NCBI GenBank assembly: GCA_904063045.1
Contig: CAJFCJ010000002.1
Location: forward strand, 2,351,891 to 2,415,890
Reading direction: 5' to 3'
DNA from: Dimorphilus gyrociliatus
Lineage: Eukaryota; Animalia; Annelida
Length of the DNA stretch: 64,000 bases
Part shown: one piece after another, positions 1-64,000 of the stretch
How the letters are laid out: every line of letters starts with the position of its first letter
Position numbering within the stretch: the stretch's first letter is position 1
Translations under genes and position numbers: made by a program
Notes under the pieces: model-generated
What the model was told of the DNA's origin: nothing
What the model saw: the letters and a program-made list of their open reading frames with translations, nothing else
Databases searched by the model: none

Positions 1-43
1 TAGTGTTTAAGATGTCAATTTTTAATCTTTGATTATTATTCAG

Positions 44-2648
44 GTGGCAATGGCTACTGGGCAAATCCTTTTTCAAAGGTTCTATTATTCCAAATCATTC
101 GTTCGACATAACTTCGAGGTATTTGTGTACATTTTTATATAATACCCGCATTATGTTTAAAAAATATACAAATTTTTTCAGGTAGTAGCCATGGCTTGTA
201 TTAATTTAGCTTCTAAAATAGAAGAAGAACCCCGTCGAATAAGAGACGTAATTAATGTTTTTCATCATATAAAGCAGGTTAAAGAGGGAAAGTGAGTTGA
301 AGAAGCCTTGATTTTTCGTTCTGTAACTAATACAAAGTTTTTACTTTACTAGATCGATCGAACCGATGATTCTTGATCAAACATATGTCAATTTGAAAAC
401 CCAAGTTATTAAGGCGGAGAGACGAGTATTAAAAGAATTAGGCTTTTGCGTTCATGTCCAGCATCCACATAAGGTGAGCTTTGATTCTTCTAAGGGATTC
501 TAAAAGAAATTGTATTAAAATATTTACTTATCGTATATCGACAATTTTATGCAGCCATCCCAGACTTGAAAGATCAGTAGAAAAAGCGAAGCATCTTTCA
601 ATCAGTTTTTTTTGCCTATTTTCCGCCCACAGTAAAATTCTTATATTGAAAAATCATAACCTTAGCTGAAATTTTCCAGATTATAGTGGTATATCTTCGA
701 GCTCTTCGACAACAAGAAAATAATTCATTAGTACAATCTGCTTGGTAAGTTTCTATTCTAAATATTATGAGACCCTGTCCATCGTTACTCGTTGCCTAGT
801 TTAAAGCTGCTTCCAATCTTTCGAAATCAGCTAACAAAAAAAAAACGAAAAGGAAATTGTAATTTCAATATGGTCTTCGCATAACAAAAAAATACATAGA
901 TATATATTTATATATTTATATATATATAATTATGTTCGTAAAAGACATTAGATTAGTATATTTATATTTGGTCGAAAATGGAAGTAGCATGTTAAAAAGT
1001 ATTTAAAAAAAAAAGTTAAAATTTGATTGTTCAATGTTGACTTTATGGCTTTTACCTAACCAGTTAAACAAGAAAAGTTGTGGCGAAATTGAGCGATTCT
1101 CCCCAATCATGATTTGGTGCCACATCAAGATTTTCGACATCTTTTCTGGTGTATCAGGTGGTCCTGTACGCCTAGCACAGATTCATTTCTTTCTAATAAT
1201 ATTACAGTAATCTATTTTGTCTTATAGCTATTCCTACAAAAACTATTATTCAAAATCGTAATTTTTAAAGATAAGGATTTACGGTAAAGTATAATCATTT
1301 GCTTGAATGTTGCCGTTCAAAACATTTGAATGACAGTTTTTTTTGTAAAACATGTGATAGATGTTTTACCTTAGCAACGCTTTTTAAAGATCTACGTATT
1401 CAATAATTAAAACATGCTTAGAGCAACCTCAAGAGGAGTGCTAAAGCTCTCAAACTTCTCTTCTCCGACTCAGATGATGTCAGGTAAAGACAGATATCTT
1501 TCTATTATTTAATTGCCTATTCCTAGATAAGACGGACGAGACTTGAAAATATTTTTTTTAATTTAAAAAAGTTTTTATTATTTTCCTTCAGCTGGAAAGA
1601 CATTGTATATTTTCTAATATAAAATAGATATAGTAAATCTTTAGATGGCGATGCAAAGGTTGAATATCTCTTTTCTATGATGTGAAAATTCTGCTTGTGA
1701 ATAACCCAATACAGGGTCTCTTAACGCATTATAATTACTTGGCAGAAGAATATGTTTTTGCACGTAAATTATTTACCCACAGGAATTATATGAACGACAG
1801 TTTGAGGACGAATTTATGGCTTCGATATAAGCCAGAAAGTATAAGCTGCGCCTGTATATTTCTGGCTAGTCGAAATATGCAGGTTCCCCTCCCCAACTCT
1901 CCGCCATGGTACCGAGTTTTTGGAGCAACAGACGCTGAAGTAGAAGATATCGCACTGACAATACTTAATCTATACGAATTGAAACGCATGACGGCTGATT
2001 TTTTAGAAGAAAAAGTTAATGCTGTTAAAGCTATAATAGCCGAAGCAAAAATGAAAGCCAAACTGTCAAATCTGGCTGTAAACGGAACAAATGATGTCAT
2101 TGCTACACCTCCAAGTGCAGTTAATAGTAGTCCAGAGAAAAAGGAAACTCCCAAGCAGAATGGTACCAATACGAGTGATAAAAGTGACCATAGCGACAAA
2201 CCAGTTAAAGAAGATTCTGAAAAAGAAAAAACTAAACCACTTGAAGAAGAAAGAAAACCAAAAAAGCGCAATTATCATTCGCGTAGCAGGTAATATTTAT
2301 ACTCTATGATGAACTATTTTTATTAAATTTCTTTTATCAAAACTTGTAGTAAAACGAATATATTCATGAGGTCATTATTAGTTTAGCGGGCAGACTAAAA
2401 ATGCCTCCTATCTAACGGTTTCTCATATTCGTCAAATATTTTATAGATCTCGATCACCTCATGCTAGACGACGCGAATCGCCCAGAAGAAAATGGGATGA
2501 TGGGGGTCACAAGAAAAGCCGATATCGTCGTCATTCCTATTCGAGATCTCCTCCAAGAAGTTCTAAGTCCAAGAGCCATCACTACAGTAGCAGGCATTCG
2601 CCAGGTTCATCGAATAGCAAAAAATACAGAAACGGCTATAAACGATAA
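44..2648 (+). CDS. CCNL1: Cyclin L (CCNL1/2-like), 5' end outside window; cyclin boxes plus C-terminal RS domain
   Basis: Spliced exons give [25 protein letters not shown] / [29 protein letters not shown] / [24 protein letters not shown] / [12 protein letters not shown] / [10 protein letters not shown]..., then an RS-rich last exon (2447-2648) ending TAA. All junctions are GT-AG and in phase. Confidence 0.95.
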
Positions 2649-3201
2649 GGTCAAAGATTATGTACATTTTAAAAACCTGATTGTAAAAATTTGTTAAGAA
2701 AGCTTGTTTGATATATGATAGAGAAATTTTCATTCTCCGTCAAAGTCCAGAAATGTCTGTTCTTATTTTTAAAAAAAATATCTTAATGCATTTGAATCAT
2801 GTAAACGCATCATCTAAGGCTTTAAATACATAGGTAATTCAAATTAAGTTTATTCAAACACACAAATTCAAAGAACTTAAATATATTTGTTTTCATCTTT
2901 GTTAATATTGTATACTGTTCATATTTTCAAGATTTGTTTTTCAAAGATACAATGAATCTTAAAAATCGATAAATGATTAGAGACACATTGATTATACTTA
3001 ACTAAACAGTATATCATTAATATAGATGGCGTTACATTGGACGCAAAAATATACTTGTTCAAAGATAAACACTTAATTGTGCAGCCAGCTCTTGATGACT
3101 AACATTTTTGGTATACGTCGTCTGCTAGATCGGTCACAGTAATTGAACTCTCCCTTTGCATTATGAACTGTGTTTTTTCATATTAGTTTTTAGTCGAAGT
3201 A

Positions 3202-6200
3202 ATGTTTCATTCATTAAGGAGCGCTATTAAAGTAAAAAGCATAGTCATTATTGAAGCAACAGCAAACATGTCAACTGCGAGAATTCCAGCGATCAATCTA
3301 CCTTGCGGTATGAAACTTGCAGCTCCCTTTTTCGGAAAGGAAAGGGAAACATTTTCTTCGTGCAAAGATTTACCACCTCTCCCAATCCCACCCTTAAAAC
3401 ATACTATGGAAAGATATTTAGATTCAGGTAATAAATAAATTATTTCACTATTAATTCAAGTTGTATTGAATAGAAAAATAAACAGCAAAACAGCAATGTT
3501 TTCGAGTCAACTTTTCTTTTTTTTTTTTTACATATATTACATATATCTCTTTTCTGCCAACTGTCCAAGGACTTAGAACTATTGAAACAGTAATTGTAAC
3601 ACAAAAAAATAAAACAAGGTTAATCGATAAGTTAACTTTATCCAAAAGAGTAATGTGCCTTTACTCGATAAGGTGCATTTATCATTTGATAAAAACTTTA
3701 AAAAAACATAATACAATTTAGAAAAGTTTCATAAAATATTAATCTATTTCATTTTTAAACTTTTAGTAAAACCCTTTTTAAACTCAAGCGAATTTGAAAA
3801 AACAAGTAGACTTGTTAAAGAATTTGAATCCGGTGTGGGACAAGAGTTAAATCTAAAACTTCATGAAAGAGCTAAATATCAAAAGAATTGGGTATGTCAA
3901 TACTCTTTTTATTCCTCTCTTTATACTGTATATAAATTATATAAAGGTATATTTAAAATTTTTAATATGCTATTAATCGTTCTAGCTCGAAAAATGGTGG
4001 GAAGATGTAGCTTATTTAGAATCGAGAATGCCTATTGCTCCTTTTGTAAATACTTGTGGACCTGGTAACAAATTAGCTTTTGTCTTTTGAATTAATGAAA
4101 CTAATAGATTTTCCTTTAAGGTGCCTTTGCTGATGCAAGCTTTGCATCATCAGTTGAAGGACAGATACCTAGAGCTGGTCTTGCATTATGGTATTGTCTT
4201 CAATTTTGGAAATTGCTCAAAAAGTATGTGATTGAAAGTCCCTTTAAAATATCTTAATATACTATAAATCTAATATTATGAGTTAATTCACTCAGGGAGG
4301 CTCTGACAGTTGACAGAGATTCTGAAGGAAACCCATTCTGTATGAATCAATTCTATAGATTATTCAATTCGTGCAGAACTCCTCATAAAAACATTGACAA
4401 AATAAATGTCCATTTTAAAAGTGGTAAATTATAAATATCTTCTATTGTTTATTATTTAACGCCCAGTATAATCTCTTTTTAATTGTAACTATTAACTTTA
4501 GAAACTGAAGGATTTTCGCCAACGCATCTTACCATAATTTGTAAGGGTAGAATTTTTACTGTTCAAGTAATCGATGAAAGTGGAGAACCTTTTAATGTAC
4601 CTGAATTAGAACAACAAATGCAAAAAGTTAGAAATTACTGTGATAGTAGGCCTTGGGGATCATCAATTGGAGCCTTAACGTCAATGGATAGAGATGAATG
4701 GGCTAACGTAATATTTGTTATAATTCGATTACTTTCAACTAATTGTACTTTTGTATCTTTTAATTTCTTTCATTTATTTAGTTAAGAAAACATCTTATTG
4801 ACCTTGATAGAGCAAACGAAGATCACTTAAAGGTTATTGAAACATCTGTTATGAACATGGTATTGGATGAAAAAGAACCAAATGATTTAAGTGAAGTAAT
4901 TATTATAAAAATACTCTTTGCCCTCTTTAACCTTAAACTATAAAGTTTACTTTTAAAAGGTATCTTTAGAGGCTATTGGAGGCGATTGCCGTAATAGGTT
5001 TTTTGATAAATCTACATCAATGATTTTCTTTAAAAATGGTAAAAACTGCTTAAATAATGACGTAAGTAAATTTATTTCCATATCGTATCTTCTTTCAAAA
5101 AACTATTGAAGATTTATATATTAATTATTCTTTAAATAGCACGCACCTATGGATGCAATGACTTTTATTGTTATGGCAAATTTTTCAAATATAAGTCACG
5201 CTTTAAACGGTGGCAAATGGATAGTAAGAGAAATTTCTTCTTCTTCTTCTTCTAATATTCATGATATTAATATTCAACAATATACATTTCACCTTAGGGA
5301 ACAAAAACCATACGTAAAGACCTACCCGAACCTAAAGAATTAGAATTTACAACAGATAGAAAAATAGAGAATTCTATTAAGAAAGCAATTGACGATTTTG
5401 ATGAAGCGGTATATTTTAACGAACAATAAATTAATTCATGCCCTAATTACTCTTTCTTCTTCTTTTAGTGTAATAATATTGATTTAAAATCTGTGATTTT
5501 TGAAGAATTTGGTAAAACGGAATTGCGCAAGTACAAACTTCATCCAGATACTGTTGTTCAACTTGCTCTACAGTTAGCTTATTACAAAATGACTAAGAAG
5601 TAAGTAAAGGAAATACAAATAATAATATTTATAATTTATTTCATCTATTTTCATCTTTTATAGGCCAGCACCAACATATGAAACTGCAACTACTAGGAAG
5701 TTTTATCATGGACGGACGGAAACCATTAGATCTTGTACCGCTGAAGCGTTAGAATTTTCCAAGAGTTTCGTCAACGGGCAACATAATGCACAACATCTTC
5801 GAAAATTATTAATGAACGCTATGAATAAGCATAATCAATTGAGAATTGAAGCGCAAAACAATTCTGGTTGTGATAGGCATCTTTTTGGTTTAGCATTAAT
5901 AGCTAGGGAAAATAATTTACCTTTACCTGATTTGTATTTTGACGAAGCTTTCATAAGAAGTGGTGGTAACGGAAATTACAAATTATCAACCAGTTTTGTT
6001 GGATATACACCAATTTATGGGGGTGTTGCTCCTATGTGTGAAAATGGATACGGTTGTTTTTACTCAATGACAGGAAACAGGTAAAAAAAGAATTTTTAAT
6101 TAAAACTTGAAAATAGTATTTAACTTTTTTTTTTAAAAAAAAAAACAACCACAGAATTAAATTCTTTTGTACAAGTTGGAAACAAGACGAGGAAACGAAT

Positions 6201-6281
6201 ACTTCGCTATTTATTAATGAATTATTCATTTCTCTAAAAGATATCATGAAAATTATAGAAACTACATCTTCAAATCTATAA
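3202..6281 (+). CDS. CROT: Carnitine O-acyltransferase, CROT (octanoyltransferase)-like
   Basis: LPPLPIPPLKHTMERYLDS, catalytic HAPMDAM, LHPDTVVQLALQLAYYK, PTYETATTRKFYHGRTETIRSCT, CDRHLFGL, LSTSFVG. Last exon ends ..TTSSNL-TAA. Start codon uncertain (3202 or a downstream ATG). Confidence 0.9.
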
Positions 6282-7278
6282 AAATAGGACGAATGAATGC
6301 TCTTTATAAGCGAATTATCTCCAAATTTTTCTCCTTGACAAACGTAATTTCAACAAAAAAAAGAATAACATGAAAGAGAGAAAAAAATGGAGTTTTATAT
6401 AAAAAAAAAAACATAAACGAAAACTAATTTACATTGATTTGACAAGAAAATAACTGTTTTTAATGTAATAAAATATTTTTTTTTTTAAAAAAAAACTTAA
6501 CCGAAAAATAAAAATAATGAAAATACAGTTTATTTGGCAGTTATAATTTGGAAAATTTGAATTAGAAATGGTTAAAAATTAATTCGGTAGATAGTACTCT
6601 TGAAAGATAACGAATTTTGAAGTTAACAAAAAATATGAAACGTACATGATAATCTTGTTTTTTTATTGATTCATTCATCAAAAACGTATTCTTTTTTTAT
6701 TTAATTCAATTTATTTTTAGGCTATAGTTATCTATAAGTCGTCTATGGATTACTTGTAGCTGTGAGATAATTTATCGTAACTAGGCGGCGCTCTAATCAT
6801 TCTTAAAATTAATAACGTGACATACTGTAAAAACGCCTTAATAGCCATTATATATTGGATCTCTATTTTAATCTTTATTCATTTATTATCTTTGAGTATC
6901 ATTTTGGATTAATAACAAACGCGAATGAAGCGAGAGATGAACCAAATGCAATTATTAGGATTGTCTATTTGAAAGTAAGTACCCTATATACGCATTTTTT
7001 TCTTTCGAAGCAAAATAAACAGTAATTAATCTAAATGTAAAAAATAAAAAGCCATAAATCTTTGACCATAACAAAAGCTAAAAGGTTTAAAAAGGAAAGA
7101 AACAATATTGTATTTAACACTTGTAACTTTAGGTAAAGACTGGAATGCTTTAAAAATTTTATCACGTTTTAATCTTGTTTTATCAGTGAGAGATTTATAA
7201 ACTTATTTTATTATATTATATAAAATATGAACAAATTTACATTCTTTAGCAACCTGCAGAAATCATTTATGTCCAACT

Positions 7279-7604
7279 ATGGCAGAGGAGACGGAAGGAG
7301 AAAGAAAAGTTGAAATGCGAAATAAAAAATCTCCATCGTTCAAAGCTATAAGAGGAAGCTTGAATTGGCTTTATAACATTGAAGATTTTAACTTGAATAA
7401 AATTGGAGAAGGATTCTTTTCTATTGTCTACAAGGTAGTATTATCAAGTGTTATTGTTTCTTTTGCTTTTTCGTTTGCAAATAGAAAAAGGTAGGCATAA
7501 AACAAGATTGAAAAAAAAGAAAAAAAAACAAATTTAATATAATAGCTAATTAATTAATTAATTTAAACAAAAAAAGATTAAATATTTATTACATTTAATA
7601 GGCG

Positions 7605-7636
<32 letters not shown>

Positions 7637-9737
7637 GAGGAAGTTTACCGCTTTAATTTGTGGTTGAAGTTTAATTAAAATGGAAAAATGATTTAAATAA
7701 TCATTTAAAACACACTTTTGTTATTAAATTATTATATGTTCACCAATTTAATCAGAAGACTAACTATATATTAAAAAACTCTATAATGTATTAATAGATT
7801 GTAATATTTTCTAATTTGACAAAATTTAACACCTCTTCCTATCTCCTTCTGTCTCTTCCTTTCTTCTCAACTTCCCTTTCGTTTTGATCAATCAATAAAA
7901 CTATGCGACGTTTTAAAATAGCTAGAAAAAAAGGGAAAAAAGTTAATATCTCCACGTATTATATGATAGTCTTTTTCTTTTCATGTTTTCTCATTTATAA
8001 CCTACTTTTAAACCACACATATGAAATGTATATTTTGTCAATGTTTCAGTACGTTACACTAATGCCACACCCTTTTTACAGTTACAGATTGAGAGAAAAA
8101 AGCATCTCTGTAGGATTTTACCTATAAAATAAAATTCTATAATCTCTCTCTCTCTCTCTCTCTCTGTGTAGTTTAATGGGAATATTACACAATAAGTATA
8201 TATACAGTATATACTGTATATAATTCCTTTTTAATTTAGTCTTCCTTGTTATATCAACAGAGCCTTCGATACTCTTTCTTTCTTTATAAAAATAGTCTAT
8301 AGTTCCTCTCACGTAATACAGACTTTCATTATTTTCGCCAAAACCTTTGCTTTATGAAACATTCCATGGTTTCAGGCTGTAAATCAAGAAACATCGGAAA
8401 GCTTGGTTCTAAAGCGTTTAAAGATGAAAGAAGAGAATCCTAAACGATTCGCCCTGCATTACAGAACAGCCTTGAATGAAATTGAACTATTACGAAAACT
8501 TTCTCATCAAAATGTCATCAAATTGAAAGGAGTTTGTACAGAGAATGGCCATCTTCATCCTCTCACGGAACTTATGGATGGAGGCTGCCTTGAGTCGGTC
8601 ATTTTGGATGACAATAGAAGTCTTGCCTGGAGCACTAGACTACATTTGGCTTTAGACATTGCCAGGGGTATGAAATATGTGCATAGCAAGGGATACATAC
8701 ATAGAGATTTAACAGCCAGTAACATTTTATTAAGAATGACTAAGAGCAGAGAAAAACTACAGGCAGCAGTTGCTGACTTTGGTCTAGCAACTAGAATCCC
8801 AAAGAGAGGTTTTCGTTTACCTACTGTTGGTTCACCGTTCTACATGTCTCCAGAATGCTTGAACTCTAAATTTTACGATGAACGAACAGACGTTTTCTCT
8901 TTTGGTATTATTCTGATACAGTTGATTCTAAGGTGCGATTCGGATCCCGAAAGGATTGCAAGAACAAATGCTTACGGTCTTGACTATATCGAAGTTGGAA
9001 AGAAAGTCAAAGGGACAAAATGTCCCTTGGCATTGTTAGCCGATGCATTTTACTGTTGTCAGGTTGATCCCAAGGAAAGACCTAATTTTTCGAAACTATC
9101 ACTTGATTTGGGAAGATTATTAAATTCTCCCAATTATCAGGAAATAGTTGCAGATCAAGAGTCTTTATCCGAAAATGTTCGGTCAACATATTTGAAAAAG
9201 ATTGCTGATAGTATTAAAAGTAAAAACAACGTAGGCCAAAAGTTACCAGGTGGTCATCTAGTTTCGTTGACCGCTTCCGTTATTGGTGATCTAATGTCTG
9301 AATTAGATACTGAATATGCTCCTACTATATTAGATAGAAGTATATTTGAATTAAAATTCCAACGAAGACAAAAATTTCTACCTGGAAGTACGTCAAGTGA
9401 TGAGTTCCTGTGGAGAAGTATGGACGATTTAGAAAGTTCTTTAAGCTCTCTTTCGGATAATGAGGCTGTATTCCAATGGAATAATTCGGCAATCAGAAAA
9501 CAAAAAGACGAAGAAGTCTTATCCGAAGGTAGTGACGATGATGACTCAGGAATAGCTGTTGGATTCTTGAATGGAATGATATATCCAACGCATAAAAACA
9601 AAGTAACAGATAGACCTGACGGAGAATTTATTACTCCAAATACAGTTTGGACACTTGCAAAACAATGTGAGGAACGGGATAGGGAAGCTCCAAGCTCTTT
9701 AATAAGACAGAAGAGAAGGAGTTCATCAGAATACTAG
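7279..9737 (+). CDS. TESK2: Dual-specificity TESK/Cdi-type (LIMK-related) protein kinase; two exons (7279-7434, 8376-9737)
   Basis: KIGEGFFSIVYK, VLK, HRDLTASN, DFGLA, VGSPFYMSPE, DVFSFGIIL, DPERIARTNAYGLD match TESK-family motifs. Phase-0 intron. TESK1 versus TESK2 orthology is not resolvable. Confidence 0.85.
7605..8165. repeat. (AT)n at 7605-7632 and (CT)n at 8143-8165 in the TESK intron
   Basis: Perfect dinucleotide runs. Confidence 0.95.
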
Positions 9738-9938
9738 AAACAGTTGATTTATTCTAACAGTGAGAATATTTAAAACTTGATTGTTATTCGTGTTTTAGTA
9801 ACGAAACTTTTAATAAAATATTACTATATTTGTACTATATGTTCTAGTTCTAGTGAGATATCTTCTTATAAAAAAGTATATAGGATTAATCGATAATTTA
9901 ACGATGGTTCCAGACCAAAAACCGTGCTAGCCTCTGGG

Positions 9939-10540
9939 CTATTTTTTTCTGTTATAAGTAACAATTGGTTTGGGTCTGACTTTAAATATCAATTTTCTCT
10001 GTATAAGAGCGACTACACTATATTCACTAGTTCCTTCATCTTCGTTTCTTCTTTTTATCATTACACCTAACGATTTGTCCAATTGTTGTTGTTTTCCATA
10101 TAGAATATGATGGCCGATAATTAGGACAGGTATATTCTAATTTCAAATAATTAATTCGATTTAATGATTTTTTTTAAATGAAAAGATTCTTTTTCAACAA
10201 ACCTTGTTTGTAAAATGTAAATCACCTAAAAACTTCCCATCAAAAGAATCGTGACCCTCGTGTAATTTGAGATCTCCCTGCAGTTCTATTAAAGCCCATT
10301 CTTCAAGGCCCTCAGGGCTTTGTCTGAAAGGAAATCTTATTATCTCAAGTATAGGCAATGATAATTAAGCATATTTCTGTTGAAATGACGACTCGAGTAA
10401 ATCTTATCATTTATTAGATAAGCTTGTAGGCGGTTTGGGTCAACACCCAACTAATGTTATGTACAGTAGCGTCGAATATTAGAACTATCATCAACTGTAG
10501 TTAGAAAATCTGCTTACATTTTCAAGGGGATTTGTACCAT
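9939..10540 (-). CDS. CHTF8: Chromosome transmission fidelity protein 8 (CTF18-RFC subunit); not in the supplied ORF track
   Basis: Three exons give MVQIPLKI / QSPEGLEEWALIELQGDLKLHEGHDSFDGKFLGDLHFTNK / NIPVLIIGHHILYGK...YSVVALIQRKLIFKVRPKPIVTYNRKK*. This matches the CTF8 motifs EW.L.ELQG, LGDLH, L.IGHHILYGK and IF..RPKPI. Confidence 0.92.
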
Positions 10541-11332
10541 TGTCGGATGAATGGTAAAATAATAATAGTTCGTGATATGGCGCCAATTTTTCAAATACTT
10601 TATATTATCGCTCACAAGCTCTATTCAACCTGTCAAAAAGATATTAAAAAGATTATTAAATTTAGAGAATTAATATAAGACGTCTAAAAATTTGAAATTT
10701 CCTTTGCTAGAACAAGCGAAAGAACTTAAAGTTAAAGAAGCAAACCTCAAAATACTTGAGGAGATATTAGCTTCGAGACATCGCGTCGGTAGAGGGACAT
10801 AATTTTGGGCGGGAAAATTTTACCAATCCATCCTGATTTCTTGAACTCTATCGTAAACTACCCGAAAGTGCTGTAAAGATTTTAAATACATTGTAATAAG
10901 GAGTAAGGAAGAATAAACCGTTCTTGAATAGGATATATTCAAATTTTGAACATCTTTAAAAAAGAATAAATTATCTTATTGACTGCAAGTAGAAGCACTC
11001 TTTTCAATTGTTTACCAATATGTATTTAAATGTATAGATGAGAGTGATTTTCCAATTAAACTATTAGATTATTAAAGAATATATCTAATCATCTATTAAT
11101 AAGAATTCAATAGCTTCGCTTCCAAAGTAGAACAAAGAGAGAAGATAAAATTAAATAATGATAAAAAATAAGATTTCCGAAGATATCCAAACACATACTG
11201 TAGATTATGTATAAATAAATATACACTATCTATACTTTATATCTTAATTTTTAACCAGAACTACTTAGATATTAAAAACTGTTTTTATGTAGACTAATAG
11301 CTAAAATATTTATTGAGATCATTACAAGAAAC

Positions 11333-12447
11333 ATGGCTTATCCTTTTCTTGTCTGCCTTTTTACTTTTATAATATTCTACGTAATCAATAAAATTTGGTC
11401 TAAATTGGGAACAATAAGAATAAACATGGTTCATAAATTTATATTAATAACTGGTTGCGATAGCGGTTTTGGTAAGGCTACAGCCTTGAAAATGGATTCG
11501 ATTGGTTTTAAAGTAATTGCTGTTTGTCTAACTGAGCCTGGTGTAGATTATCTTCGGTTAAACAGTACAGTAAAACCGTTTAAATGCGATATTAGTAATA
11601 GAGAAGATGTTAAAATTTTGCAAAGAGAAATTGAACTAATTCTAAATGAGAATAGTAATAGCGTTTTATGGGCAATTATTAACAACGCTGCAATTTCTGG
11701 TGTTGCTGCACCATTTGATTGGTTTGAAGATACTTCAGATTTACAAAAAGTTATTAATGTTAATTTAATAGGAACAGCAAATTTAACTTTACAGGTAGAA
11801 TTTCATATTGTTTTTATTATAAAATATCTAAAAATATCCTCCTGACACCGATAGCTTTTAGATTTTATCAAGCAAAGTAACGGTCGTATAATAAATACCG
11901 CAAGTTTTTTGGGTAGATTGGCATTTCCGTTTTCTTGTTCATATTCCTCATCGAAGTTTGCAGTTCAAGGTTTTACCGATAGCCTAAGAAGAGAGATGAA
12001 ACTCTGGAACGTGAGTGTACATACTGTAGAACCCGGTTATTTTTTAACACCAATGACACAAATTTCGGCGGCTACAAAGAGAAAATTTAATAATCTATCT
12101 GAAAACCTTCAGAAGGCCTATGGAGAGAAGTTTGTTGAGAAACGTAAGTCAATAATAATTCTATATAAGATAAGAATATATTAAAAAGTAAAAGCTAAAC
12201 ATTTCTATTATAAACAGTTCTAGGAGAAGAGCGCCATTTTATGAAATTTTTTGCTCATAAAGACTTGAGCCCTGTAATTGATACTTACATACATGCCGTA
12301 TCTGCAAAATATCCTAGTGTAAGATATAGGGTGGGTATCGATTCTTATCTCTATTCTATTGCAGCTAACATATGCCCAGACTATATTTTAGATTTAACAG
12401 TAAATTTTATATTAAAAATGAAAGGAATAAACAAAAAGGTACTTTAA
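11333..12447 (+). CDS. Short-chain dehydrogenase/reductase, retinol dehydrogenase / 17b-HSD6-like (SDR9C)
   Basis: N-terminal hydrophobic anchor, TGCDSGFG Rossmann motif, INNAA, catalytic YSSSK, VEPGYF.T, Y..AV.AKYP..RY.VG.D; three exons. Confidence 0.9.
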
Positions 12448-12504
12448 TCTTTTATTCTAATATGAAAGTCCGATTAAATTAAGCATAATTAGATATGTTT
12501 ATAT

Positions 12505-13092
12505 TCAAATTTCAACTTGAATGTGTCGCTCTGTTAGCCCCATTTCCGTTTCTTGTTCCGTCACTGATGGGTTTTCCTTTAGTGGAGGATCTATTGAGTC
12601 ATCCGTTGAATTTGGAGTTATTAAATAATCTGGAGGGATTCTGAAACTATTGTGATTTGCAACACATCTTAGAATTAGAGCAGCTGTTAGAGCTAGACAA
12701 AGTATCCCTATTATAACTAAGGGAGTTACGACAGTTAAAGGCTGTGAATTAGACGGAGTTTCGGCTTTCAACTTTACTTTTCCAACAACAGAAGTATCTT
12801 TAGGATGTAATAATTCATTCACTCCAGATTTTGAAATTATATTTGAACCATTTCCAATCGTTTCATTTATCATTTGAGAACTTTGATTGTTATATACTTT
12901 CCAGGATGAATTAGTAATTGTTTCATTTTGATTATGTAAGTTTAAATTATCTTTTGAAGAAGGAGAAGGAGAAGAAGGAACAGAAGAAGAAGAAAAAGAA
13001 GAGGAAGAAGAAGAGGAGGAGGAGGAGGAGGAAGAAAAGCTAATTAAACATCCATAGAAAAAGATGAAATAAATTCTTCCTGCAGGAAACAT
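12505..13092 (-). CDS. Uncharacterised intronless type-I membrane protein (signal peptide, poly-Ser/mucin-like ectodomain, one TM helix, about 50-aa tail)
   Basis: 195-aa ORF with a hydrophobic N-terminus, a Ser run from GAG/GAA repeats on the + strand, several NxS/T sites and TM segment PLVIIGILCLALTAALIL. Confidence 0.7.
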   Translation of the reverse strand: MFPAGRIYFIFFYGCLISFSSSSSSSSSSSSSFSSSSVPSSPSPSSKDNLNLHNQNETITNSSWKVYNNQSSQMINETIGNGSNIISKSGVNELLHPKDTSVVGKVKLKAETPSNSQPLTVVTPLVIIGILCLALTAALILRCVANHNSFRIPPDYLITPNSTDDSIDPPLKENPSVTEQETEMGLTERHIQVEI

Positions 13093-13185
13093 GTTTAATT
13101 TTGTCGTTTCTCTATTTTTATCTTTTTATTTTCTTTCATGAACCTTTTGAATTTTCAAAATAAAAATATCAGTAAATAGATGATA

Positions 13186-14653
13186 TCATTCCTCAACGAC
13201 ATTTATTCTAAGGATCATTACGTCATTCTTTACATACAGAGGTTGTGTCTCCTTTGATTTTAAATATTCAAGCGGAAGAAATTCAATGTAGCCGAATCCT
13301 TTATGGTTCCTTTCAGCGGTTGGTCTTTGAAATGCTGAGATGTTTACTCTCGATTTTAGAGTTTCATTGATATCTTGCTGTCGATTATTCTGGTCTATAA
13401 GAGTTATATTTATCATACCCTTTGTTTGGCATATCCACAATGAACTATTTCATCTTTCTTATATACATTCGCAATAAAGATTTAATTGTTTGTTTGTTGT
13501 AAATAAAGCTAAAATTGTAGATATTCCAAACTTTAAATGGCCATGATAATGCATCATCAAATTCTCCTTGAACCAAATGAATGAAAACTGACATATATTT
13601 ATCCACCGAAGAATCTACGCCATTTAAATTTAGCCTTATACACATTCTATATCCTGTTGGAGTAGAATAGAAAGCAGGACTATGAACGGCTTGGGCTTTC
13701 CCACTTATTGCGTCTTTTCTTAATTTATCAAACTGTGATATTTTCCATATAAATGGCGAGATTTCAATACAATTAGGCATACTGTTGACCGATAATTTAT
13801 CAATTAACTCTTGTTGCCTATGAACAATACTTTCTAATTGCTTAATTCTATCCTCCAAAGAAACGATAATAGGAGATAGATAGTTCATCTTTTTAATACA
13901 TTCCAATTTATGACTATCGTATTCATTTAGATTAATTAAGCTTTTACAAATCTCGCATTCGACGTCCCGATTCAGGCATTTATTTTTCAAATGATCTGTG
14001 TAAGATTTGACAGAAACGAACAGTGAGCACTTCCGGCATTCTCGATGGGCATATGGACACGATCTTGAATGTTCCTATTAAAAGAAGAGATACATTTGAT
14101 AACAGAGTTTCTGGTTTATTTTAACAGATAAGACAATATTTACTGAGTGAGATAGTAATGGAAAAGTTTTCTTGCATCCGTATTTCTTAAATGAGCAATA
14201 TATATGTAATTGAGCATGAATTTCTCTTCTAGCAAAATTATCAATGAATAGCTTTTCACTTGTTATGTCTTCTTTACATACTGGGCACTTTCTCTTTGAT
14301 TCCCCCCTATAAAATGTTACAGTATTCGTTTTCTTTGTATTACACTAGCTTATGGCTAATAAAATGATTAATTCTCTTAAAAATGCCTTCAATATTACTT
14401 TAAACAATTGAATGATGCGTCTAGAGAGAAATTATTTTAATAAATTGAGTTTTACTTACTGAATCCATTTTGTTATGCATATCTTACAGAAACGATGACC
14501 GCAAATTGTCTGTGCTGGAATTTTAAGTACCATAAGACAAATTGGACAAATGAATTTATCATCTGGTCTCTGAGTAAAAATATTCAAGTCAAATCCACCT
14601 TCGTCACTTGCCTCATTATCTTCACTAATAGCATTTATCCTTAGAGACTTCAT
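13186..14653 (-). CDS. TRAF6: TNF receptor-associated factor 6 (RING, zinc fingers, short coiled coil, MATH)
   Basis: RING CPICLMVLKIPAQTICGHRFCKICITKW; MATH SPAFYSTPTGYRMCIRLNL, SVFIHLVQGEFDDALSWPF and the TRAF6-type AFQRPTAERNHKGFGYIEF. Confidence 0.9.
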
Positions 14654-16114
14654 ATCATTTGTTATTCCAAAATTTGATGTATACTATATAGAATATATAA
14701 AACTTTCTTTCCTATATGTTAGAGTTTCTCTCTCGGGATAAGAGATCTATCTTCAGAAGCGTAATATTCTCCTCTGATAAATAATAAGAGAGAAATAGAA
14801 GCTTATTAAAAAAAAAAGCTTCCTCTTTCCGTAGCAGCTATTGGAAACTGCAATATCTATTTTTAGCTAATATACATACTATATACATATATAATATAAA
14901 AGATACAAGGTCAACAAAAGAAAATATTAGACTATATATTTAAACAATTAGGGAATATTTCCCTCTTCTCTGTTCCTTTAAGTTGTTATTAACAATTTTT
15001 ATTAATGTAATATCACATCTTACTACGAAATTTCAAGGATATAAATAAACAATTGATACTATTGACTCGTGTAAATAGAATAGTTTGTTGACAGTTTTCA
15101 GATTAAATTGGTAGGGTAAAATTGTCAAAATGGACAGGAAATAAAACTTATTCGCGTTATTATTTTAAGACTAGCTATTGTACAACTCGAAAACAAAATA
15201 TTACAATAATCTATTATCGTAACATAGTGCTGACATCTTGCGTTGACTAGTTTTATCATATTTTATGTTGAAAAAAAGTTTTAATCTTATCATTTCGTGA
15301 GTTTGTTCATAAGCCTATATATTTGTATATATTATGTATTATTCAGAGTTTATATATCTTAAATGTTTCAATAAAATTTCACACTTTTACGACAAGAAAA
15401 ACAGCTTAAAGATCAAAAAAATTTGAACTAGATTTTCTTTTTAAAGCTCTGTAAACATTGTTAAAAAGCCTAATTGGCGATAGTGACTAAAGCTATTTTT
15501 AAGCTTTTCATAATTGTTCATAATATAAGATTATTCTTCTTAAATTACTTAACAGAAGAAAAGGTTTTCTCTTACGTGAAAAGTATAATAATTATACAAT
15601 AATTGTAATATCAGACTTACCACACGAATATTACAGGAAGTTCTCTAGTAAAATATACTTTTTTGATATTACTATATTATCGCTCATGTTTTAATAAAAT
15701 TTATTATCTATTTAAAAATGATAAAATATTCGAGTAATTTTTTAAATAACGTAATAATTAAATATTATTCGATAGCAAGGAAAATGAATATTTAGGATAA
15801 AAGTAATAAAATTTTGTATAGAAAGATAGATATTTACTATTTAGAGAGGAAATCTAAATGCTAGAATAGAACTTGTATTTGTATACGTTCATTCAAGTTT
15901 CTTCTATCTTCCTAAACATTCAGGCATTTGAAACTCTTTTGTCGTACTTAAAAGTGTGAAAATTGTAAAATTTTAATTGTTTACCTGATCTATACAGATT
16001 TACAATTATTTACAAAATACTATAGATATTTTATCTATTCAACATATCGATTGTTTGTTGTTTTTTTTTTAAAAAAAACAAAAAGAAACTATTTTTATAA
16101 AAAGAAAAAAGGTA

Positions 16115-19100
16115 ATGCATCTTTTACTGACAAAAGTCGCCTTCTTTACAAGTGCTATAACAATAATTACTGGTAAGTACGAATGTTATTTCAATTGAAT
16201 ATTATACAAGAATTTGTCGTGTTAATTCATAATTTACAGCCCAATGTATAGTAAATTCAAAGTTCACAAATAATAATTGGTTTACGCATTACGAAAAGTT
16301 TACACCATGGATATGGAAATTCTCAGCGGAGAAAATCGGATGGATATCGCCAGGAAAAATAGGTAACTATTATTAAACACATAGAGCGAAATTTAAATAC
16401 CTATTGCATTCAATTTATTGGTATCTACATCTATTGTAAAAATAACAAATATTAGTATGTTTACTAGTATATATTAATATATATAAACATACTGCGAAAA
16501 TGTTGTTACGTAATATCTATAGGTACGTAGGTTACTTTGTAGTGACTATCGTCCGTTTCATATATTCTATTAGATTGAACTGTAGTTCATTTCCATTTAA
16601 TCTAAATGTGCTATACACTCGACAGACGATTCGGTGTATATAGAGAATAAAGGCTCACAGCTAGACGGAATTGTTATGAAGTGAAGCGAACTTTATAGAG
16701 TGAATCTTTCGCAATAATTACGTTTTTTTTTCTTTTATTTCTTTTAGTTTAAAGGTGATAAAATATAGGTCACTTTAAACACCTTTCAACGATTTTTTAA
16801 TACCTAGAAAGAGGTTGAAAAAGAAAGTATACAAATTATAAATGAATTACGGATAATTTCTTTATGATTTCTTGTTTACTAAGATACCGAGACGTGTCAA
16901 AGAATAACGCAGTTATATCTATATCTATATACTTTTTTATTATATAGTATTATAAAAAAACCACATAAATAATCTTCTTTTCCCTTTTTCAATTTTCTAC
17001 CAGAATATACATGCAAATCGGTAACTTACTTGAACGGTAATGAATACGTCATTACAGCCGAGAGTGGAGGAAGTTTGGTCTGTGTTAAAGCCATTTCTTC
17101 TATCGACAGCTCACCATTCCTTTACAGACTTTCTTACATACGTAAATAAAATAGGTTTATTAATTAATTAATTATCTAAGTAAATACTGCTTTATAATTA
17201 TTAGAGAAAACTTCTTCAAAAACCATATGTACTGCATATGAACCAGAATATAACGCAGTTGAAGTTCGATGGTTTATTCCATGTATGATTTTTAAATTAT
17301 TGACAAACTAATAGATCTAATGATTTTTCCTAAATCCCTACCATATATCTATATGTATATAGATAGTATAGATAACAAGATAGATATGACAAAGACAATT
17401 AGGTGCCCAATTCCAGTTGGACCTTATCAATTTACTTTTAAATTATCGGACGAAAATGTTTTCTGTCAAAACGATAAAAGTTCTACAGCTTTAATAAACG
17501 CGGATGGTACTATATCAATTTCAAGTTGTATTGGTCTGGCAAGCGATGGATATCACGAATACAGTAGGAGCATAATATATCAAATATAATCGGTTGTTTT
17601 ATCAATTAATTTCGTTTTCTTTTTGAAGAAAAACCGTATATAAGTGGCTATAAGCTTAGCTGCTTATCGTCCATGCCGGGCAAATGGGTTAATTCCGACG
17701 ACAAAGGGCAAGTACTCTTACTAGGGACAACCAGCGGTGCTGATCAGCCTAGGTTCTATTGTGCTGTAAGTGAATTAACAAATTAACAACTTGAATAAAA
17801 CGCTGTATTACAATTACCATAGAGATACAAATATACATCAGGAATTCATCATTTATCACTAAACATAGCTATAATAGAACAAGCAGAATGTAAGGAAGAT
17901 CAAGATTATTTGAGTGCTGAAACTGAGAATTCTATTGGATTCTTATTTATTGGTCTGTAGAAATTATTAAAAGAGAAATTAATCATTTATCTATAATAAT
18001 ATTTATTATACAGCTCCTGATTCGCCTTGCGATTTGAATACTTGCAAAAATGGGGGAACTTGTATTCCCAACGGTAAACTATACAGTTGCCAATGTCCAA
18101 CTAGCTTTAACGGAGAAAATTGCGAATTCGGTTAATATTTTTATCATTTGATTGTTTGAATAGCATGATATTTTTCATCGAAGAAAAGAAGAAAAACAGA
18201 GAATCGTTTCTAATAATAATTGAATAACAGGAAATGCTGTTTGTAACCCGAATCCCTGTAAAAATGGAGGAAAATGCATAGTTAAAGTAGACGATTATTC
18301 TTGCGAATGCCAATACGGTTATTCATCAAAAAATTGCGAAACACGTAAGTTTATATCTTCTTTTGTTATATAATATTCTTATTAGTGAAATTATAAACGT
18401 ACTTGTATTTATTTATATAGAAAATACTATACTCTCTTTATCCTAAAATATGGATAGTATATCTTAAAAAATCTAGTGTTATTTATAGATTAAACTTAGC
18501 TAATAAAGTTACCTTACATTAACTTGGTCATATTTTTGTTTTATTATAACAAACAATTCAGCCCCTTCCGTTTGCCAGAACATAAATTGTAATAATGGAG
18601 GTATTTGTATGCCAACTTCCAATGGAGGATATACTTGTAAATGTCCCGTTGGATATCAGGGAGATTCTTGTCGCCAACGTAATTAGTCACTACCGCATTG
18701 CTTTGTTTTTAATATAATTCACAATCTAACTAATCACAGCCGTTTGTAATCCATCACCGTGCTTAAATAACGGCATCTGTGAGGTAGCCGATAGTACTCT
18801 AGGCTACTATTGTCGCTGTACGCAATCATTTACTGGATCGAGATGCCAAGAAAGTCCGTTTAGTTTTTCTTACTTTTTTTTATATTTTTTCATTTAATTT
18901 AAATATTCAAGTTGAAAAAATTGAAAACTTTATTCATTTTGTTGTTTTTTGTTTTTTAATAAAAAAAAGACATAGGCATATGTGAAAACAATAAATGTCA
19001 AGCAGGAGGAACTTGTCAGGTTGAACCGGATAATTCGTATAGCTGTAAATGCCGTACCGATAGAGGTGGAAGCCTATGCGAATTTCGTAAGATTCAATAA

Positions 19101-22100
19101 GAATTATAACAATAAATTATAAAAAAAAACACACCTGTTATACCTTTTCTTTACATGTAGCTCTTGAAATCTATCCTTTGAAATTAATGAGAATCGATAA
19201 ATGGTGGGAGAAATATGAAATAATAAATAACGTATGGTACGATAATATACTGGAGTATAATACTTATTCAAAATCTTCATTTACTGAACCTAACAGGAAA
19301 AAAATAGGTCAGATTTGTTACATATTCCTTTTATTTTCTTTTTTTTTTAAAGAAAAAAACTCTTATTTTGTTTTCTCTTTCCTTTATTATTTATTGTTAA
19401 TAGCAACGAAACAGCTAATTTCAAAGCATTCAGTAAATGATAAAGAAATGTATTTTATCGAATTAAATTCTATAACAAAGCATAAAGAATGCATTAGAAT
19501 TATTAATTTGGATAATATGTCTTTGGTTTGGAAATATACTCTATTTGGTAAAATATGAGAATATAATATTATCGATATAATAAAGTATTAATTAACTTAT
19601 TCTTAACAGGAGTTCCCAATGCTTTCGCATACCAATGCCCCAATTATATGACCTCTACGGACTCTTTTACCTTACAAATATCATGTAAACATTATCAAGA
19701 TTAGACAAATCTCATTGCATTTCCTAATTTTATATATATATATATATATTTTTATTATTAGATCCGATGCCCGTCATAGCCAGTTCAACTTGCCCCCTCA
19801 CGGAAGGAACGTACGCAACAATAGTGTCGTATAATGGAGCGTCTAACTATTGTCGACAAGATTCGTCTAGTACAACTATAATTAAAGGGAATAAAATAAC
19901 ATTCAACACCTGCCTTACAAATAATCCTTATAAGGAACCGTTCAAGCAGACGTTAATTTGTTTAGAGAAATGGCCGAGATCATACATTCATTCTGCTACC
20001 AATGATTGGGGAGATTTCATTCTTCTAGGTTATTTAGACGAAACGACTAGCAGATGGTTTTACTATTGCACGGTATTATCAGAGATTATTCGCTATTTGC
20101 TTCCAAATAGTAATTGTATAACTCCTGTTTCTCTAATAGAGATATAAAGAAACGTCAACTCAAATCCAAATGTCATTAAACGTGGAAGATGATAAAGAAG
20201 TTACATGTAGAAAAAATTCATTATTCTCGACATCTTCAACCAATTATGTCAATTTTGCCTTAGATAGTTTAGTGGTTTTTTTCTGTTGTTTTGTTTTTAT
20301 GATCTCTTATCACTTAAACTTTTTTCTTTATTCCGTAAAAAAATAGAACCCCAAACTTCAACGGAAGCTCCATCTATATCTTGCATATCCAATGAGAAAA
20401 TTTGTGAAAATAGCGGAACTTGCATAAGAAAGGACGGAAAACCAGTTTGTGTATGTTTAGACGGTTTTGATGGAGATAATTGTGAAATAAGTAAATATTT
20501 GTATTCTATTATAGTTGTTTTAGACAATTCTTTTAAATACTCTTCTTATTAAGCTTTGGAGATGGGAAGTTGTACTAATGCCTGTAATCCAGCCGGCGTT
20601 CAAAATTGTGAGACGAAAGGAGCGTATTTTAGATGTTACTGTAAGGAGAATTACACAGGCATTCTATGTGAAAAGGAACTATTAACTGGAAGATGCTCAT
20701 CTGTGAATGAATGCAACAAGCAGACAAGTGTCAGATGTAATCAAGTTGATTACGAAAAATCGTTTTACAATTGTGAATGTTTGGGATCATACGGTGGAAG
20801 TCGATGCGAACATTGTACGCTAATTAGCTAATTGATTAATTAATTAATTAACCAATATTTATGTTAATTTATTCAGATATGTTAGAAGGTGAATGCAAAG
20901 ATACAGCATGCCATAAAGATACCACTGAAAAGTGTATGCAAGTTTGGGGGAATAAACACTATTGCGTTTGCAAAACTGGTTATGGAAATAGCCTATGTCA
21001 ACACGGTATCATTTTTTTATTATTCATCTGTTAACATTTAAATAAAGAATCAGTAAAAAAAATATATATGAGATAAGAATCTATTTGACTTTTCTAAAGT
21101 TACATTACCTTTTACTATCTACAACCTCTTTCTCCTCTTCATTCAGAAGTTATCAACGGAGGCAATTGTACTAAACACGAATGCCTTTCAAAGTCGACAA
21201 CGAGTTGTTTAGAACATTCTATCAACAATTATTATAGATGTCAGTGTGCTGTTCCATATACTGGAAAGTATTGTGAAAAAGGTAGACTCTCTTTTCTACA
21301 AATGTTTGTTTACCTTCAATTAGGTTTTAAATATAGAATGTGTCAATCATTCTTTTCGTCTTTTAAACAACTTGAATATATAGATATTGATATTAATATT
21401 TAATGCTTAACACAGAATTGGTTAAAGGAAATTGTACAGAGTCGAAATGCGACCAAACTAACACTGAAAATTGCGAGCAGCAACAATCAAGCGAAAATTA
21501 TCAATACTACTGCAAATGTAAAGATGGTTACGCGGGTAAATTTTGTACTGCAAGTAAGTTTTTACAATTTTAATATAAAGATAACTTATTAATTCAATGA
21601 TAATTAATCATATTTTATCATTTAAATTTAGCTTTAGTCACTGGAAAGTGTTTAGGTAGCAACCAATGTATCTCAGATAATACTATTCAATGTGTAAATC
21701 ACCTACAAAATTCTTTCTTCTGCGACTGCAAATCTGGATGGATCGGTAGAAACTGTTCGGAATTCGTTGGAGGTTAATTTCTATAATATTATTAAGCAAA
21801 ATATGTTTTAAACAGTATTACACATTACAAATTAGAGCCTCTTTTATATTTTTCTTTTTTATACAGAGTTATGCTCTCCTTCTCCATGCCTTAACAAAGG
21901 AGTTTGTATCCAAAAGGGTGGCGACTTCGAGTGCAAATGTAACACAAAGTATAAAGGTTCTACTTGCTCAGAACCGGTTGAGATTGAGGAAGATGATACC
22001 TCTATTTTGGAGGGCAGGAGTTTAGTGCTTGTCATTGTTCTTTGTGCTGTTTTGGTATTTGTTATTATTGCTATTGTGGCAATAGCTTTCATCATCAAAA

Positions 22101-22318
22101 GACAAAGAGAGAATAACAAGGCCAGATTAAGGTTGACAAGTCGTCTGGCATCACAGGAAAACATTGAAAATCGGAACAATCACGGGTCCGTATCTTCGTC
22201 CGCTTCGAAATGGTATCCAGACTATAAATCTGCCGACGCCGGCACCGGTAGTTTAAGAAGTCAATCTAGCGTCGTATACGACGCTCAGACGATTAATCAA
22301 AACATTAACGAACTATGA
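16115..22318 (+). CDS. Large type-I membrane protein: signal peptide, Cys-bridged module, 5 EGF, second module, 8 EGF, TM, Ser-rich tail
   Basis: Signal exon MHLLLTKVAFFTSAITIIT; mostly phase-1 EGF exons (e.g. CDLNTCKNGGTCIPNGKLYSCQCPTSFNGENCE); TM VLVIVLCAVLVFVIIAIVAIAFII followed by KRQR. A further small 3' exon near 22366 is possible. Confidence 0.85.
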
Positions 22319-23461
22319 ATTAATATGTCAATATTCTAAAATAGTTTGTTTAATACACATTGCAGATCTGAAGGAAAACGTCACAAAGATAGGTGAGCAT
22401 TTAATTGGAAAACATAGCTGTATATCTATTAATAATAATAAAAAAGACGAATTAATAAAATAAACCAAACCTTTGCTTTTTTTGACATTCTAAAACAAAG
22501 CAAACAGCAAAATAAATAAATAAAAAAACTTTTAAAGCTTCTATAACAAGTTATACTTTAATTTTTTTTCCTATCTTCTTCTATTTTGTTTAATATTTTG
22601 TTAATAAAGAATTATTCCAAATATCTAAGCATCAATCTATCTTTAGTTAACGTGTTTTTTCTCTAAAAAGTATGATTTTTTTTTTAAAAAAAAAAATTTA
22701 ACTATAATATTTATTTAATATCGTAACAAATGCACTATTATTTAGTTTCAGGAATAACGGCTATAGCCTACTAAATATGTCGCAATTTTTATAAGAAACA
22801 AAACTAAAACACAAAAACAAAGCACGTTATTGTTTATATATATACCACAAAAAAAAACACTTTTTAATGATGTTGACTATTGACTATTAAGAAAATTGTT
22901 GAATCAAATTTGCAGATTTTACAAGTTATCTTTGGATTCTACTGATTTGTAAGTCTCTCTTTATCTTTCCAAACTTTTGAAAAGTAAAGTTTTGTAATAG
23001 AGATAATAAATGAAGCTTTCTGTTTATTTGTTTTCTTCCAATTCTCTTCTTTTGCATGTTCTCTTTTATTATTATTATTAAAACACGAATAATTTATTTA
23101 AATAGAGCATTAAAATAATGTTATTCTTCCTTCTTTTCGGTTTATTAGTTATCTTTATCGCTTTCATTGCAATCCCTAAATTAGGACAGTTTAACGGCAC
23201 ATTTTTAGGATATTGCATAGAATTAGTTATTTTTGGAACAGTTTAATGATAATCCTAGTTGAAAAATATGTATTTAAATGGAAAACATTGTTCTAACTAG
23301 TCTTATGACTAATTTGACAAAAAAACCTCATCGTTATCGTATTACGTCACATGTTCGTACAAACAAAACCCAATGTACGAAAATAAAGTAAGTCACATGA
23401 GATATATTTTTGGAGAGTTTATAAATTGATGATAAAGAGAATTGGTACTTTAAACAAGTTA

Positions 23462-26400
23462 ATGTCACGAAAGATGAATCCATTCTGTGATAATCAAGTA
23501 TGGCGAAATATGTCAAAAAGAATATGGAATAATGAAAAAAATAAGGAGGAATGGGATGATAAATTTCGGAAGGATGTTCAAGTAAAGACCTTCCAAATTA
23601 AAATTACTCATATTTTTATTTTTTCTTTTCTTCTCCTAGTCGTTAATAAGTTTCATAGAGAAAACGAATAAAAGAGATTCCGGTTCATTTTGGACAAAAT
23701 TAACGCTCCGTTTAACTAGATTGAAGATGGATATCATTTATAATATAATGAAATCAGAGAAAAGATTGAACGCTTGCGGTGGTACTGGATTTCTAACGAT
23801 TGTAAATCATTTAAATTTTACTGCAAATTCATTTTTTAGGTATTTAATTATTATTATTATACTGCAAAATATTCAAGGTTAATAATAGAAGCTTGGTTTT
23901 ATTTTTTTTTTTGCAGGAGTGGTAAATGCTTCAAAGTAATTCTCCGACACGCAAATTTTAAGGAACAGGACGATGCTAGCCTGGACACTCGTGTTGCTTG
24001 TCTTCGTCTAGACGATGAAGAAGGACAACGTCTAGATCTAATCTTAACAACAGGAAGAGCACCTCTATTCTGGAATGCATTAGATCTGGAAAAACTATTA
24101 AAATCAGTTGAAAATGATGAACATTCAATGAAAAGGTGGCTCTTTGAAAGACCTTTAAAGTAGGCATTGCTTCAATAATGCTGTCTTTCGTTCATACTCC
24201 TTTCGTTAACAGTTTATTTAATACATTGGAAAGCGTAAGAGGTGATATGAACTCATATTTTGATCAACAATACTTCAGCAATTGCTTATATGAAGTTGAA
24301 AGCGATTTTGGGGAATATACACCTTGCGCTTTAAGGTTGATACCTGCTGACGGAACGCAACAATCCGGTCTTCCATCGGAACTGGATCAAATGAATATTA
24401 CGTATAAATACTCTTGTTATATTATAAAATATTTTATATATTAGTAATAATCTTTATATTTATTCAATAAAAACTATCAAGTAATGTAAAAAGGAGACCT
24501 GGAGATAATAGAAAAAAAGACTATCTATGCCAAGAATACAATAGTAGCTTAGATGTTTCCCCTCTTCAATATAGGTTACAAATGCTGTTACTAAATAAAG
24601 TAGAGGAATATATTGAAATAGGTTCGTATAAACTCTTGTTTAACTAGTTTTCTATAAATGTTACATTCTAATTTCAATAGTTGGACTTAAGAAGGTCGAA
24701 AAGACTCGAACTTGGCAAGATTTAGCTATAATTACAATATGCTTTCCAATTTGTAATAATAGCCTTTACGATTTGAAATTTAACTTGGAAAATCATCCAG
24801 AATCGTTTAGGAGACTAGAGGTTAACGACGAAGATGATTTCAATTCACATTCATTCATTTTTCCCGAATTCTTGGGAACAATATCTAAGCCTATTAAAAA
24901 GTAAGAACTAAGAACATCTTATAAAAAGATAATCTTTCAAGATTTATTCATTAAATAGAATTGGTATGAATGAGACAAAAAAGCAAATTTTATCTAAATA
25001 TTCAATATCATTTGAAACTGGTGATTTTCCGGAAGCTGCAACAAATTCCGATGTTTATATATCTTTAACTGGTTAAATATTTTTGAATAATGATCAATCA
25101 AAAGTGATTATAGACAAATCTATTATTAATTCAAACAGGTAAAAGAAAGAAAAGTAACAGATTTTTACTAGAAAATTCAATATTTGAGAATTTTGAATCG
25201 GGAAAAGCTCGTAAATTTTCAATTGAACTCGAAGAAATTGACGATCTTCTTGCAATTGATATTGAATTATGTAAAAATGTCGGAAGTAGAAATTGGTTTT
25301 TGAATAGAGTGATAGTCACAGATGAAAACGGTGAAAATTCAATATTTCCCTGCTTTAGATGGCTTATTCCAGGAGATAATGGTATAACCCTAAGAAACGA
25401 GAGAGGTATTCACAAAAAAAAAGCGTTTTAGATTAATAAGATAACACATTCAAGTGTTATTCTTTTTCTATAGAATGTTTACCTCAATACGAAACAAGCG
25501 TATTCTGTTATCTAAAGAGAAAAGAAGAGTTGGAAAAGACAAGATTACAATTTACATGGCGAAAACAAAATTCATTGCCATCAAGCTTAAATATTTCAAG
25601 GTTTTAATAATTTTACATACTAAAGCATTGTTAATTTATTAAATTAATTAATTAGATACGAAAATCTACCAAGAAATTCAAGATTTCTTAACGATGAATT
25701 ATCACTTAATAAAGAATTTAAAGAATTTCTCTCCAAAACTGATACTTTCGGTCTTAATTCAATAATTAATATATTCGACAGTTGGAATCCACTTACAGAT
25801 TCACTTAAGCTAGCTTCAAGGATTGTTAAAAACAAGTAGATAAAATATAAATCCTCCTGATCTTAGTATCAAAAGGATTAAACATTTAATTTAAGTACTA
25901 TTAAATAATTCCTAAATTAGGGACTTATTGAAAGATTTATGCGAAAAATCTGATTCGGATGAAGAATTTATTCGTCAACTTACATCAGGCCCTTTTTCGA
26001 CTAGAATTCGTGGAATAGATAAACTGCCAAGTTATATAGAAGGTGGAAAGAAAATGTACGAACTTATTGAAAGAAAATTGGACATTTCTGAAGCTTTAAA
26101 AGTAGTTTATGATTCTATTAAATTGAATATTTTAATAGAATTAAATTTTTTGTTTTAGAGAGGCTACATATTCCTAATAAATTATCCAGAAATCGACGGA
26201 CTAATTCGATTAGGTAACACAGAAGTAGAGCCAACCTGTCTTATTCACCTAACAGAAAATGGTAAACTTATGCCATTGGCTATACAAATAAACAAAGTAA
26301 ACCTTTCCTTTTTATTTAATGCCTTTAAGTGATTAATTTATTGCTTAATAATTAGAATTCAAAGACAATCTACACTCCCCTAGATAAACCTGTTGCATGG

Positions 26401-27399
26401 AAATTCGCAAAGTTATTGTTAAAGAGTATTGATATTACATTTTATCATTTAATAACTATGGAACTGTATACAAGGAATGTCCTAGAAATATTTGCGGTTG
26501 GTTTATATCGTCAATTGCCATGTATTCATCCTGTTTATCAAATTCTGCAACCGTTTATTAAGCATATATTTGCCTATAACTTACAAATTTTTGAAACTGT
26601 TCACGAAAGCGACATTTACAATGAAATACTTGTTATTAAAAGAAGAGAGAGGGAAATTTTTCTGAGAAAGGCCTACAATTGCTTTGACCTTTCTAAATTG
26701 CATGTTCCTAAAGATCTTAGTAAGAGGGGTCTTGATATGATTGATGAACAGTTATGGGATAATACATTTGCCGAATTATCTTTGGAATTTTGGAAAGTTT
26801 TACAGAAATATGTCAAATCTCTAATAAGCTCGTATTACAGATCTTCGGAAGATATTCAAGGGGATGAGGAATTACAATCGTGGATTGATGACGTCTTACG
26901 AAATGGATTTTCAAAAGTTTCTAGCCATCAAATGCATAATATACCTTCTAGCTTAAAGACAAAAGAGGAACTAATCGACCTAGTAACGCTTATCATTTAT
27001 ACGTCAACTTTCCGTTTAGCATCTTTAACAAACTCGATTACGGAACTAAACGGTTGCGTTGATATGAATCCAGTCAAATTAAAAGTTGAAGAATCTTTCC
27101 TCAAAGATCTTCACGAACGTTCAGGACTGAAAAAGTTCCTACCTAACAGGGAAAATACCGCTAAACACTTGGCCATGTGTAAATTATTATCAACATCTTT
27201 CACAATGATTAATAATAGGGAAGCGTTTAGCTCAGAATTGAAATATCAAGAAAAATTAAAACAACAAGCATTTTCAACGCTTCAAATGAATATTCTAAAT
27301 GTTCTTAAAAGATTCGATGAAGATAAAATAAAAGAATTCGCCGATCCACTAATCATATGCGAAATCTTCTCTATTCACACTTCAAAGAAAACTTTATAA
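23462..27399 (+). CDS. Catalase-like allene oxide synthase - PLAT - lipoxygenase fusion protein; catalytic residues apparently lost
   Basis: About 11 in-phase exons. AOS-like LRHANFKEQDDASLDTR, DYLCQEY..LQYRLQ, WQDLA, FNLENHPES, DFNS. PLAT TGDFPEAATNSDVYISLTG..WFLNRV..FPCFRW. LOX LMPLAIQIN, HPVYQILQP, DEELQSWIDDV. Confidence 0.88.
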
Positions 27400-28223
27400 A
27401 TGTAGAAAAACTCTTGAAGAAGGCAGTAGAAAAATAGTCTAAAATAGATAGATATCTCTATATAACGAATATAATTCAGATGTCACTACTTTTCCCACGA
27501 AATACATGTTGTTTTTTTTTCAAGCTTGAAAATATCCAAAAAAAAAAAATGGACGATTGACTAGGAAAGTAAAATAACAATAATAGGAGAGGAAAAAATC
27601 CTCTTCTTAGCCATTACTATTCAATATTTTAACAATTCATCCAAGTGATTGTTAGAAAAGTATCCGTATGGCTATTATATATAGTTGTATACTTGAACAG
27701 AATCCAGACATAAATAGAAATATCGGTATATTTCAAAATCTACAAAACGCTTTTCAATTACGTTTAAAAGTTTGAATAAGCTTTTTTATTGGCCAACTTT
27801 ACTGTATGTATAAAGCATATTTACTTCCAGATATTTTTCTGTTATATTTCCCTTTTCTTTCTCCTTCTCTCTCTCTCTCTCTCTTAAAAGCTACTTCCTG
27901 TCGTAATCTTTCATTTTTTACAACTTTAATAAAACTGGTCTATATTTATTCAAAGACAATATTGATTTGTAAGTGAAAAAATGAAGTAGGGCTAATTTAA
28001 ACATGTTAAAATTACTTCCTGTGCAAATCAATAATCAACGGATCTATATTGCTTAATATTGTTTGAAATACTTTTCTTCTTATTTGTATATAGCACAGTT
28101 TACCCTCGATTAGTCACTCCTTTTTTATTTTCATTTAAATAACAAAAATATATTAAAAGATGTAGCGATTATAATAAAAAATACTGTAAAAACTACAGGA
28201 AAAGCTTATCTCAATCCTTTTTA

Positions 28224-30660
28224 TCATGGAAAATGTTCGCGTTTTGGGAAAACAACTACGTTAGGAGGGTTCTCACCCTCTAGCCATAACCACTGATCAC
28301 TATCTTCTTTTCTTATGTCCACGCCCTTTCCGTTGTAGTGAGGGGGGTTTGGGGGAATGGGTGGAGGTAATGTTATATTTGGACTTGTTAAATTCCACTT
28401 TGATTTAAGATCTGTTTGAGGCATACCAGTCAAAAAATCTTTTGGAGGTATTGGAGGAGGTTGTGGAGCACCTCTACCAGAGTTTTTAATAATAGGAGTT
28501 GGTGCAGCATCCGGCTGTCGATACTTTTCTTTTTTATTTTTTTTTGGTTTCGGCTTTTTCTCAGGAGCTGCAGCATTCTCAGTAGGAGGAGGAGGAGGAG
28601 GAGGGGGAGGATGTGGATGAGGAGGATCAGGTATGGAATGAGAGGCAATAGGTGGAGGATCAGGAATGCTAGAAGAGGAAGCAGGTGGAGGTTGAGTCCT
28701 TCTGTAAATGTGTGTACATCAGCTACAATAAGCCCTTAAGGAAGATTCATTCTACTTACACTATGACTTTTTCCAAGGTAAGAGCAGGAGGCCCATTCAC
28801 CGATTGTCCATCTACTGTTGAACCATTTTTACTTCCCCAGTTACTTAACAGTACCTGGTTAAAATTTGAATTGTGACTTTGAACATTATCCGTTGTTAAA
28901 TTACTCCTTGGAGGAATTACTGGGGGAATTGATGAAAGATTATCGGTAGCTGAAATCTCTTTAGATATATTGACATAATCAGCCACCACATCTTCAGGTG
29001 GTGGGTTTAATGTAGGGGTTGTAATAATTGATATGGGATTATTCTTTGTATCAGGGGTATCTGTTGGTGGAGGTACAGGTAAAGGTTTATCCTTCTTTGG
29101 ATATTTCTTTTCTTCTTCTTTACTCACTTTCGACATTCGCCTTCGTGATAAGTTTTTATATACAAAGATCATCTTTTAATGATATTTAAAACAAAACACT
29201 TACCTCCAAAAGTAGATGGCAATTCCGATTATTGTAAATAATACAACACTTCCTCCAGCAGTTATACCGAGAACTGTAAATGTTTGGAAGCTATTCGTAT
29301 TCATACTATTCATTATCTAATATCTCTTACCTGCGCCTAATCCCAAAGGATTACTTGAATTTTCTGTTTGTTCTGGTGGAGCTGTTTCAGCCGTTGTATT
29401 TAAATATATAGTAGTAACAACTGCTGTTGATGGTGGTTCTGTCCAGAGGGGATTCTTTCGGTCTGATAGTGAAGTTTAAACATGAACTTTAAACTTGTAT
29501 CTCAATGCATAATTATCAAACGTACTAAATTCACAGACAAAATTGTTTGAAGTATCAGCTATACTCTTTGTGACCCACATTGATATGTTACCATTTGTTA
29601 TTACATTGACCAAACGTTGATCTTTAGGATGATTTGGAGCCCAGAAGAATTTATTTATCACATCTTCTCCTTTTGCGATATCCCATTTCCAAACTGCTTT
29701 TGATAGTCCAATCCATATAGGCTCTCTTGGAATAGGAAGGTTAAAAGTCTCGTTACTTTTCTCGATAAAAGCGTTAGTCCACTCTTGGGAAGTAATTTTT
29801 GCCAACTGCCCATCATTCTTTTCACAATCTTCTATAGCTTCATAATAATTTATTGTTTTATCAATATTCATCTCATAACAGATATCGTTTCTTGTAAAAC
29901 TCGCCTTCACATTTTTTTGACAATCGCTATATCCCTCTGAGCTAATAAAAAATTTCATTTAAAAACTGAACTTGCTATTCAGAATTCCTACTGTTATTCC
30001 TACCTTTTTTTATATTCACACAAGGAACCTATTCGAAAACTACAACTTGTAAGTCTCCACTTTCCCGCTAAATGTTGTAGATGGTCATGAGTTTGGTAAT
30101 ACGGTAATAGAGAGACACAAGATTTTCCAAAACCATCGCTATTCAATCCTTCCCAATTCTTATATGAATTGTCCTCCACTATATAGGGAGAAATATACAA
30201 ATGGACAAATATGTTTTTCATTAAAAGGATAATTTGAAAACTAACCTTTTGTGCCGTCAATCCATTTCCAGTCTACTTGCGCTGCGAAACCTCCCAACCA
30301 CACTTCAGTTCCTTCGGTAACGTTTTCACTAAGAAGCATATGAGTTAGAAAATTGCGCTGTTCTTCATTTTTTACTGCAGCTAAGCGACCGTTTTGACTA
30401 GCGCAATATTCTCTTGCTTTCTCCCATGTAAAGGCAGAAGAGTTTGTATATAGTTTATAACATTTAAATTCGCCAACATTTGGCGTCATTTCCCATTTGG
30501 GATTGCAGTCTGAAAATTTGAATTCAGAATTATTCATCGAAATTTCGAAATTTATTAGATAATACGTTAAAATACCTGTGTCGTTCCAATTTCCCCAACA
30601 AAATACCAATAGGTGAATAAAAATAACAGAAATTTTAACTATTCTTACTTCGTATGACAT
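28224..30660 (-). CDS. Type-I membrane receptor with two C-type lectin domains and a long Pro-rich cytoplasmic tail
   Basis: Signal peptide, CTLD motifs FKCYK..TWEKAREYCASQNGRLA..WLGG and WIGL..FVCE, Thr-rich stalk, TM VLGITAGGSVVLFTIIGIAIYFW, poly-Pro tail ending ..VFPKREHFP*. Confidence 0.85.
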
Positions 30661-31138
30661 ACTTATGGATAATATTTATCCTTATTTATCCTATTTTTGA
30701 ATAGAGACAGCAAAGCTTGATCTCTTTATCTATTATCGGAAGGGTGTCTCCCCTGTCAGCTATTTACAGAGGAATAATTGCATTTTTCTTTAAAAAAGAT
30801 TGCAGGCCTATTCACTAACTCACCTTCTAGAAGAAAAATATTATGTCACGATTTTCGATTCCTGTTGATTTCTGAATAAAGTAGACAAATGTTACGGTTT
30901 GTGGCTAACACCTTTTCAAATTATTTATAAGTTTTCAAGTTTTCTTCTCGTAATATTCTTTAATCAGCATGTAAAAACTGACTTTAAAGGTTTAATGTAC
31001 GACATATTATCCCTACGTTTCACGTTCAAGCATGTTCTGCGAAAAGTGTTAGTATTCGTTAGGCCTTCAATTTAAGGCTCTGCCCCTTTCAGATCGAAGA
31101 AATCTACCTTAAAAAAGAAAACAAGCAAAAAAAGAACT

Positions 31139-31151
31139 CCAGTAGATGGCG
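31139..31151 (+). promoter_or_regulatory. CTCF-like motif CCAGTAGATGGCG, best of several copies in the window
   Basis: Matches the CTCF consensus CCASYAGRKGGC. The core TAGATGGCG recurs at 1642, 3023, 35817, 49471 and 56578. Confidence 0.6.
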
Positions 31152-32068
31152 TTCAAACTGTGAGAAGTAAATACGGTATAATTTAAGAAAATGAAACAAT
31201 AAAGAAGTTTTATTAATAAAAATTTCAAGCTTTTTTGCATAAGAAATAAAAGAAAAGTTGAAAGAAATGAGTTCTAATTGACATTCAACAAGTTAAACTT
31301 TCTTTTTTTAACTTAATAAAACTTTGGTGAATTTTCAACATTTTACATATTTCTTGTGAATCAAATGAAGTTTCAAAGTATAAGTTTAGGTTAAAACAAC
31401 TTGAAAATTACTAAGAAAATGTCAACATTTGTCCCCTAGAGTTCATTAATTAAGATTACTTTTACTCTACGTTACGTATGTTAACCTTAATACAAGTATT
31501 GATTATGTAATTGTAATGTATACAACAACATTTATATTTGTATTTAAAATTGGAGCAAATTATAATAATAATTTTTAATTTATAATAATAAATAATAAAT
31601 AAACGAGGTAAACATAGTGAATTTTTTGTGCTCTATTCTAAAAGTGATCGGGTGTTTGATATTCATTGGTTGCTTTATGATAATCCTCTTGGATTAATCT
31701 AGTGTTTTCGCAAAAACAAAGATTAGATAGAGAGTTCTGTTAAAAAGAGCAATATATATGTTTTCTATATTTCTTTTTAACAATGAATAAGTAGGGAAAA
31801 AATGAGTAAAACTGTTAGCAAAATTCCAAGGAGAACGTCAAATCTGATGTTTTTTTATCTTTTTTTTGTATATATGATACAATAAATACTATTGTATCTT
31901 GTAGATGAGAGGAAATCCTTTTAAAAGTGTATTTCTATATGCGTGCTTCCAAATAATGACGCACTTATATATCACAATTTCGATAGTTATATATGTTTTT
32001 AAAGATGCAGACGTCTATTCAACAGGAGTCATCCCTCCTTCTCTTCTTGATTCCTTTCGAGACACTAG

Positions 32069-33635
32069 TCATGTCTTTTTTTCAGTGAATGCACTCATAA
32101 GTTCTAAGAGATAAAATATTTTAGACATTATTATACAATGTATTGTTTGAAAATATTTTTGACCTACCAATAGGCAACGGGAAAATGATTGTCGAATTCT
32201 TCTCGGCAGAGATTTGAGTAAGGGTTTGTAGATATCTCAACTGTAACGCTCCAGATGCTTCATTTATAACATCAGCTGCTTCTTTTAATGCTTTAGATGC
32301 ATTCTGTTCACCTTCAGCTGCTATTACTTTTGCCCGTGCATCTCTGGTTGCTTCTGCCTCAGCTGCCATAGCTCTTTGCAGCTGAACGGGTAAACGTACG
32401 TCTTTGATTTCAACTCTTTCAACTTTCACTCCCCAAGGGTCAGTACCTTCATCAAGAGCATTCTGTCACAATTGTTTGTAATTAATAAAGTAAACTAATG
32501 TGTTTATAAACTCTTACTTGCATATTTACTGCAACACTTTCACGTTCGGACAGAATTTCACTTAAAGTCCTCGTTCCTAAGATATTTCGAAGGGTTGTCT
32601 GCGACAATAAACGAGTTGAACGAGAACAATCTTCAACGTTTACGACAGACATCATAGGATCAGAAATTCTGTAGTAAACAACGGCATCAACGGAGACAGT
32701 TACTGAGTCCTTGGTTAAAATTTCTTGAGGAGGTACATCAAAGGAGATTGTACGAAGATCTACTTTCACAAAATTATCTATACAAGGAATGATAAAGAAC
32801 ATTCCAGGTCCTCTTGCGCCGGGTAGAACCCTACCCAGTCTAAATATAACTGCCCGTTCATATTCCTGAACCAGTTTAAAGCAAAGAAAAATAGATATCG
32901 GAAAGGTAAGAAAGAGAACAACCAGAGAGACTGCCTTGAGTATCATCTAAAAAAGAGAGATGAAAAGTGTTTAAAACTTTAAAATTAATATGAATAAACA
33001 TGGTAAATTTTACCCCACAGCAGCCTGATTCATCTTCTCCTTCATTATCTCTATGTCTTCCTAAAATATTCAAATTAAATCGATGTTACTTTTTGTTCTT
33101 AATAGAATTATTTCAAAATGCTGACTATCAAGTTTTCATTATAAAAATATAAATAGAGTTAGTTAGAGGTATATTTTAGAAATATCATCATTAATCCTCT
33201 ATTTTTAATGATTGTAGAAAAAAGACAATGAATTATTGAACAAATAATTTTAATGGAAAGAACTCCTAAACCAAAGTCATGTATAAATTGAATATCAAAT
33301 GAGGCTGTAGCATCAACTATTCATTATTATATATGTCTATATTTCTAATTCATACTTTCACCAAGTACACTTTCGTCGTCTTCAATTTAACTTATCTTCT
33401 CTATGTAACAATTATACTAAAATATGTTCAAAACTTACAACTAAATACCTAAATTTCAATGTTTATTTATAAATTAATCTTATCAAGTCATTAACAAACA
33501 ACAACCTTCACTTATGTAGATTTCTTCACTTAAAAACTCATAATACTGATTTTATAAATCCTAACTTTTCCTTTTGAGATTTTTTCGTACGTCGGAAGAA
33601 GAATTTATAAATTTCTTACCTTTAGAGTTATCCAT
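32069..33635 (-). CDS. STOM: Stomatin / MEC-2-like band-7 (SPFH) protein
   Basis: MDNSK / [16 protein letters not shown] / ..[54 protein letters not shown] / ..[36 protein letters not shown] / [11 protein letters not shown]. Confidence 0.95.
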
Positions 33636-35622
33636 ATCGAATCAGAGAAAGATGATATGATAGACTTATATCAATGGTGCAGCTTTATTCGCTTTTTATT
33701 ACGGTAGATAATTTAGAGTGGTTATATAGTACGGAACGATGTACGCCTCCTGTTCTCTCCTTGGGAACTGGTTCCAATTAGTTATCGTATGGTTCCTTGC
33801 TCGAATATATACACATATATATATATTAAGGTTGAATTATAGGACTATCGGTTAATCGCCTAGATACGTGACGCTATGAAAACACTACGGTGAAACTGAG
33901 TAATGAGCACAAAAATATTACGATATTTTTAATTTACAATTCCGATTTTTATCGATTTCGAACAATTGCAAATGAATACTACTTTGATAGACTTTAGTTG
34001 TTTATTCAATTAGCAAAGAGATCCACCCATATTGGTTAGGTAATATACCATACTTTAATATTTTATTTCTTTAAATTAGAGTGATCAATATCTCTTTTCT
34101 TATCTAACATAATATAGATTTTCGTCGAAAATACACTACCTACGTCAGAATACGTAAATTGAAGTGGAAAAAAAAGGAGAATGCTATATTTTTATTAAAT
34201 ATAGAATTCTTCAAATATTATAATTTTACTTTAGGAAGGAATTTCGTCAGTGTTTTATGAGTTATCGTTTATTATTTTATCTTTTTTATCTTAGATAAAT
34301 TCCCTTAGCTAAATATATTCGTGTAGGACGAAAAGAAGATGAATAATAACAAGTATGAAAGAAAAATGTTATTTACATTAGATTTCATATTGAATAAAGT
34401 CTATATCTAGGAAACAAATCGATTAATCTATACCATTTACACGTGTATAACACCAATTACTTATTAAAAGCATAGAAATTAACTTGAAATTATTCAAATT
34501 TCAAACAAAAGTTTAACTTTCAATATAAATTTTAATAGTCAAAGTAACGAAAAATACATTTTGACATTGATTAACAAAATATTTCTTTCAAATTATATAA
34601 AACAATTCTTGTGTTATATCAAAAGAAACGGGAGAGCAATAACTCTTTCAACTGGGAATATATCTTCCAATCAATTATATAATCGATTACGTTGGATTGA
34701 ACTAGTGCATTGAGAGATTGTTAAATTCTTAATTAAATGAGACAAAGTAATATTTCTTTCTTTTGAAAGGAAAAAAGGATTGTTCTAATGATACTATACA
34801 ACTTTATCAATATCATTTTTTAACGCTTATCTGGTTTTGATAATAAAAAAAGTAAAATATGTTTTATTCCATTTCTTTCTTCTTCTTCTTCTACTTCTTC
34901 TACTTCTTTGTAATAAAACAAACTATATTCGATTTTTAGGAAACACCATCCTCATTGTCATATTTAGTCAAAATATGCAAATATGACTTAATATTTAACC
35001 ATTAATAATAGAGATAAAGCTAGTATAGTATTATATGAATGCTATAATATCTTGTAATTTTTTCTCATTGTCTATAAAAAAGACTGTTTTCAGATAATGA
35101 CTTTCCCATTTCCCTTTTCAAATACATGAATAGAATAAAGTATCTCTTATAATTGCAACGATCCACATATTGACATTTAACATAGATGGTATCACACTAG
35201 TTACTATCATTTCGTTGCTTAAATACTTTCCTCCTTCCGTAATGTAGTTATTTAAACTTGACAGTTTACTTAAAAAAGATAAAGATAATCTCCGATAATG
35301 ATTTTAATTAAACTATTCATCAACTTTCTATTTCTTGTAAGAAGAAATTTGTCAAATATATTCATTTGAAAATGTATTTCTTAGTTTAAATGATATTTAG
35401 AAGATAGTTTGAGTAACCTTCTCAATGATATACTCCTGTTTTGAGCAAATACTCATTTGCCCTTCAGAGCAAACTCGCTGACTTTATTGCGCGTTACGGT
35501 AATGCTAGTTATTGTAAAAGTTTAATGAGGTTACTTAACGCTCTGCTAAAAAGGCGTATTTTTTATTTGCTCTGTTCGTAATGGGAAGTTGATATAAATA
35601 GGGCGAATCTGAACCATATATT

Positions 35623-35741
35623 GTATACGGCCATACGACGTTACAAGCACCGGTTCTCGTCCGATCACCGAAGTTAAATGACGTACGGCCCAGTCAGTAC
35701 TTGGATGGGAGACCGCCTGGGAACACTGGGTGCCGTATTCT
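35623..35741 (+). rRNA. 5S rRNA gene (copy 1)
   Basis: GTATACGGCCATAC...CTCGTCCGATCACCGAAGTTAA...AGTACTTGGATGGGAGACCGCCTGGGAA; compensatory pairing in the helices; T-run terminator immediately after. Confidence 0.97.
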
Positions 35742-36121
35742 TTTTTCCTTTATTGTTTTTTTCAAATCATTTTTTACTCATTAGTAAAGATGACAATTTT
35801 TGTCTTCTTTTTAAAGCGCCATCTACCTTAAGCTTTTTAATCATTTAAATCTAACATTTATTTAGAAAATTATAAATACAAACGAGTCTTTATTAATCTG
35901 ACATAAATGCAAAGAAAAGTAAAAAGATACTCTAAGAATGATAAAAAATTCTCATGTAAAAAGAACGAAAAAAAAAGAAGAGATTTCTGGTAAATCACCA
36001 TTTCAGATCGTAATTGTCTAATACTAATTTGTTAAATTCAACTTATTAAAATTCGTCAACACAGCCTTACAAAATAAGAACAATAATCTAAAGTTATATC
36101 TTCATAAGTTCCATTTACACT

Positions 36122-37869
36122 CTATCTTTCAGGATAAATTGTTGAGTACTTTGGCGGTTTTAATTCGTCTAGTTGATGACCTAAAAAGAAATTAATATTC
36201 AATTATATAATATTAAAATTTATAATTGAATTATTAATAGATTAAAAATAATTTGTTTACCAGTTACTTCTTCATAGGGAGGTGGAACCGGTAGTACAGT
36301 TGCTTGATTATAGGAAGGAGGTTCAACTCTAGAAGCCATATTTGGTGGAATATTAACAACTGAAGTTTGCCTTCTCGCAAAATTTCTACGACTTGATAGT
36401 GCGCCATTTCTTCTATATTTTCTTTGATTTATGAAACTATTTAAAAACAAATTATGAATAAATTAACATAATTTGTATGTAAAACATCATCAAAAAAATA
36501 TTAATATACTTACCGACAGAAAAAAACAAGACCAATAGCAATAAAAATCAAAAATCCAACTGCTCCACCAGCTATTGCCTTTGCTGAAAGTTATTAAAAA
36601 CAATTTTGATAAATCAACCAATATTATATGAGTTTATATTGTGAGAAGAAAGAAATTACAAACTTATTATGCTGATATTTAAAACATTATGGCCCTTATT
36701 ATTCGATGGATCAGTAGGTACGTGTCTCGTTGTTGTTCTTGTATCATCATGATATTCTGTATAATGTAAGAAAAAATATTTATTAATTGTTTTCGTATAA
36801 AAGATAAAAATTTAAAGAATAATTTAATTTTAGACCTTTTTCACAAAGAAATGGATATGGTCGTTGTGGTTGACTTTCCTCAATTGTTGCCCATTTTAAG
36901 GTGGCTCCATTTAATAATAAAGTTAATCTATCAGAAACTGGCTCATGCTCTTGCCAATAAAAACTCTTTATCATGTCACCATTACTAAATCTCCAAGGTT
37001 TGTTAGTTAAACCAAGCCATACTGGAATGTTTCTGTATTGAAGAGCATTACGAAACTTTGTGTAAACTGTTCGATGTATTCTCTCATCGGCTAATTCCCC
37101 TCCAAGCAATTGGCAGTGAGTAGATGCTTCATAAAAATTGTATCTATTATAGGATAAACTATAACATTTGTCTCCGTAGCTTTTCGTAATATTTAAGACT
37201 TTTCGGCACGAACTGCTGTATCTGATTAGAGTTAACTCAGTTAAAAAGAAATCATTTTATATTATTTTACTCTGTTCTTACATTCTTGGCATTTGACAGA
37301 TGTATCGATATTTAGTCAGACAATCCTCAGGTCTAATATATAATGAAGAATACTTCAAGAATAGTGCACCACAGTTGAAAGAGCTAGATTTTTCGCGCAT
37401 GTTATCTTAAACAAAACAAATCGGGTTAAATATCTTTTACAGGTAGAGTAAATAGAATAAACTACTAACATTGTCTATTCTTCATTGTTACCCAATTTCC
37501 CAATTCAGAATAACCATCTACTCTAACTTTTGATATTCCATAATACTTTCTAGATAAAATTACCAATTTCGCTTGATACATGTCTTCTGCAGTTATAATT
37601 TTGGCTAATTTTCCATTATGTATCTCACAAATACGTGCAGGTTTTCCAGTGTTTTCACTTCCAGAGAAAAGTCTATAACATTTAATTTTGGCTGTCTGAT
37701 TCAAGTAACGATTTCCCATATTTGGACAATCTGTTGAAAGAAATATAAGCATCTTAAAAAGATTAATTAATAAAATGTTTTAAAGTTTCTTACCGAATGA
37801 GTATACTGTTAAAACCTTTAAAATACTTAGAAATAAAATTGTCACGACAACATAAGTTTGAGACACCAT
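36122..37869 (-). CDS. Type-I membrane receptor with two C-type lectin domains and a triple-PPxY tail
   Basis: Signal exon MVSQTYVVVTILFLSILKVLTVYSF; CTLDs (KCYRL..CEIHNGKLA; KCYSL..HCQLLGGELA..WLGL..FLCEK); TM AIAGGAVGFLIFIAIGLVFF; tail with PPSY, PPPY, PPKY. Confidence 0.85.
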
Positions 37870-38529
37870 TTTCTATTGTTTTGATCCTATCAATTGATCG
37901 TTCAAGCCAATATTACTATTTTTAAATACGTTCATTAACGATCAATGACATTAGTATAACTATTGATTCACAGTTTTGAATAATATTTGTGTTTAGTCTC
38001 TTCCGTATTCTGATTAGTCTGTGGAATACCTGGATGTGAAAATACGTTTTATCACTCATCAGGGTGACTCATTCCCTAGAAAAAGGTCACGACCAAGCTC
38101 TAAAATTTTTATTTAATTTTTTTCTTTAATTATCCAAAATTACTAAAATCGTACAAGATATTTTGACCGAAAAATAAAAGAAACATACATTTAATAAAAA
38201 CACTGTAGCTTTAAATGAAAACTGGTACTGTTTTTTTCCTTTTTGTTACAGCAATAATTTGTTTGAATTGAAAGGGTTATTCCAGACTCTAATTGCAACA
38301 GCATAACGTTTCGTCATTGTATTTCTTAATAGAAAATAATTACAAAAGAAAATAATATACACTATTTTTCCATAATTAGAATTTTTCAAAGCGTTTCCAA
38401 CTAGATAAAAGGAAAAATAATGATTTGGAATAATGTTAGTTATAACCTCTCTACTATTTCAACATAAAGGTACAATATGTTAGATAAACAAAGAGGGTAA
38501 ATGATTTGAAAAGAAAAAATAGAAGAAAA

Positions 38530-38648
38530 AGAATACGGCACCCAGTGTTCCCAGGCGGTCTCCCATCCAAGTACTGACTGGGCCGTACGTCATTTAACTT
38601 CGGTGATCGGACGAGAACCGGTGCTTGTAACGTCGTATGGCCGTATAC
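38530..38648 (-). rRNA. 5S rRNA gene (copy 2), identical to copy 1 and inverted
   Basis: Reverse complement matches 35623-35741 base for base, including 28 nt of upstream flank. Confidence 0.97.
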
Positions 38649-39075
38649 AATATATGGTTCAGATTCGCCCTATTTAAGCATACCTAACCATCATTTAAAA
38701 AAGTTAAAAAAGGCTCTAATTTTCACTAAAACTTGTTTGGTTGATTACTAGTAAGCGATTAAACTATAGGCTTTTCCTTTCTAAAAATATCCCACAATTC
38801 TAATAAATTTAATGTACCCAATCACGAAATATGACCTATTGATAAGATGGATAATAATACACAAAATTAGACAGTAGAAACTATTAGCAATCGAAAATTG
38901 AAAACCTTATAAAAGAAAAAATGCCATCTACAGGTTATTTATAATCGAAAAACGTTCTTACTACGTTAAATGAGTCATCAAAACGTACACTATGCGATTG
39001 TAAACGCAATAATATATTTCAGTATAAATACTAACTTTTCATCCGCAGTAAGAACGAAGCTTCACTCTCTACATT

Positions 39076-40347
39076 ATGTCTGTCCCAGAAGTATCGCAAG
39101 CTGTTGAGCTATGCATCCTGCTGGATTGTACTGGAAGCATGTGTCGCGAAATTAATACTATTCGATATGAAATGAAAGAAGTCATCTCTAGTTTGATCGA
39201 AACTCAACGCTGTAACATTCAGGTTTCTCTTCTCGAGTTTAGGGATCACAGTCATCTGGAACCTACTTTTCTGGTGAAAACTCATCCATTTACGAGATCA
39301 ATAAAGGAATTTGACAGATGGTTCGAGGAGGCTGAAGGATTTGGAGGTGGAGATATACCTGAGGGTATTACTCAAGCAATATATGTTGCATCTACTATGA
39401 GTTGGCAAGAAGAATCAATAAAAATTTGTATCCTTGTCACGGATGCTCCACCACATGGACTTCATACAGAAATTGACTCCATGCCTGAGGGAAACGAGAG
39501 AGACCTTGTCAAATTAGTTAAAGATATGAATGATAGTGGTTTTTCATTATATGTTTTGGGACGTGGTAAAGGTATTACACCGTATCAACATTTTTACGAA
39601 GCCCTTGCACATCTTGGAGGAGGACAATACTTTAAACCCTATAAGTTATTTTTGTTCAGTAAAGTTTTAAAGTCAGATATTTTGGCTGAAATTAACTTGC
39701 AAAAAATGCTAGAAGAACTTAGAGAGGATGTTGAAGGGTGTGAATCAATGGATCTTGATGAACTAATTGACTCAGTATATTCGAGATTTAGATTGAAAGG
39801 TCCCAGTATGAGAAGCAGGTCTCATAAAAGAATTTCAAAGAAAGCCCAATTGTATCTTGAATGTAACGATTTGAAAGAGATGAGATCGATATTTGAAAAG
39901 GAAATGAAGAGTGGACGAAAATTTCAAAACTCGGATACAGAGAGAGGATATAGGAGGGGCACAAGGGAGAGATCTTTATCATTGACTGATTCCGATTCCA
40001 ATGATGATATTCACCTTTTCAAACGAAGGTCCCCTTCACCGAGAAGACACAGGAGATTTCATCACAAACGAAAGTTCTTCAACTCAAAATGCTCTCGAAG
40101 AAGACGTTTTAGCAGATCGCGATCGAGATCCAGGTCCAGAAACCTATCCAGATCAAGGTCCAGATCAAAATCGAAAAGTAGATCAAGATCAAGATCAAGG
40201 TCGAAAAGTAGATCAAGATCAAGGTCTGCATCTAAAAGAACTACAATCAGAATTCCAAGCTCTGCAATGAAATTACCTAAGAAAACGCTGAATCATACAA
40301 CTGTTCGACAATTACTTAACAAAACTAGAGCACTCCGCAAATATTAG
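39076..40347 (+). CDS. Intronless vWA-domain protein (vwkA-type vWA) with C-terminal RS-repeat tail
   Basis: LLDCTGSM (MIDAS), EFRDH, GGGDIPE, LVTDAPPHG; tail SRSRSRSKSKSRSRSRS; TATAAATA at 39023-39030. Confidence 0.85.
   Translation: MSVPEVSQAVELCILLDCTGSMCREINTIRYEMKEVISSLIETQRCNIQVSLLEFRDHSHLEPTFLVKTHPFTRSIKEFDRWFEEAEGFGGGDIPEGITQAIYVASTMSWQEESIKICILVTDAPPHGLHTEIDSMPEGNERDLVKLVKDMNDSGFSLYVLGRGKGITPYQHFYEALAHLGGGQYFKPYKLFLFSKVLKSDILAEINLQKMLEELREDVEGCESMDLDELIDSVYSRFRLKGPSMRSRSHKRISKKAQLYLECNDLKEMRSIFEKEMKSGRKFQNSDTERGYRRGTRERSLSLTDSDSNDDIHLFKRRSPSPRRHRRFHHKRKFFNSKCSRRRRFSRSRSRSRSRNLSRSRSRSKSKSRSRSRSRSKSRSRSRSASKRTTIRIPSSAMKLPKKTLNHTTVRQLLNKTRALRKY
40141..40230 (+). repeat. Imperfect coding tandem repeats (AGATCA hexamers; TCGAAAAGTAGATCAAGATCAAG twice) encoding the RS tail
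   Basis: Units start at 40171 and 40201. Confidence 0.85.
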
Positions 40348-40563
40348 AAATGTCGTAGTGATATTATATTAACTCTCAAATTAGTTTGATTTTATTTGAA
40401 GCTATTTTCAAAAACAAAATAAGAAAATAAAATACTGAAAAAGAAATGACTTGACTTTTAATAATAAATATTATTTAGGACGGACGGATTTCTTCAAAAA
40501 GTAGACAATGTTCACAAATAAATTTTTCAGTCTTTTTCATGTTTCAACATTGAATACGTTCAC

Positions 40564-43500
40564 TTAAAAATCAGAATTATCCATATCGAATTCGAAATTA
40601 ACATTTTTGAATTTATCTTCACTAGATTCGGTTGTATTCATTGATGTACTTGAATTTTCTTTTTGCTCTTCATCAGTTGTTGTAGATTTACGTTCTGGAC
40701 TTTCGCTTTCACTTTCTTTGATTCCATCTGATTCAATTTTCACATCCGATTCACTTTTACTCGCTTCAGAGACAACAAAATCCTCTGATATTGTTTTATC
40801 TTCAACCTCTTTCTTCTGATTTGTTTCATCCTGTTCGCTATGAATTTTTTGTATAGAAATTCCGCCTTTAGAACTTCCATTACTTTGTACAATAACTCTA
40901 CTTTGAGTTGTCGCTTCTTGGGATTTTTCCATTAGGAATCCTTCACTAGATACAGTTCTTAACTGTTCTAAACTGTTACTTTTACTATTTTCAATAGGGT
41001 CCACTTTATCCAATTTTTCCTGGATTAGCTTGGAAAAATCCATCTTATTATTATCATAATTTTGTTCAATTTCTTTTTGAATTTTGTCAATATAATCTCG
41101 CTTAGATTTTTTCCTTGATTTTTGTTTTCTATCTCTCTTTTCTGTCGATTTTGAGTTTCTTCGTCGTCTTTGACACTTTGAGCACTCCGATTCTTCTGTT
41201 TTTAAATCTAAGCCCATTTCTTCTTTGACCTCTCTTAAGGCTTCTTCGTAAGTTAAGCGTTTTTTGCGCTTTGAAGCGATATACTACATGGTGAAAAAGA
41301 ACTATTAAAATATCTTATCTAACAAAGTTATTAAAACAACATTTGTACCTTTTTTGTTTCAGCTAATGTAGTATAAGAGTAAGTAGCCTGGGTATTTTCT
41401 ACAGCATACCTATGACGGGTTTTTAATAAATCCGCCATGTTTGCGGCTAAGATTAACTGTTGTTTTACTAGTGAATTAATGAGAACTTCTGCAGGATTGT
41501 GATTAGTTAATGCTGAAAATAAGGGCGAATCTTACAAATATTTTTAATTTAGTATATTTAGGAATATATTATTTTTACCCTCCAACTTTTCTGGATTAAT
41601 GTGATAAGTTCCAGTAGGTAAACGACTTTTCCCAGTCAGGAAACTATAATCAGATGGACCATTATTCCAATGATATAATAGACCGGGAATTTCTCCAGTT
41701 TGAATTTTAACCGATTTCGTTTTAAGACTTTTACTTGGTCGCTTTGCTAGCCGGGGTGAAGGACTTCGACTATTTGGGAAATTTTAAAGTATTTTATTAG
41801 CTAGTATTGTAATATTTTTCCTATATGTCTGTAAGACATGTTTCGAAAATACAATACTAAAATACAAACACCTAAGTAAAATGATAACAATGTTATTTAT
41901 ACACTAAAAGTTATTGTTTAAATAGGATCTGCTGATAAATTGTGAAAGCGTTGAAGATAAGCAGACTGTTAACTTTTAAGATATAACATATTTAAGAGAA
42001 TTAAATGAAAACCAACCTGGAAGATCTATCTGTTATGAAAGATGAGTAGCTTAATGTACTGGAAGCGTGAGAGGAATAACTCTCGTACGACGAACTACGA
42101 GATAGTCTTCGTCTACTTCTAAGAGTTGAGTCTTCGTCAGAGCTATAATCTTCAGTGTTAGTGAAATCGTCTGAATAGGACCTTGAGCGAGTGTAACTCC
42201 TACTTCTAGACCTATCAGAGGCGGAGGAATTTCTCCGTCTCCTTGAAAATGTTTCGTCGCTAAAATCATCCGAATATCCGCCAAGGGAGTCGCGTTTACT
42301 CCTAGATCTCGTTTCAGTTTGAATTGAAGTTATATTCTCCTCCTCCGATTCGGTATGAATCGATGTAACAGATTTATCAAAGTCTTCTGTGTAGATTTCT
42401 TCAGTAACAGAATCAGGCCGAGCAGTGAGTACTATTTCTGGACTTGGAGATCGTGACCTATGACTAATGTCCGTAAAAGATAATCTTTGATTTCTTTTTG
42501 ATCGAGGAGTCCTAGGTGTTGTCAAAATTCCTTTAAGGGGTGGAGAGAATCCAATATCTTCATCAATCTCATCAGTATCATCTATAGTTTGAATATTTAA
42601 TTTTTCAAAAACATCCCTTTCTGGTTTATTTTGCCTCTTCTTTTCCGATTTTTTTGTCTTTTCAATTCGATTACCTGGCCAATCTTGTTCCGGTTCCTCG
42701 TAGTCCAATTCAGCTAGGTCAACAATTTTACCTAGATTGAATTGCAGTAAAATTTCAGTTGTCTTTTAAATATACAATAACAATAGTAAATAAATTGTGA
42801 ATACCGTGATGAAAATATTTTTATAGTGAAGTGCATCGTAAGTTTAAATTGAATATTAATTGGTTAAAAATTAATAGTTTTATATAAATAAAATATATTT
42901 GGGATTGGGGGTAGTTTAAAATAAAAATATAGAAAAATAGTAGTGAAGAGTGATGTTTTGCTTTTTTTTATTTTTTTCACCGTCATTTTTTAGATCGTAA
43001 TCATCTTCTATTATTTCTGAAAACTGCTCATTCGAGAATGAATCTGTGTTAACGTCGATTGCATCAAATATTCAATTAACAGATGTTTAATTTTTTTCAT
43101 TTAGCATAATATTTAAATAACATTCGCAGAAAATAAAATTCTCTAATGTTTTTGTAAAAATTTAAATTTATATTTTTATGTAAATATATAAAAAACAAAT
43201 ATTTCAACTGACCTCTAAAGCTATCATTACTATCAATAGATTCCGCTTCATCATAATCTTCTCTTATTGAATCTATTGCCTGAGAAGAGCTGGCGCTCTG
43301 TATAAAGAAAATAGCTGTTTCATTCAGGACGAAAGGGAATTCTATCTTAAGTTACCTTAAGACTTTTAGGTCCTCTACTGGAAGATAATTCGTTTAGATA
43401 AGCGGCCATACTCTCCTCATCAGTATCTAACATTACGGCCGTTTGATGCTTCTTAGCACTCTCCAATTCAAATAGAGATCTCTTTTCTAAGTGATAAAAA

Positions 43501-44469
43501 TTACAGAGAGAAACTATAAATAAAATAATATTACTTTTTGGTTCTGGTTTTGCAGTAGGAATTTCCGTTTTAATAAATTTCTTTTGGGTAGTTTTTGGCG
43601 ATTCAATAACCGCTGGCTTTTTCTTTAGAAATTTAGCACCTTTTCCAAAATCACTTGAACTGGAACTTATGTCATCCTTAAAACCTGAAGGTGAGTCTAC
43701 GAAAAACGAATGCTGTGAAGGTTGTGTTAAATTTTCCTTTATTTTTTGTTTGCTAGCTTTCAGTTCCTTTAATAGACAAACACAATTAACTATTGGACAA
43801 TAATTATAAATAGATTTAAATTATTTGTTTAACCTTCATATCCCTTAGTACTTCCGAGTCTTCACTTATGTCTATATCTGAGTCAGTGTCACTTATTTTT
43901 TGTTTTCTTTGACTTTGATCTCCTGTAGAAACTTTAGATTTTCCATATTTTTGAGAAAATTTTTGCAAGGTGGAAAGTGCTGAATATGATTCTAAAAAAT
44001 TTTCCATCCGGTTTACATTAGTAGTATTCAAAAAATTATTCAATACCAACTTAAATTTCCTGCTATTGGTTTCTTTGCATTCTGACCAGATGATAAGGAA
44101 GTATTTTTATTGGTGTCAGATGCAGGTTTCTTTTTGAGGAACTTATTGGTCATTGGTTGCGGAATGTTAAACTTTTCACTTTCAGATATAGATATGTCGC
44201 TCAATCCACTTATTTCTGACTCTTGAGTAGTTTTTTTAGGTTCGTTCTTTAGAGATTTCAAATATGACTGAAAATATCGTTGTGAATGTTTAATCTAGTA
44301 TCCTTAATCTGTTTAGTTTTTCTTGAAAAATTCTTACATCTAATGCTGCATCGTCATCGTCATCGTCTAGCGCAGATGGTTTACGCAAATTATTACCCCT
44401 TGCACCTGATGATTTGAGCAAATTGTTAGCTCTTTCGAGCGCGCTATTTCCGCTCTTCTTTTTATACAT
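40564..44469 (-). CDS. C19orf44-like (DUF4614) low-complexity protein
   Basis: Exons encoding ALTNHNPAEVLINSLVKQQLILA..YSYTTLAETKK / YIASKRKKRLTYEEALREV match the C19orf44 C-terminal signature (ALTAYSP..LKQQL.L..YHTLEEAKEYI..LTMEDALEEV, from memory). The rest is Ser/Asp/Arg-rich. Confidence 0.72.
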
Positions 44470-44835
44470 TTTTTTTCATTTCTTGTTCATAGACGACATA
44501 ATGTAACATAAGGTTCTAGTTGAAACTCAGAACTGGAACAAGTTTGAACATGTATTTATTTTGAATGCTTTGGACAAATGTAAAAACTACACATTTCTCG
44601 GAAAAAATTAGATTACTTCGAGTTATGTATGGATTAATTTTTTGTGTGCTTGAGAACTTAAAATACAATTGATCGATAATAGAATAGGTATAACTTTGCA
44701 TTCGAAAAAATGTAAAATAATAGCAAAACGGCTCTAATAGGTTTTAAAAATGTCTTTCGACATCCAAGTTGAGTGCGTCCATTTTGAAGTTCTAGCTCAT
44801 GTATAACATCAGTAATCGGATGATGAGAGCATTTG

Positions 44836-44934
44836 ATTGGATGCCACGTCGTGAACGATTTCCGTTATAGGCCTTCTAACCATGTGTTTGATGGTGATTG
44901 GTCAATTTTATCCGACCAATCAGCGCTATCCATC
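44836..44934 (+). promoter_or_regulatory. ER-stress-element-like cluster in the calreticulin / C19orf44-like bidirectional promoter
   Basis: ATTGG-atg-CCACG (44836-44848, ERSE-II/UPRE-like), ATTGG at 44897-44901, and CCAAT-N9-CCATC (44916-44934, near match to ERSE CCAAT-N9-CCACG). Confidence 0.55.
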
Positions 44935-45010
44935 TGTAAAGTCTAATCGTGTAAAAGTAGCAATTTAGCGGTATACTCGTCCATTTTCTATCTGAAAACA
45001 ACGAAAAACG

Positions 45011-46669
45011 ATGAAAACCTTTATCGTTTTGTCGGTGCTTGTTTGTCTAGCGTTAGCCGATCCTACTGTATACTTTAAAGAAGAGTTTGGAGGTTAGTTT
45101 ATTCTAATTTTGCTATAAAAGAGAGAATTTACAAAGCCGGTTTCAGAGGGTTGGAGCGACAGATGGGTCAATTCTAAACATCGTTCAGATCAAGGAAAAT
45201 TCGAATTAAGTGCCGGAAAATTCTATGGTGATGCTGAAAAAGATAAGGGTATAAGAACCTCTGAAGACGCTCGCTTTTACGGAATCTCCGCCAGTTTTGA
45301 TAAGTTCTCGAACGAGGGAAAGACCTTGGTCATCCAATTCTCTGTTAAACACGAGCAAAATATCGACTGCGGTGGTGGCTACGTTAAGGTAAAGAATTTT
45401 TATATCTTATCTTGAGTCACTTCCCTTTAGGCAAGGAGCACATGTTGCACCTAAATGCGCACAAGATTATATGATGGCACCTCGTGTGTGCTGGTGCTAG
45501 CACATAGATCGATAAAGACTAAATGTATCGCAAATATATCTTTTAAGAATATTTCTATGTCTAACAGGTTTTCCCCAGTGACTTGAAACAAGAAGATATG
45601 CATGGAGAAACACCATACGCCATTATGTTCGGCCCAGATATATGTGGACCTGGAACCAAGAAAGTGCATGTTATCTTCAATTATAAAGGCAAGAATTTGC
45701 TTACCAAGAAAGACATCCGCTGCAAGGATGATGTCTTCACCCACGTTTACACCTTGATTGTTAAGCCCGATAATACATACGAAGTTAAAATCGACAACGA
45801 AAAAGTTGAAAGTGGTGAATTGGAAGCTGATTGGGACTTTTTGCCACCAAAGAAAATCAAGGATCCTAACGCCAAGAAACCAGAAGATTGGGATGATAGA
45901 GAGAAAATTGATGATACTGATGATAAGAAACCTGAAGACTGGGATAAGCCTGAGCACATTCCTGATCCAGATGCCAAAAAGCCCGATGACTGGGATGATG
46001 AAATGGACGGTGAATGGGAGCCCCCACAAATCGACAACCCAGAATACAAAGGTGAATGGAAACCCAAGCAAATCGACAACCCCAACTACAAGGGACAATG
46101 GATCCACCCTGAAATCGACAACCCAGACTACACCGCTGATGACAAATTGTACAAATACGATGACATTGGTGCTATTGGTTTCGATTTGTGGCAAGTAAAG
46201 AGCGGAACAATCTTTGATAACGTCTTGATCACTGACGATGTAGCCCATGCAGAAGAATTTGCCAAGGAGACTTGGGGAGCATCCAAGGATGGTGAAAAGA
46301 AAATGAAAGATGCTCAAGATGAGGAAGAAAGAAAGAAACAAGAAGAAGAAGACAAGAAGAGAAAGGAAGAAGAAGACGGTAATTTTTTTTTTACTTGTAG
46401 CAATATGACATATATCGCTATCGATAACTTATGGTAATCTACCCATGGTATGATGATTCGCGCGTGTATTCAATGGTGTCCAGGCCTCTGAAACATCTGA
46501 TGAAAATGTGCATAACTGATCATTTTTAAGAAATTAGGGCTTCTTTGTAAACTTTTAAACACTACTAAATATTCATTTTATATTTACAGCTAAGAAGGAA
46601 GATGAAGATGAAGACGACGGTGATGACAAGGAAGAGTCACCGAAATCCGAGGATCACGATGAATTGTAA
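45011..46669 (+). CDS. CALR: Calreticulin
   Basis: Signal peptide, FVIQFSVKHEQNIDCGGGY-like segment (LVIQFSVKHEQNIDCGGGYVK), YAIMFGPDICG, P-domain KPEDWD repeats, GFDLWQVKSGTIFDN, acidic tail ending HDEL*. Confidence 0.99.
45410..45507 (+). ncRNA. Candidate H/ACA snoRNA in calreticulin intron 2; predicted 28S target GUAGG-U-AAGGGAAGU
   Basis: Stem TCTTG/CAAGA; pocket halves ACTTCCCT (45419-26) and CCTAAAT (45450-56); H box AGATTA exactly 14 nt from the pocket apex; ACA at 45502-04. The second hairpin is short and atypical. Confidence 0.55.
46447..46523 (+). ncRNA. C/D box snoRNA in the last calreticulin intron; SNORD66-like guide for 18S Cm1272 equivalent
   Basis: C box ATGATGA 46450-56, D' CTGA 46488-91, C' TGATGA 46498-503, D CTGA 46516-19. 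The 12-nt guide GTGTCCAGGCCT is antisense to 18S AGGCC(C/U)GGACAC. Confidence 0.85.
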
Positions 46670-46961
46670 ATTAGCGGAATTTTCGTAGGTTTATACTGAC
46701 TTTTTCAAAAATATTTACATCGATGGGTTTCCTTTCATCTCTCATAAACGTTTGTTGGTTTTTGCATCGATTCATATCCTACATCCGAAGTTTCATCCTT
46801 TGAAAGAAATTCCGTCATGGTTAAATGTTTCAGTTTAATGTTGAATGTAAGAGAATAGTATTTTTTTGAATATTCATATTTCATATTTATTGTAATTCTC
46901 AACAAAATGTAATAAAACCAAATTATTAAAATAATTGAGCATCAAATATATACGATATTTA

Positions 46962-49262
46962 TCACAAGTTGATTTCATAACGAATAACTGGTTTGCCCGT
47001 TCCAAACATAAGAAATACGGCACAACCTAAATAACACATGAAAGCAGTTAAAGTAAAGACAATTGCCCAGCTTGACCAAACATCGAGCAAATATCCAGTA
47101 ACATATACTCCCAAGAATCCGGGTATAGAACCAGCCGTGTTCATTAAACCAAAGACAGATCCTGCAAACTGTGGTGCTATATCTTGAGGATTGACAAGTA
47201 TCCCTCCTCCGTGAAACCCGCAAAATAGTAAAGCAGCAGCCATGCAAAACAAAGCAGATGTAAAGGTGGTTGTAAAGTTAAGTATTAACAGACACGTTCC
47301 AACACCCACTAACGTTATGACCTGAAAATTCGTGTTTCGCTATTGTTATAAAAGTATAATAAGAAATAGTGAACCTACCGCCATTAACTTTCTTACAAAA
47401 GTAATGGAGAAGCCACTCCTGATCATTTCATCAGCGATGTAGCCGCTACAAATAGAGGCTGGAATATTTACTAGCCATGGAACAACGTTGAATATCCAAC
47501 CCTATAAGAAAGATATAAAAGAGATATATTCAAAGGGTAGACATTTCTATTGCAGTATAAGTTCAAACACAATAGGTTCTAAACATGAAAAGATAGAAGG
47601 TAGGTGATCTCATCGACCTGTATAGTAATCATATTACCTTCTCGTCAGGAAATTTATCCTGAAAATACGTTGGTAGCCACGATAAAATAATAAACCAAGC
47701 ATTATTATTCGTGAAATGAGAAATTATGATGGCCCTGAAAATTCTTTCCTTTTTAAGAAATCACTTAATTTCAATAAAAATAAACCTATAAAGAGAAAAT
47801 TTATCTACAGGATTAAGACAGCGAAAGCAAAGGAAAGAACTAAACCACACATAGTGAAACCAAGAGACATAAAGTATATCTTCACGTTCATTTTCCTTAA
47901 ATTATATGAAATCAACTAATCAAAGACGAACAATGAAAAAATATAGGAATATTAAATAAATCATATCCCTAATTAATTAATTCATAATTTAAGAAAGGAT
48001 GAACTGTGAGATATAGTGCAATATTTATTCACCTTGGCCTGAGGATAATTATCGTGAAAGTAGGTTGGAAGCCAGTTCAGTAGGAAGTAATAAGCACAAT
48101 TTTTACAAAATTGACCAATTATAATTGACCTGAAAAGACGGATTTAAAAAATTGTAATCTTTCTTTTTTTAATTTAGTCAAATTATTTCATTTATTGAAA
48201 GTATACTGAACTGGCTTTTCAAATTAATATTTTCAAGATGGATAACAATGGAATATTCAACTATTAAATAAATTATTCTCGATTTTACGCTCAATTTTTA
48301 AGATAAGCAGGATAACGTTTGAAAATTATATAAGGTGAAAAGGAAAGTGTCTAGCATTTTGAAAATATTGCTTTAAATGTTCAGTTAAAGCAGTTATTTT
48401 CTTTGATTGATAAGGAGTGACTTATACTTTACTAACCAAAATTCTTTTTTGGAAAAAAGGAGCTTCCAAGGAACTTTTAAAGGCTTTTTAACTTTTCCCG
48501 GGACCAAGTTTTCTTGCAAGCTTAGAATTTGAGTACTTCGCATTTTCTTATCCAGCATTATAAACTTATAGACGGCAGCCCATGTAAGAGCTGATATTCC
48601 TACAAAATAAAATACAGAAGTCCAACCATATCTACTTAAGAGTAAAGATCCAATACTTCCACAAAGAATAGTTCTGGAGATAGACAAGTTTCATAATCAA
48701 TCTGTTTTTATAAAACTTAGTATAAGATAACATACCCGAATTGAGCTCCAGATGCAGACGATGTAAAGGTAAAGGATTTTTCTTTTTCGCTAACACGTTG
48801 AGAGGTAATACTAGTTAATGCTGGGAAGTGAACGCCTTCTAAGCAACCGATTACAATTCTTGACACAATGATGCAAAAAAAAATAAGTGATGAAGAGCTA
48901 AACAAGTGTGCTATATTTGGCGTTATGAATGTTAATGCACTCCATCCAACTCCAGCTAAGAATATAACCTTTTCCCCATTTATCCTATCGCTGAGATATC
49001 CTCCAAGAACTTGAGTTAAAGTATATCCCCAAAAGAATGACGATAAAATAATTCCTGTTTGAGTTTTTGACCATCCAAACTCTTGACTTATAGCAGGTGC
49101 ACATAATGGCATTACCGTCCTACAAGCATAATTAAAAGCACAGCTAAACCATAAAGCTATAATCCAATATTTTTTCTCGGATCTTGGCCAATATTTCGTT
49201 TGATTATTGTCATCATCTTGCCTGATGGCTAATAGAGGTTTTTCATTGTCGGAGCTATCCAT
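46962..49262 (-). CDS. SLC17A9: SLC17A9-like MFS anion / vesicular nucleotide transporter
   Basis: LSSFFWGYTLTQVLGGYLSDR, SWLPTYF, GWIFNVVPWLV, VNPQDIAPQFAGSVFGLMNTAG. Confidence 0.9.
47638..47734 (-). other. SLC17A9 mutually exclusive exon B (97 nt; AIIISHFTNNNAWFIILSWLPTYFQDKFPDEK)
   Basis: ttttcag acceptor, gtaata donor, same length and phases as exon A and homologous to it. Confidence 0.85.
48033..48129 (-). other. SLC17A9 mutually exclusive exon A (97 nt; SIIIGQFCKNCAYYFLLNWLPTYFHDNYPQAK)
   Basis: ttttcag acceptor, gtgaat donor, phase 2 in and phase 0 out. Confidence 0.85.
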
Positions 49263-49912
49263 TTACGAATTTAAAGATTCAGTTGAAATTTTACTTCATA
49301 TGCCACGTAGCAAAATATCTTCATTCAATAGCTATAAAAAGTGCCTTTTGAACAATTTAGTAATTCATGGTTTTTAGGTATTATTTTACAATATAAAGTT
49401 AACAAATCTATGATTTGTTTTTTTATATATAATTTACTGAAAAGACAAACCGGAATATTAACTATTCCAGCGCCATCTATAAATATGACTTTAAATTTAG
49501 CGCCTTATCCATAAAATCAGGCTACAAAAAACATGATGAATAACCGTTCATACGCTATGATTGCTCTATACTATAGTAATACGTGCAATTATTCTATATT
49601 TCGAATTTAAGGTACAATACGAAATTATTTTGTGATATTGGAAATATTATTTGCCATTTTTTTTTTCAATGATAAAGTCGATTGGCGGAGAAAGACGAGT
49701 TGAATGTCAAGAATGTCAGAACTTTCTAGAATAATTCATTAAAATCGTAAGACTGTGTCAAAATTAAGAGTTAAACTAGCAATTAACTTTTAGGATTGAA
49801 CAAAACACAAATCATTTGATAGTCAATAGCCACTTAGGCACGATGTATTTCCGAGAGCGCGTACTAACTCACACGACATGTTATAAACGATGTAAAGATA
49901 AATCAAGCTAAT

Positions 49913-50603
<691 letters not shown>

Positions 50604-50627
50604 GGCTGTCTGTAGGCCGATCGTACC

Positions 50628-50638
50628 GGAAAAGGAAG
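50628..50638 (-). promoter_or_regulatory. TCT / 5'TOP pyrimidine tract at the probable RPS27 transcription start
   Basis: CTTCCTTTTCC about 25 nt upstream of the ATG, typical of ribosomal-protein genes. Confidence 0.7.
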
Positions 50639-50935
50639 TACTCTCGTTTTCGAGTTTGAATTCTCAGAATTCAAAATAGGAATAAATCTCGATTTAACAA
50701 TGGATATTTTTATTTCTATAATATATAAATCAATTATAAATTAAAAAACTAAAATGTTTTGAAATCGATAATGAGATCGGAATTTTTTAATTAGAAAATC
50801 TTTCGATTTAGAGTATCGAAAGTCATAAAACCCGTATTCGTTGCTTAACCAGACGAAAGATTTTTTTGCCCAGCAACAGTTCGAAACTATAAGCGATTTC
50901 ATTTTTTCGGAAATTAAAAAATTAGATGAAATACA

Positions 50936-53237
50936 ATGGCAATAAACAATATTATCTTGGAACTTAAATTTAAAATAGATAAAACAACTGAAGAAGGTAA
51001 GAATAGATGTTTCGATACCTTTTTCGAATTATTATGTATTTTCAGTATAAATGCTCTGAAAAGTTTATATAACGTTTAGTTTTTCACTTTTAACTAATGT
51101 AAAACAATTAATTCATTTAAAAGAAATTTATTCTTTGTGGGCGAAAGATTTCCATACACAGTTTCATATATAATATATGGTATTTTCATAGTTGACATTA
51201 GAAATTTTACTTCCGGCGTATTCTATTCTATAAATCTTTTATAACGTAAAAATATTTCTATTTGATTGATATTATTAATAGAAGATTTTAGTTGTTTTAT
51301 CAACTTTACACGTTAAGAATGTATACATTTCTTGTTCAGTTTCTTAAACGTTTCATTATTTTTCTATTTATTCAAAAGATGTTCAAAATGCTGCAAAAGA
51401 AATTGCACTTATATGTTTGGGTGAAAATTTTTCGACGCTAACTGATGTCCAAATAAGCCAGCACCCATTAGACCGATTGCTGTTGTTCATGTCCCAGCTG
51501 GGAAAGTAGGCCTAGAATAAACAATATTCCTTTTGTATATATTAAGTAAATTTTTATCATTTACTCTTAGCCATTTAACGGTAAGGTTTTACGATACTGG
51601 AATTGCAACTGTTGACATTCAATATTCTATAGAAAAAAAGCTGGATAAATTCATAGCAGTAAGTAAGTCAATGGTTGTCGTCAGAAGAACACAAATTAAA
51701 AATAGTTTCATTTTTTTTAAAGGAAGCAGGAACTAGGGATGGATCAATAGATTTCAATACACAGAAAATATCTGAGGAGGTTTATTTTTATATTTTATAT
51801 CAAAAATATTATCATTTAAAAACGAATTTTCAAAAAGTACATTCGGATCATTGAAGATAAAATCTTAAAAAGTTTGCACAACTTCTGCTTAAACTGCAAA
51901 GCGTATGTTTAAGATTGTATTGCTTGTATTCTGTTTGCTAAACATAGAATGCCTTTTACCCATTTATATAATTTTTTACATTTTATGAGTTGACGATTTA
52001 AGATTTTTTAATATCTTGCATCAGTAAAAGCAACGAGATCGGATAATTTGTGCTTATTTGTAGGTTATATACTCCTATAAAGCGTGGAAGTGAAGTATGG
52101 AACTATGCAATTTCTTCGGATGATAGATTATTTGAAAACGATTTCGTTTCACTGGTTTATGAGAAAATATCGAAATATCAAAGGATAAGCATATTCAATT
52201 CCCCACAACACGGCAATGTCCTCTATTTAGATGGTGACGTCAGTAAGTTGCTGTTTAAATTGATATACAGTATTTCACTTATTCTTTCAAATCACTCAAT
52301 GAAATAATACGACTACAAAATTGTTAGCTTCAATATTTTTAATGATAATTATTCTTATATGAAATTAAATCTTATCTTATTTATACCCTTATCGGCGAAT
52401 TCTAATCCATATACTCTTTCAATTAAGTGATATCCGAGAAGAATGATACTTACACACCAGCTTTAGCAAGGTTATATGATCAAGATTATCAGGGGAAAAA
52501 AGTATTGATTTTAGGCGGGGGAGACGGAGCTCTTCTTTATAGTCTTGTGAAGAAAAACGCTTCTTTCGTAACTTTAGTTGAAATTGATAAAGAAGTTATA
52601 GACGCAAGTAGATGTTATTTGAAAAAACTTTGCAATTGGAACGAATTAGAAAAGTATACTAATTACGAAGTAATCATCCTTTATTTTATATCAGAATAGT
52701 TTAATTTCTTTATTTTCACATATTCGATGGATCTTAAAGTACCCTTTTACTTTCTTCAGATAATAATAGACGATTGTTTGGTTGTATTGAAAGATAGTTT
52801 TAGAAAATCTCTAACTTATGATATAGTCATAAATGATTTAACTGAATTTCCTGTTCAAATGGAAAAAAACGGTTTTAACTTATTTTTTTTAGTAGACTTG
52901 GAATAGTTATTAAATATTCGCCCTTTTTCTCCATAGGATTTACATATGACATGGAATTCTCAAAACAGGTTATGGAGTTGTCTGTAAGTGTTTTGAGTGA
53001 AAAAGGCGTCTACCTCAGTCGGGTTTGCATATCCTTTCTATTGATTTTTTGACTATTTATTTCATTTTTTTTTAATAAATATTCAATAAAAAATTTCAGG
53101 GTAACTGTGTAAATGCTAAAAATTATCATGAAATAATAATTCAAAATATATGTGGTCTTAACTGCAAGTTTAAATGTGAGGACACGTTTGTTCCCTGCTT
53201 CCATGAGTCTTATCGTTTTTATAAACTTTGGAAATGA
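50936..53237 (+). CDS. SMS: Spermine synthase
   Basis: In-phase exons: HLTVRFYDTGIATVDIQ, TPIKRG, YQRISIFNSPQHGNVLYLDGD, KKVLILGGGDG, VEIDKEVID, YDIVINDLT, GNCVN, FVPCFHESYRFYKLWK*. The AdoMetDC-like N-terminal domain is typical of SMS rather than SRM. Confidence 0.88.
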
Positions 53238-55114
53238 TCTACTGGCTGTTAAACTTTCTAAATTTTACAAAGTTTAATCAAAGATATTCGCTAACAGTAT
53301 ATTAGAGGATTGGAGTGTATTAACAGATAATAAAATAACATTTCCCAAATCAGTTGCGTGGAATAATTGACAAGTAAAAGGAGCTTATTGTAATTTAATC
53401 TGAAATTTTTCAGCTACACTGCATATTATATATTTTATGTTTTGCTGTTAGAAGTAAAATTTTCTGAACATTTACCTTTGTAAATTTTCTTTTTATATCA
53501 ATCAATATTTAATGTCTAATGAGGAAAAGAGTGCGAATAGTTAGACGTATATAGAAGATTAATTTATGAGCTTAGAATATTGTTATAGCTGTGAAATTGA
53601 ATGATAAATAAAAGAAAAAAAGTGTTTTCTGAAATTTTCTATTTATCTCCTTTAAGTTAAGTCTCAGTTAATGTTTTACATTCAGATATTCTATTCACTA
53701 TCTATTCGAACTTAGGCTGCCATCTGCCGACTAATAACCATTTTCAATTTTCTTATCGATAGATAAAGTTTGTTACAAAATAATATATTTTACGGGAAAC
53801 CCTGGGAGGAATATTCCAGTTGTTAAATTCTTAACGAGTATGAGCATTTTGCAGTATACTACTATTTGAATATAATATATGAAATATTTGAAGAAAGCTT
53901 GCAATAACAGCTGACAAATAACGTGTCAGTTTAATAATATTTCTACGAAGGGGACGGTCGAGTAACGAAATAAATACGTAAACTATTAAGTCATTGAACG
54001 GTTATGAATATAATGGTGAAGTATATTTGATAAAGGGTAAATAGAGAAAAGGATATTTATTGAATTTAGTCGTTTATGAATATTTTTATTCCAGTTTGTA
54101 GTATTTACCAAGTTTTTTTTTATTAAAAAGAATATTATTTATTAATATCTCAAATCTTACAATTGATAATGGAAAGTCATCAGTTTTCATTTAGGTTCCG
54201 TAGGAAAAATTTTAGGAATTATATGTAAAGATTTTTTAGGATAAAAAAAATCGGCTTCTCTTTAATCCGTTGATTTCTTTCATTTCCCCATAGACTTTCG
54301 CCATTGTAAAACCTTAGTTACTTTTTAAAGAAAGTAATAAAAAACTTAACACATCTTCATCTAACCTAAAAAGTAGTATAAAAAAACATTTGAATATTTC
54401 ACAATCAATTTAGTTCACTTTTAGAAATAAAAATATTTTGACAAACATAGCTTGAGAGGTAATAAAAAAAATAAAAATCACATTTATTTCTAAGCCTGTC
54501 ATACCATGGTTATCTTGTATGGAATCTTTCAAGAGATAAGATTAAGCTTTTCTTCACCATGCACAAAATTTCGTATTCTCAATCAACGCTGATGACATAT
54601 TTTTTTCATATATTAAATGAGATATGAAGCATTTACATTTTCCTTGTACTGTATTATCGAAATATTGGATATACTGTATATTATAGTATACTGTGTTAAA
54701 TACTGTAGTATATTATATTATATACTTGTTAACAATATTTTCTGTTTGATATTCATTTGGAGGAGATGATTTTTTTTATTGCAATCTTTATTCATTTGTA
54801 CGTAAATCAAAGTTATTTATTGAGAAATATCACTTTCTAACATGAAATTTTCTTGAAATCCTTCTCATAAATACTGATTTTATCGTATATTTTACCAGTT
54901 CTATTCATATTTATTATATTAAAGTATATTTACCTAACAAAGTAGGTCAGAATACATACTTTAATATATTACTCCAATTTTATACTCAAAATTTCATTTT
55001 CAACAATAGAAAACATGCTATCTTTATTATAGAATTATATTATAATTTATTTTCATTTTTTATTTTCATCTAAAGTTTTTACATGATTTCTCTTAATATT
55101 CTAACGAAAAATGG

Positions 55115-55117
<3 letters not shown>

Positions 55118-55148
<31 letters not shown>

Positions 55149-55560
55149 AGAGATGGATGAAGATAGACAGAAAGAAAGAAAGAAAAAAGATAAACTACCG
55201 AGAATTTTCTTGCGCATAATTATACTAATCGATTCTTGCCTTAGGAAATATTTCAAATGATTGGAATAAGCTTTCTTTTTTTTTTGTTTTTACATCTCTA
55301 ATCTCGATGAATCATCTTTCGTATTGGTCTAGGAAATTCTGAATTTTGTATGAAAATTAATAAACCTAGCAGCGTTTTTGACATTAGAAAAAAACTCTTG
55401 TATTTTAAATACACTTCTCTTTTCTTCTTGGATAATTAATGAAAGTTGGATAAATAAACCAAAGCGTAAACTATTTGATTTATTGCTTCTACTTTTTATG
55501 ATATGTGTATTCCTTCATCAGAGATATCGCGAATGAAGACGATAAGGACACATACATACA

Positions 55561-55597
<37 letters not shown>
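55118..55597. repeat. (AG)n at 55118-55145 and (AT)n at 55564-55597
   Basis: Perfect dinucleotide runs in intergenic DNA. Confidence 0.95.
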
Positions 55598-55600
<3 letters not shown>

Positions 55601-56622
55601 TTATAGAGACAGAGAGAAAGAGAGAGAGAGGCAGAAAGGAGAATGGAAAAGAGAAATATACAAAATAAATTTCATATGTTTCAATTTATCAATTATCTAA
55701 CTACTTTTGTATTCTTATACAATAGACCTTTACAAGAAGATAAAAGTATCTTATATTTTATTCTGTAAGTTGAGCATATGTATATTGACTTGATTGACTT
55801 GATTTCATTTTCTTTGGCGGTCTGTGAATTTAAAGTTTGTTCGAATTCCGAATTAGTTATTATTAAGAATGAAACTCAAACATATGCTGCTATTGAAGAG
55901 TGTAAAGAAACGTGTTCAACTGGATATTATATAGTTTTTTAAAAGTGATGTTTGAAATATAAGAATGTGCTACTAATTTTCTTCTCAATAAATCTTTTAG
56001 TTAGATCTTCAATTATGTTTGGATAGTTTTATTTTTCTTATAAGCTCAATTGCGATTGAAAATCATTTTTAGAGGAAATGTTCTTATAGATTATTACCTA
56101 TTTCTATTTTTCACATAAAGAATGAAAGATAGATGAAAAGATATATAACCATTTTAATAATAGAAGGAGTGTTTTGTCATTTTTCAATCGTAATACAAAA
56201 AGCATTACCATACTTTACAAACAAAGAAAATTAGGTTATATAATGCTTTTTCTTGAGAATGTATTTACAAATAAGACTAGAAAATGATAAAGTTTTATTA
56301 TTTATTCGCACCATCTGGGCGTTTTTATTGAATCTTTCTTTGTAAACGACATTTTACAGTTGACTTATACTATCATGGAAAAATTCCCAATTGAGTAAGT
56401 AATTTTGTACGGATTAAATAAGGAGAAATGTTGATAAGATATCAATAAATTGACTTAGAATTGGGTTCTTTCCACATAAAAAAGCATAAAATACTAAGGA
56501 ATAATATTTACAGTATTATATACGGGATTTATTTAACTAACAAGATGAATCTAATCAACAGAGATATTCTAACAAGGCGCCATCTATCGATTAATTAATA
56601 TTGTAATTATATATTTTCTTTT

Positions 56623-58053
56623 CTAATTAACTTTGCTTAACTTTTCTGGTAAGTTGGGCTATAAAGGTAGATGATATAAAGCCTAATAGGTTGTTGTTAT
56701 TATATTATCAAAATTTACTTTTGTAAAGGTTTTATCGTTCTCCAATTGTCCATCATAGACACTGGCTAAAATATTCCAAGAGTAAAGCTAATTTACATCT
56801 CTTTCAAAGTTTCAATAAACAGGAAATTGTATTGACGAGATTACAAGTACTTTCCTTCTCTAAGGATATAGCTCTTGCCGCAGATGCGATGAATAAACTT
56901 TGGACGAAGGTCAAGTCATTTCGCTTTTATCGAGTTTCCATTGATAAGGAATTTATAAGTTTTTCAGGGTAAATACTTGTTGACTTTCCTTTAAGTATCG
57001 TCCAACGATTTGTGAATATTCCCCTCCTCTCACGCCCCATATCTTCATTTTCGGCTATTCACAAAAGTAGGATCAATGTTAGTATTTTCTTCAACAAATA
57101 GATATACTGTCCTTGGAATAGAAAATTGTGAAATGTTGAAAAATTGATCGTTAGATGTCGCTTTTACTTCTTTTGACATTTTTCAGATATTCAAAGAAAA
57201 ATTGATTGATATTAAGATGTATTAAGAATTTTAAGACAACTGTTATTTTACTATATAAAATCTTAAAAAAGAATCATATAAATGGAAGCCGTTGCTGCGA
57301 TATGTAAAACAAGCGGTGTACTTGGTTTAGCATTGGAAGATTAATTGCTTATTTTACGCATCAAAGGATCAGATCTTCTACGAAAGAACAAAATATATTT
57401 TGTTGCCAATAGGGTCAGTTTTAATAATTTTTCCCTTCTATTTGTTTCTTTTTTTTTTATAAATTATCCATAGAATACTCTGCAAACTCTATTAACTTAT
57501 CAGCTTTTGTCATAATTGTTGAAAAACATCTGCCAACTGAGGAGTTCGGAATTTTGTCTGTAATTTTTCTTTTCTTTTATTTTTCGTATTCTTTAAACGC
57601 CAGACTAATTTGTTCCTAATAAGTAATAGAATGATGATAAATCAGATTCACCCCCTTTTCCTGATTGATCTTTAAGATTATGGATACTTTTCACCTGATT
57701 GTGTAAAGAGATTAGATTAGTCTTAAATCAGTATACGATAACTCGCAATGATAGAAAATTCTTTGAAATAATAAAATATAGTTATGAATGAAAGGATGTT
57801 TAAGTAATCTGATTGCTATAAATTATCTATTTTTCATTCCTTCTTACTTAACCTCGTCACTCGCCGAAAATAAAAAGGCTATAGATTTTCGTCTCCCTCC
57901 AGTTTTCCAGTTTGGATTTTCCCTAGTCGATGAAACGAACGTTGGGCATAGAATTAAACCTACTTCATATGAATTCCGCGAAGCAATTATGCTGTTAGCT
58001 TTTGAGCAATCCCTTAGCGATTCGAATATTGAGATCTCTTTGTATTTTATCAC
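56623..58053 (-). CDS. Probable multi-exon gene of unknown product; 3' half supported, 5' half uncertain
   Basis: Four consecutive phase-consistent GT-AG introns (53, 53, about 85 and 60 nt; one with a CTAAC branch site) give ..SIPRT/PKMKIWGVRGGEYSQIVGRYLKESQQ/RNDLTFVQSLFIASAARAISLEKE/TSVYDGQLENDKTFTK/PNLPEKLSKVN*. No family recognised. Confidence 0.4.
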
Positions 58054-58761
58054 ACTTTACATCCTACTTTAGCAAACAATTGAACAGGTGCAGGATAAAA
58101 ACAAACATTTAAATCTAATTTAAATATTCAACTACAAGTGACAAACATTATGGAAACCTTATTTAAATATTGATATATAGAAATTAAGGTAAACAAGTAC
58201 TTATAATACAAGTAAAATGTGTCTTAATCATAATCCCTTCTATCCGTCTTTGAACTATAACTCACTATCATTTTTAACCCTTTTCTCCTCGATTCCATTC
58301 GACAAATTTTAAATGTAAATTATTACCAAAAACTATGCAAGGAAACGAATGGAAGAGAAAAGAGAAATGATAAGGAAAGGAGAAAAAAGTAGTGGGCTCT
58401 ACCGACTATATATGAATATTAGATTAGGAGTGAAGCGAAATAAAATGAGGCGATTGGTGGTGCCGAAAAAAAAATATTTTTAGCTCTGTCTCTTTCCTAT
58501 AAACGTCTGCCATAGAATCGGCCGATCTCGAGTTGTTGTGAGTAACACTTCTCTCCTCTAACTCTGGTTTTTTTTTTTGGTATTTATTTCTTTTGTTTTA
58601 CTAAACTTCTTTTTTTTTTATTAAAAAAAAAACAAATATTGCTAAAGGTAAAAACTTTACACTGATATTTTTCAATTTTAACGCAATAACATATAATTTC
58701 TCTAACAATATTAATAATAAATTGATAATATATGATATATATATATATATGTACTGTATAT

Positions 58762-58765
<4 letters not shown>

Positions 58766-58804
<39 letters not shown>
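58766..58804. repeat. (AT)n microsatellite
   Basis: Perfect run. Confidence 0.95.
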
Positions 58805-58809
<5 letters not shown>

Positions 58810-59863
58810 ATTGTTAATGAACAATGTTTTAAATATTGACTAATGTTCAGCTTTAATACAAATCTATTAAACAAGAGTATTATACAATTGGAAGCATAAA
58901 AAAAATAGAAAAAATACCCGAAAAAGCGTCAATTCTAATAATATAAATAATCCTGTTTTTTTACTTGGTCATTAGATAAAATATTAGTAGGATTTAAAAT
59001 AATAATACTATAGAAAAAAAGAATTTAGACGCTTTGCATCTCTCGTATTTGTTAGCGTTACTTATATATATATGCATTAAATTTATTGTTTTGTTGTTTT
59101 ATCGACAAATCTGAAAATTTTGGTTGGGGAAGGTTGATTATATTTATTTAACCATATACTGTATAGGCTATTTGATTACACCATATTAGCAATAATACCA
59201 AGCCAATTTGTTAAAAGTTATGTTTCATTAATAATGAAAATATATATATGGTTGGTAATTGGGCCTTTTAAGCCCTCGAAGGTTAGATTGGTGAACCGTA
59301 TAGGACGATATTTCTTATTTATTAGTAGAAAAGGATCTAGACAGAGGACAAGATAGTGGAAATTTGGTCTAATTTTACAGTTGAGTCACATACCTTACTG
59401 GCGGAAAAAAGTGCCATACGATTCGCCGCCCTCAAGATTAATCGTCTTATAAGAAAATCGCGTGTATTATTAGACGCCGAAAGTTTGTCCAAGTGGGCCT
59501 ATAAAACGCACCGAATCGATAAAGCGCCAAGTTTGTCAGCTGCTACCAAGCTAGTGTTTTTTACTAGCTCTAGGTCACATATGCGTTTAGAATAGGCGAG
59601 TTTGAAATTAATTGATGTGGATGCGAGCTTTATTTATTATCAACTACTTAGGAATTTTATAAAGAGTGAAGTGTCTAACGTCAAGGGAGGTTATTAGGCT
59701 TTACATATTTAGTCTTATCCACAGCTCTCTCCCTTTACTCTTATTTTCGATTTATCTAGTTTGTCCAAAATCTACATGTCAAATGGTGTTTTTCAATAAA
59801 TTATACTAATAAAGAATAAATATACAGGTCTGGGATATGATGACCTTGGTTTAAACATCTAGC

Positions 59864-60821
59864 ATGAATAACTTTACAAGCAAGGTTAGTTCTTTTAATT
59901 AGTTGTTGTTGTCTTTTAGTAGCTGAAAAGCTACTGAATTTGATTCATTCTTTTTTTGGCCTTCCCGCCTAATCAATATTGTTACTTTGTACAGTCATGT
60001 TTGAATATTTCTACACAACTGTCCTTTTATATTAGGTGACTTCTTTAAGTATTAAAGGATGGAAAGACTTTTCGTCGGTCTTTACCGAACAAAAAACAAC
60101 TTTGGCAAGCGTCGACTCGGGACCATCCGAAGGCAGTTCACTTTTAGAGGGGAAAAAGAAGGTTCAAAATAAATTCTCCTCTAAGTAAGTAATGGAAAAT
60201 AAGCATTTCTATCTATTCGATAGTCCTTTTGGGAATAATTTCAATTGAGAATTCAATTATCAATTATTGTCACCTAGTATGAAGTTTATAGGTCTAATTT
60301 ACTTATTGCGAAGTAAAATATATCATTTTTGATATTAGACTATCAGTTAGTTGATCTGTGGCTTTAAATAAAAAGATTCTAATTATGATGATTGACTTAT
60401 CATCTTAAGAGATGTAGCATCTTTTTCCCTAAACTCCATCAACATAAAATTCTTGTTGGTGAAATATTGAAAGATTTCTTCTGTTTACATAAAAACGCTA
60501 TATTTTCATATAGGAAACGGAAAAGCGTCCATTTCGATGGACTTAGATAGAAATGTTTTAATTTTTTTTCATTTTTTTAGTAAAAATAACAAAAACGAAG
60601 ATCCTGGACAAGTTCAACCTTTGCTTGATAGTTCCCCCGATAAAGAATGGGAAGATAGACCAACATGGAATGGACTTGAAAGGGAATTTAAAGCAGATTT
60701 GGGCGTTGATAACAATATTGAGCATGAGAGTCGAGCGAAAGACCCCCTAGAAGAACAACTAAAAGACGATAAAAAACCAAAGCATAGAGATGCAATGAAT
60801 TTGATTGATTTTACCCAGTAG
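59864..60821 (+). CDS. Small (about 135 aa) protein resembling the ALPS2 / C-terminal region of ArfGAP1, without a GAP domain
   Basis: Exons 59864-59884, 60036-60184 and 60581-60821 are in phase: MNNFTSK/VTSLSIKGWKDFSSVF..DSGPSEGSS../..EWEDRPTW..MNLIDFTQ*. Confidence 0.55.
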
Positions 60822-60899
60822 TGGATAGTTTATTAAAAATAACGTATAGAAATAACAAAAGATAAGAAATATACTATTATAATCTCTCTCTTTTTTTAC

Positions 60900-60921
60900 C
60901 TCTCTCTCTCTCTCTCTCTCT
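60900..60921. repeat. (CT)n microsatellite; another lies at 27865-27884
   Basis: Perfect run. Confidence 0.95.
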
Positions 60922-62148
60922 GTGTCTTTCTCTCTCTTTCATTCTCTCTTCATTTTGAATATTTCCATATATTTTTTTTTATTAAACAAAAGGAAAAGTT
61001 CAAATTTTCTTGCAAGAGGAAATAAATTTAAATATATTTTCTAAAAGGCCTACAAGATGTAAAATATCAGTCCTATACTTGATAATAGTTTTCCAAATGT
61101 TAATTATATTATACTTTTTAAAACGGAAAAGAAAATAACGAGAAAGATTCTGAATGTGAACTTTATTTTTGCCGATGTTATATTCATCAATTTTTTATGT
61201 TATATATATATATATAGATAATAATAACAATAAAAGAATAGTAATATACACAATACGTGTAAAAAGTATTTGCAACATATTCATAGTCAAAAGATGGCGC
61301 TTATTTAAACTAGTTTGCACGGCTTTCTACCTTCAATCCACTACAGTCTATACAATAATAGTTACTGTTAATAGAGTGTTAAAATGGATGTTAAAAAAAA
61401 ATGATAAGGAAGGAAAAGAGGGATAGAGAAAGTCTTTTACACTCTAAAAAAGAAAAAGTTACTTAGTTTCCAATTTCTTCTGGGTTAGAATCCAAATGAA
61501 TCCTAAATTACAAATAAAACTATACTTTTAGCAGGTAATTTACAAAATTTCCTCTCTTATCCATAAACTTGAAGGAGCGAAAAAAATAAGAGTAATTCAC
61601 CTATTTCCTTTCCCCCCCTAATAAGATATAAAAGCTAGTCTTTAGAGAATATATTGACGGTCAAACGTATAGTAGCTGATTATATATACAATATATTATG
61701 TAATATATATTTATATATTATTTAATAAATCGTTATAATTAGTAATTAAAAAAAAATTAGATAATATTCATCCGAAAAAACGAATAGACGAAAATAGAGT
61801 TTATATCCGTCAATTGAGAATATTTAGAATTGTAAAATTATCTCTTTTAAAAGCAAAAACAAGATATTTAAAGTGTAAACTTATCCAACTTTATCGGATA
61901 AATTAATTCCTTTTTTCACTTTATTTAATCAGAAATAAATTTAATTAAAATAAATTTTGATATTTCTATTCTTGAAAACAAACATAAAAAGGAAAAACGA
62001 GACAAATTTGACAAACAAAAACAGTTATATCGTTTTTATGTGTTTTGCCAAAATACTGTTATTTTCTTATTTATACTAAGGTTTTATTCAGTTTATAGTA
62101 ATTAATAGTTATAAACAAGTCTGCTACTTTATTGTCGAATTGGGGTAG

Positions 62149-62752
62149 ATGGAAATGAAATTATTAATTTTATTGATTGCTTATCAAACAGGTTAAAATT
62201 TTTTTTTTAAAAAGAAAAATAAAATAGAAATAATTCCTTTTCTAAAATAGTTGGCTCTCGGGCTTATACTTGCTATCAATGCGGCGAGAAGGATCAACCT
62301 CCCTGCTATTCTTCTAAAATAGAAACTTGCGAAGGGATAAATTGCGTTATAAATTACTATTACGGAGTTTTAAAGACCAGATCTTGTGCGATTAATAAAG
62401 CCTATGGGACAACTGATCAATGTATGAGAACACCCATTCATAAAGTTTGTTATTGTCTATCAGACTTTTGTAATAACGATAAAATGAATAGAAAAGAAAA
62501 GGAACAAGGTAAAAATAGATTGTTAAAAATAGTCAATAGACAATTTCTTCATTTCCCTGATATTTAACATTTTTTCAACTAGATAAAATGAATGGAATAA
62601 GACAAATGCAAACAACGAATTCCTTCTCTACTCTTACAGTTAAACAACCATTTAAAACAATCGTAAGAAACAATGTTAAAAACAATTCATCATTAGTTTG
62701 CAATTCTAAATATCAATTGTTATTTATCCTAATTAATTATATAAACGTATAA
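62149..62752 (+). CDS. Ly6/uPAR (three-finger) protein, probably GPI-anchored; not in the supplied ORF track
   Basis: Signal exon MEMKLLILLIAYQT; exon with 10 Cys, TCYQC..PC..TCEGINC..RSC..QC..VCYCLSDFCN; hydrophobic C-terminal tail in exon 3. Confidence 0.85.
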
Positions 62753-63295
62753 ACGAATTAATAAGAAAATATACAATTTTACAATAACAAATGTATTATA
62801 TAAACAGTACATTACTAGTAAATTGTAGAATCAAAAAATATACAATTTCCAGCTATATACAGTAACCAAATATTAACCGTTTCTATGTAGTTTAGCAAGT
62901 TATCGGGGCAAAAATCAAATTACTTTGCGTAAAAGTTATTAATTTTCAAGTAATGATGTACGCAAAACAAATTTTATGGAATAACAAAACCAATTGTTAC
63001 TTCCTAGAATTAGACAAAATGATAAACTTATTCTATGTTGTCTACCGAAAATTTTATGAAGGAAAAAAAATATCTTTTCCTTATCTTCCTCTTCTTCTTA
63101 TCGTTCTTATCGAAAAAATTGTATATAAAAAATATCGCCAACTTTAAACTTTATCCAAAGATACAAAATGAATCTTTCGTTGTTTTAGGTAGTGACGCCA
63201 CTTTTGACAAGATAATCGATCTTATTTCTTTAAATGTGTTACTTCATAAATATTTAATATTTATAAAAGATTAAACAAAGAAAAATCTTTATATT

Positions 63296-63965
63296 TCAGC
63301 AGATAGAATAATTAAATCTTTCAGTTTGCGTAAATATCAAAGTATTTTTTGCAGGTTCAAAGAAATAGTCTTTAAAAATGGTATCAAAATTGAACTTTGA
63401 TAAGTAACAAACATTAATCGTCTTTTTAAAAGCTACACCTTGACAAACAGCGTATCTTTGGCATAATGTTAAACATTCATTAAGATTTTGAACAATTTCT
63501 TTCGTTTCTATAAATTCTTCTTTAATTATATTATCTACGGCTACCAAAACATAGTCTTTAAAGAATGAAAAGCGAATTATTAGCGAAATATAATTGGCAA
63601 AACCAATATTTACTTACCAGTTAATTTGGTAATAGGTTGAGATATAAATTCAACTTTGCATAATTCAAAACTTTGATTACTTTGTGAATAAATCTTGAAA
63701 TATGAGGTGAGGCTATGATTTGAACAAGGGTGAACTAGTCGGTTGGATGTCTTATTTTCTGTTTCGAAGCAGTCAAAGGATTTAAGTGGCATTAAAATAG
63801 TTTTTATTGGTTGAATAATAGATCCAAAAATAATCAAAATACTCTTTATTCTTACTAATTCGCCGGTATAGAAAATAAATTGATAACTTTTCACACATTG
63901 ACTGGTATACGGAATAAGGTTTACATGATTGGAATGAACAAAATGCGTGGGAGTTAAAATAGGAG
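63296..63965 (-). CDS. Secreted-type protein with C-terminal PAN/apple domain; 5' end outside window
   Basis: NLNECLTLCQRYAVCQGVAFKKTINVCYL is a PAN pattern. The preceding exon is open and ends FELCKVEF, loosely FTP / F5-8-like. Confidence 0.6.
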
Positions 63966-64000
63966 CTGCTTACAAAAGAAATAAATTATTAAGTCTTGAA

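What the first reader, a model, noticed from the sequence alone, without database searches (positions are those of the whole stretch)
23462..27399. Intact AOS-lipoxygenase fusion in which both enzymes appear catalytically dead
Seen: all of about 11 exons splice in frame with no stops. Aligned from memory to the coral Plexaura homomalla AOS-8R-LOX: AOS distal His67 (RRATH) is Asn (KRLNA, 23769); Asn137 (VMNTG) is Thr (ILTTG); Arg349 and heme-ligand Tyr353 (DYNSIGELRVAVY) are Phe and Leu (DFNSHSFIFPEFL). In LOX, the iron ligands His757/His762 (NTHLLRTH) are Met/Arg (ITMELYTR, 26458 and 26473); His943/Asn947 (QHAAVN) are Leu/Thr (RLASLT, 27016 and 27028); the C-terminal Ile is replaced by an extended ..SKKTL. 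The PLAT domain looks normal. Inference: a double pseudoenzyme kept under selection, perhaps as a lipid/oxylipin sensor, membrane scaffold or regulator of active paralogues. I know of no description of this.
Basis: partly seen in the sequence, partly recalled or inferred. Interest (0 to 1): 0.88.

Follow-up and report, generated by a model that had tools for sequence, protein, structure and literature searches.

The report
Doubly dead AOS-lipoxygenase fusion, conserved
This small worm expresses and conserves a full-length copy of the coral-type two-enzyme fusion (allene oxide synthase plus lipoxygenase) in which every residue that holds the heme or the iron is gone, and it belongs to an older, undescribed group of such non-enzyme copies, so the protein must do something other than make oxylipins.

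Summary
Window 23462-27399 (+) is an intact 13-exon gene (not about 11) encoding 1053 aa: a catalase-like AOS domain, PLAT and a lipoxygenase (LOX) domain. A public run holds the fully spliced mRNA.

HMMER alignments to coral AOS-LOX structures show:
- LOX iron ligands His/His/His/Asn replaced by Met/Arg/Leu/Thr.
- The C-terminal Ile buried by 7 extra residues.
- AOS Asn137 replaced by Thr, Arg349 by Phe and Tyr353 by Leu.
- No distal His. Which residue replaces His67 depends on the alignment.

It is not a decaying gene. A syntenic orthologue in a related species is 74% identical over 644 codons. Codon-position identity is 0.78/0.89/0.53, dN/dS is about 0.04-0.17, and introns are randomised. 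AlphaFold2 models exon 13 (the C-terminal half of the LOX domain) as LOX fold (pLDDT 89, TM 0.84).

It is not unique. It sits in a supported clade (99/93) of 11 LOX representatives, all without the canonical ligand set. One is from a nemertean; the others are unnamed contigs. Three of these loci are also AOS-PLAT-LOX fusions lacking the heme tyrosine. Amphioxus, Lingula and Nematostella hold further, independently degenerate fusions.

No paper found describes a LOX pseudoenzyme. The function is inferred only. The scan flagged a second ligand-deficient LOX elsewhere in this genome; I did not check it.

The parts
23300..27543 (+). Transcribed region seen as one spliced RNA contig (5' UTR at least 162 nt, 3' UTR about 144 nt ending at an A-run)
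   Evidence: a 3472-nt contig of run X1, k-mer depth 37, 0 mismatches, with all 12 introns removed.
23462..23581 (+). Exon 1 (start codon 23462; alternative in-frame ATG at 23429)
23640..23839 (+). Exon 2, AOS-like domain. This is the region where the distal Thr66/His67 should be (KSEKRLNACGGTG, Asn codon 23769); it holds no His
23917..24159 (+). Exon 3, AOS-like domain core; Asn137 equivalent is Thr (codon 24047-24049, LDLILTTGR)
   Evidence: phmmer against 1u5u, E 1e-9.
24213..24401 (+). Exon 4, AOS-like domain
   Evidence: 41% identity to the L006 relative.
24482..24621 (+). Exon 5, AOS-like domain (the acceptor at 24482 comes from the RNA contig, 12 nt upstream of my first model)
24681..24900 (+). 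Exon 6, end of the AOS-like domain; Arg349 equivalent is Phe (24860-24862) and the heme-ligand Tyr353 equivalent is Leu (24872-24874)
   Evidence: phmmer against 1u5u residues 295-345, E 1e-3, extended without gaps.
24959..25405 (+). Exons 7-8 (24959-25071, 25139-25405), PLAT domain
   Evidence: PF01477, E 2e-7. The orthologue is 73% identical here.
25474..26296 (+). Exons 9-12 (25474-25600, 25656-25835, 25921-26101, 26159-26296), N-terminal half of the LOX catalytic domain
   Evidence: The orthologue is 78% identical here, with NG86 omega 0.08.
26356..27399 (+). Exon 13, C-terminal half of the LOX domain. Iron-ligand positions are Met 26458, Arg 26473, Leu 27016 and Thr 27028. The former C-terminal Ile is at 27373-27375, followed by 7 extra codons and the stop at 27397-27399
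   Evidence: (PF00305, E 7e-29).

Best explanation
The gene encodes a full-length AOS-like, PLAT and LOX-like fusion protein that is made and kept by selection. It can bind neither heme in the catalase manner nor the catalytic non-heme iron, so it is a double pseudoenzyme.

Shown here:
- The 13-exon ORF is intact and the spliced mRNA exists.
- All four LOX side-chain ligands are absent, and the C-terminal carboxylate ligand is displaced by a 7-residue tail.
- The AOS proximal Tyr, its partner Arg, the distal Asn and the distal His are absent.
- The structural core residues of LOX are kept and the fold is predicted confidently.
- The PLAT-LOX half has been under purifying selection since the split from a related species.
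- The gene belongs to an older clade whose members all lack the canonical ligand set and, where the DNA could be read, are also fusions with a dead AOS site.

Inferred:
- The ligand loss began in the clade ancestor. The first His to Arg and the Asn to Thr changes are near-universal in the clade, while the other positions vary freely as if unconstrained.
- The dinophilid lineage then diverged fast, on a stem branch of about 1.9 substitutions per site, before settling under constraint.

Most likely mode of action (inference, about 35%): a non-catalytic lipid or oxylipin-binding or scaffolding protein, brought to membranes by its PLAT domain, in which the two former enzyme domains are kept together because they act as one structural unit. 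An Arg sits at ligand position 1 in 8 of 11 clade members and at position 2 in the two dinophilid sequences. It may fill the empty metal site.
For: - Gene model and expression.
- LOX ligands: (E 4e-30 to coral 8R-LOX).
- AOS residues.
- Domains.
- Fold: (pLDDT 89.3, pTM 0.90, TMq 0.84 to 5-LOX and 8R-LOX).
- Orthologue and synteny.
- Selection: 644 codons, amino-acid identity 0.74, codon-position identity 0.78/0.885/0.53, NG86 omega 0.07, ML omega 0.04, LWL85 omega 0.17; introns no better than shuffled.
- Clade: one split, 99/93; holds with either long branch removed.
- Relatives that are fusions with a dead AOS site: L004: N137T, Y353L; L006: H67P, N137W, R349L, Y353C; L007: R349T, Y353F.
- From established knowledge: the LOX His ligands and the catalase/cAOS proximal Tyr are required for metal and heme binding.
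Against: - No activity, heme or metal measurement exists; 'dead' rests on sequence alone.
- Selection was measured only on residues 410-1053, because the orthologue contig starts in exon 8. Constraint on the AOS half is inferred from its 30-40% identity to distant clade members and from sharing one ORF.
- dS is saturated, so omega values are rough.
- Only one RNA data set was available, and its library type is not on record.
- The taxa of most clade members are unknown.
- The root of the LOX tree is not known, so 'clade' strictly means one side of a supported split.
- The proposed lipid-binding or scaffold role has no direct support.
Confidence: 0.8

Rival explanations
1. It is a neofunctionalised enzyme. 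The LOX and/or AOS fold has been re-tooled for different chemistry or a different cofactor, for example a metal-free isomerase or hydrolase-like activity on lipids, or a metal bound by other residues. On this reading the protein is catalytic but not as a lipoxygenase or allene oxide synthase.
For: Strong purifying selection and a well-preserved fold fit any function, catalysis included. Thr at the Asn position and Arg at the first His position are near-universal in the clade, which could mark a new site rather than decay.
Against: The other ligand positions vary freely among clade members: H/I/Y/S/E/Q/N/A/R at His2 and L/Q/H/T/Y/N at His3. That is the pattern of released constraint, not of a new conserved site. 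The same holds for the AOS heme positions, with L/L/C/F at Tyr353. No new conserved polar cluster was seen among columns invariant in the clade.
Confidence: 0.13
2. It is a recently inactivated gene on its way to becoming a pseudogene. The open frame and the transcript would be leftovers.
For: All catalytic residues of two domains are lost. The stem branch is very long (about 1.9 substitutions per site).
Against: - About 1050 codons stay open in a 30% GC genome.
- All 12 introns are precisely spliced.
- The orthologue has the same intron positions and an intact frame, with omega 0.04-0.17, while introns are randomised.
- The ligand loss is shared with distant clade members, so it is old.
Confidence: 0.03
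3. It is an alignment or gene-model artefact, and the true protein keeps its ligands.
For: The His67 region aligns poorly. My first model mis-placed one acceptor.
Against: The RNA contig fixes the exon structure. The LOX alignment is unambiguous (E 4e-30, conserved flanks). Three independent methods (phmmer, MAFFT, tblastn) agree. There is no His or Tyr within reach of the missing positions.
Confidence: 0.02

Closest known systems
Coral allene oxide synthase-8R-lipoxygenase fusion (Plexaura homomalla; PDB 3DY5, 1U5U, 2FNQ, 3FG1)
   Same: Same three-part architecture in the same order and of nearly the same length (1053 against 1066 aa). It is the best PDB match for both halves. The LOX core residues and fold are kept.
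   Different: Only about 25-30% identical. All iron ligands and the heme Tyr/Arg/Asn/His are replaced, and the C-terminus is extended past the ligand Ile. It lies on the far side of a supported split from every LOX representative that keeps the full ligand set.
Unnamed clade of LOX-like sequences that holds this gene (P0001-P0004, P0009, P0010, P0020, P0032, P0051, and Lineus longissimus XP_064645118.1 = P0050)
   Same: One supported split (99/93). All lack the canonical His-His-His-Asn set, mostly with Arg at His1 and Thr at Asn. L004, L006 and L007 show the same AOS-PLAT-LOX layout with the heme Tyr replaced.
   Different: Identity to the window protein is only 26-34%, except for the 71% orthologue P0001. 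The dinophilid pair has lost further conserved residues (His773, Arg785, the YRDD motif). The Lineus model is LOX-only within the 10 kb read. None of these sequences has been studied or, apart from Lineus, named.
Database-annotated 'AOS-LOX-like' proteins of Branchiostoma, Lingula anatina and Nematostella vectensis (P0006, P0011, P0012, P0007, P0157)
   Same: Full-length fusions in which some iron ligands (LHNT, HHRA, NQYN, RRYN, RHFN) and often AOS residues are also replaced.
   Different: They fall outside the clade, among canonical LOXs, so their degeneration is independent and mostly partial.
Stony-coral AOS-LOX and LOX variants listed by Lohelaid and Samel 2018 (PMC5793058)
   Same: The paper notes single sequences with His1 to Lys plus Asn to Thr (a LOX), or with T66/H67 missing plus Y353 to Leu (an AOS-LOX).
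   Different: In those fusions the other domain keeps its catalytic residues. The authors leave activity open and do not propose a pseudoenzyme class.

Membership tests
AOS-LOX fusion protein family (catalase-related AOS + PLAT + lipoxygenase) | N-terminal catalase-related domain homologous to coral AOS | tested here: met
   Searches (exon 3 against 1u5u, E 1e-9; exon 6, E 1e-3) and the alignment over the whole domain.
AOS-LOX fusion protein family (catalase-related AOS + PLAT + lipoxygenase) | PLAT domain followed by a lipoxygenase catalytic domain in one polypeptide | tested here: met
   (PF01477 E 2e-7; PF00305 E 7e-29). One search shows one mRNA. One search gives the LOX fold at TMq 0.84.
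Catalytically competent lipoxygenase | Iron ligands: three His plus Asn/His/Ser | tested here: not met
   the positions hold Met, Arg, Leu and Thr.
Catalytically competent lipoxygenase | Free carboxylate of the C-terminal Ile as fifth ligand | tested here: not met
   the Ile aligned with the canonical terminus (Ile1046) is followed by HTSKKTL. The orthologue has 9 extra residues.
Catalase-related allene oxide synthase / hydroperoxide lyase | Proximal heme ligand Tyr353 with Arg349 | tested here: not met
   gapless extension: the positions hold Leu and Phe, and there is no Tyr in the stretch.
Catalase-related allene oxide synthase / hydroperoxide lyase | Distal His67 (with Thr66) and Asn137 | tested here: not met
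   Asn137 is Thr; there is no His in the region, and the exact counterpart of His67 is ambiguous (gap, Arg or Asn).
Pseudoenzyme (homologue of an enzyme lacking catalytic residues, maintained by selection) | Fold retained, catalytic residues lost, gene expressed and under purifying selection | tested here: met
   Selection was measured on the PLAT-LOX half only.
Pseudoenzyme (homologue of an enzyme lacking catalytic residues, maintained by selection) | Demonstrated lack of the ancestral activity | not testable with these tools
   This needs recombinant protein, heme and Fe content, and PUFA or hydroperoxide assays.
Processed or unitary pseudogene | Frame disruptions, no expression, dN/dS near 1 | tested here: not met

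The most novel reading that the evidence does not exclude
The clade holding this gene is an ancient, conserved family of non-catalytic AOS-PLAT-LOX proteins, present at least in annelids and nemerteans. They would act as lipid or oxylipin receptors, carriers or membrane scaffolds, with both former enzyme domains kept because they work as one unit. That would make it the first lipoxygenase-fold pseudoenzyme family, and a case of two fused enzymes dying together yet being retained for several hundred million years.
Probability: 0.35. Interest if true: 0.75.

Novelty: new variant of a known kind. Interest (0 to 1): 0.62.

Why it matters
Lipoxygenases and the coral AOS-LOX fusion are textbook oxylipin enzymes, and I found no paper describing a non-catalytic member. 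Here a whole fusion has lost both cofactor sites yet is expressed, strongly conserved, and shared by a clade that reaches beyond annelids.

- It gives oxylipin biology a natural 'ligand-less' LOX and catalase fold on which to ask what these folds do besides catalysis: lipid binding, membrane docking, or partner regulation.
- Many database entries named 'allene oxide synthase-lipoxygenase' in invertebrates (amphioxus, Lingula, Nematostella and this clade) should not be read as evidence of AOS-LOX chemistry.
- It offers a clean case for studying how fused enzymes turn into pseudoenzymes together.

Tried and rejected
- The search for homologous proteins gave nothing useful. Exon 13 alone found only P0001. 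The clade profile A2 was swamped by vertebrate 5-LOX candidates. A neighbouring TatD-like ORF of L006, tried as a way to name the organism, hit only unnamed ENA proteins. The taxa of most clade members therefore stay unknown.
- A mixed alignment of full-length fusions and short exon pieces (A1) scattered the fragments, so I did not use it.
- Exon 2 alone finds no PDB match.
- The ESM Atlas look-up only repeated 'lipoxygenase'.
- The locus of P0002/P0151 could not be read because the sample file is too large.
So there was no whole-protein Pfam scan, no model of the AOS-like domain or of the full fusion, and no full-length database search; everything was done exon by exon or in scripts.
- The orthologue's AOS half was not recovered, because contig L001 starts in exon 8.
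- No paralogue lies in this window. The rest of the genome could not be searched for an active LOX.
- Yang-Nielsen dN/dS failed on saturation.
Full report
**Gene model and expression**

Reading the three forward frames and pairing GT/AG sites gave a 13-exon model from the ATG at 23462 to the stop at 27397-27399. One public run (X1, 2017, kept as assembled contigs) holds 74% of the sampled words of the stretch, about the exonic share. Laid on the window, it gives a single 3472-nt contig covering 23300-27543 with no mismatches. All 12 introns are removed at GT..AG sites.

Eleven junctions matched my model. The twelfth moves the exon 5 acceptor to 24482 and adds four in-frame residues.

The final exons are 23462-23581, 23640-23839, 23917-24159, 24213-24401, 24482-24621, 24681-24900, 24959-25071, 25139-25405, 25474-25600, 25656-25835, 25921-26101, 26159-26296 and 26356-27399. 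The product is 1053 aa. An in-frame ATG at 23429 could add 11 residues.

The window is 30% GC and the introns are 53-85 nt. An earlier follow-up note of this scan names the genome as the annelid Dimorphilus gyrociliatus. I did not verify that, but it fits the compact structure.

**What the protein is**

Pfam finds Lipoxygenase (E 7e-29) in exon 13 and PLAT (E 2e-7) in exon 8. Against PDB sequences, the best matches of exon 13 are the coral 8R-LOX and the full AOS-LOX fusion (2fnq, 3fg1, 3dy5; E about 4e-30). Exon 3 matches coral AOS 1u5u residues 94-161 (E 1e-9), and exon 6 matches residues 295-345 (E 1e-3). The architecture is therefore that of the coral fusion.

**The catalytic residues**

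| Site (coral numbering) | Coral motif or residue | This gene | Source |
|---|---|---|---|
| LOX His1, His2 | nthllrth | itmelytr: Met, Arg | |
| LOX His3, Asn | qhaavn | rlaslt: Leu, Thr | |
| LOX C-terminal Ile | free terminus | Ile1046 followed by HTSKKTL | |
| AOS Asn137 | ldivmntg | ldlilttg: Thr | |
| AOS Arg349, Tyr353 | Arg, Tyr | Phe, Leu (gapless continuation); no Tyr nearby | |
| AOS His67 | His | gap, Arg or Asn, depending on alignment; no His in reach | |

The flanks of the LOX ligand motifs are well conserved, so that alignment is not in doubt.

The His67 region aligns poorly:
- MAFFT against full-length fusions opens a 3-residue gap at the His.
- A gapless register from the downstream GxxG/TIV motif gives Arg.

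**Is the fold kept?**

Residues nearly invariant in 27 canonical LOX rows are retained, while every ligand position is changed. The retained residues are Trp721, Ala724, Lys725, Glu750, Arg758, His764-Pro765, Trp852, Tyr867 and Asp876/Glu878/Gln880. AlphaFold2 on exon 13 with that alignment gives pLDDT 89.3 and pTM 0.90. Foldseek returns 5-LOX, 8R-LOX and 11R-LOX at probability 1.0, with TM up to 0.84 by the query.

**Is it under selection?**

A search of 1.8 billion representatives found one close relative, P0001, 71% identical. It is encoded on a 7.6-kb genomic contig from another sequencing project, L001. That contig starts in exon 8 and carries exons 8-13 with the same intron positions and an intact frame. 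Its downstream genes are collinear with the window, so it is an orthologue in a related species.

Over 644 aligned codons:
- Amino-acid identity is 0.74.
- Identity by codon position is 0.78, 0.885 and 0.53.
- dN is 0.15-0.17 and dS is saturated (0.9 to over 2).
- Omega is 0.07 (NG86), 0.04 (ML) and 0.17 (LWL85).

The five introns in between align no better than shuffled sequence. The orthologue has Met/Arg/Gln/Thr at the ligand positions and also an extended C-terminus. So the dead state is old and conserved, and a recent pseudogene is excluded. The AOS half of the orthologue was not available.

**It is part of a clade**

Among the 150 best representatives, the top-scoring hits are enriched for sequences lacking the canonical ligand set. 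Trees of the exon-13 region place the window gene and P0001 with nine other representatives on one side of a split. Support is SH-aLRT 99 in the quick tree and ultrafast bootstrap/SH-aLRT 99/93 in the careful tree. The split survives removing either long branch.

All eleven lack His-His-His-Asn. Their ligand patterns are MRLT, -RQT, RHHT, RITT, VYYT, RSNT, REHS, RQ--, RNHT, HALT and RHNT. Arg at the first His and Thr at the Asn are near-universal, and the other positions vary freely.

One member is Lineus longissimus XP_064645118.1, a nemertean. The rest are unnamed ORFs on large eukaryotic contigs in ENA.

Where the DNA could be fetched, the upstream exons encode AOS-like and PLAT parts with dead heme sites:

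| Locus | AOS-site changes |
|---|---|
| L004 | Asn137 to Thr, Tyr353 to Leu (as in the window) |
| L006 | His67 to Pro, Asn137 to Trp, Arg349 to Leu, Tyr353 to Cys |
| L007 | Arg349 to Thr, Tyr353 to Phe |

The AOS-like exons of the window are still 30-41% identical to these distant relatives. That is indirect evidence that the AOS-like fold has also been conserved after losing its heme residues.

Canonical spiralian AOS-LOX fusions exist as well, for example in Tubulanus (P0023, HHHN, with the AOS His, Arg and Tyr present). Outside the clade, fusions of Branchiostoma (LHNT, HHRA, NQYN), Lingula (RRYN) and Nematostella (RHFN) have lost some ligands independently.

**Literature**

No paper in the searchable library links lipoxygenase or AOS-LOX with the pseudoenzyme concept. 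Lohelaid and Samel 2018 (PMC5793058) list single stony-coral sequences with altered ligands in one domain and leave their activity open.

**Interpretation**

The supported reading is a double pseudoenzyme. The protein is full-length, expressed and selectively maintained, and it lacks both cofactor sites. It belongs to an older clade with the same property.

How it works is inference. The retained PLAT domain and LOX helical core suggest membrane association and lipid binding or scaffolding. An Arg at ligand position 1 (position 2 in the dinophilid pair) may fill the empty metal site.

A re-tooled enzyme with new chemistry cannot be excluded, but the free variation at most former ligand positions argues against a new conserved site.

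The scan has flagged a second LOX with a missing ligand elsewhere in this genome. I could not read it, so whether the worm has any active LOX for this protein to regulate is unknown.

**Limits**
- There are no biochemical data.
- Selection was measured on 61% of the protein.
- dS is saturated.
- There is one RNA data set, of unrecorded library type.
- The taxa of most clade members are unknown.
- The tree is unrooted.
- The spliced protein could not be handed to the structure or family tools as a whole.

Noticed in passing
window 23296-23461: The 5' UTR seen in the RNA contig holds short upstream ORFs (ATG at 23306 ending at 23391, and ATG at 23398). An in-frame ATG at 23429 would extend the protein by 11 residues.
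   Followed up: partly
P0006, P0011, P0012/P0047 (Branchiostoma), P0007 (Lingula anatina), P0005/P0157 (Nematostella vectensis): Database proteins named 'allene oxide synthase-lipoxygenase(-like)' that have independently lost some iron ligands (LHNT, HHRA, NQYN, RRYN, RHFN) and often AOS residues. The amphioxus ones are at least 90% conserved between species.
   Followed up: partly
L001:3400-6200 against window 28278-31066: Gene order downstream of the fusion gene is collinear between the window and the related species' contig, while introns are randomised.
   Followed up: partly
L008:5096-5545: A reverse-transcriptase (RVT_1) ORF lies upstream of the LOX exon of a clade member, probably a retroelement inside an intron of that gene.
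   Followed up: no
L006:18370-21042: An 890-aa single-exon TatD-DNase-domain ORF lies next to a clade member. Its only relatives in 5.8 billion proteins are unnamed ENA sequences, so these contigs come from organisms without annotated close relatives.
   Followed up: partly
window 27866-27890: A short (CT)n microsatellite lies about 470 nt downstream of the stop codon.
   Followed up: no
This bears on whether the animal has any active LOX.
   Followed up: no

What the first reader, a model, noticed from the sequence alone, without database searches (positions are those of the whole stretch)
47638..48129. Mutually exclusive duplicated exons swap the substrate-lining TM7 of SLC17A9
Seen: two homologous 97-nt exons with the same phases (SIIIGQFCKNCAYYFLLNWLPTYFHDNYPQAK and AIIISHFTNNNAWFIILSWLPTYFQDKFPDEK). 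Both are stop-free with good splice sites. Including both or skipping both shifts the frame, so only one can be used. Known, from memory: this helix aligns with VGLUT2 TM7 ANFCRSWTFY, whose Arg322 contacts substrate. That position is Lys in exon A and Asn in exon B. Inference: one gene makes two transporters with different cavity charge, possibly different anion or nucleotide specificity or tissue use. I know of no such switch described for SLC17.
Basis: partly seen in the sequence, partly recalled or inferred. Interest (0 to 1): 0.82.

Follow-up and report, generated by a model that had tools for sequence, protein, structure and literature searches.

The report
Swappable TM7 exons in worm SLC17A9
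The vesicular nucleotide transporter gene (SLC17A9) of the tiny marine worm Dimorphilus gyrociliatus carries two alternative copies of the exon for its seventh membrane helix; RNA contigs show each copy spliced in without the other, so one gene makes two transporters whose substrate pockets are lined differently, a well-known kind of splicing not yet described for this transporter family.

Summary
On the minus strand, two homologous 97-nt exons (A 48129-48033, B 47734-47638) lie between the same flanking exons. Either one alone gives a 447-aa open frame; both or neither shifts the frame into early stops.

Spliced contigs of one public run hold all four junctions (exon 2-A, A-exon 4, exon 2-B, B-exon 4) at similar depth. 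No A-B joint was listed.

A relative with saturated synonymous sites and unalignable introns keeps both exons open, with splice sites (30/32 and 26/32 residues identical).

The gene is Dimorphilus gyrociliatus DgyrCDS1487. The annotated protein equals isoform A, so isoform B is unannotated.

The exon encodes TM7. Exon A's Lys264 aligns with VGLUT2 Arg322, where exon B has Asn. Four of six positions matching VGLUT2 binding-site residues differ between A and B.

A 14-bp stem between the upstream intron and exon A is conserved in the relative and may influence exon choice.

Paralvinella has two such exons, and RefSeq already annotates TM7-exon isoforms in abalone, Aplysia and scallops. I found no paper describing this for SLC17. 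Any difference in transport between the isoforms is untested.

The scan has noted other mutually exclusive exon pairs in this genome, in other genes.

The parts
48736..49262 (-). Coding exon 1 (ATG at 49262; 527 nt; TM1 to TM5)
   Evidence: Pfam MFS_1 E 1.8e-20. Spliced to exon 2 in an X2 contig, joint 48673>48736. Part of P0336, which equals isoform A.
48437..48673 (-). Coding exon 2 (237 nt; TM6 and central loop). It ends with TG of a Trp codon that the first G of exon A or B completes.
   Evidence: Junctions to both A and B in X2 contigs.
48204..48217 (-). Intronic arm of the conserved stem (RNA AAGCCAGUUCAGUA), 74 nt upstream of the exon A acceptor
   Evidence: Perfect 14-nt complement of the exon A interior. 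Kept 14/14 in the relative's otherwise unalignable intron. Present in the MFE and centroid folds.
48033..48129 (-). Alternative exon A (97 nt; TM7 variant with FCKNCAYY; Lys264 at the VGLUT2 Arg322 column). This is the exon in the public annotation.
   Evidence: Joints 48127>48435 and 47500>48032 in X2. 30/32 aa kept in the relative, dN/dS about 0.02.
48069..48082 (-). Exonic arm of the stem (RNA UACUGAACUGGCUU, Leu-Leu-Asn-Trp-Leu codons of exon A)
   Evidence: In the relative, two synonymous changes give one G.U pair and lose one terminal pair, leaving 13 bp.
47638..47734 (-). Alternative exon B (97 nt; TM7 variant with FTNNNAWF; Asn at the Arg322 column). It is unannotated.
   Evidence: Joints 47733>48436 and 47500>47637 in X2. 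26/32 aa kept in the relative, with synonymous change 5/19 against 126/166 in constitutive exons.
47379..47501 (-). Coding exon 4 (123 nt, GWIFNVVPW...), joined to either A or B
46962..47321 (-). Last coding exon (360 nt including the stop)
   Evidence: joint 47319>47377.

Best explanation
This is a pair of tandemly duplicated, mutually exclusive exons in the Dimorphilus gyrociliatus orthologue of SLC17A9, the vesicular nucleotide transporter. Each mRNA takes exon A or exon B, so the gene makes two 447-aa transporters that are identical except for 16 of the 32 residues that form TM7, the first helix of the C-domain, which lines the central substrate cavity. Shown: both exons are spliced in singly, both are kept by selection, and they differ at four of the six TM7 positions that line or bind substrate in VGLUT2, namely Q/H, K/N (the Arg322 column), Y/W and Y/F (the Tyr327 column). 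Inferred: the two isoforms differ in substrate affinity or selectivity, or in gating. Exclusivity of the productive message follows from the frame, because 97 is not divisible by 3: double inclusion or skipping gives early stops upstream of later junctions, which are likely NMD targets. Also inferred: exon choice is influenced by a conserved 13-14 bp RNA stem between intron 2 and the interior of exon A. The stem encloses exon A's branch region, pyrimidine tract and acceptor; the direction of its effect is unknown.
For: Anatomy and frame. RNA: run X2 matches the window at 99% or more, has introns removed at GT..AG, and holds all four single-inclusion junctions at depths 159-304. Constitutive exons are at about 920-1040 and introns at about 30. 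No A-B and no exon 2-exon 4 joint was listed. Selection: in relative L001, constitutive exons have pS 0.72-0.85 and introns about 53% identity, yet exon A is 86% and exon B 88% identical at nucleotide level, both are open, both are 97 nt and both keep AG/GT. Exon B's synonymous constraint has p = 2.9e-5. Identity: P0336 DgyrCDS1487 equals isoform A, and the named best hits are SLC17A9. Structure: an AF2 model with pLDDT 92 has helix 252-282 as the seventh TM helix, and its best fold matches are sialin, VGLUT2 and DgoT. Lys264 aligns to VGLUT2 Arg322. Arg322 and Tyr327 coordinate substrate, and TM7 moves most between states. Recurrence: the same exon is duplicated in Paralvinella, Haliotis (3 copies), Aplysia and scallops. 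Positions 9 (Arg322 column) and 14 (Tyr327 column) differ between the alternative copies in 4 of 5 lineages. Stem.
Against: The RNA evidence comes from one run of one study, and from assembled unitigs with only 26-28 nt on the short side of each junction. Contigs cannot show absence of rare A+B or skipped forms, nor tissue or stage use. The run's library type is not on record; that it is RNA is inferred from the splicing. The Arg322-equivalent column is not conserved in SLC17A9 (E23, Q17, H11, K2 and others among 70 sequences; Ala in a vertebrate-like group that carries no names), so it is not required for nucleotide transport as Arg322 is for glutamate transport. Half of the differing residues lie off the cavity face. 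No transport data exist for any invertebrate isoform. Isoform B could not be modelled. The stem's chance expectation from length alone is only about 1-2% in this AT-rich DNA; its support rests on one other species.
Confidence: 0.8

Rival explanations
1. Both isoforms are made, but they transport the same substrate in the same way. The duplicate persists because of split expression (different cells or stages), or because TM7 variants suit different membranes, partners or trafficking, not because of a change in cavity chemistry.
For: The Arg322-equivalent column is the most variable TM7 column in SLC17A9. Scallop copies differ by only 2-3 conservative residues. Several A/B differences lie off the cavity face. 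Surveys report that most changes between human duplicated exons are conservative.
Against: Four of the six positions matching the VGLUT2 binding-site residues differ, including a charge change, Lys to Asn. The same two substrate-coordinating columns change in 4 of 5 independent lineages.
Confidence: 0.15
2. Exon B is a decaying or noise exon: a leftover duplicate that is sometimes spliced in but gives no useful protein.
For: It is absent from the public annotation, since P0336 carries exon A. Its dN/dS (about 0.3) is higher than exon A's (about 0.02).
Against: It is open, 97 nt and flanked by AG/GT in a relative whose introns are randomised, and it is 26/32 aa and 88% nt identical. Its junction contigs are as deep as exon A's. 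It resembles the single TM7 exon of Capitella at 23/32 positions.
Confidence: 0.03
3. The two contig paths come from two gene copies or haplotypes, each with one exon version, rather than from alternative splicing of one gene.
For: Unitig graphs cannot tell a splicing bubble from paralogue variation on their own.
Against: The genome window holds both exons in tandem between the same flanking exons, and so does the relative's contig. All X2 pieces match this locus at 99% or more with no other letters. Unspliced contigs run through intron 2, exon A, the A-B intron and into exon B (records 6 and 8).
Confidence: 0.02

Closest known systems
RefSeq-annotated SLC17A9(-like) isoforms of molluscs (Haliotis asinina X1/X2/X3, Aplysia californica X1/X2, Argopecten, Pecten and Mizuhopecten X1/X2)
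   Same: It is the same gene family and the same 32-codon TM7 exon with the same boundaries. The isoforms are of equal length and differ only in that exon. In gastropods the Arg322-equivalent column changes between copies: E, H and S in Haliotis, E and H in Aplysia.
   Different: These are products of automatic annotation, and I found no paper describing them. The alternative copies do not group with the worm's copies, so the duplications are probably independent. The worm pair reads K/N. No intron-exon stem was examined there.
SLC25A3 (mitochondrial phosphate carrier) exons 3A/3B and other tandem duplicated exon substitutions in transporters and channels (SLC39A14, CACNA1C)
   Same: These are homologous, same-length exons used one at a time, giving isoforms that differ in a membrane-embedded segment. 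The class is enriched in ion transport genes.
   Different: They belong to different folds and families. Those cases are vertebrate or ancient events with known tissue switches; for the worm pair, tissue use is unknown.
VGLUT2 TM7 substrate site (Arg322, Tyr327, with N319, S323, F326, L330)
   Same: The helix is homologous. Exon A keeps the FC-basic motif (FCK against FCR), and both exons keep Asn at the S323 column and Leu at the L330 column.
   Different: VGLUTs have one invariant TM7 with an essential Arg. SLC17A9 orthologues vary freely at that column, and here splicing offers two versions.
RNA-structure-guided exon choice (Dscam-type docking site and selector; stem around beta-tropomyosin exon 6B; both recalled from memory)
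   Same: A conserved long-range base pairing next to one exon of a mutually exclusive pair.
   Different: There is one stem only, between an intron and the exon body. No competing partner exists for exon B, so it is not a docking/selector system.

Membership tests
SLC17A9 / VNUT (SLC17, anion:cation symporter branch of MFS) | 12-helix MFS fold of SLC17 type | tested here: met
   Pfam MFS_1 on exons 1, 2 and 5. AF2 model with pLDDT 92.1 and pTM 0.90, with two six-helix halves. Foldseek top matches are sialin, VGLUT2 and DgoT, TM 0.73-0.80.
SLC17A9 / VNUT (SLC17, anion:cation symporter branch of MFS) | Closer to annotated SLC17A9 than to VGLUT, sialin or NPT paralogues | tested here: met
   Exon 1 alone hits proteins named SLC17A9 at E 1e-35 to 1e-40 with 45-50% identity. 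It hits VGLUT2 and sialin only at E 1e-12 to 1e-14. The full protein is 26-28% identical to the solved paralogues. All named hits of the profile search are SLC17A9 or MFS18. No tree with outgroups was built.
SLC17A9 / VNUT (SLC17, anion:cation symporter branch of MFS) | Conserved cavity arginines (TM1 and TM4; VGLUT2 R88 and R184 columns) | tested here: met
   R48 and R135 are invariant in 70 orthologues. R135 aligns with the VGLUT2 TM4 Arg in RILQGLVEG. The TM1 correspondence of R48 was not checked by alignment.
SLC17A9 / VNUT (SLC17, anion:cation symporter branch of MFS) | Membrane-potential-driven nucleotide (ATP) transport | not testable with these tools
   The function is inferred from orthology only.
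Mutually exclusive, tandemly duplicated exons | Adjacent homologous exons of the same length and phase with their own splice sites | tested here: met
   Both are 97 nt, share 61/97 nt and 16/32 aa, and have AG and GT on both sides.
Mutually exclusive, tandemly duplicated exons | Each exon is found joined to both flanking constitutive exons in RNA | tested here: met
   Four junctions in X2 contigs. This rests on one run, with short sides of 26-28 nt.
Mutually exclusive, tandemly duplicated exons | Messages with both or neither exon are absent or unproductive | tested here: inconclusive
   Both forms are frame-shifted with early stops, and no such joint is listed. However, contigs cannot show that rare forms are absent.
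Mutually exclusive, tandemly duplicated exons | Both copies are kept by purifying selection | tested here: met
   Relative L001: exon A is 30/32 aa identical (pN 0.026) and exon B 26/32 (pN 0.091), against saturated synonymous sites and random-level introns.
Docking-site/selector competing RNA structures (Dscam type) | One docking site with alternative complementary selectors, one per variable exon | tested here: not met
   The intronic arm has a single partner, inside exon A. No match with 3 or fewer mismatches lies near exon B. Exon B stems are GU-rich and not positionally conserved.

The most novel reading that the evidence does not exclude
In lophotrochozoans the TM7 exon of SLC17A9 has been duplicated several times independently (dinophilid and alvinellid annelids, gastropods, scallops). 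Each time the copies differ at the columns that bind substrate in VGLUT2 (Arg322, Tyr327). If so, these animals use splicing to switch the substrate selectivity or charge handling of one vesicular anion/nucleotide transporter, and in Dimorphilus a conserved intron-exon RNA stem sets the choice.
Probability: 0.3. Interest if true: 0.7.

Novelty: new member of a known kind. Interest (0 to 1): 0.5.

Why it matters
How VNUT recognises nucleotides is unresolved: the PDB copy searched here holds no SLC17A9 structure. These natural TM7 swaps are ready-made chimeras. They leave the rest of the protein untouched and change the helix that binds substrate and moves most in VGLUT2. Comparing the two worm isoforms, or the abalone three, would show directly which TM7 residues set selectivity, affinity or gating in this family. 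The repeated duplication of the same exon in separate lineages suggests that selection favours tuning this helix. The conserved stem gives a simple, testable case of RNA structure acting on exon choice in a genome with very short introns. On the practical side, the public Dimorphilus annotation lacks isoform B and the Paralvinella annotation lacks its first TM7 exon.

Tried and rejected
- **Docking/selector competition:** rejected. The intronic arm has only one partner.
- **Conserved stems for exon B:** the candidates are GU-rich, AT-rich and lie in non-matching introns in the two species, so exon B's strong synonymous constraint stays unexplained.
- **Steric or U2/U12 incompatibility as the exclusivity mechanism:** rejected. 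The A-B intron is 298 nt and all sites are GT-AG.
- **One ancient duplication shared by annelids and molluscs:** not supported. The alternative copies do not group across lineages, and the Lys-bearing copy is first in Dimorphilus but second in Paralvinella. With 32 residues this cannot be excluded.
- **Orthologue loci L004-L008:** these turned out to be spliced transcripts without introns.
- **Failed look-ups:** Argopecten, Tigriopus and Owenia proteins were not on record. Capitella has no contig on record and was not looked up.
- **Literature searches for mutually exclusive exons in SLC17/SLC17A9/VNUT:** nothing relevant was found, and two surveys do not list SLC17.
- **Isoform B model:** a spliced protein has no reference and I did not type it, so only isoform A (P0336) was folded.
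- **Residue orientation:** the structure tools return no coordinates, so side-chain orientation was not read from the model. The cavity-facing assignment rests on homology to VGLUT2.

Full report
**Observation**

The gene lies on the minus strand. Reading that strand and splicing it in a script gives these coding exons:
- exon 1: 49262-48736
- exon 2: 48673-48437
- exon A: 48129-48033
- exon B: 47734-47638
- exon 4: 47501-47379
- exon 5: 47321-46962

Exons A and B are each 97 nt. Each follows ...ttttcag and precedes gt. Each begins with a G that completes the Trp codon left open by exon 2, and each ends on a codon boundary. They share 61/97 nt and 16/32 residues. With A alone or B alone the frame stays open for 447 residues. 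With both, a stop falls 9 codons into exon B. With neither, a stop falls 9 codons into exon 4.

**Is each exon used?**

Two searches for sequencing runs gave four runs that hold the sequence, and I laid all four on 46900-49400.

Run X2 (organism coded, 2017, library type not on record) matches at 99% or more with no other letters. Its contigs lack the introns exactly at GT..AG, so it derives from RNA. It shows these joints:

| Joint | Junction | Depth |
|---|---|---|
| 48127>48435 | exon 2-A | 175 |
| 47500>48032 | A-exon 4 | 159 |
| 47733>48436 | exon 2-B | 208 |
| 47500>47637 | B-exon 4 | 304 |

It also shows the two constitutive introns removed. Constitutive exons sit at depth about 920-1040, the exon A and exon B unitigs at 248 and 304, and the introns at about 30. 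No A-B joint and no exon 2-exon 4 joint is listed.

Caveats:
- This is one run of one study.
- The data are unitigs, with only 26-28 nt on the short side of each junction.
- Contigs show presence, not absence, and their depth is only a rough guide.
- The other three runs cover exons 1-2 only.

Within these limits, both single-inclusion messages exist at comparable levels, well above unspliced background.

**Identity of gene and organism**

Exon pieces match Pfam MFS_1, and among solved structures they match VGLUT2/3 and sialin best. Exon 1 alone finds proteins that their sources name SLC17A9, "voltage-gated purine nucleotide uniporter", at 45-50% identity.

I then searched with a profile made of one full-length orthologue plus the window's and a relative's exon peptides. 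It retrieved P0336, "DgyrCDS1487 [Dimorphilus gyrociliatus]", 447 aa. P0336 is identical residue for residue to my spliced isoform A.

So the window is from D. gyrociliatus. Earlier scan notes had said so, and this confirms it. The public annotation holds only exon A, so isoform B is unannotated.

**Conservation**

P0001, an exon-1 ORF 80% identical to the window's, led to genomic contigs of an unidentified close relative (L001-L003). The whole gene is there in the same layout.

| Exon | aa identity |
|---|---|
| exon 1 | 80% |
| exon 2 | 77% |
| exon A | 94% (30/32) |
| exon B | 81% (26/32) |
| exon 4 | 93% |
| exon 5 | 91% |

- Both alternative exons are 97 nt, open, and keep AG and GT.
- Synonymous sites of the constitutive exons are saturated (pS 0.72-0.85), and the introns align at about 53%, which is random level for this composition.
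- Exons A and B are 86% and 88% identical at the nucleotide level.
- Exon A has pN 0.026 and pS 0.58. Exon B has pN 0.091 and pS 0.26.
- Exon B's synonymous change (5 of 19 sites) is far below that of the constitutive exons (126 of 166, p = 2.9e-5). This is typical of regulated alternative exons.

Neutral decay of either exon is excluded.

**Where the exon sits in the protein**

- HMMER aligns exon A residues 2-26 to VGLUT2 315-339, so that FCK lies on FCR and Lys264 on Arg322 (full-length alignment).
- Exon B matches sialin TM7 (AHFSYNW) best.
- An AlphaFold2 model of isoform A built with 70 orthologues is confident (pLDDT 92.1, pTM 0.90). It has helix 252-282 as the seventh membrane helix, just after the central loop.
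- Its best fold matches are sialin, VGLUT2 and DgoT.
- In the ligand-bound VGLUT2 structure, Arg322 and Tyr327 each coordinate a substrate carboxyl; N319, S323, F326 and L330 on the same helix move around the ligand; and TM7 shows the largest conformational change (bioRxiv 10.1101/2022.07.26.501550).

At those six columns exons A and B read Q/H, K/N, N/N, Y/W, Y/F and L/L, so four of six differ. The statement that the swap changes the cavity lining, including one positive charge, is therefore supported by homology. It is not shown directly: the structure tool returns no coordinates, and isoform B could not be modelled.

One caution weighs against a simple VGLUT analogy. Among 70 SLC17A9 sequences the Arg322 column is the most variable column of the helix (2.8 bits: E 23, Q 17, H 11, K 2 and others). 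A vertebrate-like group of representatives, which carry no names, has Ala there. The column is polar in most members, as expected for a cavity-facing site, but no particular residue is required for the family's function.

**The same exon is duplicated elsewhere**

I scanned genomic loci of orthologues with tblastn.

| Species | TM7 exon copies | Arg322 column |
|---|---|---|
| Haliotis asinina | 3 tandem, 32 codons each | E, S, H |
| Paralvinella palmiformis (annelid) | 2 (first unannotated, second annotated) | A, K |
| Ridgeia | 1 | H |
| Octopus | 1 | Q |
| Dreissena | 1 | E |

All duplicated copies checked have AG|G...AAG|gt boundaries.

RefSeq clusters show equal-length isoform pairs that differ only in this exon:
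- Haliotis asinina X1/X2/X3
- Aplysia X1/X2 (E-type against H-type)
- three scallops (2-3 residues apart)

Across the five lineages with duplicates, positions 1, 9 (Arg322 column), 11 and 14 (Tyr327 column) each differ between copies in four lineages.

The identity matrix shows one slowly evolving canonical type (25-29 of 32 residues shared among Dreissena, Haliotis copy 1, Paralvinella copy 1 and Octopus). The other copies are lineage-specific and do not group with each other. The Lys-bearing copy is first in Dimorphilus and second in Paralvinella. Several independent duplications are the simpler reading, but 32 residues cannot settle it.

**How exclusivity and choice may work**

Steric hindrance and U2/U12 incompatibility do not apply: the A-B intron is 298 nt and all sites are GT-AG. 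The frame rule makes double inclusion and skipping unproductive.

The introns around the pair (307, 298 and 136 nt) are two to five times longer than the constitutive ones (62 and 57 nt).

A repeat scan found a perfect 14-nt complement between intron 2 (48204-48217) and the interior of exon A (48069-48082), with 121 nt between the arms.
- The relative keeps the intronic arm 14/14 in an intron that is otherwise unalignable. From base composition I estimate the chance of that specific 43%-GC word recurring there at about 1e-6.
- The exonic arm carries two synonymous changes. One turns A-U into G.U and one removes the terminal pair, leaving 13 bp.
- In both species the stem is part of the minimum-energy and centroid folds (z -3.98 and -2.10).
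- It encloses the branch region, pyrimidine tract, acceptor and first 47 nt of exon A.
- By length alone such a repeat turns up in 1-2% of shuffles, so the case rests on conservation in one other species.
- The arm has no second partner near exon B, so this is not a docking/selector system.

Whether the stem hinders or helps exon A is not known.

**Comparison with what is known, and novelty**

Tandemly duplicated, mutually exclusive exons that replace a membrane segment are a well-known kind. Examples are SLC25A3, SLC39A14 and calcium channels, and surveys note enrichment in ion transport genes. The scan has already noted other such pairs in this same genome, in other genes.

For SLC17 I found no description in three literature searches or in the two surveys. 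Automatic annotation of mollusc genomes already contains the equivalent isoforms.

New here:
- the Dimorphilus pair, with RNA support and evidence of selection
- the unannotated isoform B
- the second annelid case
- the recurrent changes at substrate-coordinating columns
- the conserved stem

I class it as a new member of a known kind, of moderate interest.

**Limits**

- No raw reads were available, so there is no information on tissue or stage.
- Only one close relative was available.
- I built no outgroup tree.
- Isoform B has no model.
- There is no functional test.

Noticed in passing
window 48837-48839 (minus strand; residue 142 of the protein): The worm's SLC17A9 has Glu in TM4 (LEGVHFP) at the column of VGLUT2 Glu191, the allosteric H+/Cl- site. 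At that column 67 of 70 SLC17A9 orthologues have Gln. The close relative also has Glu.
   Followed up: partly
L010 10949-11050 and 14623-14724 (Haliotis asinina); proteins P0271/P0306, P0273/P0307, P0277/P0309, P0308/P0310, P0322/P0328: A second mutually exclusive exon pair in molluscan SLC17A9, covering the end of TM4 to TM5 (GFHYPG... against GVYMPC.../AVMPA...). RefSeq annotates it as equal-length isoforms in Littorina, Mya, Ruditapes, Mercenaria and Crassostrea gigas. In Dimorphilus this region is fused into exon 1 and has no duplicate.
   Followed up: partly
proteins P0298 and P0320 (Tigriopus californicus), residues 366-417: Equal-length copepod SLC17A9-like isoforms differ in a 52-residue stretch near TM9-TM10. 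This looks like a third, separate exon swap in the family.
   Followed up: no
L013 4196-4291 (Paralvinella palmiformis): An open, well-spliced, canonical-type TM7 exon lies 257 nt upstream of the annotated one and is missing from the deposited gene model.
   Followed up: partly
window 47823-47836 (minus strand, intron between exons A and B) and L001 3966-3979: A 14-nt pyrimidine-rich word (TTTCCTTTGCTTTC) is shared exactly with the relative, but there it lies in intron 2, a different intron. It may be a moved regulatory site or chance; about 2% of shuffles give words this long.
   Followed up: no
L009 3078-3236 (Ridgeia piscesae): A weak, stop-containing match to the GVHFP exon lies about 1 kb upstream of the real one. 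It may be a decayed copy of the TM4-5 exon that molluscs use alternatively.
   Followed up: no
window 45011-46437 (plus strand) and 49913-50409 (minus strand): By their ORF translations the neighbouring genes look like calreticulin and ribosomal protein S27.
   Followed up: no
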